Source: Ylistrum balloti (lineage: Eukaryota). From it: 64,000 bases of DNA. Position numbers and translations under genes: made by a program. A model generated the notes under the pieces. The model made no database searches. It saw only the letters and a program-made list of their open reading frames with translations, and was not told the origin of the DNA. Shown here piece after piece: positions 1 through 64,000 of this stretch; within the stretch, counting starts at the first letter, position 1; each line of letters opens with the position of its first letter. The stretch spans positions 310,001 through 374,000 of the forward strand of contig NW_026781864.1 in NCBI RefSeq assembly GCF_031769215.1, in the 5' to 3' direction.

Positions 1-684
1 TATTCTTTTAATTTGGTGGTAGACTGTTACTGGACTTTTACATATTTTTTATTTGGTTTGGTTTTTACCTAAATCTGTGTTCTTATTTTCACTCCAGTGC
101 CTATTGTTTGGTGTGATCTCTGTTTAGAACATTCTGCCATTCCATACATCATATCATCGCATAACTGCCCTGTTATCAAGACATCTATAAATTGTGTTAT
201 GACTTCAAGTGTAATAACACCAAGCAGTGCTGTAATTGGCTGAAGGTTCAATAGCTATTTAATTTGTCTAATCTTGTCAGTCGGATAAAATATGTTTTCA
301 CGAATACTCACTAAAGTATATTAGGTATATGATAAACAGAAGCTTGTTATTCTTTTCCATTTGTTTTAAGATTTATGGAGCTTTTTCATTTGACCTTACC
401 TGAGTCTCTGTGAAATCAAAAACCTAAGATTCATTTCCTCAATTTTATATGAAATGGAAACAAAAGATCCAGCCTAATGATAAGTTAAAAAGAACAAAGC
501 CATACACTTTAAACAGTAAATAATTTATTTTGAGTTGAAGAAATTATAAAGCTGTTATGCGGATTTCCAGTCCTTTTTATTATATGTGTTTAATTTTGTA
601 ATGTGACATTGATTGAAAATAAAATATTGTTTAAATAAACAATATTGGAGTGAGCATCACACTTTTGAGGACTTTACCACTGTA

Positions 685-3600
685 AAAAGTACTGGAGTGA
701 GTACCACATTGTTGGAAACAGTACCAATATTAACAGTACAGGAGTGAGTACCACACTGTAGGAAACAGTACTACTATTAACTGTACAGGAGTAAGTACCA
801 CTATTAACAGTACAGGAGTGAGTACCACTATTAACAGTACTGGAGTGAGTACCACTATTAACAGTACAGGAGCGAGTACCACAATTAACAGTACAGGAGT
901 GATTACCACGATTAACAGTACAGGAGTGAGTACCACTCTGTCGAAAACAGTACCACTATTAACAGTACAGGAGTGAGTACCACTATTAACAGTACAGGAG
1001 TGAGTACCACGCTGTAGGAAACAGTACCACTATCAACAGTACAGGAGTGAGTACCACACTGTAGGAAACAGTACCACTATCAACAGTACAGGAGTGAGTA
1101 CCACTATTAATAATACAGGAGTGAGTACCACTATTAACAGTACAGGAGTGCGTACCACTATTAACAGTACTGGAGTGAGTACCACACTGTAGGAAACAGT
1201 ACCACTATTAACAGTACAGGAGTGAGTACCACTATTAATAGTACAGGAGTGAGTACCACTATTAACAGTACAGGAGTGCGTACCACTATTAACAGTACTG
1301 GAGTGAGTACCACACTGTAGGAAACAGTACCACTATTAACAGTACAGGAGTGAGTACCACTATTAATAGTACAGGAGTGAGTACCACACTGTAGGAAACA
1401 GTACCACTATTAACAGTACAGGAGTGAGTACCACTATTAACAGTACTGGAGTGAGTACCACTATTAACAGTACAGGAGCGAGTACCACAATTAACAGTAC
1501 AGGAGTGATTACCACGATTAACAGTACAGGAGTGAGTACCACTCTGTCGAAAATAGTACCACTATTAACAGTACAGGAGTGAGTACCACACTGTAGGAAA
1601 CAGTACCACTATGAAGAGTACAGGAGTGAGTACCACACTGTAGGAAACAGTACCACTATTAACAGTACAGGAGTGAATACCACTATTAATAGTACAGGAG
1701 TGAGTACCACTATTAACAGTACAGGAGTGTGTACCACTATTAACAGTACTGGAGTGAGTACCACACTGTAGGAAACAGTACCACTATTAACAGTACAGGA
1801 GTGAGTACCACTATTAATAGTACAGGAGTGAGTACCACACTGTAGGAAACAGTACCACTATTAACAGTACAGGAGTGAGTACCACTATTAATAGTACAGG
1901 AGTGAGTACCACACTGTAGGAAACAGTACCACTATCAACAGTACAGGAGTGAGTACCACACTGTAGGAAACAGTACCACTATTAACAGTACAGGAGTGAG
2001 TACCACTATTAATAGTACAGGAGTGAGTACCACTATTAACAGTACAGGAGTGCGTACCACTATTAACAGTACTGGAGTGAGTACCACACTGTAGGAAACA
2101 GTACCACTATTAACAGTACAGGAGTGAGTACCACTATTAACAGTACTGGAGTGAGTACCACACTGTAGGAAACAGTACCACTATTAACAGTACAGGAGTG
2201 AGTACCACTATTAATAGTACAGGAGTGAGTACCACACTGTAGGAAACAGTACCACTATCAACAGTACAGGAGTGAGTACCACACTGTAGGAAACAGTACC
2301 ACTATCAACAGTACAGGAGTGAGTACCACACTGTAGGAAACAGTACCACTATTAACAGTACAGGAGTGAGTACCACTATTAACAGTACTGGAGTGAGTAC
2401 CACACTGTAGGAAACAGTACCACTATTAACAGTACAGGAGTGAGTACCACTATTAATAGTACAGGAGTGAGTACCACACTGTGGGAAACAGTACCACTAT
2501 CAACAGTACAGGAGTGAGTACCACACTGTAGGAAACAGTACCACTATCAACAGTACAGGAGTGAGTACCACACTGTAGGAAACAGTACCACTATTAACAG
2601 TACAGGAGTGAGTACCACTATTAACAGTACAGGAGTGCGTACCACTATTAACAGTACTGGAGTGAGTACCACACTGTAGGAAACAGTACCACTATTAACA
2701 GTACAGGAGTGAGTACCACTATTAATAGTACAGGAGTGAGTACCACTATGAAGAGTACAGGAGTGAGTACCACACTGTAGGAAACAGTACCACGATTAAC
2801 AGTACAGGAGTGAGTACCACGATTAACAGTACAGGAGTGACTACCACGATTAACAGTACAGGAGTGACTACCACGATTAACAGTACAGGAGTGAGTACCA
2901 CTATTAATAGTACAGGAGTGAGTACCATGATTAACAGTACAGGAGTGACTACCACGATTAACAGTACAGGAGTGAGTACCACACTGTAGGAAACAGTACC
3001 ACTATGAAGAGTACAGGAGTGAGTACCACACTGTAGGAAACAGCACCACGATTAACAGTACAGGAGTGAGTACCACACTGTAGGAAACAGTACCACTATG
3101 AACAGTCCAGGAGTGAGTACCACACTGTAGGAAACAGCACCACGATTAACAGTACAGGAGTGAGTACCACACTGTAGGAAACAGTACCACTATGAACAGT
3201 CCAGGAGTGAGTACCACACTGTAGGAAACAGCACCACGATTAACAGTACAGGAGTGAGTACCACGATTAACAGTACAGGAGTGACTACCACGATTAACAG
3301 TACAGGAGTGAGTACCACACTGTAGGAAACAGTACCACTATTAACAGTACAGGAGTGAGTACCACGATTAACAGTACAGGAGTGAGTACCACGATTAACA
3401 GTACAGGAGTGACTACCACGATTAACAGTACAGGAGTGAGTACCACGATTAACAGTACAGGAGTGACTACCACGATTAACAGTACAGGAGTGAGTACCAC
3501 ACTGTAGGAAACAGTACCACTATGAAGAGTACAGGAGTGAGTACCACACTGTAGGAAACAGTACCACTATGAAGAGTACAGGAGTGAGTACCACACTGTA

Positions 3601-3965
3601 GGAAACAGTACCACTATGAAGAGTACAGGAGTGAGTACCACACTGTAGGAAACAGCACCACGATTAACAGTACAGGAGTGAGTACCACACTGTAGGAAAC
3701 AGTACCACTATGAAGAGTACAGGAGTGAGTACCACACTGTAGGAAACAGTACCACTATGAAGAGTACAGGAGTGAGTACCACACTGTAGGAAACAGCACC
3801 ACGATTAACAGTACAGGAGTGAGTACCACGATTAACAGTACAGGAGTGACTACCACGATTAACAGTACAGGAGTGAGTACCACACTGTAGGAAACAGTAC
3901 CACTATGAAGAGTACAGGAGTGAGTACCACTATTAACAGTACAGGAGTGAATACCACCATTAACA
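685..3965. repeat. Compound minisatellite: 27-bp unit interspersed with a 20-bp unit
   Basis: Unit A CACTATTAACAGTACAGGAGTGAGTAC and unit B CACACTGTAGGAAACAGTAC alternate irregularly. The minus-strand ORFs (VLTPVLLIV)n are its translation. Confidence 0.97.
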
Positions 3966-5154
3966 GTCTTGGAGGGATACTTCATTGTAGAAAACAATAC
4001 TTCAACAATACAAGAGTGACAACTACACTGTAAGGGATTGATAATTGCTACACAAAACACCATTTTAGTTATGTGTTAAGGGTAAGTGGAAGCAGGAAGG
4101 TTTTTCTCGATTCCCCCCAATAACCTCCTAAACTGTAATTGTTTATTTTCCATTGGAATTCTCTATAGGATGCTAGTCTGACGTCATGGCAGAATGCCAC
4201 GTCAATAACTGACAAGTTTTACAGCCTTCAGCCTATATATGTTATATTTTAGTCAACTAATTTCTCTAGAAATAGAACTAAGCCATTTGGCTACAACACT
4301 CTGCTAGTTTTCAGGGTCATATTTTTAAACAGAGCCTGCAGCAGGTGACACTCTTTAACTTTGAGGGTTTGTCTTAGTCGCAGTCTGCCATCAATAATGA
4401 TTTTTACTTGATTTTCACCACAAGAATTCAAGGATGGAATAGACAGCCTACAGCTAAACTGTCAGGTGGGAACCAGACATTCTCATCTACTTTGTTGTGG
4501 AGAGTTGGCGATTAGACTGTCATGACTAAAACGCTGTCGTTTCTTGTGTGTGCAATGAGCCAAAATCCCGAGAATTTAATCAAGTTGTCAACTGTTCTGA
4601 ACATGGAATTGTGTTTTTCAAGATGAGACTGATAAATGGTCTGACCTGCTCATCTTTGTTACTACATTTTATTTAAAGCTTTATTTTTCTCATCTTGTCA
4701 AACGGATAAGAATAAATTAGTCCTGTAATTAATATCCAATCTCTGTTAATGAAATATCTGATGTCTGGCTATAATTGAATATAGTCACAGGTTGTCTCAA
4801 GATGTCAAGGTTATTACAGGTTCATTCCCTGGAGGTCAACGGTCATTCAAATTAAACTTACTCTAGTTTACAACTATTGCAAAACCAGTTTTTCCAACTT
4901 ATATTAATTACTGTTGTTGGCACATATGGATACCATAGTATCTAGGGAAATTCCAGCTAGTTGGGCAAGTGATCACACACCCTTTCATGTCCGTTCCTGG
5001 AGTCAAACCTCTGGATACCACTCTGACACCCAAATCAACCACTCTAGTTCCACAAATAGAAGATCATTCTGTAGAGGTCAGGGGTCACTAGTTCATGATC
5101 TTTAGATGTCAGGGGCCATTGCGTTATATCATTATTATACATCAAGGACAACTA

Positions 5155-8100
5155 GAAAGACAGTGTCTGGTGTAGAGGGAAGGACAGTGTCTGATGTAGA
5201 TGGAAAGACAGTGTCTGGTGAAGTGTGAAAGACAATGTCTTGTGAAGAGGGAAAGACAGTATCTTGTGCAGAGAGATCAACAGTATCTGGTGAAGAGGGA
5301 AAGACAGTATCTGGTGAAGAGGGAAAGACAGTGTCTGGTGTAGAGGGAAGGACAGTGTCTGGTGAAGTGTAAAAGACATTATCTGGTGTAGAGGGAAAGA
5401 CAGTATCTGGTGAAGAGGGAAAGACAGTGTCTGGTGTAAAGGGAAGGACAGTGTCTGGTGAAGTGTAAAAGACATTATCTGGTGTAGAGGGAAAGACAGT
5501 ATCTGATGAAGAGGGAAAGACACTGGCTAGTGTAGAGGGCAAGACAGTGTCTGGTGTAGAAGGAAAGACAGTATCTGGTGAAGTGGGAAGGACAGTGTCT
5601 GGTGAAGAAGGAAGGCCAGTATCTGGTGTAGAGGGGAAGACAGTATCTGGTGAAGTGGGAAGGCCAGTATCTGGTGTAGAGGGAAAGACAATATCTGGTG
5701 AAGTGGGAAAGTCAGTATCTAGTGAAGTGGGAAAGACAGGGAAAGACAGTATCTGGTGAAGTGGGAAAGAAGACTGGTGAAGTGGGAAAGAGTATCTGGT
5801 GAAGACAGTATCTGGGAAAGACAGTATCTGGTGTGAAGTGGGAAAGACAGTATCTGGTGTAGAGGGAAAGACAGTATCTGGTGGGAAAGACAGTATCTGG
5901 TGTAGAGGGAAAGAAAGACTGGTGAAGTGGGAAAGACAGTATCTGGTGAAGTAGAGGGAAAGACTGTATCTGGTGTAGAGGGAAGGACAGTGTCTGGTGA
6001 AGAGAGAAGGCCAGTATCTGGTGTAGAGGGAAAGACAGTATCTGGTGACGTGGGAAGGACGGTGTCTGGTGAAGAGGGAAGGCCAGTATCTGGTATAGAG
6101 GGAAGGACAGTGTCTGGTGTAGAGGGAAAGCAGTGTCATGTGTAGAGGGAAGGAGAGTATCTGGTGAAGTCAGAAAGACACTGGCTGGTGAAGTGGGAAA
6201 GACAGTATCTGGTGTAGAGGGAAAGACAGTATCTGGTGAAGTGGGAAAGACAGTATCTGGTGAAGTGGGAAAGACAGTATCTGGTGAAGTGGGAAAGACA
6301 GTATCTGGTGAAGTGGGAAAGACACTGGCTGGTGAAGTGGGAAAGACAGTATCTGGTGTAGAGGGAAAGACTGTATCTGGTGTAGAGGGAAGGACGGTGT
6401 CTGGTGTAGAGGGAAAGAAAGTGGCTGGTGAAGTGGGAAAGACAGTATCTGGTGTAGAGGGAAAGACTGTATCTGGTGTAGAGGGAAGGACAGTGTCTGG
6501 TGAAGAGAGAAGGCCAGTATCTGGTGTAGAGGGAAAGACAGTATCTGGTGACGTGGGAAGGACGGTGTCTGGTGAAGAGGGAAGGCCGGTATCTGGTATA
6601 GAGGGAAGGACAGTGTCTGGTGTAGAGGGAAAGCAGTGTCATGTGTAGAGGGAAGGAGAGTATCTGGTGAAGTCAGAAAGACACTGGCTGGTGAAGTGGG
6701 AAAGACAGTATCTGGTGTAGAGGGAAAGACAGTATCTGGTGAAGTGGGAAAGACAGTATCTGGTGAAGTGGGAAAGACAGTATCTGGTGAAGTGGGAAAG
6801 ACAGTATCTGGTGAAGTGGGAAAGACATGTCAGGTGTAGATGGAAGGAGAGTATCTGTTGTAGGGGGAAAGACAGTATCTGGTGAAGTGGGAAAGACAGT
6901 ATCTGGTGAAGTGGGAAAGACAGTATCTGGTGAAGTGGGAAAGACAGTATCTGGTGTAGAGGGAAAGACAGTATCTGGTGAAGTGGGAAAGACATGTCAG
7001 GTGTAGATGGAAGGAGAGTAGGGGGAAAGACAGTATCTGGTGAAGTGGGAAAGACAGTATCTGGTGAAGTGGGAAAGACAGTATCTGGTGAAGTGGGAAA
7101 GACAGTATCTGGTGTAGAGGGAAAGACAGTATCTGGTGAAGTGGGAAAGACAGTATCTGGTGTAGTGGGAAAGACAGTATCTGGTGAAGTGGGAAAGACA
7201 TGTCAGGTGTAGATGGAAGGAGAGTATCTGTTGTAGGGGGAAAGACAGTATCTGGTGAAGTGGGAAAGACAGTATCTGGTGAAGTGGGAAAGACAGTATC
7301 TGGTGTAGAGGGAAAGACAATATCTGGTGAAGTGGGAAAGTCAGTATCTGGTGAAGTGGGAAAGACAGTATCTGTTGTAGGGGGAAAGACAGTATCTGGT
7401 GAAGTGGGAAAGACAGTATCTGGTGTAGAGGGAAAGACTGTATCTGGTGTAGAGGGAAGGACAGTGTCTGGTGAAGAGAGAAGGCCAGTATCTGGTGTAG
7501 AGGGAAAGACAGTATCTGGTGACGTGGGAAGGACGGTGTCTGGTGAAGAGGGAAGGCCAGTATCTGGTATAGAGGGAAGGACAGTGTCTGGTGTAGAGGG
7601 AAAGCAGTGTCATGTGTAGAGGGAAGGAGAGTATCTGGTGAAGTCAGAAAGACACTGGCTGGTGAAGTGGGAAAGACAGTATCTGGTGTAGAGGGAAAGA
7701 CAGTATCTGGTGAAGTGGGAAAGACAGTATCTGGTGAAGTGGGAAAGACAGTATCTGGTGAAGTGGGAAAGACAGTATCTGGTGAAGTGGGAAAGACACT
7801 GGCTGGTGAAGTGGGAAAGACAGTATCTGGTGTAGAGGGAAAGACTGTATCTGGTGTAGAGGGAAGGACGGTGTCTGGTGTAGAGGGAAAGAAAGTGGCT
7901 GGTGAAGTGGGAAAGACAGTATCTGGTGTAGAGGGAAAGACTGTATCTGGTGTAGAGGGAAGGACAGTGTCTGGTGAAGAGAGAAGGCCAGTATCTGGTG
8001 TAGAGGGAAAGACAGTATCTGGTGACGTGGGAAGGACGGTGTCTGGTGAAGAGGGAAGGCCGGTATCTGGTATAGAGGGAAGGACAGTGTCTGGTGTAGA

Positions 8101-8650
8101 GGGAAGGACAGTGTCTGGTGTAGAGGGAAAGCAGTGTCATGTGTAGAGGGAAGGAGAGTATCTGGTGAAGTCAGAAAGACACTGGCTGGTGAAGTGGGAA
8201 AGACAGTATCTGGTGTAGAGGGAAAGACAGTATCTGGTGAAGTGGGAAAGACAGTATCTGGTGAAGTGGGAAAGACAGTATCTGGTGTAGAGGGAAAGAC
8301 AGTATCTGGTGAAGTGGGAAAGACATGTCAGGTGTAGATGGAAGGAGAGTATCTGTTGTAGGGGGAAAGACAGTATCTGGTGAAGTGGGAAAGACAGTAT
8401 CTGGTGAAGTGGGAAAGACAGTATCTGGTGAAGTGGGAAAGACAGTATCTGGTGAAGTGGGAAAGACAGTATCTGGTGTAGAGGGAAAGACAGTATCTGG
8501 TGAAGTGGGAAAGACAGTATCTGGTGTAGTGGGAAAGACAGTATCTGGTGTAGAGGGAAAGACAGTATCTGGTGTAGAGGGAAAGACAGTATCTGGTGAA
8601 GTGGGAAAGACAGTATCTGGTGAAGTGGGAAAGACAGTATCTGGTGACGT
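5155..8650. repeat. 24-bp purine-rich minisatellite with higher-order blocks
   Basis: Unit GACAGTATCTGGTGAAGTGGGAAA and variants. The (GKTVSGEV)n ORFs are frameshifted by 23-bp variant units. Confidence 0.97.
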
Positions 8651-8684
8651 GGAATCAACAGTATATAATACAATATGTCAGAAA

Positions 8685-8818
8685 GTATAATGAAGGGCAC
8701 AAAATAAACACAAAATATCAGAAATGTTATGAAGGGCACACAAAATATCAGAAATGTTATGAAGGGCACACAAAATATCAGAAATGTTATGAAGGGCACA
8801 CAAAATATCAGAAAATAT
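8685..8818. repeat. 30-bp tandem repeat, about 4 copies
   Basis: GAAGGGCACACAAAATATCAGAAATGTTAT repeated. Confidence 0.9.
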
Positions 8819-9824
8819 GATGATCATAAAGCATGCCAATATAAAGATAACATTATTATTACAGAAATAAAATAGGTCTTTAAGAAAAATGAATTGTTTT
8901 TTATTATGATATTCTCTCTGAACTTAAGCTATTACGTGATGTGTATCATTACAGATACAATAATTAAGCCCCCCCCTCCCCCCAGATACACAAATTAGAT
9001 CAGAAAACTTAATCAGTAGCTATTATTTTCACATAATATTGAAAATTAAGACAAAAAAAGGAATTTGCACTTGGAAAAAATGAAACCACTTAGGATTAAG
9101 CCCCTATTGGATGTCCACTTGATTTCCTACAATCTCAAATGCCTGACACTAACCTCAATACCGGCCAGCAGTTCCACAGCATCAGGGAACAAGGTACACA
9201 CCACCTTTAAGTTGTCAATGCTGAAACTGTGAACAGTGGTTAAGTTAGTGGCGACTCCAATATTCAGTTGTACCTTAACAACCCTCCACGGAGTCTTATT
9301 TCAATGGAAGGAAGCATTTTTGACAAGTAATAACATTATAACTGAGTTATCAAGTGCACTTTTACTGTATTTGAACCAGTATGGAAGAGGCCTGAACATT
9401 ATTTAATGATGATTGTATGATTGAGTCAATACAGGATGACAACACATTCATTAGGACAAAGGATCAAAGCCAACCTTCACTCAGCAGAGCATGAGGGTCA
9501 CTGATTCGGCTCAGGAGCATCACTGAATTGGTGATTTGGATGGAAAGGTTCCTCAGTGTGTAAAGATTTCAGGGTAGATAACTCGTTTTTCAGCGCTATC
9601 TGTGATCTACCAGGGGAGATAACTATTGTTTCAACTGTATCTGGAAGGTCAGTGATCTGATAAAATCATTTCCTACATTCTCATCATTACTTTTGTTTCT
9701 TCAGTTCTCTATTTCAACACTAATGGTATCAATATTCTCTTTAACTAATAAACTGACCGAGGTTGCCATCTTTCTAGAAGTACACTTTTGGCCATTTTCA
9801 TAAACTGCCTAAATGATGTCCTAA

Positions 9825-10255
9825 ATCGGAACCATCATTTTCTTAAACTACGATTATTGTCATAAATCGGGACCATCATTTTCATAAACTACCATCATTG
9901 TCATAAAAACTACCATCATTGTCATAAAAACTATCATCATTGTCATAAAAACTACCATCATTGTCATAAAAACTACCATCATTGTCGTAAAAACTACCAT
10001 CATTGTCATAAAAACTACCATCATTGTCATAAAAACTATCATCACTGTCGTAAAAACTATCATCACTGTCGTAAAAACTACCATCATTGTCGTAAAAACT
10101 ACCCTCATTGTCATAAAAACTACCATCATTGTCATAAAAACTGCCATCATTGTCATAAAAACTGCCATCATTGTCATAAAAACTACCATCATTGTCATAA
10201 AAACTACCATCATTGTCATAAATTATGACCGTCATTATCATAAACTACGATCATT
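9825..10255. repeat. 21-bp minisatellite
   Basis: AAAAACTACCATCATTGTCAT repeated; source of the (FYDNDGS)n and (FMTMMVV)n ORFs. Confidence 0.95.
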
Positions 10256-10907
10256 GTATACAATCATTGTTCACATAAACTTCCACCACCCATCTATAAC
10301 TTTCTAGAATCTATATCTATGTTATTCTATTTGTTTATTTGCAGTAAAGAGATGTATTGTTGTTTAATTGCATGTATTATTGTGTTGTATTTTGATGTCA
10401 GCTTCTGACAAATGAGTGTATATCATGTACAAGCATTTGTCATATACAAGCATTTGTCCTTTACTTTTTCTATATAACTAGGAGATATTCAAAGGAATAT
10501 ATTTTCATTGCCTTAGGGACAAATTTGTGAAAATATTTGAAAGAGTATTTCTGAATAACAAGGCTATGTAGAGAAAAGATGTTGCGGTTTCTCACATACT
10601 TAAGGAGAGGGGGATACCAAGATTATTTCAAGGTCGTTGTGTAAAATGAGTTTAAATTTCATAAACTTTTCAAAAGCAAAGAAAAAAGAGAATGTAAGAT
10701 ATAGCATGTAGGCATACAAGTGTTCTCATAAATTCATGACCTTGGTTCACTTTAAAAATTGTGTATCACTAAAAAAAAAGTCTTCCACAAAGATCCATAA
10801 GGTAAGGAGTTAAACACTGTTCTGTGTGAAATGTTTAAAACTTGCAGGAAATGAAAATACAAATTAACTTTCCTTGACCTTGAATAAAAAACTTTTGCCT
10901 GTATCAC

Positions 10908-10944
<37 letters not shown>
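10908..10944. repeat. (TA)n(GT)n microsatellite
   Basis: Directly visible. Confidence 0.95.
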
Positions 10945-11399
10945 AACAGAAGAATAATACAGACCAAAATGCTCCCTTGTTAAAAAAACTAATTTGGGTT
11001 GTATCAGGTTCTATTTATCTGGATTATTATCAATCTGGATACACTTTAGGGAAAAAATGTTTTAAGATTACTGTAGGTAGACAATGGTATAATAGTTACA
11101 GCTTTATTTCTGTAATAAGTTCAGATACCTGAACATTGATTAGAACTTACTATATTTCTCCAACTATAAGCCTGTACTTTAAGTATGCCTTTTGATATTT
11201 TTTTGTGATAAACCGATCAAGAGGTGCCCATACATTATTTTCACTACAAAAGCAAATGCCCACATGTTAATTACGGCTTACTCTACTTCTCCTAGAATAA
11301 GCCCAGGTGCCAATACATTAATTATGGCTTGCGTTGTTTTTTCAATAAACCAAGATGCACATTTATCATGAAGATCAACACTGTAATAATGTATTGAGG

Positions 11400-11720
11400 T
11401 GGGCTCATCTCAAGACATGTGACTTTCATTTACTTTCCTTCTGAACATGTAACAGATGGGCTTATTACAAGACAATCGTGTGACTTTCGTTGACTTTTCC
11501 AGTGAACCTGTTACAGATGGGCTTATTTCAAGACAATCATGTGACTTTCGTTGACTTTTCCAGTGAACCTGTTACAGATGGGCTTATTTCAAGACAATCA
11601 TGTGACTTTCGTAGACTTTTCCAGTGAACCTGTTATGAATGGGCTTATTACAAAACAAAGACATGACTTTTGTTGACTTCTCTACTGAACATCTTAGGGA
11701 TGGGCTTATTAATAAACAAT
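11400..11720. repeat. 61-bp tandem repeat, about 5 copies, degenerate at the edges
   Basis: GATGGGCTTATT motif at 11455, 11516 and 11577 (61-bp period). Confidence 0.9.
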
Positions 11721-14700
11721 GATGTTACTTTCAATGATTACAGTACACATCTTTTTTTATTCTGTTTGTACTTACTGATGTATAATTGTCTTTAATGTAA
11801 ATTTACAAACTCTAATTGAGTAATATCTTATATAAGTCTGTTTAAAATTCCTTGGCAACTTTATGATTCTGTAAGTAAAAATTTTATCAAACTTCAATTT
11901 TAGTAAATTATTAGATTCTAAAACATTGGTATGCCGATAAATTAATTTACATATAAAGCAGTGTTAAAATGTGTTTTGTTTCATGATAATAGACAGAATC
12001 ACTAATGGTATGTGTCGGGTAACACTTTAATGTGATATCAATAATTATGATTAAATAACCTTTTCCAAATGTTAACAAGTAGGAAAGTTTTCCTTTCTTA
12101 ATTTCTAACAATGTCTAACTACAACTTAAGTCTATCATTCAAAGTTGAGTTATATGTTTACTTTACCATGTAAGCAAAACAATATCAGCAATAGCGTATG
12201 AAATTTTCACATGGGAATTTGACATTAAATGAACATTTCAGATTAAAAAAAAAAAAAGCATTTCCTGTTTGTATCAAGTGTACTGATTTTTTTTTTTTTT
12301 TTTATGTAACAAAGTCCTTGAAATGTTTTACTTGTATAAATGCTGAGTATTGTTACAGTTTTAAAGCATCTATAAGATCCTGACTTCAGAAATATGAAAG
12401 AGACAAGTGTTTACATGATCCTGACTTTACTTTGCCGTATCAAGAACAAAACCAAATGGTGTTGTTCTGTAGACACATTTATTGATGTATTTTTTTTTTC
12501 TTTTTTGAAAAAGAAAATTGAAAATAACAATTGATGGGTGATTGAGTAGCTGAGCTGGAAAGAGAATTAGTATAGTTCTGGATGATGAAATAAGTTATAA
12601 TTAATGTAAGATTAAAGCATACAGCAGTCGTAACCTAATAAATTAATCACACAACACTGAGAACTGGTTTGAGGCCTTAAATCATTATTTTTTTTAAATT
12701 GAGCATTTTCTTAGATTTTCGTCTACTTTTCAGAGATGTCACTCTTATCCTACCCTGTGTTACATGATATAAATATATTTTAATGGGGGGACTGGTGTAG
12801 CCGCAGGACTATCTGAACATGTGTATCGGTACTTAATAGTAGCAGACCAATTGCAATCACACCTTCTTCATTAAACGTGCAGGTATATTGAGCAATCGTT
12901 GATTAGTCTGGCAGCGATGTAGTTTACCTGATCAGAGTAAGTCATGAGGGATTACAATCATCACATCTTAATTAAGAAAGGAAATTCAGGGTTGACTTAA
13001 TTAACCCTAGTGATCAAATAAATGATACAAGTAGATAGCAGATATACATCCTAGAATGTCGATACCTTGGCACTATTCCTAAATATTATAAAAAAAAAAG
13101 TACCATGTGAAAACAGCATGAAATGTTACCCGTAGTCATAAGGGACTTTCTCCCTCAGTGAAACCTAGGCGTAGAGGCAGTGTTTGTTCAAACTTAACAA
13201 ATAATTCATTTGACTGTAACACCGAAAAAAATAGAAAGAAAGATAGTAATCTTATCTTTTTCACACAGCTCATTGTATAGATTTCTGTATTTCTATCACA
13301 CAATTTCTGATGGCAACTGTTTTTATTAATAGATTGATTCCGAGTGTAGGTTTCCGAGACGATGTTGGCGATTGTATTCTTATCCACAACAGTTTATAGC
13401 TTTCGTCACTTCGGGCAGAAAAAATGTTAGGAGAGGAAAAAAGTAATTTGTTATTTGCGTGTCATCTTTGGTAGTAATTTGAATGAATTCTAGTATATAT
13501 GGGATTTATGTTTGGCTGTTGTCCTCAAGCACTCAAATGATAGCGACAAAGGTGATCGATAGGTGTTCTTTAATTTCCAGATTGATGGCGTGCGATGTGC
13601 CACGGAAATTAAACTTGCATGACCATACAGGTGTCGAGTTGATTCTGAATAAGAAATGACTAACAAAAAAAACTGGTCCTGCAGATTTGATCAATTTGAT
13701 TTTGTCTAGCTGAAATCAATACACACACTGGACCTGTTTAATCTGCAATGTTTACCTAGAAATAAATATTCAGAATTCATTTACTGGAAGGGATAATAAT
13801 ATTGACTAGAAAATCTGCAAATTGTAATTAACACAAACTCTCATCAACAGCACAGTAACGATGACATATCTCGGATTTCGCTTTGATTTTTTTTATTACT
13901 TATAACTGTAGTAAATGATCATATTGTACACATTTTACATTATTTCATTAACTCATCTTTTGATTTATTTCCTTGATAACTTAATAACCCAATATTTGGT
14001 TTGGAGTTAGATACCTCCAGATTTAATCATTTTATTTTGCTGTCTGTGTGGATGCTAAATAGGAGAGAGAAGGTTTGTATAGACATTCAGTTCTTCCTTC
14101 TAACTTACAAGGTTTATTTACTGGGATAAAATCTAGACTGATAATTGACCTATAAAAATATAAAATAAATGAAACCTTAAGTTAAAAAGGTTTTTTGTGA
14201 CCGAGTTCATTTTTTGACAATTTTTTTAAAATGCCAGAATTATGTATGTTTCTCTTTTCTATTACATGTATCATTTTTTTTTGAGCTTTTCCAAGAATTA
14301 GAAGTCTGATCGAAGTTCCTCAAATTTTAGCAAGGGATACACTATGATTGTCTAATATACAGGAGAGGATGAAAATGTCACGGTCACTATTTCTAAAATT
14401 ATAAAAAAGAATATCATACATTCGTAATATTAATATCAGTTTTCATATAATTTCTATGTTAATTAAGGTAGTGAAATTGATTCCCGGTTTGATGTAATGT
14501 TAGATTCTTTATAATAGAACATCCCTATCTTCATTTAAATTAAAAAAAAAAAAAATCTGTTGTTATCAATGTATGATATAAAATGACTCGACTGTTAGAT
14601 GCTTTATAATAACCAACGTGGATTTTTATATTCCCTCTGCATGACCTTGAAGAATTAACCTACAGGTAAGTCGAATGGCTCAACATGGAATCTCATTTTA

Positions 14701-15506
14701 CCACAGAGAATATACAGCCTTTGTTTTAGATTACTATGACGCCGTAGCTTTAACAACAATACTTGTTTAGTAAACCAACACAGAACCTGGTGTCAAAGAT
14801 GCTTACAGAGGAGTCAGAGTCTGTTGAGGACCATAAAACTGCTTTATTCTTTATCTGTTTTGCTGATGTTTTCCTATTTTGAGACAACAACGTGGTTGTT
14901 TTTGATATTTTGAAGTAGTCAAGGCTATCAGAATCGTTAAAATAAGCAGTAGTGTAGGAGGTGCCCAATTCATAGTTTAGGTTGTGGGCTCAAGGCCAAA
15001 TTAAAAAAAAATATTTATCTAGTTTACTTCTCAGTAGAAAAAGGGTTGATTTATCTAATAACACAGCCCGTATTAACTGGTATCATAATTATATGTGACT
15101 ATGCCTACAGTATAAAGTGTCACACGGACAAGGCAGCTTAATTGTCAGGTAAAACAAATCTTAGACATCAGGATTAAAACTAAAGATTCAGAAGGATCTT
15201 TCTCTGTATGGATTACTAGAGGAATGATGAACATTATTGAGTTCTGAGACAGTAAATTATATTATAACAGAAAGGATTGGGAGCAGTGCAACATAACACT
15301 ATGTATACTGAGCAGCTTACTTCAGCTACTCAACCTCGAAGTAAACATTTTCTTTGTGTGCTTTTCTGCTTTTACAAAGATTAATTGACTTCCTAGAAAC
15401 CATTATCATCTGCTCCGTAGTATGTTAACTTTATCAAATTTCAGAATTGGTAGTTCAATATTTCTGTCTGTTTTCTGTTATTGATACCTGTTTTTTGTGT
15501 TCTCAG

Positions 15507-15611
15507 CAGTGAATCGTCACATTCTCAGAAAAGATCCAAGAAACGGCGCCGGCGACGCTCCCCTAGTTCTAGTTCTGACAGCCGATCTGCCAGCCCATCA
15601 GACAGTGACAG
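15507..15611 (+). CDS. Srrm234: Srrm2/3/4 internal exon (SESSHSQKRSKKRRRRRSPSSSSDSRSASPSDSD)
   Basis: Polypyrimidine tract with tandem acceptor TCTCAG|CAG|T and donor CAG|GTAGGT. Open, S/R/K-rich and phase 2-2 (105 nt), joining in frame to 28361. Linkage across the 12.7-kb intron is inferred from phase and composition. Confidence 0.75.
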
Positions 15612-16249
15612 GTAGGTACCAGTATACATCACTTCACACAGTTACCTCCCCTTTCCGTACAGTTACCTCCCTTCTCCTAATGGTTACCTATTTTCTTAAA
15701 TATAATTACCTCCCCTTTTGAAAAACAGATATTGAAACATTAATCTTGATTATACATACAATGGAAATTCATCTGATTTCTGATTTCTGTGACAATATCA
15801 TTTTTCTTTACCACCGTAATTTGTGGTTGCCTTATCATCTGACCCCTGTCAGCACTCTTGTGACCAATTCACAGCCGACAATCTATTCCACCTCTCTCAT
15901 GGGAGGATCACAAGAACGGTATTATTAGATATCCAAGGAAAGATGGACTAATGATCATGCATCTACTTCAGTGTTCGTATTTCCCTTAATGTGCAGAAAT
16001 TACGGCTTCACTGTGGAAGACTCATCACCTCGGTGTACACAGAACACATTAGTGTTTATCGGGACAGATATAAGCTGTAAGATACAATTCACCTTCATTG
16101 GTGTTGAAATTTGTTTTGGGTGAAAATATAATATATGTTTTATTTGTCATAGCATGTGTGCTGGTGTACTGGAATCATGTATTTAGAGCATAGGTGGACA
16201 GATGATGTCATGATAAGACATGTGCCTTTCACCTTAGCTGAGTAAGTCC

Positions 16250-16912
16250 TTTTTAGGTCATCTGACCTGAAGAGTCAGGATGACCTATAGCCATTGTGTT
16301 TCGTCTGTCATCATAAACCTTGTGCTGTGCATTGTCCACCAAACTCTGTTTGCCATACATAAACATTTCCATTCAAATGACTATGACAGAAGGCTAAGGG
16401 TACTGATATTGAGCCTGTAGCATGATAGGATGTAGTGCCAGTTTGTTGATATGAATGACTTTGACCCACTTTCAAGGTCACAGGAGTCAAAATGTTAAAA
16501 CCTTTAAACAACATCTTCTCAACAACCAAAAGGCGCAGGGTGCTGATATTGGGCCTGTAGCACGATGGAATGAAGGGCTACTAAGTTTGTTAAAATAAAT
16601 TACCTTGACCCACTGTCAAGGTCACAGGGGTCAAATATGTTGAAATGCATAAGCAACCTCTCAATAACCAAAATGCGAAGGGTCTTGAAATTTGGCCTGT
16701 AGCATGCTTTTCTAACAAAGAATATGTGTGGAGTAATGGCATTTGTGTATTGCATGTATAAAGAACATGATGTCTTTTTTACAGGAAATGTCTTTATGAA
16801 TCAACCAATGTCTTCTATGTAAGACATAGTGTAGATGAGCAATTTATTTTAAGCCTATTCATATATAGGTCTCTATAGTCAGATGACCCTTAAGACCTGT
16901 TGGCCTCTTGTT
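16250..16912 (+). mobile_element. Helentron-associated non-autonomous element (HINE/pearl-like)
   Basis: T-rich start and 5' hairpin GGTCATCTGACC..GTCAGGATGACC. The subterminal inverted copy GTCAGATGACC is at 16878. It ends in GGCCTCTTGTT like other copies in this window. Confidence 0.75.
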
Positions 16913-17169
16913 TATACATCCAATGAGCATCAATAAGTGTACATATGTGGAATATTTTCAGGGGTGTGAACAGTTTCCCACTCGAATCGTATACCAGTGG
17001 TTGTCAATAGTGAAGAGTAAAAGATGAACTGTATTTGATACACATTTCCTGGGGGAACATTGGGCCATATAATTACCCACATGGCATTCTGTCAGGTGAT
17101 CTGATGGATTGAGGAATGGACAACCGCCAAGCATCTGTGAAGGGGAAAAGAACATAAAACTCCATACTA

Positions 17170-17990
17170 GATATGTAGGAATCTAGATACCTCCTTTACC
17201 TGTAGTGGGGGAACATAGATATGTAGGTATTGTGATACCTTGTGTACTTGTGATGGGGGAACATAGATATTTAGGTATCGTGATACCTTGTGTACCTATG
17301 ATGGGGCTATCTCTATCAACTCCCACAACTACTTCTGACAAGTACAACATTAGTTAAGTAGGTGACCGGGAATAAAATTCAACACTATGGCCTTCTAGTA
17401 ACTGTTCACTGACATTCAAATTCTGATATGATTGATTCACTGCCATTGGTAGATAGTCCTGATGTTAAGGTCACCAGGGGAACATTGAGTTATCTCCCCT
17501 GGTAGATGATCCTAATGTTTTAAATCACAAACAAATGTGTGTGTAATACATGGAACTTATTAGCATTGGGTTATATCCAGTGGTAGATGGTTCTATTATC
17601 ATTTTTAGATTCTTAAGGGCCCATCAACACATTAAAGGTCATTAGGGCCATCAACCGGGGTAGATAGTGCTAATGTTTTCAATCACATAGAAATGTATGT
17701 GTGTTATACATGGAACCTTTTAACATGGAGTTGTCTCCCCTAGTAGTTGGTCCCACCATTTGCAGTCACCAGGAAATATGTGTGTAATACATGGAATCTA
17801 GTGATATTGAGTTATCTCCCTTGTTTTAAGTCACTAGGGAACTTGCATGTGTAATAAATGGAATGTACTAATATTGGGGTACAGCCTTTGGTAGATGACT
17901 CTGTTTTAACCCACCAGGAGACGTTTATGTGTAATACATGAAAACTTGTAGAGTTATTTCCCCTGGTAGATGGCCCTGATGTTTTTATGT
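17170..17990. repeat. Degenerate tandem repeats
   Basis: Recurring GGGGAACATAGATAT..GTGATACC and GAGTTATCTCCCCTGGTAGATG..AATACATGGA motifs. Confidence 0.6.
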
Positions 17991-18599
17991 TCCCAGGAGG
18001 CACATAATTATAAAACAATCAAAGTTCAGTCATGCTTTGAAGATTTTGTAATTAACTGAAAAATATAATGCTTTAAATGGACTTCAAAAGAAGTTTAAAA
18101 AAAACAACAACAAAAGCACATTAATCATAAAGAAATTTTCAAAGATTTTTTTTTCGTCCAATTCTGTCACTTTGAATTGAAGCTTCAATAAAATATGATT
18201 TGGTAAAAGTACTAAAGGCTGATCAATACATAGGAACTAATACATATAAATCTAAATTAGAAAATTGCAAAAATAATTCAACACAAAATTTGTTAATACT
18301 GCCATTGTGATTTATGGGAGAGGCATATTTTGTGGAATGAAAAATTTGTTTCATCCGCCAATCTTTTTAAATTTGATTGTGTGTGGTATCTGTTTTTGAA
18401 TCACAAGCAATTAATATTGACAAGTCTTCTCATCTGATCTTAAATGTGTCGGTGTTAATGGGAAGATGAATTAGGATTGAAGAGGGAGGAGTGACTGGAA
18501 ATACTTGAAAGGGTTAGGAGGGAAACACTAGAAACAGTGATCTTTATAGAGGGATGTTCTAAAGATCTCAGTTATAGGGGGACTAGGAAGAAGGTTATT

Positions 18600-20075
18600 A
18601 GAGATATTTGGAAGAAGGAGGCTGGAGATCTCGAGAAAGAGGCTGGAGATCTTGAGAAGAAGGAGGCTGGAGATCTTGAGAAGAAGGAAGCTGGAGATCT
18701 TGAGAAGCTGGGGATCTTGAGAAGGAGGAAGCTGGAGATCTTGAGAAGAAGGAAGCTGGAGATCTTGAGAAGAAGGAAGCTGGAGATCTTGAGAAGAAGG
18801 AAGCTGGAGATCTGAAGAAGAAAGGAGCTGGAGATCTTGAGAAGCTGGGGATCTTGAGAAGAAGGAAGCTGGAGATCTTGAGAAGCTGGAGATCTTGAGA
18901 AGGAGGAAGCTGGAGATCTTGAGAAGGAGGAAGCTGGAGATCTTGAGAAGAAGGAAGCTGGAGATCTTGAGAAGAAGGAAGCTGGAGATTTTGGGAAGAA
19001 GGAAACTTAAGATCTTGAGAAGAGGAGGCAAAGAATCTTTGGAAGAAGGCAGCTAAAGATTTCAGGATGAAGGAACCTGGAGATCTTGAGAAAAGGGAAG
19101 CTGAAAATCTAGAGAAGAGGAAAGCTAGAGATCTTGTGAAAGGGAAGCTAGGAATCTTTGGAAGATGAAAGCTGGAGATCTTGTGAAGGGGAAGCTGAAG
19201 ATCTAGAAAATAGGGAGGCTGGAGATCTTGTGAAGAAGGAAGATAAAGATTTTAAGAAGATAGAAGCTAAAGATCTTGTTAAGGGGGAAGCTTCAGATCT
19301 AAAAAATAAGGAAGCTAGAGATCTTGTGAAGAGGAAGCTGAAGATCTAGAAAAGAGGGAGGCTAGAGATTTTATGAAGACGGAAACTACAGATCTAGAGA
19401 TTACAGAAGCTAAGGGTCTTGATAAAGGGAAGCAAGAGACTGTTGGAAGATGGAAGCTAGAAAGCTAGGGAAGAGGGAAGCTAGAAAGCTAAGCTAGAAA
19501 GCTAGGGAAGAGGGAAGCTAGAAAGCTAGGGAAGAGGGAAACTAGAAAGCTAGGGAAGAGGGAAGCTAGAAAGCTAGGGAAGAGGGAAGCTAGAAAGCTA
19601 GGGAAGAGGGAAGCTGGAAAGCTAGGGAAGAGGGAAGCTGGAAAGCTAGGGAAGAGGGAAGCTAGAAAGCTAGGGAAGAGGGAAGCTAGAAAGCTAGGGA
19701 AGAGGGAAGCTGGAAAGCTAGGGAAGAGGGAAGCTGGAAAGCTAGGGAAGAGGGAAGCTAGAAAGCTAGGGAAGAGGGAAGCTAGAAAGCTAAGCTAGAA
19801 AGCTAGGGAAGAGGGAAGCTGGAAAGCTAGGGAAGAGGGAAGCTAGAAAGCTAGGGAAGATGGAAGCTAGAAAGCTAGGGAAGATGGAAGCTAGAAAGCT
19901 AGGGAAGATGGAAGCTAGAAAGCTAGGGAAGAGGGAAGCTGGAAAGCTAGGGAAGAGGGAAGCTAGAAAGCTAGGGAAGAGGGAAGCTAGAAAGCTAGGA
20001 AAGAGGGAAGCTAGAAAGCTAGGGAAGATGGAAGCTAGAAAGCTAGGGAAGAGGGAAGCTAGAAAGCTAGGGAAG
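18600..20075. repeat. Two related 24-bp polypurine minisatellites in tandem
   Basis: GAAGAAGGAAGCTGGAGATCTTGA array (18600-19420, decaying), followed by a GGGAAGAGGGAAGCTAGAAAGCTA array (about 19453-20075). Confidence 0.95.
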
Positions 20076-20504
20076 CTTTAGACCTCGAGAAGTAGCTAAT
20101 TAAAGATCATGGAGAAAAGGCAAGCCAGAGAAGATAGAGGAAGTAAGGAAGTGATCTTAGTAAGAAGGAAAGTGAAGTATCTAGGGGATTACATCATGTT
20201 GGATGAGTTATAAGGTGTACTGAACTCTGTGATTTATGTTTATAAGCTATATTAGATATTGACAGGGACTGGAATACACTGTTAATATCAGGCTTTAGCA
20301 TTCGTTCAGTATCCACATAACCCCACACCATTCGGCTTTATCATTCTGTAATAACATCCATCACATAACTGTCTTACTATCAGAGTAAAAACACCCAACA
20401 CATGACTGTCCTGTTATCAGTGAAATAGCACTTATTATATAACTACCCTGGTATCAGTGTAATAACATCCATCACATAACTCAAACTACCATGTTATCAG
20501 TTAT

Positions 20505-21295
20505 TATATCACATAGCTACCCTGATGTCAGTGTTATAACATAACTATCTTGTTGTTATTATAACACATAGCTTCCCTGATGTCAGTGTTATAACATAAC
20601 TATCTTGCTGTTATTATAACACATAGCTACCCTGATGTCAGTGTTATAACATAACTATCTTGCTGTTATTATAACACATAGCTTCCCTGATGTCAGTGTT
20701 ATAACATAACTATCTTGTTGTTATTATAACACATAGCTACCCTGATGTCAGTGTTATAACATAACTATCTTGCTGTTATTATAACACATAGCTTCCCTGA
20801 TGTCAGTGTTATAACATAACTATCTTGCTGTGATTATAACAAATAGCTACCCTGATGTCAGTGTTATAACATTCAGTATTACATAACTATCTTGCTGTTA
20901 TTATAACACATAGCTACCCTGATGTCAGTGTTATAACATAACTATCTAGCTGTTATTATAACACATAGCTACCCTGATGTCAGTGTTATAACATAACTAT
21001 CTAGCTGTTATTATAACACATAGATACCCTGATGTCAGTGTTATAACATTCAGTATTATATAACTATCTTGTTGTTATTATAACACATAGCTACCCTGAT
21101 GTCAGTGTTATAACATAACTATCTTGCTGTTATTATAACACATAGCTACCCTGATGTCAGTGTTATAACATAACTATCTTGCTGTTATTATAACACATAG
21201 CTTCCCTGATGTCAGTGTTATAACATAACTATCTTGCTGTTATTATAACACATAGCTACCCTGATGTCAGTGTTATAACATTCAGGTTTACATAA
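20505..21295. repeat. 55-bp minisatellite; some units carry a short insertion
   Basis: CCTGATGTCAGTGTTATAAC at 20521, 20576 and onward. Confidence 0.95.
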
Positions 21296-23339
21296 CATTC
21301 CTTGTATCTGGGTAATTCTTTTCTTTAAATTTTGATAACACTTTATTTCAGGGGAAATAATTAAGTTAAGTTTTATTGGTAAAATTTGGAAGAATATTAA
21401 CTGAAATATTATGATTTAAACTTGAGACATCTCAGATGTAACCCTTTCCCTTCTCATTAAAGCAGTCAACTTGCTTTTCCGTGACGATTGAGTCATCAGC
21501 TGGATGTAAAAGGAGGCACACTGTGCAGCAGGTGTTCATATGACGTTAATAGTGTCGCTAGTAACCAAATACAATCAGTTCTCTTTAAAATATCATGTCC
21601 CTCAAGTTTCATTCAATGCCATCACCTTCTGTATTAGATTCATATTTTCTTTTAATTTGTCGAAAATGTTATTTGAGTTGAAGTTTTATTTTTTTTAAGC
21701 TATTCATTTCTATGTCAGAATGAGTAACCATTGTTACTAGTGCACAACAGGGGAGAGAACCCTCATGATGAAAATGTGTCCTCTCCAGATTAGTTAGATA
21801 TCGGAAAAAGGCTGGATGGTAATGACACTTATTTGGTATAACACTATGTAATTTACATAGCCTATGTAAAAACATTGTGGAAATGTGCCCAAGGGCTGAA
21901 ATTATCTTTATAGGGAGATTTGAAAATTACATTGATGTGGCAGTAAGCCTGCCTGATACTTTGAACATATATACACCAAGCAATACATATTTGAATGATT
22001 TTAAAGTGTCTTTTTCATCTACAGTGATCATTAGACTCAGAATGGTTAATAGTACAGTCATGTACTAGTTCACTTTAGCCTTGTATTCAGACATCACTGA
22101 CACTCCTGACACTCCTGACTAAGGAAGGCGGAGAAGGTGTAGAGGGCGTCTATCAGTGTGAGGATGAAATTATCCAAAATCTATTTGTTGAACTCAAAAT
22201 GTACATCAACAAAGAAAAACTTGTATGAAATATTGGTCTGCATGGTTAAGTCCACAGAGAGCAAACTTCTACTTCTCCAGATCACTGTTCCAAATTAAAA
22301 GATTCAATAGAAGAACCTGCCAGTCGAGCAGGTTTGTTATCGTCGTGGTGACAGTTTTCTCTCAGGAATGACAGATGGTTGAACAGGAGGGAATTGTGTT
22401 ATAATAGAAAGAAACTGCCTGGAGACAATCTCACCCGTTATAAAAGATGGACTAGCCAGGTATGAAATATTGATCATTGCATCACTAAGCTTGTAAAGAA
22501 AGCCAACAATGTGTAGTTATACTTCACTGCCTTTGATAATATTGTGTGTTAATATACTGTTCCTTAAACCCCAGAGGAACGTCTGTGAGGCTCGAGGAGT
22601 GTGTACAAGGCCCAAGGAACCTCAAGACTCTTGTAGTGATGGAATCCTTGTGAGGCACTACCCACAGCTGGACATTCATCAGTCTGACCATCGGCCCAAT
22701 AGACATTTGAAATTACAGGACCGTCCCTCAAGAGGGGCAAGAGAAATGGCTGCTGTGTTACTGTTGTAACCTATACGTCATTTACACTCCCTCTAACAGG
22801 ACTTTGATGTTGACTTATAATTACGTACTCTATGAAAAAGCCATATTTGTAGATTTATGAAGTACCAGTGATAATGAATTGCTGTAATTCTCTAAGCCAG
22901 ACAGGCAGAAGTGACATTACAAGGGCTTGTAACGTCAGTACAACAATCCCTTATAACCAATACCTACCTTATCTTCGATCGTTATTCTAAATAAAAGTAC
23001 CAAGGTAGGTTTATATCAAACCTCACTTGATCATATCAGACAGATCACAGCAGAAATTTTTTAAAAAGTTGTAACCAGATTTGAAATCAAACTTTCCGAT
23101 GGTATTAGGAATTCCAATACAACTCCAGAATTTGTCCCATGGTAACACTAATTGTTACTTTGTCTGGAACTGTTGAGGTGTTTCAGGCAATCTCATTACT
23201 ACTACCAAAAAACATTTATAAAAAGTAAAAAGATGATTCCATAACAATTTTCATTCAGTTTCAAAAGATAAGGTATGCAGACAATTGTTACACAATGAAA
23301 ATCAGTGTACAGTGTAAGCATGCCTTGTATGATGGAAAA

Positions 23340-23745
23340 GCTCCATAGTCGAAGGTAAACCAAAACTTTGAACTATATGGTCCTCACCCCCAGAGGCCTG
23401 AAAGGTGGAGCCAAAGGGTGTTAAATTGGCTCCAATTTCAAAAAGTTTTCTTCTCAACAACCAAATAATTGAGAATCCATACTCTTGATCGATGGAAGGA
23501 TCTTCAGGTGTTTTACCAGAATTGGGAATCTCATGACTGTTAGGATCTCATATTTCCCCTTAGGGAGGGGATGAAATTTACTGTAATTGATAATGGAAAA
23601 TTACATATTTGTAATTTGTTTAATCTGTTACTTAAATCACATCTCCCCAGTCTTATTATCATCATAGTCGCAATTTCTTACTCTATAAACTTTATATTCA
23701 ATAACGTTTACCTTAGATGACATCAAGGCTGTAAGGCCTCTTGTC
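23340..23745 (+). mobile_element. Partial HINE-like element
   Basis: Ends TAGATGACATCAAGGCTGTAAGGCCTCTTGT. It shares TTCTTCTCAACAACC with the 16250 copy. Confidence 0.55.
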
Positions 23746-24194
23746 TGTTGTACTTGTGGTTTTCAGTTTTGGAGCATTACATCATGAGATTGATGAATAT
23801 TTACATGACTAATGTTGTGGTTGAAGCAGAAGAGGCTAACCCTCTTGGAACATCTGGATATATGATATTTTACATGTGCTTTTTAAAGAATTTGTTGTTT
23901 ACTTTTCTTTTGTTCTGTTGGGTTGTAGTTAATGTTTGTCACAACTTCAGACCTAATGTCATTCTGTAAGTATTTTGAAATGCTGTCTTCAAACACTTAC
24001 CAAGGTGATGATAAGTATACAGGTCTTTTGGGAAATATATTGGTACTGTAGAATTTGGTGATGAAGTTTTCAGTTTAGATTTTCAGATCACATTAGAATA
24101 TCAAATCAGAATTATGTGTTAAATAGACAGAAGTAGACCTGTCTATCAGAGAATGTCCCAACACCATTGAAGTACTGTAATGTAATTCATAGCC

Positions 24195-24795
24195 AGGTAT
24201 CTCTACAGCCTAGTCATTAAGATATTTTATAGCCTGGTACAGACAGACCATTGTCATTAAGATGTTTTATACTCCGGTCCAGACACAGCATTGTCATTAA
24301 GATATTTTATAGCCTGGTACAGACACAGCCTAGTCATTAAGATATTTTATAGCCTGGTACAGACAGACCATTGTCATTAAGATGTTTTATACTCCGGTCC
24401 AGACACAGCATAGTCATTAAGATATTTTATAGCCTGGTACAGACACAGCATTGTCATTAAGATATTTCATAGCCTGGTACAGACAGACCATTGTCATTAA
24501 GATATTTTATACTCCAGTACAGACAGACCATTGTCATTAAGATGTTTTATATCCTGGTACAGACAGACCATTGTCATTAAGATATTTTATACCCCAGTAC
24601 AGAAAGACCATTGTCATTAAGATATTTTATATCCTGGTACAGACACACCATTGTCATTAAGATATTTTATACCATGGTACAGACACAGCATTGTCATTAA
24701 GATATTTTATACCCTGGTACAGACACAGCATTGTCATTAAGATATTTTATATCCTTGTACAGACACAGCATTGTCATTAAGATATTTTATACACA
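24195..24795. repeat. 40-bp minisatellite, about 15 copies
   Basis: GTCATTAAGAT at 24213, 24253 and onward. Confidence 0.95.
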
Positions 24796-25659
24796 GATGT
24801 TATGAAGGGTTCATATTAAGACAATTATATCCTTGTACATGTTAAAACATTGTGTACCTGGGATTGTTTACTATGCCATGAGCCTCAGACTCCTGCAGCC
24901 GATTACAATGCATGAGAAAATGGCTGAGTATGAGTCTGTTGAATTATATTGGACGATTGTTGAGAGTAGAACAGCAAAATTTGATGAAGGTTAATGCTTG
25001 TTCCACTGATGAGTGTGTTTACTATTTGTAAGCGAGGGTTACATTGACTGTAATTGAGATAGATACATGTACTGGGATCTCATCATCACAGGGGCCCCTC
25101 TGTGTGACCCGTTTCTGCGATCCATTATACTGCTTTAATTGGATTGCTATGAGTTACTAGTTCTATTGATACAAATATGCCATATATATTTCAAAAATAA
25201 TTTGATATTTCCATATCCAATATAACTATCATTAACAAGGGGAGATAAATTGGTGATTTATCATGCAGTTATAGACCCAACCCCATTCTCAGTTAGTCTT
25301 AAAATGTTTTGATTTTGGAAAAATGAAATTGAAAATTATGGGTTCATTATCAACCTTCTTTTTTGTGCCAGAATACGGAAAGTTATTTTTATTGATGAAG
25401 TAATTGATGAAAATCTATGTTTGAAAATATTTTTTTCATTCAATCAGATGTAGTGTTGTTGTGTAGCTGCTGAAGCTCAACTGCTTAGCCAATTATACGT
25501 TTATTATCGCCATGTTTCTACACGGCCACCCCAGCTTCATGTAGTCATCATTAGAATGTTACAGAACTGATAGGAGACCAAAAAGTGATTAATTCAACTT
25601 AAAATCATTTCTAGAACAATTTTTTCTCATGTTTATTGATTTGAACAAAGAGGGATTTG

Positions 25660-26675
25660 GACACAATGTCTGTACATTTAACATAGTGTGGCTACATTTG
25701 AACACAGTGTTGGTATGTTTAAACACAGTGTTTGTACATTTAAATACAGTGTGTCTACATTTGAACACAGTGTTGGTATGTTTAAACACAGTGTTTGTAC
25801 ATTTAAATACAGTGTGGCTACACTTGAACACAATGTGGGTAAATGTGAACACATGTGGGTACACTTGAACACAATGTGGCTAAATGTGAACACATGTGGG
25901 TACACTTGAACACAATGTGGGCAGAACACAATGTGATTACACTTGAACACAATGTGGGTAAATGTGAACACAGTGTTGGTACATTGAACACAACGTGGCT
26001 AAATGTGAACACAGTATGGGTACACTTGAACACAATGTGGCTAAATGTGAACACAGTGTGGATACACTTGAACACAATGTGGGTAGAACACAATGTGGGT
26101 AAATGTGAACACAGTGTGGGTACACTTGAACACATAGTAGGTAGAACACAATGTGAGTACACTTGAACACAATGTGGCTAAATGTGAACACAGTGTGGAT
26201 ACACTTGAACACAATGTGGGTAGAACACAATGTGATTACACTTGAACACAATGTTGGTAAATGTGAACAGTGTGAGTACACTTGAACACAATGTGTGTAA
26301 ATGTGAACACAGTGTGAGTACACTTGAACACAATGTGGGTAAATGTGAACACAGTGTTGGTACACTTAAACACAATGTGGGTAAATGTGAACACAGTGTG
26401 GGTACACTTGAACTCAATGTGGGTAAATGTGAACACAGTGTGAGTACACTTGAACACAATGTGGGTAAATGTGAACACAGTGTGGGTACACTTGAACACA
26501 ATGTGGGTAAATGTGAACACATTGTGGGTACACTTGAACACAATGTGGGTAAATGTGAACACAGTGTGGGTACACTTAAACACAGTGTGGGTAAATGTGA
26601 ACACAGTGTGGGTACACTTGAACACAATGTGGGTAAATGTGAACACAGTGTGGGTACACTTGAACACAATGTAGA
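25660..26675. repeat. 21/42-bp compound minisatellite
   Basis: ACACTTGAACACAATGTGGGT and AAATGTGAACACAGTGTGGGT sub-units. Confidence 0.95.
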
Positions 26676-28100
26676 TATATTTGAAATGTGTTGGTTCTTT
26701 AGTAACAAGGGGTCTGTTATCATATTTGATTGAAATGGACATAAAAAAAAAGAAGTGACAATGTACAATCTATTACTTTTCCTGACTTTTATGTATACTT
26801 TCAGGCTAAGTGAGCTTAAGTCTTTCCTGCATCCTTAAGTGTTTATGTCATATCTATTTGGTGGACGGGATCATACAGTGTTACCCATGTCCACCCACCC
26901 CATTCTTCCAAGTTCCAACTCATTGTCATTCATTCAGAAACTGGCAATGGATTCACTAACCAATAGTATCATAGCATCAAGTTCCACCTTATGTAAAGAT
27001 GGTCACCACGAGTCAAGGTAACAGGGTCAAAGGTCACGTTACAGGGTCAAAGGTCACATTTCATCAAACAATAATACGTTTATGCATCGGAGCATGGATG
27101 GTTGTGTCTTACAAACATTTACTAGTCTTTAGGATCATTGACTTTTAAACTACTCTCAGTACTAAAGCAATTGACCACAAGACTTTATCAGAATCAGCAG
27201 TATTCGTTAAGTAAGACTTGTAATATCAATAATCTGATGCTCTTTATACCTGGAATGTCAGTTACTCTCACCGCTCACTTAAGTGTATGCTGTGACAGAG
27301 GCCAGGGCCGTTATCCCAAGCTGTGGCTGTTTGTACACTGGAGCTGCTCTAATTAAGTCCCCAGACGTTTAGAAACATAACAATGCGGGAAGTGCGACTA
27401 ATTGCCATCTATTTTTATGGCAATTTTGTTACGTCCCGCATCTCGAAACTTTGATTGGAGCATCACTGACGTCACCATGGCAATGATAAAGTGACATTGT
27501 ACACAGTCTTGGTAATCAGCAAGATGTAACACGAGAAATATTTGTCATCTAAATTCTGAATGATATGCATTTTGTATGATTTCTGGTGTAAAGTGTGTAT
27601 TGGATGGACGTCATTTGCCTGACACCCACGATAGTTTACAACTATGGGAGTTGGGGAATAGAAGTTTGTGGGGGCGGAAATTACTGTAGGTTCAATGTCA
27701 CCAACTTTATCACTGATATTTCTTTACTTCCGATCAGTATGTGAAGTTTCAAATTGATTTTTTTTTTTTAGATCTTATATAGTCAAAATAATATTCAAAC
27801 ATTACAGAGAAAATCATTTGGATTCATGCAGATGTGATAGCTATATACAATAGAATTGATTATAAGGTCTTTTTCCTTGATGACTTTTTAAAACACCCTG
27901 TCACCCTTGATTTTGATGGGCTATGACTAAATATTAGAGAGTAGAATTAGGCAACACTGCTTTCTCCTCTGACACAGATCACAAGAGAAGAGAACTTTGT
28001 AAGATGTAGCATTGTAATAAATTTCATATTTGATATAATGTGTACAGGGTTATTGTCTATTGAGGCCAATATTGTTGTACAAATTTTCTCAGGTTAACAT

Positions 28101-28260
28101 TTAACCCTTTCAGCGCCGTAGGTGACTAAAGTCGAGATGCAGACAGGCCGCCATAGGTGACTTCGGTCGACAATTTTTCCGACGTTTTCTGATATTTTCC
28201 GGAAAATATTTGGCTCTGAGCTGTACATTGTAAGAGATAAATTGGCACTGAAAGGGTTAA
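28101..28260. mobile_element. piggyBac-like MITE, 152 bp between TTAA duplications
   Basis: TTAA|CCCTTTCAGCGCC ... GGCACTGAAAGGG|TTAA: 13-bp TIRs with one mismatch, CCC/GGG termini and a TTAA TSD. Confidence 0.85.
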
Positions 28261-28360
28261 GTGCTTTGACCTCATTGAAGGTTAACAATTGTATAAGATC
28301 CCTGTGCATGCAGACGAGAGTCGCTTTGATGATTATTAATACTTCCTTGTTTCGTTACAG

Positions 28361-28543
28361 TTCGGCATTTGATGTTGAAAAAGTAAAACAAACAGAAAAG
28401 AGTAAGAAGAGTTCAATCAGCCCAAGTCACCTGCCAGAAACTTTAATAGCCAAAAAAGTCACGAGGTCAAGGTCAAAGTCTCCTAAGGTTACAAGGAGGT
28501 CACCATCATCTTCATCAGATAGCTCCCGCAGTCCAAACCTAAG
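28361..28543 (+). CDS. Srrm234: Srrm2/3/4 exon (SAFDVEKVKQTEKSKKSS...VTRSRSKSPKVTRRSPSSSSDSSRSPNL)
   Basis: Acceptor TTCGTTACAG| and donor AAG|GTAGCC; 183 nt, phase 2-2, RS/SP-rich. Confidence 0.85.
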
Positions 28544-28609
28544 GTAGCCTTTTTACCTCTACAGCTTAAAAGCTAAGTGAGATTAGTACACAGTGTTATT
28601 TTTTGTTGT

Positions 28610-28938
28610 TCATTTGGAATCAGTATTTACCTTTAAATTATCCTTCTGAATAACCAAAAGGCTTAGGAACCAGCATATTGAACCAGTATCACATGAGGGT
28701 AAAGGACACCAAGTTTGTTGAAATGAATGACAGTGACCTATTTTCAAGATCACAGCTGTCAAAAGATCTTTTAAAATTTCTGTTGAATAATTAACCAATG
28801 GGCCTAGGATAATGATTTTTTTATTGGAAAGAGGAAATATCAGTTTTGTGATAAACATGAAAAGTTTTCATCCTTAAACTTCCACCAAATTAAGCGACAA
28901 AATAATCATGCTGTGCAGGCCTATTTGGCCTCTTGTTT
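28610..28938 (+). mobile_element. Partial HINE-like element
   Basis: Terminal hairpin CAGGCCTATTTGGCCTCTTGTT; internal similarity to the 16250 copy. Confidence 0.55.
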
Positions 28939-29759
28939 GATTACACTTAATAAGGTATTGCCAACAACTTATCTCTAACTTCATTGGAAGTACAATGTTA
29001 CATTATGCCCCTTTTGTTTTTTCTTTCATTTTTTTTTTTTTTTTTTTGAGAGGGTGGATGGGTATATAGTTCTAACCATGTCCATCGGTCTTGTCCTGTT
29101 AAGATTCAGTGCTACGTTTGTTTAAATCTTGTTGGTATTCAGTTAAAGTTAAAAGGTCAAAGGTCACATTATGAACGGGAGCAAGTTCATTCACACCTTA
29201 CTGCCATTTTCTGGTTTTACTAAAGAGGAACAGTGAGTGGCTGTGTCATTAATCATTCTCTATCACCCCTTACCACCTGGGGAATTTGTCAAATCATAAA
29301 GGTTATATGGAAGTATTGCTTTTAGGTGTCTCAAACCACTACCCTGAAATGATGGACTTATATAGATATTTTATAACAAAAATAAAGTATCTATGTCTCG
29401 ACATTTGACCCTGGTGGGGGAATGTACTTTATTATAGCTCTGGACAGGACGACAAGCTAATAAGGAGGTCTGAGATACATGAGGCACAATAGGCCTGCAT
29501 CCTAGAGGCTGTCGGTTAAATCAATTTTTGCAAACTTTATTTCAGAAAGACCATTTTGCATTTTTGCTATTACACAATAATCAAAGATCTATGCCCTTGA
29601 AAGTGTGTCAAAATTATCTATCAAATTCTACTTTGTATCCCTTTATCTCTGCATACCTCTAACGTAATATGAGGATGCGTGGAAGCTTGGTTATTCAGAA
29701 GAAGTTGATTAAAAATTTGTAGAAATTTGGCCCTTGTGACGTTGGGAGTTGGTGACATC

Positions 29760-30380
29760 CTCTTTATCCAAGCATGCTAGTGTCCCAGAAATAGGACGCT
29801 GTGCCTCTTATCCAAGCATGCTAGTGTCCCAGTGATAGGACGCTGTGCCTCTTATCCAAGCATGCTAGTGTCCCAGAAATAGGACCCTGTGCCTCTTATC
29901 CAAGCATGCTAGTGTCCCAGTGATAGGACGCTGTGCCTCTTATCCAAGCATGCTAGTGTCCCAGAAATAGGACCCTGTGCCTCTTATCCAAGCATGCTAG
30001 TGTCCCAGTAATAGGACACTGTGCCTCTTATCCAAGCATGCTAGTGTCCCAGAAATAGGACACTGTGCCTCTTATCCAAGCATGCTAGTGTCCCAGAAAT
30101 AGGACCCTGTGCCTCTTATCCAAGCATGCTAGTGTCCCAGAAATAGGACCCTGTGCCTCTTATCCAAGCATGCTAGTGTCCCAGTAATAGGACACTGTGC
30201 CTCTTATCCAAGCATGCTAGTGTCCCAGTAATAGGACACTGTGCCTCTTATCCAAGCATGCTAGTGTCCCAGTAATAGGACCCTGTGCCTCTTATCCAAG
30301 CATGCTAGTGTCCCAGTAATAGGACACTGTGCCTCTTATCCAAGCATGCTAGTGTCCCAGTAATAGGACACTGTGCCTCT
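29760..30380. repeat. 44-bp minisatellite, about 14 copies
   Basis: TTATCCAAGCATGCTAGTGTCCCAG at 29764, 29808 and onward. Confidence 0.95.
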
Positions 30381-31129
30381 TTCTTATTCAGAAAGAAATT
30401 GTTAAAGAGGAAAAGTTGACTTCGCCTTAAATATGGCACACAAATGGGTGATAGGTGAAGTGCCAAAACCTGAGCTCTTCTGAGCTAAGAATGGTTGATG
30501 AAGGGATATAACACTGTGGTATATAACTCACAGGTTGTCCACACATTGCTATTTGTTCTGTAGCTCTACAACTGTCTAGGTCGGGTCTAGGTGTTGTAAT
30601 TGTCTGATGTCTAGATGTCAAGGATTTTCGTGTGACAATACAATCAAGATCTTGTTCACTTCCTTATCGTTCTCTATAAAAAAATCATTTCAGAATTCAC
30701 ATAATATATCTATGCATAAAATCTGTATAATTGGATTCTGATGTGATAGGGGAGTGGCTATTAAAAGCAAACCTTAAAACTCTTCATCGACATACCTATA
30801 TGTCAGTGTGCTGAAAGTAGGGTTTACGTTGTTTTATGAGTAACTGGTCTATTGGTGACTAATATCCAAGGTCGTTGTCCTCTCATTCTATATATATATA
30901 GATTGTCTTCCAACCCTTCCTTATTTAAGAAACTTTTAAACAAAAATCATTTGGTAAAATCAAAATATTACTCAATTGCTCTAAAAAGATTAGATAATGA
31001 ATAAAAGATAAAAAACGCCCTCACAAACACATTTTTTGGTTATGACCTAAAGAGTAAATCAAGTGAAATTTACATAACACATGTGTTTTTGAAAGCAGAT
31101 CAAGGTTTACAAACATTCTTGAACTTCTC

Positions 31130-31747
31130 CCAAGTAACTTAGTTGACTGTATCATATTTCAGTGCAGTTATCTGGAAATTGTTTGATCATTTGACCCTTG
31201 TGACCCTGACATATTTCAGTGCAGTTATTTCGAAGTTGTTTTATCATTTGACCCTTGTGACCCTGAACGTAAGTTGAGGTTATTTATTAGAACAAACATG
31301 GCAGCCTCTTATCCCAGCATACAACAGGCCCAATATCAGCAACCTAGGCCTCTTGTATATTGAGAACAAATTGTATAACATTTGAAAGATATTTACCCTA
31401 GTGGCCTTGAAATTGGGTCCGAGTCATTCACTTACTTATTTACAAACATGTTAGAACTTCATTTCATCGTGCTACATGCCCAATATTAGTTTCCTGTGCG
31501 TACTGAGAAGTTATTTTGAAGATTTGACCTAAATTGATATATGTGACCTTGAAAGAGGGTCAAGGTCATTCATTTGAATAAATTTGGTAATTCTTCACCC
31601 CAGCATGCTGCAAGTCCATTATTAGTATCCTGGACCTCTTGGTTATTGAGAAGAAGTTTTCTAATGTAAATTGTTGACAACGGAGGAATGACAGATGCCA
31701 CACTATCACATAAGCTAACTTACCTGTCAGGCTGGTTAGCTTAAAAG
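31130..31747 (-). mobile_element. HINE-like element, minus orientation
   Basis: End hairpin AAGCTAAC..GTTAGCTTAAAA and internal TTTGACCCTTGTGACC motifs shared with fragments at about 41680-42150. Confidence 0.6.
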
Positions 31748-31888
31748 CATCTACACATCAGGATTACTTAGAGTATCCTAATTCTGTCTTTGCTTGCCAT
31801 GTAAATCTGTATAGGGTCCTTAACACATACGTTACACCAATGTGACACACCTATCTTATAATATTTAAATGTATGTTTTTACTTACAG

Positions 31889-31963
31889 GAAGAAAACACT
31901 GAAAACTAATGGCCATAACACAGCTTCACAACACAAACGAAGTCCCAGCTCATCTTCCTCTAG
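31889..31963 (+). CDS. Srrm234: Srrm2/3/4 75-nt exon (KKTLKTNGHNTASQHKRSPSSSSS)
   Basis: Acceptor TTTTTACTTACAG| and donor TAG|GTCAGG; phase 2-2, in frame with both neighbours. Confidence 0.75.
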
Positions 31964-32021
31964 GTCAGGTCTCTTGTCATCAGAAGAATGTCAAATGATG
32001 TATCATGATCTCATGTATCAA

Positions 32022-32302
32022 TATGTCTGTTGTCATGATAAAGATGTCTGTTGTCATGATAAAGATGTCTGTTGTCATGATAAAGATGTCTGTTGTCATG
32101 ATAAAGATTTGTCTGTTGTCATGATAAAGATTTGTCTGTTGTCATGATAAAGATGTCTGTTGTCATGATAAAGATTTGTCTGTTGTCATGATAAAGATGT
32201 CTGTTGTCATGATAAAGATGTCTGTTGTCATGATAAAGATGTCTGTTGTCAGGATAAAGATTTGTCTGTTGTCATGATAAATATATGTCTGTTGTCATGA
32301 TA
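32022..32302. repeat. 21-23-bp minisatellite
   Basis: GTCTGTTGTCATGATAAAGAT repeated, starting about 60 nt after the exon donor. Confidence 0.95.
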
Positions 32303-32658
32303 TCATGAGATTTTCATTGCCATAGTGAAGATCATTTTTAAAGCCAAGATATTTTTGTCTAGAAAAATAATTGTCATAATAAAGATATATGTATGCTATA
32401 GAAATTGATAGATTTTTAGGTCACAAAGTCTCATTGTGACCTTTTGCAATCACTTTTATCTGGCATTGTAAATCAGTGAACAATTTAACATTTTCAACTT
32501 CTTCTCTTTTCATTTCAGTGATTTTGACAGGGCCGCTTAATTAGTAAAAATTAGATGTGCACTATTTATTCCTGATATAGGGTATTGTTGTGTATTTCTA
32601 CCAGTAAATGATGACAAACATTTAGAAAGCCAGTGCTGATGATGGATATGTTTTACAG

Positions 32659-32913
32659 GTCACCAGATCCATCCCACAAGCGCCTTAGTCGGTCTCTTAG
32701 TTACTCCCCTGCTGAAGGTCAGAAGACAAGGGAGTCAGCTGCCTCTCCTAAACTAACTTACAAATCTCCCTCCCCAGTCCCTCGACACTCACGGCCCTCA
32801 AGGTCAAGGTCACGCAGTCGCCGACACAAGTCCTCTTCATGGTCAAGGTCACGCTCCAGGACCAAGTCAAGTTCAAGATCAAGATCAAGGACACATTCAA
32901 GAAACAGAAAAAG
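32659..32913 (+). CDS. Srrm234: Srrm2/3/4 RS-domain exon (SPDPSHKRLSRSLSYSP...SRSRSRTHSRNRK)
   Basis: Acceptor TTTTACAG| and donor AAG|GTGCAA; 255 nt, phase 2-2, dense RS dipeptides. Confidence 0.9.
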
Positions 32914-33164
32914 GTGCAATGCTTCTTTGATCAAAGCCTATTTAATGACAATTACCAGAATAGATTTTAGATTATAGAAAACAGAGTGACCTATTTCTTT
33001 GTTCTTTGGAATAATTATATTACAAATTGTATTTTAGATCATTTTTATGAATCATTTAGGAAGCCTGAACCAAAATATTCTGTTATGTTCAGACCAGTGA
33101 ACTCTAAAATGAGAAATATCTATATATTCTCTGTTCATCATTGCTTTCACTTCTTATCAAAACC

Positions 33165-33547
33165 TAATTAGAACTGGGAGAATTAGAACTGAGAGAATTA
33201 GAACTGGGAGAATTAGAACTGGGAGAATTAGAACTGAGAGAATTAGAACTGGGAGAATTAGAACTGGGAGAATTAGAACTGGGAGAATTAGAACTGAGAG
33301 AATTATAACTGAGAGAATTAGAACTGGGAGAATTAGAACTGAGAGAATTAGAACTGGGAGAATTAGAACTGGGAGAATTAGAACTGGGAGAATTAGAACT
33401 GAGAGAATTAGAACTGAGAGAATTAGAACTGAGAGAATTAGAACTGGGAGAATTAGAACTGGGAGAATTAGAACTGAGAGAATTAGAACTGGGAGAATTA
33501 GAACTGGGAGAATTAGAACTGAGAGAATTAGAACTGAGAGAATTATA
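33165..33547. repeat. 15-bp minisatellite, about 25 copies
   Basis: GAGAATTAGAACTG(G/A) repeated; source of the (ILPVL/ILSVL)n ORF. Confidence 0.97.
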
Positions 33548-34200
33548 CAGGCATTTTCTGCCACTATTAGATGATAGGATAAGGTTTTAAAACTTGAAAA
33601 CAGGCAGGGGTACAGGTCGCCCCCTCTTGTGTCTGTTAAACACAGATTTCTTTAGTGAAGTGGATGATAAACCTCTACGCCAGTCTTTAACACATAGAGC
33701 CTATCAGATGTGGGATATCACTGAGAGGAAATACTGTGTTTGGTCACTATTTTTTACAATATCATCAGATCAGTTGAGCACTCTAAAATGGTCAGGGTCT
33801 GACATCTATCCATGGTCAGTTATACGGTCAGTCAGTCCAGGTCTAAGCAATAGGTGATCATGTTTCTCTAATCCTACTGAAGTGACCCCAATGAACTTGT
33901 ACACAAGATCCTCTTTCTCCTGCAGCTAACAATTTGATATTGACCAGAAAACTAAAATTCATTGTAGCCACACATCTAAAATATTGGATGATAGTAATAA
34001 TGCAGATTCTCGTTTTTCTCTTGGCCATCACTTCAAAAATAGTTCATTTCTCCAGTAGAGCTAATTTGTTGAATGATTCCTATAATGACAAGCAAAGTAA
34101 TCTTTCCTGATGATAGAAAATTTTTTGAAAACTTTTAAGACAGTTACTTAAAGCTCAGTATTCAATATTAACCATAACATATAACATGTCTGTGTTTCAG

Positions 34201-34371
34201 GAGAAGTCGCAGTTACAGTAAGTCGAGGTCAAGGTCTCGAAGTCGCAGCCGTCGCCGTAGTTACAGCAGAAGTGCATCAAGAAGTAGGTCACGGCACCGG
34301 ATGTCTCGGAGCCCCTCAATACGACGTCGGAAGGGCTCGCCTAGTCACCTAGAGAAGCGACGTATTACCAG
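34201..34371 (+). CDS. Srrm234: Srrm2/3/4 exon: RS repeats plus N-terminal half of the eMIC (RRRKGSPSHLEKRRIT)
   Basis: Acceptor TGTTTCAG| and donor CAG|GTACGT; 171 nt. The peptide matches the SRRM3/SRRM4 motif RRRDSPSHLEARRITS (recalled, not database-searched). Confidence 0.95.
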
Positions 34372-34484
34372 GTACGTAGAATGGATTTTATGCTCCCGTT
34401 TGAATCGTTATTCCACGCAGAATTTACCACACCTCTATTACAAGATATTGGCTTGTTATTCAATTATTGGTCGCACTTCCATGA

Positions 34485-34490
34485 AATAAA
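34485..34490 (+). terminator. Candidate intronic polyadenylation signal AATAAA
   Basis: It overlaps the TAA that ends the read-through ORF from exon 34201, and GU/U-rich sequence follows. Confidence 0.45.
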
Positions 34491-35484
34491 GGAATGTGTA
34501 ATATGTATGGGCTGAAGTTATCAGTATATTTACTTAATATCAATATGTGTAGTGTAAACGAACCAAACAGTACAAGTTTTTTATGTGAATACTTTTATGT
34601 TATTATATTGAGAAACTGTATCAATATTCTAGATACCATCTTTACTCCAATAGCATTGCCAAACATGTCATTTCATTTTAATTTTTATATTTTCTTTTAA
34701 TTAAATTTTAAGTTGTTTAAATATCTATTTTCTATAGTTCAATTTTTTTTTTAATTTTTGTTGTTTTTGTTTCTTCATGTTTTTTTGTTGGATGTTGTAT
34801 ATTTTTTCTTTGATTTTCCTGTTGCTATATTTAGGACACAACATTCTGACAGGAATGTACAATCTCACACAATTGGATGTAACCTTGACTACAGGGGTCT
34901 AGTGTGAGGAGACAATTCAGGGGAGGCCACTCTCATAAAATTAAGCAGTCTGGTATATATTTTACCTGGAATGGAGTACATCTTTATATCTTGAATGAAG
35001 ATAGCCTTGTACTAACAAGTGCCCCAGGCTAAAACACTAATATTTCTAGGAATTGAGCTACATGTCCATTGCTATGTCAGACAAATGGGTTTGACTGCTG
35101 CATTATCATATATATACGATTTGCTTCAGAATGTATCCGAACTGTCAAACTATAAATACTAACCAATCATTAGAGGATAAATACAGGAACGAAAAACATG
35201 CTACATAAGCGTTCTAATTTGAAAAAATTTTTAACCAAATTTACTTTCATTATACGTTAACTTAAGTTCACTTTTGAAATTGTATCACAGATGTGACACA
35301 TATATAGTAAGAGATTGGGAGACAGATAGATCTTACTGAAAATATATTACTGTAACAGGTTTGATAACAACAGATTTTATCATTGTATGAAAGACGGAAA
35401 TCAATATAAAATAAAAGATATATCTCATTCACTGCTAACACTGACACTCTCACACCAATAATAAAAGTTAAACTTTTACACTGT

Positions 35485-36062
35485 ACTTACACTCACTCCC
35501 TCACAACAAATTAGTAAAACTTTTACACAATGCTAACATGGAAATTAACTTTCAACTCACTCCCTCACAACAAATTAGTAAAACTTTTACACAGTGCTAA
35601 CATGAAAATTACCTTTCAACTCACTCCCTCACACCAAATTAGTAAAACTTTAACACAGTGCTAACATGAAAATTACCTTTCAACTCACACCCTCACAACA
35701 AATTAGTAAAACTTTTACACAGTGCTAACATGAAAATTACCTTTCAACTCACTCCCTCACAACAAATTAGTACAACTTTTACACAGTGCTAACATGAAAA
35801 TTACCTTTCAACTCACTCCCTCACACCAAATTAGTAAAACTTTTACACAGTGCTAACATGAAAATTACCTTTCAACTCACTCCCTCACAACAAATTAGTA
35901 CAACTTTTACACAGTGCTAACATGAAAATTACCTTTCAACTCACTCCCTCACACCAAATTAGTAAAACTTTTACACAGTGCTAACATGAAAATTACCTTT
36001 CAACTCACTCCCTCACACCAAATTAGTAAAACTTTTACACAATGCTAACATGAAAATTAACG
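35485..36062. repeat. 64-bp minisatellite, about 9 copies
   Basis: CTCACTCCCTCAC at 35492, 35556 and onward. Confidence 0.95.
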
Positions 36063-37343
36063 TTCACACCACTAACTTAATTTCTGCATGCTTTTCTTTG
36101 TAACAATGACTCGATGTGTTAAGGGACCTTGTTTCATTAACACTTGTCTGTGTTTTACCTGATCATTATGATGACAAATCACCCCTTGTCTGTGGTCTGT
36201 TTTGTGTTTTAAAGTCAAGCTTCATCAAATCACCCCTTGTCTGTGATCTGTTTTTTTGTTTTAAAGTCAAGCTGTGGTCTGCTGTCCATTGTTTGTGTCA
36301 TATGAATTTTTCTTCTGGTTGAAATCAAATAACAGTGAAGTTGTGGTTTTCTGTAAAAGCACAAATTTTCATCTCCACAAAAACATTTGATTAAATGTAT
36401 TGGCACCTGTGAAATTCCCTTTAAGATAATGTGCTACTCTTTTCTTGTCTTTGTTTTGCTTCGTAAAAAATGAATTTCTAGTTTCTAGTCGAATGTTTTT
36501 GATGATAGTAATAATTGCACACATCTAGGTATGTGTCCTTCAGCTGCTAGACTTCTGCCTATTGGTACACTAGCACACAGCAGTAAGAATATTAAAATCT
36601 TGTATGCTTCTGTAAACATCGTCAGGTATTCTATACTGCTCTGTAAAAATCATATTTTGTGGTGTTTCAGTTATAAATTGGCATTGTGCTTTCTCTGCCA
36701 TATTTAGAATAACTGAAGAAATATGTCAACATTATGATAAAACAGAAATTATGAGAATGAAACAGTAAAACGAAAAAACCATCAGTATCCATTTTAGGGA
36801 AACACAGAAAAATCCTTGATACAATAACATGTTTTTAGCATACATATGTGCTATCATGGTGAATAAAATATGTGATCGTCACTGTGATGTTCAAATCATG
36901 ATTGATTAATGTGTTGAATTGATATGCCATTTGCCTAATGCCATTTTTTCAAATAACAGATCTTCTTGATCAGATTCCAGACTACTAACACTCTTGTAAA
37001 ATATTTATGTTACTGTGGATGGTATATAGATATATATATATATGTAGAACCTTGCATGAGTTTCCATGCCATGTTATTAAGCCTCACTAGCGGGCCTCTA
37101 GCAGAGCTAAAACTAATTTATAAACAGGTTCATAATACAATATAGAGAGAAGCAGTGGTTATCATATGATAAATTCTTTTGACAAACACTGTTGAACACA
37201 TTATTTTCCATGTAAAATTTTCCTTTATGTGTAAATAATCAGATATGAGAATATTATTTCTGTCAAACAATTTGAAGATGAAGTAACAGTTTGCAGAATT
37301 TGGTTATTTGCCAATAATGTATTTACTTTTAATTTTCATTTAG

Positions 37344-37509
37344 TGCCAGAAAACGCCCAGTACCGTACTATCGGCCAGCCCCACCCTCCCCGAGCTCAGT
37401 CAGTAGTTACGACTCGTACTATCGGTACAGCCGCTCACGCAGTCGGTCTAGACCCAGGTATCGCACACGCAGCAGGAGCTTCTCTCGGACACGACGACAC
37501 AAGAGCTAA
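37344..37509 (+). CDS. Srrm234: Srrm2/3/4 terminal coding exon: C-terminal half of the eMIC (S|ARKRPVPYYRP) plus RS tail, stop TAA
   Basis: Acceptor TTTTCATTTAG|. AG+T forms Ser in frame with exon 34201. ARKRPVPYYRP matches ARKRPIPYYRP of vertebrate SRRM3/4. The stop is at 37507-37509. Confidence 0.95.
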
Positions 37510-37614
37510 CATATGACTTTCCTTGATTCAACATATTGTCAATATAACAATAAAACGGTGAAATATTTTGCACATAAGAACATTTACATGTAAATAAATG
37601 ATAGGAATGTTTTA

Positions 37615-38140
37615 GAATCATAGCAGGGTGCTTCCACGTACCTGTTATTAATGGGAATATTGATGGGAAATTGTGATTTGGAATCATTGTAGGAGACTTT
37701 CATGTACCTGTAACTAATTTGAATATTGATGGGAAATTGTGATGCGGAATCATTGTAGGAGACTTTCATGTACCTGTAACTAATTTGAATATTGATGGGA
37801 AATTGTGATGCGGAATCATTGTAGGAGACTTTCATGTACCTGTAACTAATTTGAATATTGATGGGAAATTGTGATGCGGAATCATTGTAGGAGACTTTCA
37901 TGTACCTGTAACTAATTTGAATATTGATGGGAAATTGTGATGTGGAATCATTGTAGGAAAATTTCACATACCTGTTATTAATGGGAATATTGATGGGATG
38001 TTATGATGTGGAATCATTGTAGGAAAATTTCATGTACCTGTTATTAATGGGAATATTGATGGACAATTATGATGTGGAATCATTGTAAGAGACTTTCACG
38101 TAGCTGTAACTACCGGTAATGGGAATATTGATGGGATGTT
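37615..38140. repeat. 66-bp minisatellite just downstream of the Srrm234 stop codon
   Basis: GAATCATTGTAGG at 37681, 37747 and onward. Confidence 0.93.
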
Positions 38141-40221
38141 ATAAAAGTTGAGTATAATGATATACATGCTATTAATTTAGTGTGGTTGTATATTTATGTT
38201 ATCAATTAATGGAATCTTTTATGTGGTTGTAGAACAATGTTGTATGATAGTACTTTTTCTAAAACAGATGTACTAGTCAGAATGAGAAATGTTTCATATA
38301 ACCTACATGGGAAATGTTTTGTATAATCCGAATCAGAAATGTTTCATATCGAAAATGTTTCAAATAACCTTTAATGAAAAATGTTTTATATAATGTAAAT
38401 CAGAAATGTTTCATAATAACCATAATGTTTTATATGATCTAAATGAGAAATGTTTTATATCATCCTGATAAGCAGGACGTTAGTCCCCTGGTATCTCAAA
38501 AGGAACATAGAATTATATTCAGATATTGCTTATGTCTTTAATAGTATTTAGCGTAAGCAGCGCATTAAGAAAAAAAATTCAATGATAGTCATGTTTGTAA
38601 TGACAGAATCATCAAGACTGTTAAAAATATAACTGGTAAAGATATACAATAATGTATAGATAAAAAATTGTCAAGTTGTCGTGATGTTTGATCGAATCAA
38701 TGACGTATTATTTATTTTAATATATCTATTTATTTGATGTGCAATATTTGAATTTGTTAATTTATCTAACTTATTTATTTATTCATTTGTATGTTACATG
38801 TCATGTAGCCATATTGGCATTTGATATTATTTTAAACGTTAGTAGTAAACAATATTGATTGTGTATACAGCATATTACCCAGAATTCTATACATATGACT
38901 AAGGAAACAATATGCCAAATCAATTGTTTTAAATGTCGAAAATTTTACCTTTCTACTATGTCACTGATGTTTTATTTTCTGTGACAAGACTCAAATATGT
39001 AAAGAATAAATATGGTTGTTTTAGTCGGCTATTAAATGCACCTAGGGTGGTTTTTTTCATAACAATTCCTGAAGATCAGTTTTAGATGGCTTTTTATACA
39101 CCAGTTTTAATGTGTGTTATCATGGTATTCCTTTGTCCGTCCATCTGTCTGTTTGTCCTTGAGCAATTGCTTTACATCACCCTATCAGTCTTATTTTGAT
39201 GATGTGGGCATTTAAATTTTTGATGCAACCAAAACTGAAACATTTATATGAAGGTTCGAATGAAACACTGAATTATTTGCTAGAGTAAAACAGAAAGTGA
39301 CTGACCCTGACTGAAGGTCAAGGCCAAATGTTGTTTAGATAATCTGGAGTAGACTTAAGTAAGCATCTGACCACAGATTGAAGTCAAAGATTCAATTAAA
39401 CAGAGATCAAATTTTGTTTCTCTTAACTGGCTGATTTTTATTGATATAAAATTTAGTTTATTAAGTTCAAGGTCATCAGATCAAAAGTCAAGGTCATCTA
39501 GGAATTTCCTTATTCTGAATGTCACTGCACCTGAAATGTTGCAATGCTTGAAATGAGTATCGGGTATGTGTATGCTTCATATATCTCAGCCTGAGGAAGG
39601 ATTGGTCACCTCCTCATCTGTCGATAAACACTAAATACTAAAGGTACAATTTGTCTCTTGTTTTATTTCCTTTTTGCAATTCAAGAAAAATCTTGTTTTC
39701 TTTTCATCAGTTAAAAAAAGTTAAGTGGCTTGACAATAGAATTCTCAATACTGGTTATCTCCAGCATACACTATATGTGTAACAAACTTGTGTTTTATAT
39801 TAAAAAAAATGGCATAATTATATACATGTTTTAGTAAGAGAGAGAGGGAACTTTCATTTCCTTAAGATTGAATTTTTTCATATACTCAGAATACACATTC
39901 CATCTTTAACAATTCCAGACCTATTTTTGTGATTGCATTCTAATTTCTGTGTAATTATGTCAAGTATATACATTCCTCAGTTTTCTGATAATCATATATT
40001 AACCATCCCGTTGGGAAAATTGTTTTATTTAAGTTGACAACCATTCCTCATTTTAATACGATATTATTCAATTATCTATGTTATACCAGTGGTATAGAAT
40101 GGTGTTAAATGGTGTATTATGTTAGTGTTTGTCTTTTGTTTGTGACTGTAACAGTCCATTATCTACATCTATAGTCCTGTGTTGACTTCTGTATCGACCT
40201 GAAGTAGTAGGTAGCAGTGAA

Positions 40222-40812
40222 TATCTGATAACAGACATTTGTCTGGCCCCTGTGTTACACTTCCTTCTGGTTTGTGTGTTTACACTGATAACAGACATTT
40301 GGCTGGCCCCTGTGTTACACTACCTTCTGGTCTGTGTGTTTACACTGATAACAGACATTTGTCAGGTCCCTGTGTTACACTACCTTCTGGTCTGTGTGTT
40401 TACACTGATAACAGACATTTGTCTGGCCCCTGTGTTACACTACCTTCTGGTTTGTGTGTTTACACTGATAACAGATATTTGTCAGGTCCCTGTGTTACAC
40501 TACCTTCTGGCTTGGTGAACTAGCTGATAACAGACATTTGTCAGGTCCCTGTGTTACACTACTTTCTGGTTTGTGTGTTTACACTGATAACAGACATTTG
40601 TCTGGCTCCTGTGTTACACTACTTTCTGGTTTGTGTGTTTACACTGATAACAGACATTTGTCTGGCCCCTGTGTTACACTACCTTCTGGTTTGGTGAACT
40701 AACTGATAACAGACATTTGTCTTGCCCCTGTGTTACACTACCTTCTGGTTTGTGTGTTTACACTGATAACAGACATTTGTCTGGTCCCTGTGTTACACTA
40801 CTTTCTGGTTTG
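40222..40812. repeat. 60-bp minisatellite, about 10 copies
   Basis: CTGATAACAGACATTTG at 40225, 40285 and onward. Confidence 0.95.
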
Positions 40813-42455
40813 TACTTGGTTAACTAAAATTTAAATTAAATACAAAGGTTCTGGCCTTCACCTTCCATCCTCTTACTGACAATGGACTCATCTACGGATT
40901 CTCTCATTGTTATTAACAGGGATGACAGATTGCTTCCTCACAATTGTACTTAACAACCTTGTACATTGGTTTCGTCCATTACGTCAAGTTTATTAATATG
41001 TATATTCCATTTTTAGTGTGGAAGGAAAGATTTGTAAAGTAAATGTATGTACAATGTTTTGTTAACAAGTTTGTTCTAAATTTCTCTGTCCAAAAACTAT
41101 TATAATGCCACGTTATTGATGTATTGTGGATGAAAATCTTGTGCTTTACCTTATAAGGAAGTGGTGTATGTTACTTGTATCACCTGAAGTTCATCATGTG
41201 ATGCTGTGATGTCATCACTGTACAAAACATAATTTAGATATGGCAAGATTGAGAATTTTGTACATAAAGATATGAAGCATTTCAGGCTGATGTTTGACAT
41301 TATAGGCCTCTGGAGTCCTTTGTCTTCAGTGTGCAGTTTGTTAATAAAATGATGACCACAGATGGTATAGTCTTCATGGTTTTGTTTCCATCGTTTAGAG
41401 CTAACATGGCAGTATGTAAGGTACATGGTAATCTATACGACAGGAACAGGTATTACTGGCGGTAAATTAAACAAAATTTTATCTTTTGAAGTTTATACTA
41501 AACATATCTACAGCAGGAGATTTAACAGATTGAAAACTGCTGCTTTATTACACAATGATAGTGATAAAGGGAGACAATTCACTTTACACCAGAGGTACAC
41601 TAGTCCTACTTCATTCACAAAACACAACAATATATACAAGGGGCCAAATTAGCCTGTATAACTAGTTTATTTTGGTAACTTTCAGGTTCATGCCTTGCAT
41701 TCTTCACAGTTAAAGTGGACTGTAATAAATTGGCAGCCCTTTATCCCAGGTTGAAACTGGTTCTATATCATGACCAGCTGTGCTCTGTTTATTGAGAACT
41801 TACATGATGATTTTAACACATTTGACCCTTGTGACCTTGAAAATAGACCTTAAAACAAGCATGATAATGACCAAATATCAGTGTCCTTGGACTTTTGATT
41901 ATAAAGATGAACTAGTTTAAAATTTTAAAGACATGTTACCTTCATTTATCTGAAAAAAAAAACTTTGTTACTCTATATCCAAGGATATTGCATGACCGTG
42001 AAAGTTGATCAAGGTCATTTGTTTGAACAAACTTGGTAACTCTGCAACTAGCATGCTACAGCCCCAATATCCTGTCCAGATGACGTTTTATTTATTGAAA
42101 ATATCACAAATTTAAATATCACAAGACATGTGACATCTGTGACCTTGAAATATCTTGTTGCTGAGTGACAAGTGTGTAAATATCATTCTAAATGCACAGC
42201 ATACTGCAAATTGCAGACAGAAATAATGCAATAGAAGATTACAGACGTCTAATTGTCATGAATAATTAAGGTAAACAAGGAAGATAATGAGAAATTCATG
42301 AAGCAGAATTAGAATGTAAATATTGTTAGTTAGGGTTACATTGGTAAACATGAATACTTAAATAAGACAAATTAGATTGTAAGAAAAATACTAATTTTGG
42401 TGGACATGCGCTTCCTTAGCTATTAGAATTTATCATTCACCAAAAATATTATTTA

Positions 42456-43370
42456 AACAAGAGGCCCATAGGGCCTAGAGGGTCAGTATTGCTCATCTGG
42501 CTTATTCAGCTATTTAGTCATTTAACAAAGATCTTCTAAATCTAAGAAAAAAATATTGAATAATTATCCTATTGGGCCTTGTGGTCAAACAGAAGTCCCA
42601 TTCTCCAAAGAATGCTCAAGATTTTAAACATTCAATCATGGACAATATCTTTGTATGGAACAAGGATTTTGAGGACTTGCACTGTACTACAGTTTCTCTC
42701 AGGCCCAGCACATTTTGGCCTCAGAGAGGGATCAGACTCCTGGTTATTACAAAATTGGATTCTTTTCATCAAGGTATGCTTCAAATCAAATTTGGATACA
42801 ATCATGACATTCCCACAAAAGAAGAAGGAATGTAAAGAATTTTCTTTGTTTCCCCTATTTGGCTCTGCTGCCCCAGTGGCCCATGACCCATCATTTATGC
42901 AAAGCTAACTCCTCTTCACCCAAAGGATGTTTTAGACTGAAGTGGGACAGATTCCAGGCATTCCTGAGAAGTAGACAGATTTTAAAGAATTTCCCCTATT
43001 TTCCTTTCCAGTATTTGGACTCGCCTTCCCCTTCAGCCCTCATGGCCAAGACCAATGTATTAGAACAGAATCCTGATTTTCCTATATATACGGTAAGAAG
43101 AATTAAAAAAAAATCATATGTTTTTCTCATTGTTTCCCCCCACCCACTCCTGCCCCAGAGGAGCAAGAACAACTGTTTAAACAAAATTGATTGCCCTTCT
43201 TCCAAGGATGCTTTAGACAAAATATGGGGAAAAATCCAATCATTCCTACAGAACAAGAAGGATGTTAAAGAACTTGCTAAGTTTCCCTACTTAAGCCCTG
43301 TGCGAGAACCATATTTTATACAAACTCGGTTCCCATCCTCCAAAGGATGCTTTTGACCATATTTGGTCGA
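42456..43370 (-). mobile_element. HINE/pearl-like element, minus orientation
   Basis: Begins AAACAAGAGGCCCATAGGGCC, the reverse of the GGCC..GGCCTCTTGTT terminus. It shares CCAATCATTCCTACAG and TTTCCCTATTTGG modules with the 57534 copy. Confidence 0.7.
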
Positions 43371-43670
43371 AATATATTTTGTCATTCACAAATATTGGTG
43401 ATTTTCATTCAAAATGTGAGCTGGAAAAAATAGGAGAGATATGAAAGTGGTTATTTATCTATTTTGGTGGGTTTTTTTCCCAATTCTATCAGGAATTTAC
43501 CTATTTCAAAAACACTTATACAAATTGTAAATTTTTTTTTATAAAATTTGAATTATCGACAATTCCGTTGTTGAGATTTTTGCTATTAGACAAGTTTCTA
43601 ATCCACGCCCGGGAACATCGGATGTACGGATCCGCATTTAGTTGCACGATCAAACATCCGATAGAGGTTG

Positions 43671-43687
43671 CTCCCGCCAAGTTCGAA
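43671..43687 (+). promoter_or_regulatory. E2F-like site (CTCCCGCCAA) next to a CHR-like TTCGAA, about 45-60 nt upstream of the CENP-M ATG
   Basis: Motif match in a visibly CpG-rich promoter region, consistent with cell-cycle control of kinetochore genes. Short motifs can occur by chance. Confidence 0.4.
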
Positions 43688-43731
43688 GATGGAAATATGT
43701 TATGGTACTGACGTTGCTTAAATAACTCGAG

Positions 43732-43809
43732 ATGACTGCAGTTGAAAGTGAACACCTCATCCTGAAACCTTTCGACAAACTACCTTTGCTTCACACCGCT
43801 ACGATTTTG
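43732..43809 (+). CDS. CENPM: Centromere protein M, exon 1 (MTAVESEHLILKPFDKLPLLHTATIL)
   Basis: Resembles the human CENP-M N-terminus VLRPLDKLPGLNTATIL; donor TTG|GTAAAC, phase 0. Confidence 0.92.
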
Positions 43810-44590
43810 GTAAACAATACAAATTGACAACACGTAGACTTTAAACCACAGACATTGGTTTCGGAGCAAGTATACGTATTGTACAGTACATGTAGTTGGA
43901 ATTCTTGACCGATGTGCTAGTCTTCGAATTCCTCCCAAACAAAATTCGAACTGTTTTAACAAAAAAACCCTATTGTTTATTGTAATGGAGATGATTATAT
44001 GTGTCAATGAAATCTTCAGTAACCGTCGCTATGTTTACAAATATGTAAACTATGGAAAGTTGTAGGTGTGTGTTTCGGAGCTCGCGATCGAGACATATCA
44101 GTACTTCAGATTGATGATGACGTCGCATGATCAAGGAGATCCTGTGTCGGCATACGGTGGTAGAAAAATCCAATAGAATGATGTGACATTTTGATGAAGA
44201 AATTTCAAAAGTATAATTTGTGTCTGCATCTTTTTGTAAATGAGTATGGTTGAAATAAGTGTTCACTGTATCCCCTCTGAATATGCAGTACTTTAAAAGA
44301 GCATTGGCATGACAAATCTGGGTCTGTAAAAGGCTTCAGCCAATGTCGGTGTTACCAATAATCCTTGAAAGTGTTGATGTTGATTTTATCTATGAGTGTT
44401 AAATACAGTTTCTTTTGCTCAGCTGACGGAGCAATGCTTCTTTGGCGCAGTTATCATTTGATTTGTTATCATGCCAGAGACAAGGTTCTTTACCATTTAC
44501 AACATTGGATAGTTTACAAATTTTGTAAACATACGGATGGTTGCGGAAGATTACATTGAATAAATTGAAACAAATAATTTTCTCCATTTC

Positions 44591-44934
44591 AACCATCCTC
44601 GATACTCAATTTTTGCTCTCTGCACCTCTGGAACGTGTCATGGCAAGATTGAAGGTTCCATGTGCGACACCTTTGGACAGGACGAAAAGACTCGTTTGAT
44701 TCTTTTATGGACATCAAACCAACCTTGAGGTCGCATAACAGTATATTGTAATAGCTTTGAAGTTGGGTGTCGCTTCTTTATAATCTTCAAAAGGAGCATA
44801 TCAGGCTGGTCAGTTTGTTTCTCCTGGAAACCATCAAATTACTTCACTTGTGCCTTCAATTTTGACCTGACATGTTCCAGGGGTGCAGAGAGTGAAAGTG
44901 TGATCGTAAACCCTTGAGTATCAAGGATGTGTTA
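44591..44934. mobile_element. MITE-like element with long imperfect TIRs in CENP-M intron 1
   Basis: CATCCTCGATACTCAA..CTCTCTGCACCTCTGGAACGTGTCA..ATTGAAGG is mirrored by CCTTCAAT..TGACATGTTCCAGGGGTGCAGAGAG..TTGAGTATCAAGGATG. No clear TSD was identified. Confidence 0.7.
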
Positions 44935-45049
44935 CAATAAAAAGCATGTTTTTGTTTAAACAGTTGGATATTTGTTCGGATAGAATTTGAAGTCTAGCAC
45001 GACAGAGTAATGTAAAAGGAGCAGGTCAGTGTTGCTTGTATATAATTCT

Positions 45050-45665
45050 AAATACAGTCTCTCTCAGCTAACGGGGCATACTTGTTTGGCTCAGTTTGTA
45101 GAACCAGTTATGATGAAGTATCATACTAGAGACCTGAGTTTGATTCCTGGTTGGGGCACGCAACAGGAATTTGTATTTTAACTGTTCTTTAACATTGTCA
45201 CCCAACATGGTAATTAGAGTCTTGCATTGAGATTAAGGAGTGGGTCGATGTGGCTTGTATATAATGTTAAATACAGTCTTTGTCACTTAGCTGACAGAGC
45301 ATGCTTCTTCGGCTATGTTGGCAGAGTCAGTCATGAACAATTATCACACTGGAGACCCAGGTCCAATTCCTGGCCAGACTATTAACAGGAATGTATTTTT
45401 TCCCAGTTCTTTCACAGTCCTGGGTTGAGATTTAGGAAATCTCAAGAAAAACTTGAGAAGTGTTAAAACAAAAAGAGTGGTTCAATATTGCTTGTAAATA
45501 TAGAGCGTTAAATACAGTCGCTGTCACTCAGTTTATGGTGCATACTTTTTTGGCTGTTTTTGTAAACCAGTTATGATCATTTATCATGCAAATGACACAA
45601 GTTTGATTCCTGATAGGGGAACACAACAGAAAAAAATCGTATTTTCCCTTTTCTTTCACAAATGT
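45050..45665 (+). mobile_element. Three degenerate head-to-tail copies of a tRNA-derived SINE-like unit
   Basis: AAATACAGTC anchors at 45050, 45269 and 45510. A-box-like TGGCTCAGTTTGTAG (45087) and B-box-like GAGTTTGATTCC (45136). The tail TTCTTTCACA is shared with the 60507 copy. Confidence 0.65.
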
Positions 45666-46056
45666 AGTGTGTATATATATAGATAAATTACACCTGACTA
45701 TCTTGGATTTCAACAATGAAAGTTTGTTATTCTTTGCAATTTTTTTTTGAGATTTAGATGGATCTCTCTCAAGCTCTTTATGTAGGTTCCCCTTGGTTCC
45801 TAGTTTTGTCCGTTTGTTTTGGGACTGATCAAAATATGAAAATGGCTGACAGACAAGCATCTTAGATTTGGCAGTTAATCATCTTTATTTCTTCAGAGAA
45901 ATGTTCAAATTTTGTATAATTAAGAGCAAAAACACTGCTCTGAACCAAAGTCTTGAGGATCTTTTCTTATGAACTTGAAGTGATCGTAATAGAGGACGAT
46001 TTAAAGGTAATTGAAAAAATCTTTTTAACTTTTTAAGCTTATTGTTACTGTTTCAG

Positions 46057-46136
46057 CTAATTGGTAGTGAGGGTGTTGGCAAGCATGACCTGGCAAAGAG
46101 TATTGTAGGAATAGATACTGATGTTTCCTACCAAGT
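46057..46136 (+). CDS. CENPM: CENP-M exon 2 (LIGSEGVGKHDLAKSIVGIDTDVSYQ)
   Basis: Acceptor TGTTTCAG| and donor AGT|GTAAGT; 80 nt, phase 0-2, joining exons 1 and 3 in frame. Confidence 0.92.
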
Positions 46137-46146
46137 GTAAGTATTA

Positions 46147-46995
46147 ACAACGGGGGGGGGGGGGGGGGGTGGAGACACAACGTCCCGCAAACATTAAAAT
46201 CAGGAAATCCCTTCCGGGAACAGCCGTGGATCCGAAAGGATACCGAGTACCCACTATAAATAAGTAGAATAGACGTCAGGAGTAGGCATAACACAAAGCA
46301 GTTCCGGTCCAATCCACGATTTATTCGTGCTGAGAGTTGTTAACACGTTTCGGATCCAAGCGATCCGTCATCAGAACAACAATATTCAAATATTATCAAT
46401 CTTGATAAAAACAACATGAAATGGTGTCATCATGAACAATACATAGAAGGGATGATGCGATAGATAGTCCTACAATAGCGGAAATAGATAAATAAAACTA
46501 CAGGTGTAAGAGTGAAACTATTCAGAAGACATCCTAAACAATATCCTGTTATTAGAAAAATAGTTACGTGGTAAAACGAAAATGTTCTTATTCTGTGACA
46601 CATAGGTAATGTGAAATTACGCTAGAAATATACTATAGGTATAACGGGCCAGGCAAAATTAAATATATATGAGAGTCTTCATGGCTATCTATATTAAGGA
46701 CATTACAGTTCATGTCGTGAATTAAAGGCAAATACATTATATAAAGAATAAAGCAATTAATCAGTTCGTGGTGTGTATAAAAACAGTGCATTATATAGTT
46801 AGTGGCGTATGTTTAAACCAGATGCCTCCGTGGTGTTTAGGTAGGCGATATAGGCCTCCTCTGTGTGTAGGCGTATGTTAATATTCGGTTCCGTGATGGC
46901 AAGGCCGATGATCAGAGATATCCTCCTGGCGGTGGTTGTTGGAAGTGAAATGTTTAGAAACAGGTTTGTACTGATTGGCTTGCCTAACATCCGCG
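46147..46995 (-). mobile_element. 5'-truncated Penelope-like retroelement (GIY-YIG C-terminal fragment plus pLTR)
   Basis: Flanked by the 14-bp direct repeat AAGTGTAAGTATTA (46133-46146 and 46996-47009). The minus ORF at 46990-46799 ends RLHTEEAYIAYLNTTEASGLN, typical of PLE GIY-YIG tails. A hammerhead core and AATAAA lie in the 3' part. Confidence 0.75.
46336..46380 (-). ncRNA. Minimal type I hammerhead ribozyme-like motif
   Basis: Minus strand reads GTTGTT CTGATGA C GGATC GCTTG GATCC GAAA CGTG T T AACAAC: helix I of 6 bp, core CUGAUGA/GAAA, helix II of 5 bp and self-complementary ACGUGU in place of helix III. Confidence 0.7.
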
Positions 46996-47749
46996 AAGTG
47001 TAAGTATTATCAGAACTAAAGAATATTGTAGGAATAAATACTGATGTTTCCTACTAAATGTAAAATTTCATCAAGATCACAACTGGTTGAAGTACATCAC
47101 GCAATAATTGTTATATTTGCCTGGTTAAAAGTTTAACATGGTAGCCATGGCAACCATTTTGTAACATGTTTGTACAATTGACTGAACAGCACCTATTTCA
47201 AACTTTTTAAAGTTCTGCTAGCTAGTGGAATTTAAGTTTCAAACTAGCCTCAAATGTATGGTTCTAACTTTCAACTTCTCAAATTTCATCTGTAAGATTT
47301 GAGCTCAGACTAAACTGTAGTGATCCTGAGACAAATCCTGACGTCCACCAATTCTGTTGTTTTTTGGATCCAAAAATCAATATTGATTCCACGATCGCCA
47401 GCTTGAAAAACTCATTTAATTTAAATTTCTTTTCCTGTTTCATTAGTGCCACTGAGCATGGTGGCCATTTTGGAATATGATTACACAATCATGGTTTCCC
47501 TGAACATTTTAAAGTTCAAAAGCTTGACTGAAATGATCTTGAGATGGTCCTGACAAGCGTTCTTATATTTGTTTCAAACTAGTAAAAAATCCAGTATGGC
47601 AGCAATTTGAAAAAAAACAACACTTTTAAATCTTTTCCAGTTTCTTTGGTGCCCTTTGCATTGAGAAGAGTTTACAGGAAATGTTGAAATCAGAGAAGCT
47701 TTTTGAGGTCACATTTCCTGATAAAACTGAGAAATTTTATGCTTCCCTA

Positions 47750-48680
47750 AAATATTTTCTCTGTCCATCCTTTCATGTTTAGAGCATAACTTGGCCCACA
47801 GTTAAACAAGGATAATGAAACTTGGTGTATACTTTGGTCATAATAAGAGGATGTGCAGTGTACCAAATTAATGGCACTTGATCCCTCAATTACAGAGTTA
47901 TTGTCCTTCATTAAAATTTAATTTCCAGAATGTAACTTTGCTTGGATAATGAAACTTGGTTTATATATTGATCATACTTAGGAGAAGTGCAGTGTACTGA
48001 ATTCAAGACCAGCAACTCCTTAATTACAGAGTTTTTGCCCTTTGTTAAAATTTTGTATACAGATCAAAACTTTAAATTGCATGCATTAAAACTAAGATAA
48101 TGAAACTTGGTGGATACATTGATCACAAAAAGACAGTGTACAGTGTACCAATGTTAAGGTCCGCAACCTTTTCATTACAGAGTTATTGCCCTTTGTTAAA
48201 AATTTCTTGTCTGAAGCATAACTTTGCCCACAATTAAGCCAGAATCATGAAACTTACATTTATCATACTAAGACAGTGTGGTTTGTACTAAGCAAGGACC
48301 CTAGACCTCTCAATTACAAAATTATTGCCTTTTTTTTTTAAATATATTGTCCAAAGCATAACTTTGTTTGCATTCATGCATGAATAATGAAACAATAATT
48401 TAAAGACAATATGCAGTGTACTAAAATTAGGGCCATCAATTCTGTAATTACAGAGTTATTGCCCTTTGTTAAAATTTTATGTCATGAGCATAGCTTTGCT
48501 TGCATTAAAACTAGGATCATGAAACTTGGTGGTTACATTGGTCATATTAAGAGGATGTGCAGTATACCAACTTCATGTCCTGTAACCCCTGAGATACAGA
48601 ATTATGGCCCTATATTAAAATTTTGGTCCAATATAGTCATTTTCGGGAAGCACCCATCAGTTTCACTGATACTCTTGATT
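47750..48680 (+). mobile_element. HINE-like element with approximately 150-bp internal core repeats
   Basis: Recurrent ATAATGAAACTTGG..GTGCAGTGTAC..TTACAGAGTTATTGCCCTTTGTTAAAA; ends ATCAGTTTCACTGATACTCTTG. Confidence 0.75.
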
Positions 48681-48996
48681 CATATTCAGTTATTATTCCC
48701 ACTATTATGATTACAATACTGTATATGTCTTTTAAAGTCCTGTAACCCTTAACGCCTTTGGATCTCTTGTTGAAAATAGCATACTTGAAATAATGCTATT
48801 TTTAATTAACTAAGTCGTTAGATAACCAATAACAGATGATTTTAGAATTAGGTTGCTTGCTTTTATATAAAGTTTACTTTATTTGTAGATCGGTCATGAC
48901 ATTTGTTTTACAGTTAATTAGAGGATTGTATTTATAACATGTAATGTATCAGTTGTTAGTTATCGTAATACTTATAAATTATTTCTATTTTTTCAG

Positions 48997-49095
48997 TCGT
49001 ACAGCTGTAAGCCTTCCTCTTGCCTCCAATACAGAGACATCTCGGCCACGTATTGATTTTGCCTGTTTCCTGATTGATGTAACCAATAAAGAAAG
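48997..49095 (+). CDS. CENPM: CENP-M exon 3 (RTAVSLPLASNTETSRPRIDFACFLIDVTNKE)
   Basis: Acceptor TTTTTTCAG| and donor AAG|GTATGT; 99 nt, phase 2-2. SLPL..RPRID matches human SLPLPSSVNRPRIDLIVF. Confidence 0.95.
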
Positions 49096-49721
49096 GTATG
49101 TTATATAGGGTTAATACATTAAAAAAACATCTTTGTAAGAGACATCTTTTATCCTATATGTATAGTGACTACCTCCATAAATATAGCATTTACCTATGTA
49201 GCGTATGATGATGTTGCCATATTGCAAAGTTTTTGTCGCTGAAAATTTTGAAAATTTCTTGAGAACAAATTTTGAAATCACCTTACTATATGAATCTTAA
49301 AGTCACTATAAAAGAAATATATTTCTTTAATCCCCTTCAAGTATTATCCACGGCTAAGCATGAGGAAGAGAGATGCCTCAAATCTTACCCCAGTGTTACC
49401 AATGACAGACTATGGAAAAAGACATTGAATCTTTCTCCCCCTTGTATGGATTCTTAAGTGACCTATCAGTATTACTAAAATGAATTTGAGAGGTAAAAGT
49501 TCTTAAATCTCTCTCTATACCCCAGACTGTACATATATATATAAGGAAAATCGGGTTGCATGATAGCTCCTTTGAACAGTAAAGCATCTGGCTAGACTTT
49601 GCAGGCATAGATCCTTAAATATCCCTAAAAATATGGTTTAAAATTTTCAAAAATTTTATATTAGCTTGAAGGTAGTTTTTTCATCTAAGATGTATGTATG
49701 TGTGATATTGTTGAATTATTG

Positions 49722-50400
49722 ATCAAGAATATCAGTAAAACTAATGAATGCTCCCCAAAAATGGCTTTATTTTGGACACAAAATTTTAACAAAGGACATT
49801 AATTCTGTAATCAACAGATTGCAGGCCTGGAACTTGGTATACTACACATTGTCTTAATATGACCAATGTATAGTCCAAAGTTTCATGATCCTGGTTTTTA
49901 AGCAAACAAAGCTAATCTCATGACATAAAATGTTAACAAAGAGGAATAACTCTGTACTGAAGTGTCATGGGCCCTGACATTGCTACATTGTACCTTGTTT
50001 TTGTATGACTGATGTATACTAGCCTTTCAATAAATGCAGGCCAAGTAATTTTAACAAAGGGCAATAACTCTGTGATTAAGGGGTTGCAGGCCCTAATATT
50101 GGTACACTGCACATTGTCATGATCAATGTGTCCACCAAGTTTCATTATCCTTGTTTTAATGCAACCAATTTAAAGATTGGCCCTGGACAAACAATTTCAA
50201 CAAAGGGCAATAACACTGTAATTAAGGGGGTACTGGTCCTGAATTTGGCACACTGCATATCTCCTTAGTATGAACAATGTATACACCAAGTTTCTTGATC
50301 CTTGTTTAATTGTGGGCCAATGTATAATTCAGAAACGAAAGGATAGACGGACAAGGTGGCAACTATATGCTCCCCTCAAACATTTTCAGGCAGCATAATA
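49722..50400 (-). mobile_element. Second copy of the same HINE-like family, inverted relative to 47750-48680
   Basis: Starts CAAGAATATCAGTAAAACTAAT, the reverse of the first copy's end. Core repeats are reversed, and it ends CAACTATATGCTCCCC..GCATAATAA. Confidence 0.75.
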
Positions 50401-50687
50401 AAGTAAATGTTTAAATGAAATAAATTTTTCTAAAAGATTCTTATTCTACAAGATGCTTACCTGTAATGTGAAAAAATTTCTGTTCATTTCAATACCTTAT
50501 GATTAAGTAGGTTCAAGGTCACATAAAAAAACCGGTTATGTTTGAAAATATCTGACAGGAAAAAAAATGTTTACATTGTCATTTGTTTTAATATTGTAAG
50601 AGAGAGTGGGTGTTTATTTTAACTTTCTATACAACTTTACTAATTACTAACAAAGAAAAAAAAATTACATCAGCTCTTCTTTTTCAG

Positions 50688-50767
50688 TTTCAACAATATC
50701 GAAGAGTCATTAAAATACATTGATGGACGATATTTTCTGGGAAGAGCTTGCTTTGTAGCCCTGAAAG
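50688..50767 (+). CDS. CENPM: CENP-M exon 4 (FNNIEESLKYIDGRYFLGRACFVALK)
   Basis: Acceptor CTTCTTTTTCAG| and donor AAG|GTTTGC; 80 nt, phase 2-1. Matches human [24 protein letters not shown]. Confidence 0.95.
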
Positions 50768-50788
50768 GTTTGCTTGAACTTTTTTCTC

Positions 50789-51105
50789 ATTAGCTCATCA
50801 GGCCCAATGGGTCAAGTGAGCTTTGCTTTGGCGTGGCATCCATCCGGCATTAACTTTTTTCTTCAAACAACTTCTTCTCAATAACCAATTGACTATATGT
50901 TATGATATTTGGCTGGTATGCTCCTAAGATGAAACCCAACAAAGTTTGCGAAAAAAATGACCTTGACTCATATCAAAGGTCACAGGGATAAAATTTGTTG
51001 AATAAAATTTAACAAATTTTTCTCATGAACCGAAAGGCCGAGAGGCATGATATTTTACTGGTATATATACTAGGTGAGCACTGCAGGCCCATTTGGCCTC
51101 TTGTT
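50789..51105 (+). mobile_element. Short HINE-like element about 20 nt downstream of the exon-4 donor
   Basis: 5' hairpin AGCTCAT..AAGTGAGCT, 3' subterminal AGGTGAGCA and terminal CAGGCCCATTTGGCCTCTTGTT. Confidence 0.75.
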
Positions 51106-51854
51106 ATTAGCATAATCCTAATTTTAATGCAAATTAGATGAAAATGTGTTTGAAGCATAAAACTACATAAGCAGGTAAAAGTATTCTAGATTGAGAAGCT
51201 TCAGTATGTCTGATAGGGTTACATGGTATATTGAGACTTAAAAAGAAAGTTCTGTATATTTATCATGAACCTGAGAAAAAGAAATAAGATTACTTGAGTC
51301 AATTTAGTTTTAGTATTCACAGTAGATATATTATTTTGAGTTGTTAAGAGTTCATAAAGTTTCCACAGAGAGATATGTTAAGATGTATGATAAAAATTTT
51401 GGGAGCTTAGAGAAGTACAGTTATAGAAATTGTCTTCACAAGCATACATTGTATACATATCATAAAAGAAGACATTTTAAGGCCATCCTTTCTGGTAGAC
51501 TGATAAGTTTTGAAAGTATTAACAATGAAGATGCACTGAAATAGCTATACGTATTTGTCAAGTATGGAAGGTTGGAACTCCTTCGAGTTCATACTCATGC
51601 ACACTGCTTACCTCAATATGATTATTTTGGTAAACATTCCATTTCATTTCTAAGGGTTAAAAAGTTTGACATAAAAGCTTTTTAATTTAAGTACTCACAA
51701 AATTAAAGTTTACAATAGAAAGTGCTTGTGACATTATCAAAATACTGTGTTTGAAGTGCTGATGTTTTGTAATATCTACCTGGTATTTCACTTATGTCAT
51801 TTGCATGTTGTTATAAAATGTACAGGTAGCTAGTTTTACTTTTTCCTTTTCCAG

Positions 51855-51946
51855 TGAAAAACCACGCTTCCCGATGTGTTCACCTTGAGGTGCTGACCAG
51901 TCTGGCAGATTATTGTGGGGCCCCCATTTTGTATGGCGGTTTGGAG
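51855..51946 (+). CDS. CENPM: CENP-M exon 5 (KNHASRCVHLEVLTSLADYCGAPILYGGLE)
   Basis: Acceptor TTTTCCTTTTCCAG| and donor GAG|GTATGT; 92 nt, phase 1-0. Aligns with human [24 protein letters not shown]. Confidence 0.92.
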
Positions 51947-52287
51947 GTATGTGTTGTCTGACACTATACCATCCCTATGTAAACAAATACATCCTGAAAT
52001 AGTACTTAACTTGTTGTAAAATACTTGTAATAGGAACAAGTAATGATAATATGTTCTGTCCCCACTGCCACTTAAACGAGCAAACTCATGCTCTCTAGCT
52101 GACATGTGACCTCTGTTCTACTGAGAAACACACAAGTCCAGGCTAATAAGATGACCTTTACCCTCAACTTCTACATACTGGTAGTTCTTGAATTGGTAAC
52201 TAATCCTTAACTTCAATCAGATATCAAAAGAATATGAGTTTCCAAGGTTACAATGTGTTTTGGAATTTTTCACTGAATTATTTAAAG

Positions 52288-52872
52288 TGATTGGTAAGAA
52301 GTTAATATCCTAAACCATAACCTGTCAGAAGTTAATATCATAAACCATAACCTGTCCGAAGTTAATATCACAAACCATAACCTGTCAGAAGTTAATATCA
52401 CAAACCATAACCTGTCAGAAGTTAATATCACACACCATAACCTGTCCGAAGTTAATATCCTAAACCATAACCTGTCAGAAGTTAATATCACAAACCATAA
52501 CCTGTCAGAAGTTAATATCACAAACCATAACCTGTCAGAAGTTAATATCACAAACCATAACCTGTCAGAAGTTAATATCACAAACCATAACCTGTCAGAA
52601 GTTAATATCACAAACCATAACCTGTCAGAAGTTAATATCACACACCATAACCTGTCAGAAGTTAATATCACAAACCATAACCTGTCAGAAGTTAATATCA
52701 CACACCATAACCTGTCAGAAGTTAATATCACAAACCATAACCTGTCAGAAGTTAATATCACAAACCATAACCTGTCAGAAGTTAATATCATAAACCATAA
52801 CCTGTCAGAAGTTAATATCATAAACCATAACCTGTCAGAAGTTAATATCACAAACCATAACCTGTCAGAAGT
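52288..52872. repeat. 30-bp minisatellite, about 19 copies, in CENP-M intron 5
   Basis: GAAGTTAATATCACAAACCATAACCTGTCA repeated. Confidence 0.97.
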
Positions 52873-52952
52873 TTTTTATAGCATGTTAATGATCTCCGTA
52901 CGATTGAACAAGAACTTGGTGAAAACTTCAGATACCGAATATTTCTTTACAG

Positions 52953-53078
52953 ACAGATGCTGAGAGAATGACATTAGCCCGTCAGATTCTCACAATGACG
53001 GAGATCGCTGCAGGATTCAAGAAGAATATCTCACCAGGGGTGATAGAAGCTACAAAGGTTGCCTACAACCTGTTGTGA
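52953..53078 (+). CDS. CENPM: CENP-M exon 6 (TDAERMTLARQILTMTEIAAGFKKNISPGVIEATKVAYNLL*)
   Basis: Acceptor ATTTCTTTACAG|, phase 0, TGA at 53076-53078. The total CDS is 555 nt (184 aa), close to the approximately 180-aa vertebrate protein. Confidence 0.9.
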   Translation, partial: TDAERMTLARQILTMTEIAAGFKKNISPGVIEATKVAYNLL

Positions 53079-53374
53079 TAACTGTAGGATCCTGTGGATT
53101 ACAAGACTCTTAACTCTTTCTGACTATGACGTGTTTACGCGTTAATGTCAAGTTTTAAAAGCAGAAAGTTTTTTCTGCTTCTACCAAGTCTATACAGCAG
53201 AAGTGAAAAAAGCACAATAACATAGTTGAAACATTGATTATAAGTGATGCAAAGCTGAAGTACATTCAACTGACTTGCTGGATTCTGTATAAACTTGTCA
53301 AAACGTGTGGAAGGCTACAGATAATTTCGATTATGGAGAATATTGGTATTTTATCAATGATCATAATTGGGATG

Positions 53375-53598
53375 GAAAACATGTGCACACTCAAGTCTGG
53401 AAAACATGTGTACACTCAAGTCTGGAAAACATGTGCACACTCAAGTCTGGAAAACATGTGCACACTCAAGTCTGGAAAACGTGCACACTCAAGTCTGGAA
53501 AACATGTGTACACTCAAGTCTGGAAAACATGTGCACACTCAAGTCTGGAAAACATGTGCACACTCAAGTCTGGAAAACATGTGCACACTCAAGTCTGA
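53375..53598. repeat. 25-bp minisatellite, about 9 copies
   Basis: GAAAACATGTGCACACTCAAGTCTG repeated. Confidence 0.95.
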
Positions 53599-56500
53599 AG
53601 TGAAGTGTTTTTCAATTTATAAGAATTGTGTAATGCAACAGATACTGGAATAATTTATTGTATTAAATTTTTTATTGGATGCAGAATGGATAAATTAATC
53701 ATTAGATGTTGTGTTTGTTTATGTCTTGCCCTGCTCTGGAAAGTTGACTTCAACCTTTTCACTTTTAAAGTTTTTCCATATAGATTTGTTAATCAGAAGT
53801 AGAAAGTAAAACTTTAACCAAAGTAAACCTGTGATAATGTAGATCCTGATAGTAAGGAAAACTCATGATCCAGATGGAAAAATTTATGATTTTTAAAATG
53901 TTATTTATGCTCACTAGTCTGATCATTTAATTCTGCATCTGGAACTACTTTTGGGAAACCACATGGACATATTGACTGAGGTATCTGGATTATTGAGGTT
54001 TAATCTATACATTATTAGTTCCCATTAAACTTGTGATCTCACCAAGCATAGTTAGATTTTATAAGAGTTTACTTCATATTTTAAGACATTAAATATTACT
54101 GGGTATTTTAACATTGTTTGATTGTCACAGATGTATGCTCTTTATTTAACTTATCATCGTTTTAGTCGGGTAAGAAAAACAACAAAAACACATATTTCAT
54201 ACAGACACATTTAATTAAATATCACAAACAGAGAATGATAAAATTCTTACGTAAACGTTTAACTTGAGAGGGTGGGTCTACCTGTCTGTTGTATAGTAGA
54301 TGGGTTCTGTGTTTAAAGTTGTGGTTTTCTAAGAATAATAAAATTCTTACATCTGTAGGTCTGGTGGATTGAAGTTGGTTTCTGTGTGTAAAGTTGTGAC
54401 TTTTCAAGAATAATAAAACTCTTAGATCTATATAGGTCTGGTGGATGAAACATTTTGTTGTGAATTACCTTGTAGGTCAAGAGAGTGGATCTACAGGTCC
54501 GATGGATGGAAGATGGGTTTTTTGGGTACAGAGATAAATTTCTTAAATCAATCATAAATTGTAAAATAAATTAGGGTTTACAACACAAAGTAGATATCCA
54601 ACAATTTCTAACATGTTTGTACGGGTGAAATGTACATGCATCTCATGTTTCATTAATAGTAAATTTTATCATACAGTGTAAGTATTGTCATGAAAATTAA
54701 AATATTTGAACAAAATTATTTAAAACTGGGGAACTCAAGTCTAACTTACATAAATAAACACAGAGTTGAGAACAAAATTTGGATATCATGGTCAATATTA
54801 AGTCTTCAATACATAAAATAACTTGTTTTCTATGTAAAATAGACAATATACATCAATGGTATGTTTACAAGTTTTGGTAAATATATTTAACAATAGACAT
54901 GTATATAAAACCCATAAAAAAAAATCAAGGTTTACAAGCCATTGTAATAAATGCAATAAAAACATGATTGTACATCCTAACAACTTAATTTGCTATACAC
55001 TTACCCGTACTGGTGTTTAATAACACATATCTCATCCTGTCAAGGTCTTCCTTATATCCTTATATCTATGAATGTGATTTCTTTTGTTTATTTTTTTTGT
55101 GTGTTTTATATATTTTACATATTTACTACACAACATTCACATTAACAGCACAGTCACGATCTTTAGTCTCAATATTTTGACTTCAGTTTTAATCCCTTAG
55201 CGCAAGTTCTAAAGGTCAGAGGTCATTCTGTATTAGCATACGAAAGATCAGATGTAACTAGCACGACGTGAATAATTTGTTATTCTGAATGCTTAATGTT
55301 GCAATACATATTGCACACTGAGAATGAAAATGTTAATATAATGTTCAACTGACAGCAGACCACAATAATGTATGAGGCAACTGTTGCACAGAGTGGAAGC
55401 ATTCGTTGATTTCAAAGGTCAGATGAATCAGAGATCACCATGGCAGTGTGAAGGTCATAGATCACCATAACAAAGTTAAGGTCATAGGTCACCATGGTAG
55501 AATATAGGTCAGAGATATCTTTGGCAGAAAAAGATCTGACAACAAGTAAGTACCTAGCATAGCATGCACCAGTATGTTAGAATTAAGTAAACCAAACAAG
55601 AAAGTACACATGTATAGAAAAAGGGTGGAAATTGAGCCAACAGTGCAAACAGACTGAACACAGGCATTCAAAGTCAGAGGTCATTACAATAGACAAGGAA
55701 ATATAAAGAATGAGGTCATTTAAAAAATAAAAAAAAGTCTAAAGCACTGAACAATGATAAAGGTCAAGGGTCATTATAACAGACAGGCGAATGTGACTTC
55801 AGTAAACACAGCAGACAGCGGCAGTCGTAAAGGACATGATAAAGGTCAAGGGTCATTATAACAGACAGTCGAATGTGACTTAAGTAAACACAGCAGACAG
55901 CGGCAGCCGTAAAGGACATCATAAAGGTCAAGGGTCATTATAGCTAACAGTTGACTGATATAAGTAAAGATAGCAGACAGTGCCAGTCTTGGAGGTCATG
56001 ATAAGAGTCAAGGGTCACAACATCAAACAGTTAGATAATCATAATGTAGTAGCCTTAGGGGATCTCAGAGGTTAATGTTAAAAGTCAAAGGTCACTTAAA
56101 TGTTTAAAAGGTCCATTGTTAGAAGACTTGCCACAGGTTTTCTAAATAATCAGCAACTGTAAAAATCACTAAGATCAATTGAATTTTGTCAAAGGTCAAA
56201 GGTAACATATATAGAAGTCAAAGGTCATTAACAATATCTTGACACTCAGTAATGCCTTCCTAAACATGACTTTGTAATTAATGAATGAGATACATTTTAC
56301 ATCAACAACAATGTGACATTTTCTCTCAAAAGTGACTTTAAATCACACATGTAAATAAAGATGTATGCAGTGATACTTAATTTATTAAAGTTTATAAAGT
56401 TAAAATGAGGTAAATTGTGTTCCCTGAGTATTTATACAATAAAAATGTTCATATTTACAAATACAGACATACATGTATATTTAAATAATAAAGAGTAACG

Positions 56501-56769
56501 TAACAACTTTGCTTTTGTTGTAACAATCATTCATACACACAACCTAACAAACATAAGAGTATTAAGAATATCTGTCTTTGTTTAAAAAATATTATCACAT
56601 TCTTGAGAATAAATTATTTTTTTCAAAGAAATCAATAAAAAGCAACAATGTTCCTGACAACAAAAGTAGAAAATTGCTTTTGTGATGAAAAAAATATATA
56701 TTAACAGCATGGTTTCCATAATCTGATAGGTACCAACAGGTATGGCGCGTAAATTGAACCTACGGTAAT

Positions 56770-57375
56770 ACAATGTAAATAGTCATGGTAATATAATGTA
56801 AATACATCGTGTTAATACAATGTAAATACATCATGTTAATACATGTAAATACATCATGTTAATACAATGTAAATACATCATGGTAATACATGTAAATACA
56901 TCATGTTAATACAATGTAAATACATCATGGTAATACAATGTAAATACATCATGGTAATACGTTGTAAATACATCATGGTAATACAATGTAAATACATCAT
57001 GTTAATACAATGTAAATACATCATGTTAATACAATGTAAATACATCATGGTAATACAATGTAAATACATCATGGTAATACAATGTAAATACATCATGGTA
57101 ATACAATGTAAATACATCATGGTAATATAATATAAATACATCATGGTAATACAATGTAAATACGTCATGGTAGTCATGGTAATACAATGTAAATACATCG
57201 TGGTAATACAATGGAAATACATCATGGTAATACAATGTAAATAGTCATGGTAATATAATGAAAATACATCGTGGTAATACATTGTAAATACATCATGGTA
57301 ATACAATGTAAATACGTCATGGTAGTCATGGTAATACAATGTAAATACATCGTGGTAATACAATGTAAATACATC
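56770..57375. repeat. 24-bp AT-rich minisatellite
   Basis: CATCATGGTAATACAATGTAAATA repeated. Confidence 0.95.
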
Positions 57376-57533
57376 AATCTTCTAAGATTCAGTATATCAT
57401 AACAAATTAATCATAATAGAGGTAAAGGTTATAATGACAAAATTTCAGTGTGTTGCATACTACCTGTAAGCTTTATCATGTTACCTTAAAGAATTCAAAT
57501 TGATATGACCGATATTGTATTACATGAAAAAGG

Positions 57534-58507
57534 CAAGTGGCCCACAGGGCCTGTATCACTCATCTGGCAAAATTGATTACTCTTCACCCAAAAATGCTTC
57601 CGACCAAAATTTTTCATAATCCAACCATCCTTACATGAAGAGTAGGATTTGAAGAATTTGTTCTGTTTCCCCTGTTGGGCCCCATCCCATAGGACCGACT
57701 CACTGTTTATACAAATTTAATTCTCCTTCACACAACATTGCCTCAAACCAAATTTGGGGAAATTCCAACCATTCCTACGGAAGGAGTAGAATTTTAAAGA
57801 AATTGCTCTGCCACAAGGGGTCCAGACCAAATGATTTCCCTTCATCTAAAAATGCTTCAGGTTAAACCTGGGCAAAACCTAATAATTCCTACAGGAGGAG
57901 TAGGATTTTAAAGAATTTGTTGCTGTTTTCCCTATTTGGTCTCGCCCCTAATGCCCCAGAGCACCAAGACCCTCAATTTATGACAAACTGATTCCTCTTA
58001 ACCTTAGAATGCTCTTGGGCACCATCCCTGCCACCATGGTGTTGAAGACCCACTGTTTATACAAAATAAATTCCATTCACCTAAGAATGCTTCATACAAA
58101 CTTTGGACAAAATCCAATCATTCCTACAGGAGAAATAAGATTTTAAATAAATTGTCCTTTTTCCCCAATTGGGCCCCTGCCCCATGGGGCTGAGGTCCAC
58201 CATTTATACAAGATTGATTCCAGTTAATAAAAGAATGCATCAGTCCAAATTGGGTAAAATTCAAATCATTCTTACAGGAGAGGTAGGATTTTGAAGTTTC
58301 CCCTTTCGGGATCTACCCCTCATGACCCTGGATACAGAGACCCACCATATATACTTTCCCCGAGGATGCTTCTTACCAAATTTGGTCCAACTCCTGTAAG
58401 TGATTTAGGTTAGTAGCGATTTTTAGGAAAACAAAGCTGAGACAGGCGACTTATGCTGTGGTATGCCACAAGTCCACTTGGGCTTTAGGGCCAGTGATGC
58501 TAAAAAA
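57534..58507 (-). mobile_element. HINE/pearl-like element, minus orientation
   Basis: Begins CAAGTGGCCCACAGGGCC..ACTCATCTGG and ends CACTTGGGCTTTAGGGCCAGTGATGCTAAAAAA; same family as 42456-43370. Confidence 0.7.
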
Positions 58508-58722
58508 GTTATAATACTGCAATATTTTGTTTCCCTCCGTTTGAATTAAAAATATGTCAATCGAAAAGTCAAGTGCAATTCAATGAATGAGCACTTAAAA
58601 GACACACAAAAATTAATTTGTATTTGAGGATCACTCACAAGTTGTCAACCAAATTAAAGTTACAAACACTCTGGGCAACAGTATGGATTAAATCCTCGTT
58701 ACTAAATGTTCTCTATTGGTAA

Positions 58723-58785
58723 TCAGGAGATCTTGTCATCATCTTCAGACAGGAGGACTGCTATGTACTTCGAAATGAAAAAAAT
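58723..58785 (-). CDS. CDP-alcohol phosphatidyltransferase-family protein, last exon (IFFISKYIAVLLSEDDDKIS*)
   Basis: Minus acceptor TTTAATTGTAG|, phase 0, TGA at 58725-58723; in frame with exon 60128-59956. Confidence 0.8.
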   Translation of the reverse strand: MFFISKYIAVLLSEDDDKIS

Positions 58786-59955
58786 CTACAATTAAAAAAA
58801 AAATGGAATCATTTACAAATTAGAGAGCGCTTGTGGAAACACCTTTTATCTGATGCTTAATGGGAAATGGCTGCCTTTCCAGTTTGATTAGAATTGACAT
58901 CTTCTCTAATTTCAGTCACATCAATCACATTTTTTTTTTCAATTTTGTTAGCCCTTGGCATTTCCAGACTGTTGAAATGATAGTTGAAGTGTGGAATTTT
59001 CAAGTTTCAATGCATTGTTCTGTAAATAATGCTGTAAAGATGGAAATAAAAAGAAAACATGTTGTCATGTATCAGACATTATTTTCTTTTATTATGAACT
59101 CCATAAATATACTCCATAAACATTCCAAGGGTTAACAAAAGCTGGCTCGGACCTCTTGGTAGTGTTACAGTACAGTCCAACACATCAGAGGTAATCACCC
59201 AGACAAGAATCCGTCCAATACATGTACACACAATAAAATACTGTAAACAATATTCAAGATATCACGTCACAATCATAATCACAAAACTAGAAAATGTCTG
59301 TAAGACATGAATGCCCCCGCCCCCCCCCCATGTGAAATAATAGTGAAAGGTCCGAATGAAGTTATTAGGTGGTATATACTGATTTGGGATGCGACGCGAC
59401 GGGACGCAACGGACAGACATGGGCATAAAAATAGAGTTTTATTGATTAAACACAAGTTTACCAAAGACTGGCGGTAGCTAGGGCTAACAACTTCCAGAGG
59501 TAGTCACTAATTACTGACTCTGAATATAGCTAACTGGAAAGGCAATTATCGTATGAACATTTCTCTCCATACCATTTAACTCTGAAAATAGGACTATAAC
59601 ATCTATGTCTGAAGGTTGTATTATAGATACAAACAGCATAAACATACAAATATTTTTTTTTCCCTTTAAAGTCTAATTTCACTGCATTTTATTTTTGTAG
59701 TTTGATTTAAAGCCACAAAAAACAACAGTTTCACACATCAAACATTTCATGTGATACGTTACATGAACAATATCATGTGTTTGTTATCAATTCGCAGCTG
59801 TGTGATAATATCTAGGACTACCTAGAGTTTAGACAAGACAGGTTTTAATGTGTATTTTAAAAAAAACGGGTTAAAATCAGTATAGAGATTTTCCCACCTC
59901 TTCAAGTGATAAAAATTGGACAAATTGCTAAATGATTGAATAAGTGCATGCATAC

Positions 59956-60128
59956 CTCCACTCTCAATGAAAGAAGTCTGCCACCAATCAGAAATAGTGT
60001 ACCAAAATGCTGAATCCATGGCGACAGTCCAAGGGAGATAACTATGACATCCTTCATGCAGCCATACAGCCAGATAGGAAGTACATGCAAGCCTGTTATA
60101 GCATAAGTCCCAAGTGGAGTTTTAAACC
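59956..60128 (-). CDS. CDP-alcohol phosphatidyltransferase-family protein exon (GFKTPLGTYAITGLHVLPIWLY...GGRLLSLRVE)
   Basis: Acceptor TTGACAG| and donor GAG|GTATGC; 173 nt, phase 1-0; hydrophobic, probably transmembrane segments. Confidence 0.85.
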
Positions 60129-60506
60129 CTGTCAACATGGTACAGAAATCATGCAGTTTTCTCAAGATATGTTCACTCACTCAATGATACTGAACTTCTC
60201 TGTTTGGTAAAACAGGACAGAATTCTGTGTAACTGATACATATAAAAACAAGCAACAAAAGTATTTTGAAAAAAAAAAACAGGAAAAATATACATTCCTG
60301 TCCCTGGAAGAGAACCTAGGCCTCTGACTGGCTCTACCAAAGAGGCATGCTCTGTTGGCTGACTGACAGAGATCATATTTAACAGTTTGTACAAGCCATA
60401 CCCACCTGCTCCTAATATACTATGCCCCCTGTTTTTCTTAAAGAGTTTCTAAATCTTAACCCAAGACTCTAAATACCACATCCCGAGGGATTTCATCGGA
60501 TGCCAG

Positions 60507-60629
60507 TGTGAAAGAACAGGATAAAAAAAATTCCTGCTAAGTGCATCGACAAGGAATCGTACCCCGGACTACCAAGTGATAATCAACTGGCCCTACCAAC
60601 TGAGGCCATAGAAACATACTCAGTCAGCT
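60507..60629 (-). mobile_element. tRNA-derived SINE-like element, the best-preserved copy
   Basis: Minus strand reads AGCTGACTGAG..TGGCCTCAGTTGGTAG (A box)..GGTACGATTCC (B box)..CAGGAATTTTT..TTCTTTCACA. Confidence 0.7.
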
Positions 60630-61334
60630 CCATTACTATGCAGTAATAAATCATAGCTCTATCTTATTGAAATGTATAGTGAGTTACTCCTCCATCAAAG
60701 TAAGGGATTATGTGATCCCACACATTTCTCCAAAGGATGCACAAAGCTAGAGAGATCAAGTGAATGAAATTCAGGCAAGATATTTATGTCAATTTTCCAA
60801 CAAGACAGAGAAGGATCTAGAATTTAGAATTCAAAGTATTTTTTTTTTTTTTTTGACTGATTTTTTCAAGTATGCATGGTATTCTATTGTTCAATGTCCT
60901 GTTAATAGCTATTGTTATTAAAAAGACATCATCACAGTGTTTGCAAAGTGAGTGCATATGTTTATGGGAGGCAGCAATATGTTGGTGTAAGCCTCCTTGT
61001 GATAGAGCAGAAATGACGCCAAAATGAAGTAAGCTATTCAGCCATATCATACTGACAAACCAAACCAGTGGTTACACTAACTTCAGATTAAATGAATTAT
61101 AAAGAATATCTAAAATCTAATAACATGAAGGAATTCTGGGAGGATGTGTGAATCATAGAGATAATATTTTTGAAATGCAATCTTTCATTTTTTCTTAACT
61201 TACATCAACGGTATGTTGACAGTTTACGATCACGACATCATTCTTGCGTTCAGTGACTTTCATGACAGGAACATGGAGTGGATTGTATGTATATATTTAC
61301 ATGTGGAAAAGAAGGACCTGTACTTTTAACATAC

Positions 61335-61455
61335 CATTCTCCATCACCTTCCGACATATCACTGGGAAATCTTTCTCTGGTATCCTCCAACTGGGCCCTC
61401 TACTGTGGGTAGCAACAAATGTCATCCATTCAATCACCATGACAAAGTAGCCCCA
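61335..61455 (-). CDS. CDP-alcohol phosphatidyltransferase-family protein exon (WGYFVMVIEWMTFVATHSRGPSWRIPEKDFPVICRKVMEN)
   Basis: Acceptor TTCACAG|TGG and donor ATG|GTATGT; 121 nt, phase 0-1, linking the flanking exons in frame. Confidence 0.85.
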
Positions 61456-61721
61456 CTGTGAATTATCAATCAGTACGAATTGTATAATTTCTTTTTCAAA
61501 ACCAAAATCATAATTCTTCATAAAATCTGCATGGAAAAGGACATGGGGTGTGAAGTGCATGAATTATTCAGACAATTTTTTTCATATTGCAAATCTCTGT
61601 TTTTTGTTTTGTTTTGTTTTTTTTTTTTTTATTTTCAAAAGGACCAGCTAGTGGGCAGGATGGGAGAAGATCCTGTGGTAAGATAAAAGAAAACAACCTG
61701 GAGAGGAAGAGAATCAACCGT

Positions 61722-62150
61722 TAAGGAAAGGAGGTGTGGTCAGTGGGAGGGGTTAAGGAAAGGAGGTGTGGTCAGTGGGAGGGGTTAAGGTAAGGATAAT
61801 GTTGTAAGTGGGAGGGGTTAAGGAAAGCATAGTGTGGTTATTGGGAGGGGTTAAGGAAAGGATATTGTTGTCACTGGGAGGGGTTAAGGAGAGGAAAATG
61901 TTGTAAGTGGGAGGGGTTAAGGAAAGGATAGTGTGGTCAGTGGGAGGGGTTAAGGAAAGGACAGTGTTGTCAGTGGGAGGGGTTAAGGAAAGGATAGTGT
62001 GGTCAGTGGGAAGGGTTAAGGAAAGGATATTGTGATCAGTGGGAGGGGTTAAGGAAAGGATAGTGTGGTCAGTGGGAGGGGTTAAGGAAAGGATAGTGTT
62101 GTCAGTGGGAGGGGTTAAGGAAAGGATATTGTGGTCAGTGGGAGATGGAA
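61722..62150. repeat. 33-bp G-rich minisatellite, about 13 copies
   Basis: GTGGGAGGGGTTAAGGAAAGGATAGTGTGGTCA repeated. Confidence 0.95.
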
Positions 62151-62364
62151 AGGGCAGTTGTAGAACAATTATCCTAGAGAAAATGGAGAAATCTTTGAAG
62201 GAGAAAAGAACAAAAGAACAGAGAGAGAAAACATTTGTATATTGGAAAATGGAAGCTCTTAGGTCGAGTAGGAGGAAGAAAGAACAATTATAACAGAATC
62301 TTTTACAAGGCAGAGCGGGGATATGAGACCTTTCCCTGAGCATTGGAAATGGGCTACCCATGGA

Positions 62365-62625
62365 TGAGGGAAAATACACAAGTGAGGAGAATGGGCTACT
62401 CTTTGGAAAGGTGAAATACAACTGGGGAGAATAGGTAACTCTTTGGTAAGGTGAAATACACACAAGTGGGGTGAATGGGCTACTCTTTGGTAAGGTGAAA
62501 TACACAAAAGTGGGGATAATGCGCTACTCTTTGGTAAGGTGAAATACACACAAGTGGGGAGAATTGTCTACTGTTGGATAAGGTGAAATACAAGTGGGAA
62601 AAATGGGCTAACGTTTGGTACAAGG
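62365..62625. repeat. Approximately 44-bp tandem repeat, 5-6 copies
   Basis: ACTCTTTGGTAAGGTGAAATACA at 62438, 62482 and 62526. Confidence 0.9.
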
Positions 62626-62671
62626 GAATACAGGAAGTAGGGAGAGAAGGGCTATCTAATCATTTACTTAC

Positions 62672-62728
62672 CTTACTTATAAAGCACCATAGGGCTCCTC
62701 TGCTGATTAAGTCCACAATAACATCAAA
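62672..62728 (-). CDS. CDP-alcohol phosphatidyltransferase-family protein exon (FDVIVDLISRGALWCFISK)
   Basis: Acceptor TATCTCTACAG| and donor AAG|GTAAGT; 57 nt, phase 0-0. DVIVD fits the final D-x3-D of the CDP-alcohol phosphotransferase motif. The upstream exons lie beyond the window. Confidence 0.8.
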
Positions 62729-62833
62729 CTGTAGAGATAAGATCGTATCAACTTTTCAAGTAATTCCAAAAATGAATCGGGTAGCTTTGACCCATTAAAT
62801 TAGGTCATGGTGACCTTAATTGTGTATTAAGTA

Positions 62834-64000
62834 ACAAGAGATCCCAGAGGGATCTTGGCGCCCACCATTTGTGGATCTGTTTTCAGTTCTTGAAGATTTA
62901 TTTTTTTTTGTTACAGGTTTTGTAAATGTTCATGAATTGGTCTTCATTGAATGTACTCAATGATGGCACAAGATATTTTTATTAAGCACCTATTAGAAAA
63001 TATCATTTGAAAAAGATCCCAAAGTATTATTAGATAGCAGTCAGTTACAGGTGGATAACGGACATGGTCTTGAATCAATATGATAGAATATCAAAGAAAA
63101 TATGCTTGTGCTGTATTACTGTCGACATCCAAGATGGCTGCGTGTGGGCCAACTTGATTTCAAATCAGTCAAAAAAAAGTACAATGCACAACTAGTGACC
63201 AAGGGAAACCAATACCTATGAAATATCAGAAGTATCCATCCAGTACTTCCTCAGAAATAGCAGTAACAAGATTTTAATCTCAAAATCCAAGATGGCTACT
63301 TGTCAGCCATCTTGATTTCAGATCAGTCCAAAAAGGTACAATGCACAACTAGGGACCAAGGGGAACCTGCATATGAAATTTGAGAAAGATCCATCCAGCA
63401 CTTTCCCAGAAATAGCGGTAACAAACTTTTACTTCCAAAATCCAAGATGGCTGCCTGTCAGCCATATTGAATTTGAATCAGTCCAAAAAAGGTACAGCGC
63501 ACAACTAGGGACCAAGGGGAACCTGCATATGAAATTTGAGAAAGATCCATCCAGCACTTTCCCAGAAATAGCGGTAACAAACTTTTACTTCCAAAATCCA
63601 AGATGGCTGCCTGTCGGCCATCTTGAATTCGAATCAGTCCAAAAAAGGTACAATGCACAACTAGGGACCAAGGGGAAACTGCATATGAAATTTGAGAAAG
63701 ATCCATCCAGTACTTTCCCAGAAATAGCGGTAACAAACTTTTACTTCCAAAATCCAAGATGGCCGCCTGTCAGCCATATTGAATTTGAATCAGTCCAAAA
63801 AAGGTACAATTCACAACTAGGGACCGAGGAGAACCTGCATATGAAATTTCAAAAAGATCCATCCAGTACTTTCCCAAAAATGGCGGTAACAAACTTTTAC
63901 TTCCAAAATCCAAGATGGCTGCCTGTCGGCCATCTTGAATTCAAATCAGTCCAGAAAAGCTATAATACACAACTAGGGACCAAGGGGAAACTGCATATGA
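62834..64000 (-). mobile_element. Pearl/HINE-like element carrying a 156-bp core-repeat array, truncated by the window end
   Basis: Terminal hairpin AACAAGAGATCCCAGAGGGATCTTG. TCCAAGATGG anchors at 63128, 63286, 63441, 63597, 63753 and 63909 give a 155-158-bp period. Confidence 0.8.

Follow-up and report, generated by a model that had tools for sequence, protein, structure and literature searches.

Background

Does the scallop Ylistrum balloti encode a complete enhancer of microexons (eMIC) domain, and how could its production be controlled if only one gene carries it? This domain acts as the master switch for the splicing of neural microexons and is known to occur throughout the bilaterians. 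In vertebrates, it is restricted through the transcription of distinct paralogues, whereas in the scallop it belongs to the single ancestral gene, so that its control must be post-transcriptional. Among the papers searched, none links the eMIC to molluscs.

The domain contacts U2AF1/2 and SF1, and in non-vertebrates it is the processing of the Srrm234 3' end that confines it to neurons (PMC8797185 and its reference 15). In the fly, the exons that encode the eMIC flank a proximal poison exon, which is skipped under the action of Elav/Fne, proteins that bind UUUNUUU motifs, and a proximal poly(A) site is also used; expression of the eMIC outside neurons is harmful in this organism (PMC8797185).

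We analyzed a stretch of 64,000 nucleotides of the Y. balloti genome, called the window throughout, in which an initial annotation made from the letters alone had noted an intact eMIC domain in a probable mollusc Srrm2/3/4 gene.

Results and discussion

Gene model and orthology

The + strand of the window contains a chain of exons with phase-2 AG|GT boundaries (15510-15611, 28361-28543, 31889-31963, 32659-32913, 34201-34371, and 37344-37507). The last two, named exon A and exon B, are described in the next section. The upstream exons, with their identity to the SRRM2-like protein of the scallop Mizuhopecten yessoensis, are as follows:

15510..15611, + strand: upstream Srrm234 exon, K/R/S-rich, with phase-2 boundaries; 97% to M. 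yessoensis residues 243-275
28361..28543, + strand: upstream Srrm234 exon; 79% to residues 276-337; acceptor ...gttacag, donor AG|GTAGCC
31889..31963, + strand: upstream Srrm234 exon; 85% to residues 337-363; splice sites read
32659..32913, + strand: upstream Srrm234 exon, RS-rich; 82% to residues 362-455; acceptor ttttacag, donor AAG|GTGCAA

Exon A is 98% identical to residues 447-504 of the same protein, so that five consecutive exons of the window match M. yessoensis SRRM2-like in order (97, 79, 85, 82, and 98% identity). At the start of the first of these exons is a tandem acceptor, cag|cag (15505-15510), of which the second AG agrees with the M. yessoensis protein; use of the first would lengthen the product by one Ser.

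A profile of the exon A motif was searched against 1.84 billion representatives. This search gave 57 matches, including one complete protein from Haliotis asinina, which then served as the query in a word search. The orthologues named in this way are from Haliotis, Pomacea, Lymnaea, Aplysia, Saccostrea, Mytilus, Solemya, Dreissena, Mya, and Mizuhopecten yessoensis. In those of Haliotis, Saccostrea, Mytilus, and Solemya, a cwf21 domain and the Pfam domain SRRM_C occur together. We sought cwf21 exons across the window both by motif and by tblastn and found none; therefore, the 5' half of the gene must be upstream. Judged from these alignments, the window contains the 3' half of the scallop Srrm234 orthologue, and the exon identities of 79-98%, together with the mollusc orthologues that carry both cwf21 and SRRM_C, uphold the assignment to a mollusc Srrm2/3/4 gene that had been proposed as probable.

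An eMIC reading split over two exons

The features at the 3' end of the gene are as follows:

34201..34371, + strand: exon A, with an RS stretch and the first eMIC half (...SRSPSIRRRKGSPSHLEKRRIT, then the AG of a split Ser); evidence from SRRM_C and identity to M. yessoensis
34372..37343, + strand: phase-2 intron of 2972 nt that splits the eMIC; GTACGT donor, ...tttag acceptor; same intron position in Mytilus
37344..37507, + strand: coding part of exon B, from the third base of the Ser codon through ARKRPVPYYRP and the RS tail to the stop at 37505-37507; evidence from SRRM_C and alignment A2
37549..37598, + strand: two AATAAA hexamers, candidate poly(A) signals, 42 and 86 nt past the stop; AATAAA occurs at about chance frequency in the window

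By direct reading, codons 34322-34369 of the + strand give RRRKGSPSHLEKRRIT, which ends in RRIT and is followed by AG at 34370-34371. The consensus donor GTACGT stands directly 3' of the exon A end at 34371, and the pyrimidine-rich acceptor ...ttcatttag has its last base at 37343. The first base of exon B, a T at 37344, completes the split codon AG|T, which encodes Ser. Exon B then reads ARKRPVPYYRP, PPSPSS, and an RS-rich tail, in this order, before the TAA at 37505-37507. Codons, splice sites, and stop codon thus bear out the spliced reading of the initial annotation, in which ARKRPVPYYRP is followed by an RS tail. The annotation was also right that the list of open reading frames misses the second eMIC half. 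This half is not listed because the eMIC frame of exon B lacks a start codon; the sole listed open reading frame at this location, 37343..37516, is in another frame.

The description of the domain as intact stands, with one qualification. The eMIC core residues are all kept, but, with ...RTRRHKS (37480-37507) as its last residues in the eMIC frame, the product stops about 10 residues short of those of other molluscs and a crinoid, before the terminal R-S-W-S motif of other mollusc models. This motif, which is near the C-terminus in the other molluscs and the crinoid, is absent from the window tail, and none follows in any frame. Up to that point, the product resembles the mollusc models in NCBI, in which PPSPSS, DSYYRY, and RS repeats are conserved for 20-30 residues more.

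Domain identity and conservation of the junction

The initial annotation had proposed a check against the Pfam model SRRM_C (PF15230), which has 67 profile positions and a gathering cut-off of 27 bits. We scored the exons one by one and obtained matches on both. Exon A matches profile positions 4-55 (25.0 bits, E = 2.9e-5), and exon B matches positions 57-67 (13.2 bits); each score is below 27 bits alone, and their simple sum is approximately 38 bits, which is a rough figure given that the exons were scored separately. The position between the two matches, 56, is the split Ser codon, and these adjoining profile coordinates agree with the proposed division of the eMIC over the last two exons. 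For comparison, the scores of complete spliced orthologues from four molluscs are 23-51 bits, with matches that extend to position 67 of 67, whereas in cassette isoforms, which do not have the second eMIC half, the match ends at position 55 of 67, as that of exon A does.

The invariant residues are all present in the window, both in the first half (alignment A1) and in the second (alignment A2), and the core residues GSPS-L--RRIT and S-ARK-P-PY-RP are both kept. A phase-2 intron directly after RRIT is present in the window (34371|34372) and in Mytilus genomic DNA. The eMIC core of the predicted product is therefore encoded by the last two exons of the gene. Vertebrate SRRM3 and SRRM4 have the same domain, with the same core residues, C-terminal position, and RS tail as in the scallop. 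Three differences from the human motif that the initial annotation had offered as testable turn out to be the normal mollusc state: in the sample compared, the window has KG, K, and V where deuterostomes have D, A, and I, the echinoderms among them.

Relatives also speak to the position of the junction. All 57 profile matches are spliced or diverge exactly after RRIT, and in about a third of them RRIT is followed by S-ARKRP(V/I)PY. In the spliced relatives (twelve or more), consecutive residues map to window position 34369 and then to 37342/37345, and in abalone, oyster, mussel, and sea hare the gene models use the same junction between exon A and exon B. The sequence RRIT-S-ARKRPVPYYRP is the same or nearly so in Haliotis asinina SRRM2-like X1/X2, Saccostrea echinata SRRM2-like, Mytilus edulis SRM300, Aplysia californica SRRM4 X2, and Lymnaea stagnalis. 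Because abalone, oyster, and mussel have the identical 12 residues, S-ARKRPVPYYRP, in their spliced products, and because the residues of spliced relatives map across this junction, chance is excluded as the source of the eMIC reading. By analogy with these relatives, the junction is presumably also used in Y. balloti. Exon B alone gave no match in a word search, a result made uninformative by the short query. With exon A, the word search returned only genomic read-through open reading frames, and two of their contigs do not contain exon B; in the contigs of relatives, conservation stops at the exon A donor.

The initial annotation regarded the domain itself as known, which is the case, given that eMIC-bearing mollusc models are present in NCBI. 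The eMIC is already known both across bilaterians and in these public models, and this locus adds the scallop copy.

A candidate cassette exon between the eMIC halves

Two further features lie within the eMIC intron:

34715..34834, + strand: T-rich tract directly upstream of the cassette acceptor; 64% T, 7 TTTNTTT motifs
34835..34952, + strand: candidate cassette (poison) exon of 118 nt (1 mod 3), with an in-frame TGA at 34905-34907; evidence from mapping of M. yessoensis isoforms

In M. yessoensis SRRM2-like X1, X2, and X4 (XP_021346347.1, XP_021346348.1, and XP_021346350.1), which are the isoforms that we compared, a tail of 73 residues replaces SARKRP, and none of the three bears the eMIC. 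Residues 1-38 of this tail map to the window intron at 34836-34952 (residues 27-38 to 34917-34952), and residues from 39 onward map to exon B from its first base, 37344, with the frame shifted by one. It follows that the cassette is part of the X1, X2, and X4 mRNAs, in which exon B is translated in a shifted frame. The window has the corresponding splice sites, an acceptor (tatatttag|G) and a donor (CTG|gtatat), at places homologous to those of the M. yessoensis gene, an orthologue with 79-98% identity over five exons. In its coding content the cassette is not conserved: it is open in M. yessoensis (115 nt) and contains an in-frame stop in the window (118 nt). Its frame-breaking property is conserved, with both lengths being 1 mod 3. 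The M. yessoensis models, all of which include the cassette and lack the second eMIC half, have an odd N-terminus without cwf21, and one of them spans 189 kb; these characteristics suggest a faulty 5' end in the M. yessoensis annotation.

A comparable arrangement exists in Mytilus edulis. In its genomic DNA, 7.4 kb separate exon A from exon B; they are joined directly in two annotated isoforms, and a third includes a 26-nt cassette (2 mod 3) in the same intron and reads exon B out of frame. At the level of DNA and orthologues, then, an optional exon that breaks the frame is found between the eMIC exons in both lineages (118 nt in the window, 26 nt in Mytilus). The candidate cassette between the eMIC halves in a scallop, with its putative Mytilus counterpart, is new in this report. 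In the genomic sequence examined, the M. edulis cassette (64412-64437) is directly preceded by a weak pyrimidine tract, and a T-rich block lies at -240 to -121. The presence of a poison exon of microexon size inside a microexon regulator suggests possible feedback.

In gastropod models, the eMIC form is paired with an alternative RS-type tail, whereas in bivalves it is paired with a frame-shifting cassette. A search of the window for an alternative RS tail exon of the gastropod type gave only low-complexity matches to known exons.

The T-rich tract upstream of the scallop cassette is in the top 0.9% of 120-nt windows and may reach into 34676-34714. It may serve as a site for an ELAV-type protein, and it could equally be a strong polypyrimidine tract.

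Selection on the reading frame of exon B

The M. yessoensis proteins read exon B in the annotated, out-of-frame register, from which we reconstructed the underlying nucleotides by parsimony, taking the nearest compatible codon at each of 35 positions. This procedure yields 21 nucleotide differences between the window and M. yessoensis, all of which are silent in the eMIC frame. Of the 21, 20 fall at the first codon position of the annotated frame, which is the third codon position of the eMIC frame, and the remaining one is part of a synonymous CGG/AGG change. The asymmetry between position 1 and position 2 is significant (binomial p = 1e-5). Expressed as residue changes, the comparison gives 20/35 in the annotated frame and 0/34 in the eMIC frame, where the latter value is a lower bound, given that a second-position change in the eMIC frame goes unseen when it leaves the annotated residue the same; the asymmetry is unaffected by this limit. 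In the window, moreover, the annotated frame of exon B meets a stop after 20 codons.

From these inferred nucleotides, we conclude that purifying selection acts on the eMIC reading of exon B. Therefore, the mRNA in which the cassette is skipped must matter in scallops, even though the X1, X2, and X4 models omit it. This silent-site evidence, which points to the unannotated eMIC reading as the selected one in scallops, is also new here.

Proposed mechanism

We consider it very probable that the window carries the 3' half of Srrm234, with the eMIC encoded over its last two exons and with a cassette exon between the two eMIC halves. Under this explanation, splicing from 34371 to 37344 would yield a protein whose C-terminus consists of an intact eMIC core and an RS tail. 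Judged by its homologues, fly Srrm234 and vertebrate SRRM3/4, such a protein would recruit early spliceosome factors (U2AF and SF1) to very short neural exons. When the cassette at 34835-34952 is included, translation would instead stop within the cassette in the window, or run into exon B out of frame in M. yessoensis, and the resulting protein would keep general SR functions without the second eMIC half. We assume, by analogy, that inclusion is the default outside neurons. Skipping in neurons, which an ELAV-type protein bound to the upstream T-rich tract may promote, would then turn the eMIC on.

Among the closest known systems is Srrm234 of Drosophila melanogaster (CG7971; PMC8797185). Like the scallop gene, it is a single gene in which the first eMIC half is in a shared exon, with a donor that faces alternative acceptors. 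Both have a frame-breaking exon between the eMIC halves and U-rich motifs nearby. In Drosophila, the proximal exon is a poison or alternative last exon, and the distal last exon carries the eMIC half; the scallop cassette is unrelated in sequence and is known from DNA and orthologue models.

Alternative explanations

The eMIC could instead be switched off without any cassette, by read-through of the donor at 34371 and intronic polyadenylation, to give a product that ends 39 residues into the intron. The exon A frame does stay open as far as a TAA (34487-34489) that overlaps an AATAAA (34485-34490), and the fly gene offers a precedent in its use of a proximal poly(A) site (PMC8797185). However, AATAAA is close to its chance frequency in this AT-rich window (122 found versus 102 expected, with four on the + strand of the eMIC intron), the read-through end is in none of the mollusc isoforms retrieved, the M. 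yessoensis isoforms splice to the cassette instead, and the contigs of relatives show no conservation past the donor. We therefore regard this route as unlikely. More improbable still is that the M. yessoensis cassette is an artefact of annotation or splicing noise, and that the eMIC form is constitutive in Y. balloti. Doubts about the models that define this exon arise from their odd 5' end without cwf21 and from the unconserved coding content of the exon, with its in-frame stop in the window and diverged middle. Against an artefact, two scallops whose exon B sequences differ at more than half of the silent sites have both cassette splice sites and the flanking codons in common, the length stays 1 mod 3 (115 and 118 nt), and a frame-breaking exon is present in the same intron in Mytilus and Drosophila. 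A constitutive form would also be difficult to reconcile with the harm done by the eMIC outside neurons in flies (PMC8797185).

The opposite extreme is that scallops no longer make the eMIC isoform, such that exon B is read only out of frame and what it encodes in the eMIC frame is a relic. In favor of this view, the three M. yessoensis isoforms retrieved all contain the cassette, and the tail in the window is shorter than in other molluscs. Yet a relic would not give 21 of 21 differences silent in the eMIC frame alongside residue changes at 20 of 35 positions in the annotated frame, and it is this annotated frame that is broken in the window, by the stop after 20 codons. We judge a relic to be highly improbable. 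The explanation that we prefer remains an eMIC that is made when the cassette is skipped.

Implications for bivalves and other protostomes

A broader proposal is that bivalves in general gate the eMIC by a frame-shifting cassette (118, 115, and 26 nt in the cases above), with neuronal skipping brought about by an ELAV-type protein on a T-rich tract. We advance this tentatively, as an idea that is somewhat more doubtful than probable. If it is true, the poison-exon switch of the fly type would be an ancestral protostome device, perhaps a bilaterian one, and not an insect one, and the microexon-sized cassette of Mytilus would let the eMIC feed back on its own production. The cassette at 34835-34952 provides a concrete candidate for the neuronal restriction of microexon splicing in a lophotrochozoan, which can be compared with the fly mechanism. 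In addition, the exact exon coordinates of the scallop eMIC enable annotators to recover the predicted neural isoform that is absent from the sister-scallop models X1, X2, and X4.

Tandem arrays in the locus

Several tandem arrays accompany the gene. One with 9 copies of 64 bp (35491-36066) is within the eMIC intron, and one with 7.3 copies of 66 bp (37631-38112) begins just past the candidate poly(A) signals. Farther upstream are large, purine-skewed arrays at 675-3967 (27/47-bp units), 5155-8647 (24/48/72-bp units), and 18602-20075 (24-bp units). These three arrays sit in presumed long upstream introns, and their long open reading frames are repeat artefacts.
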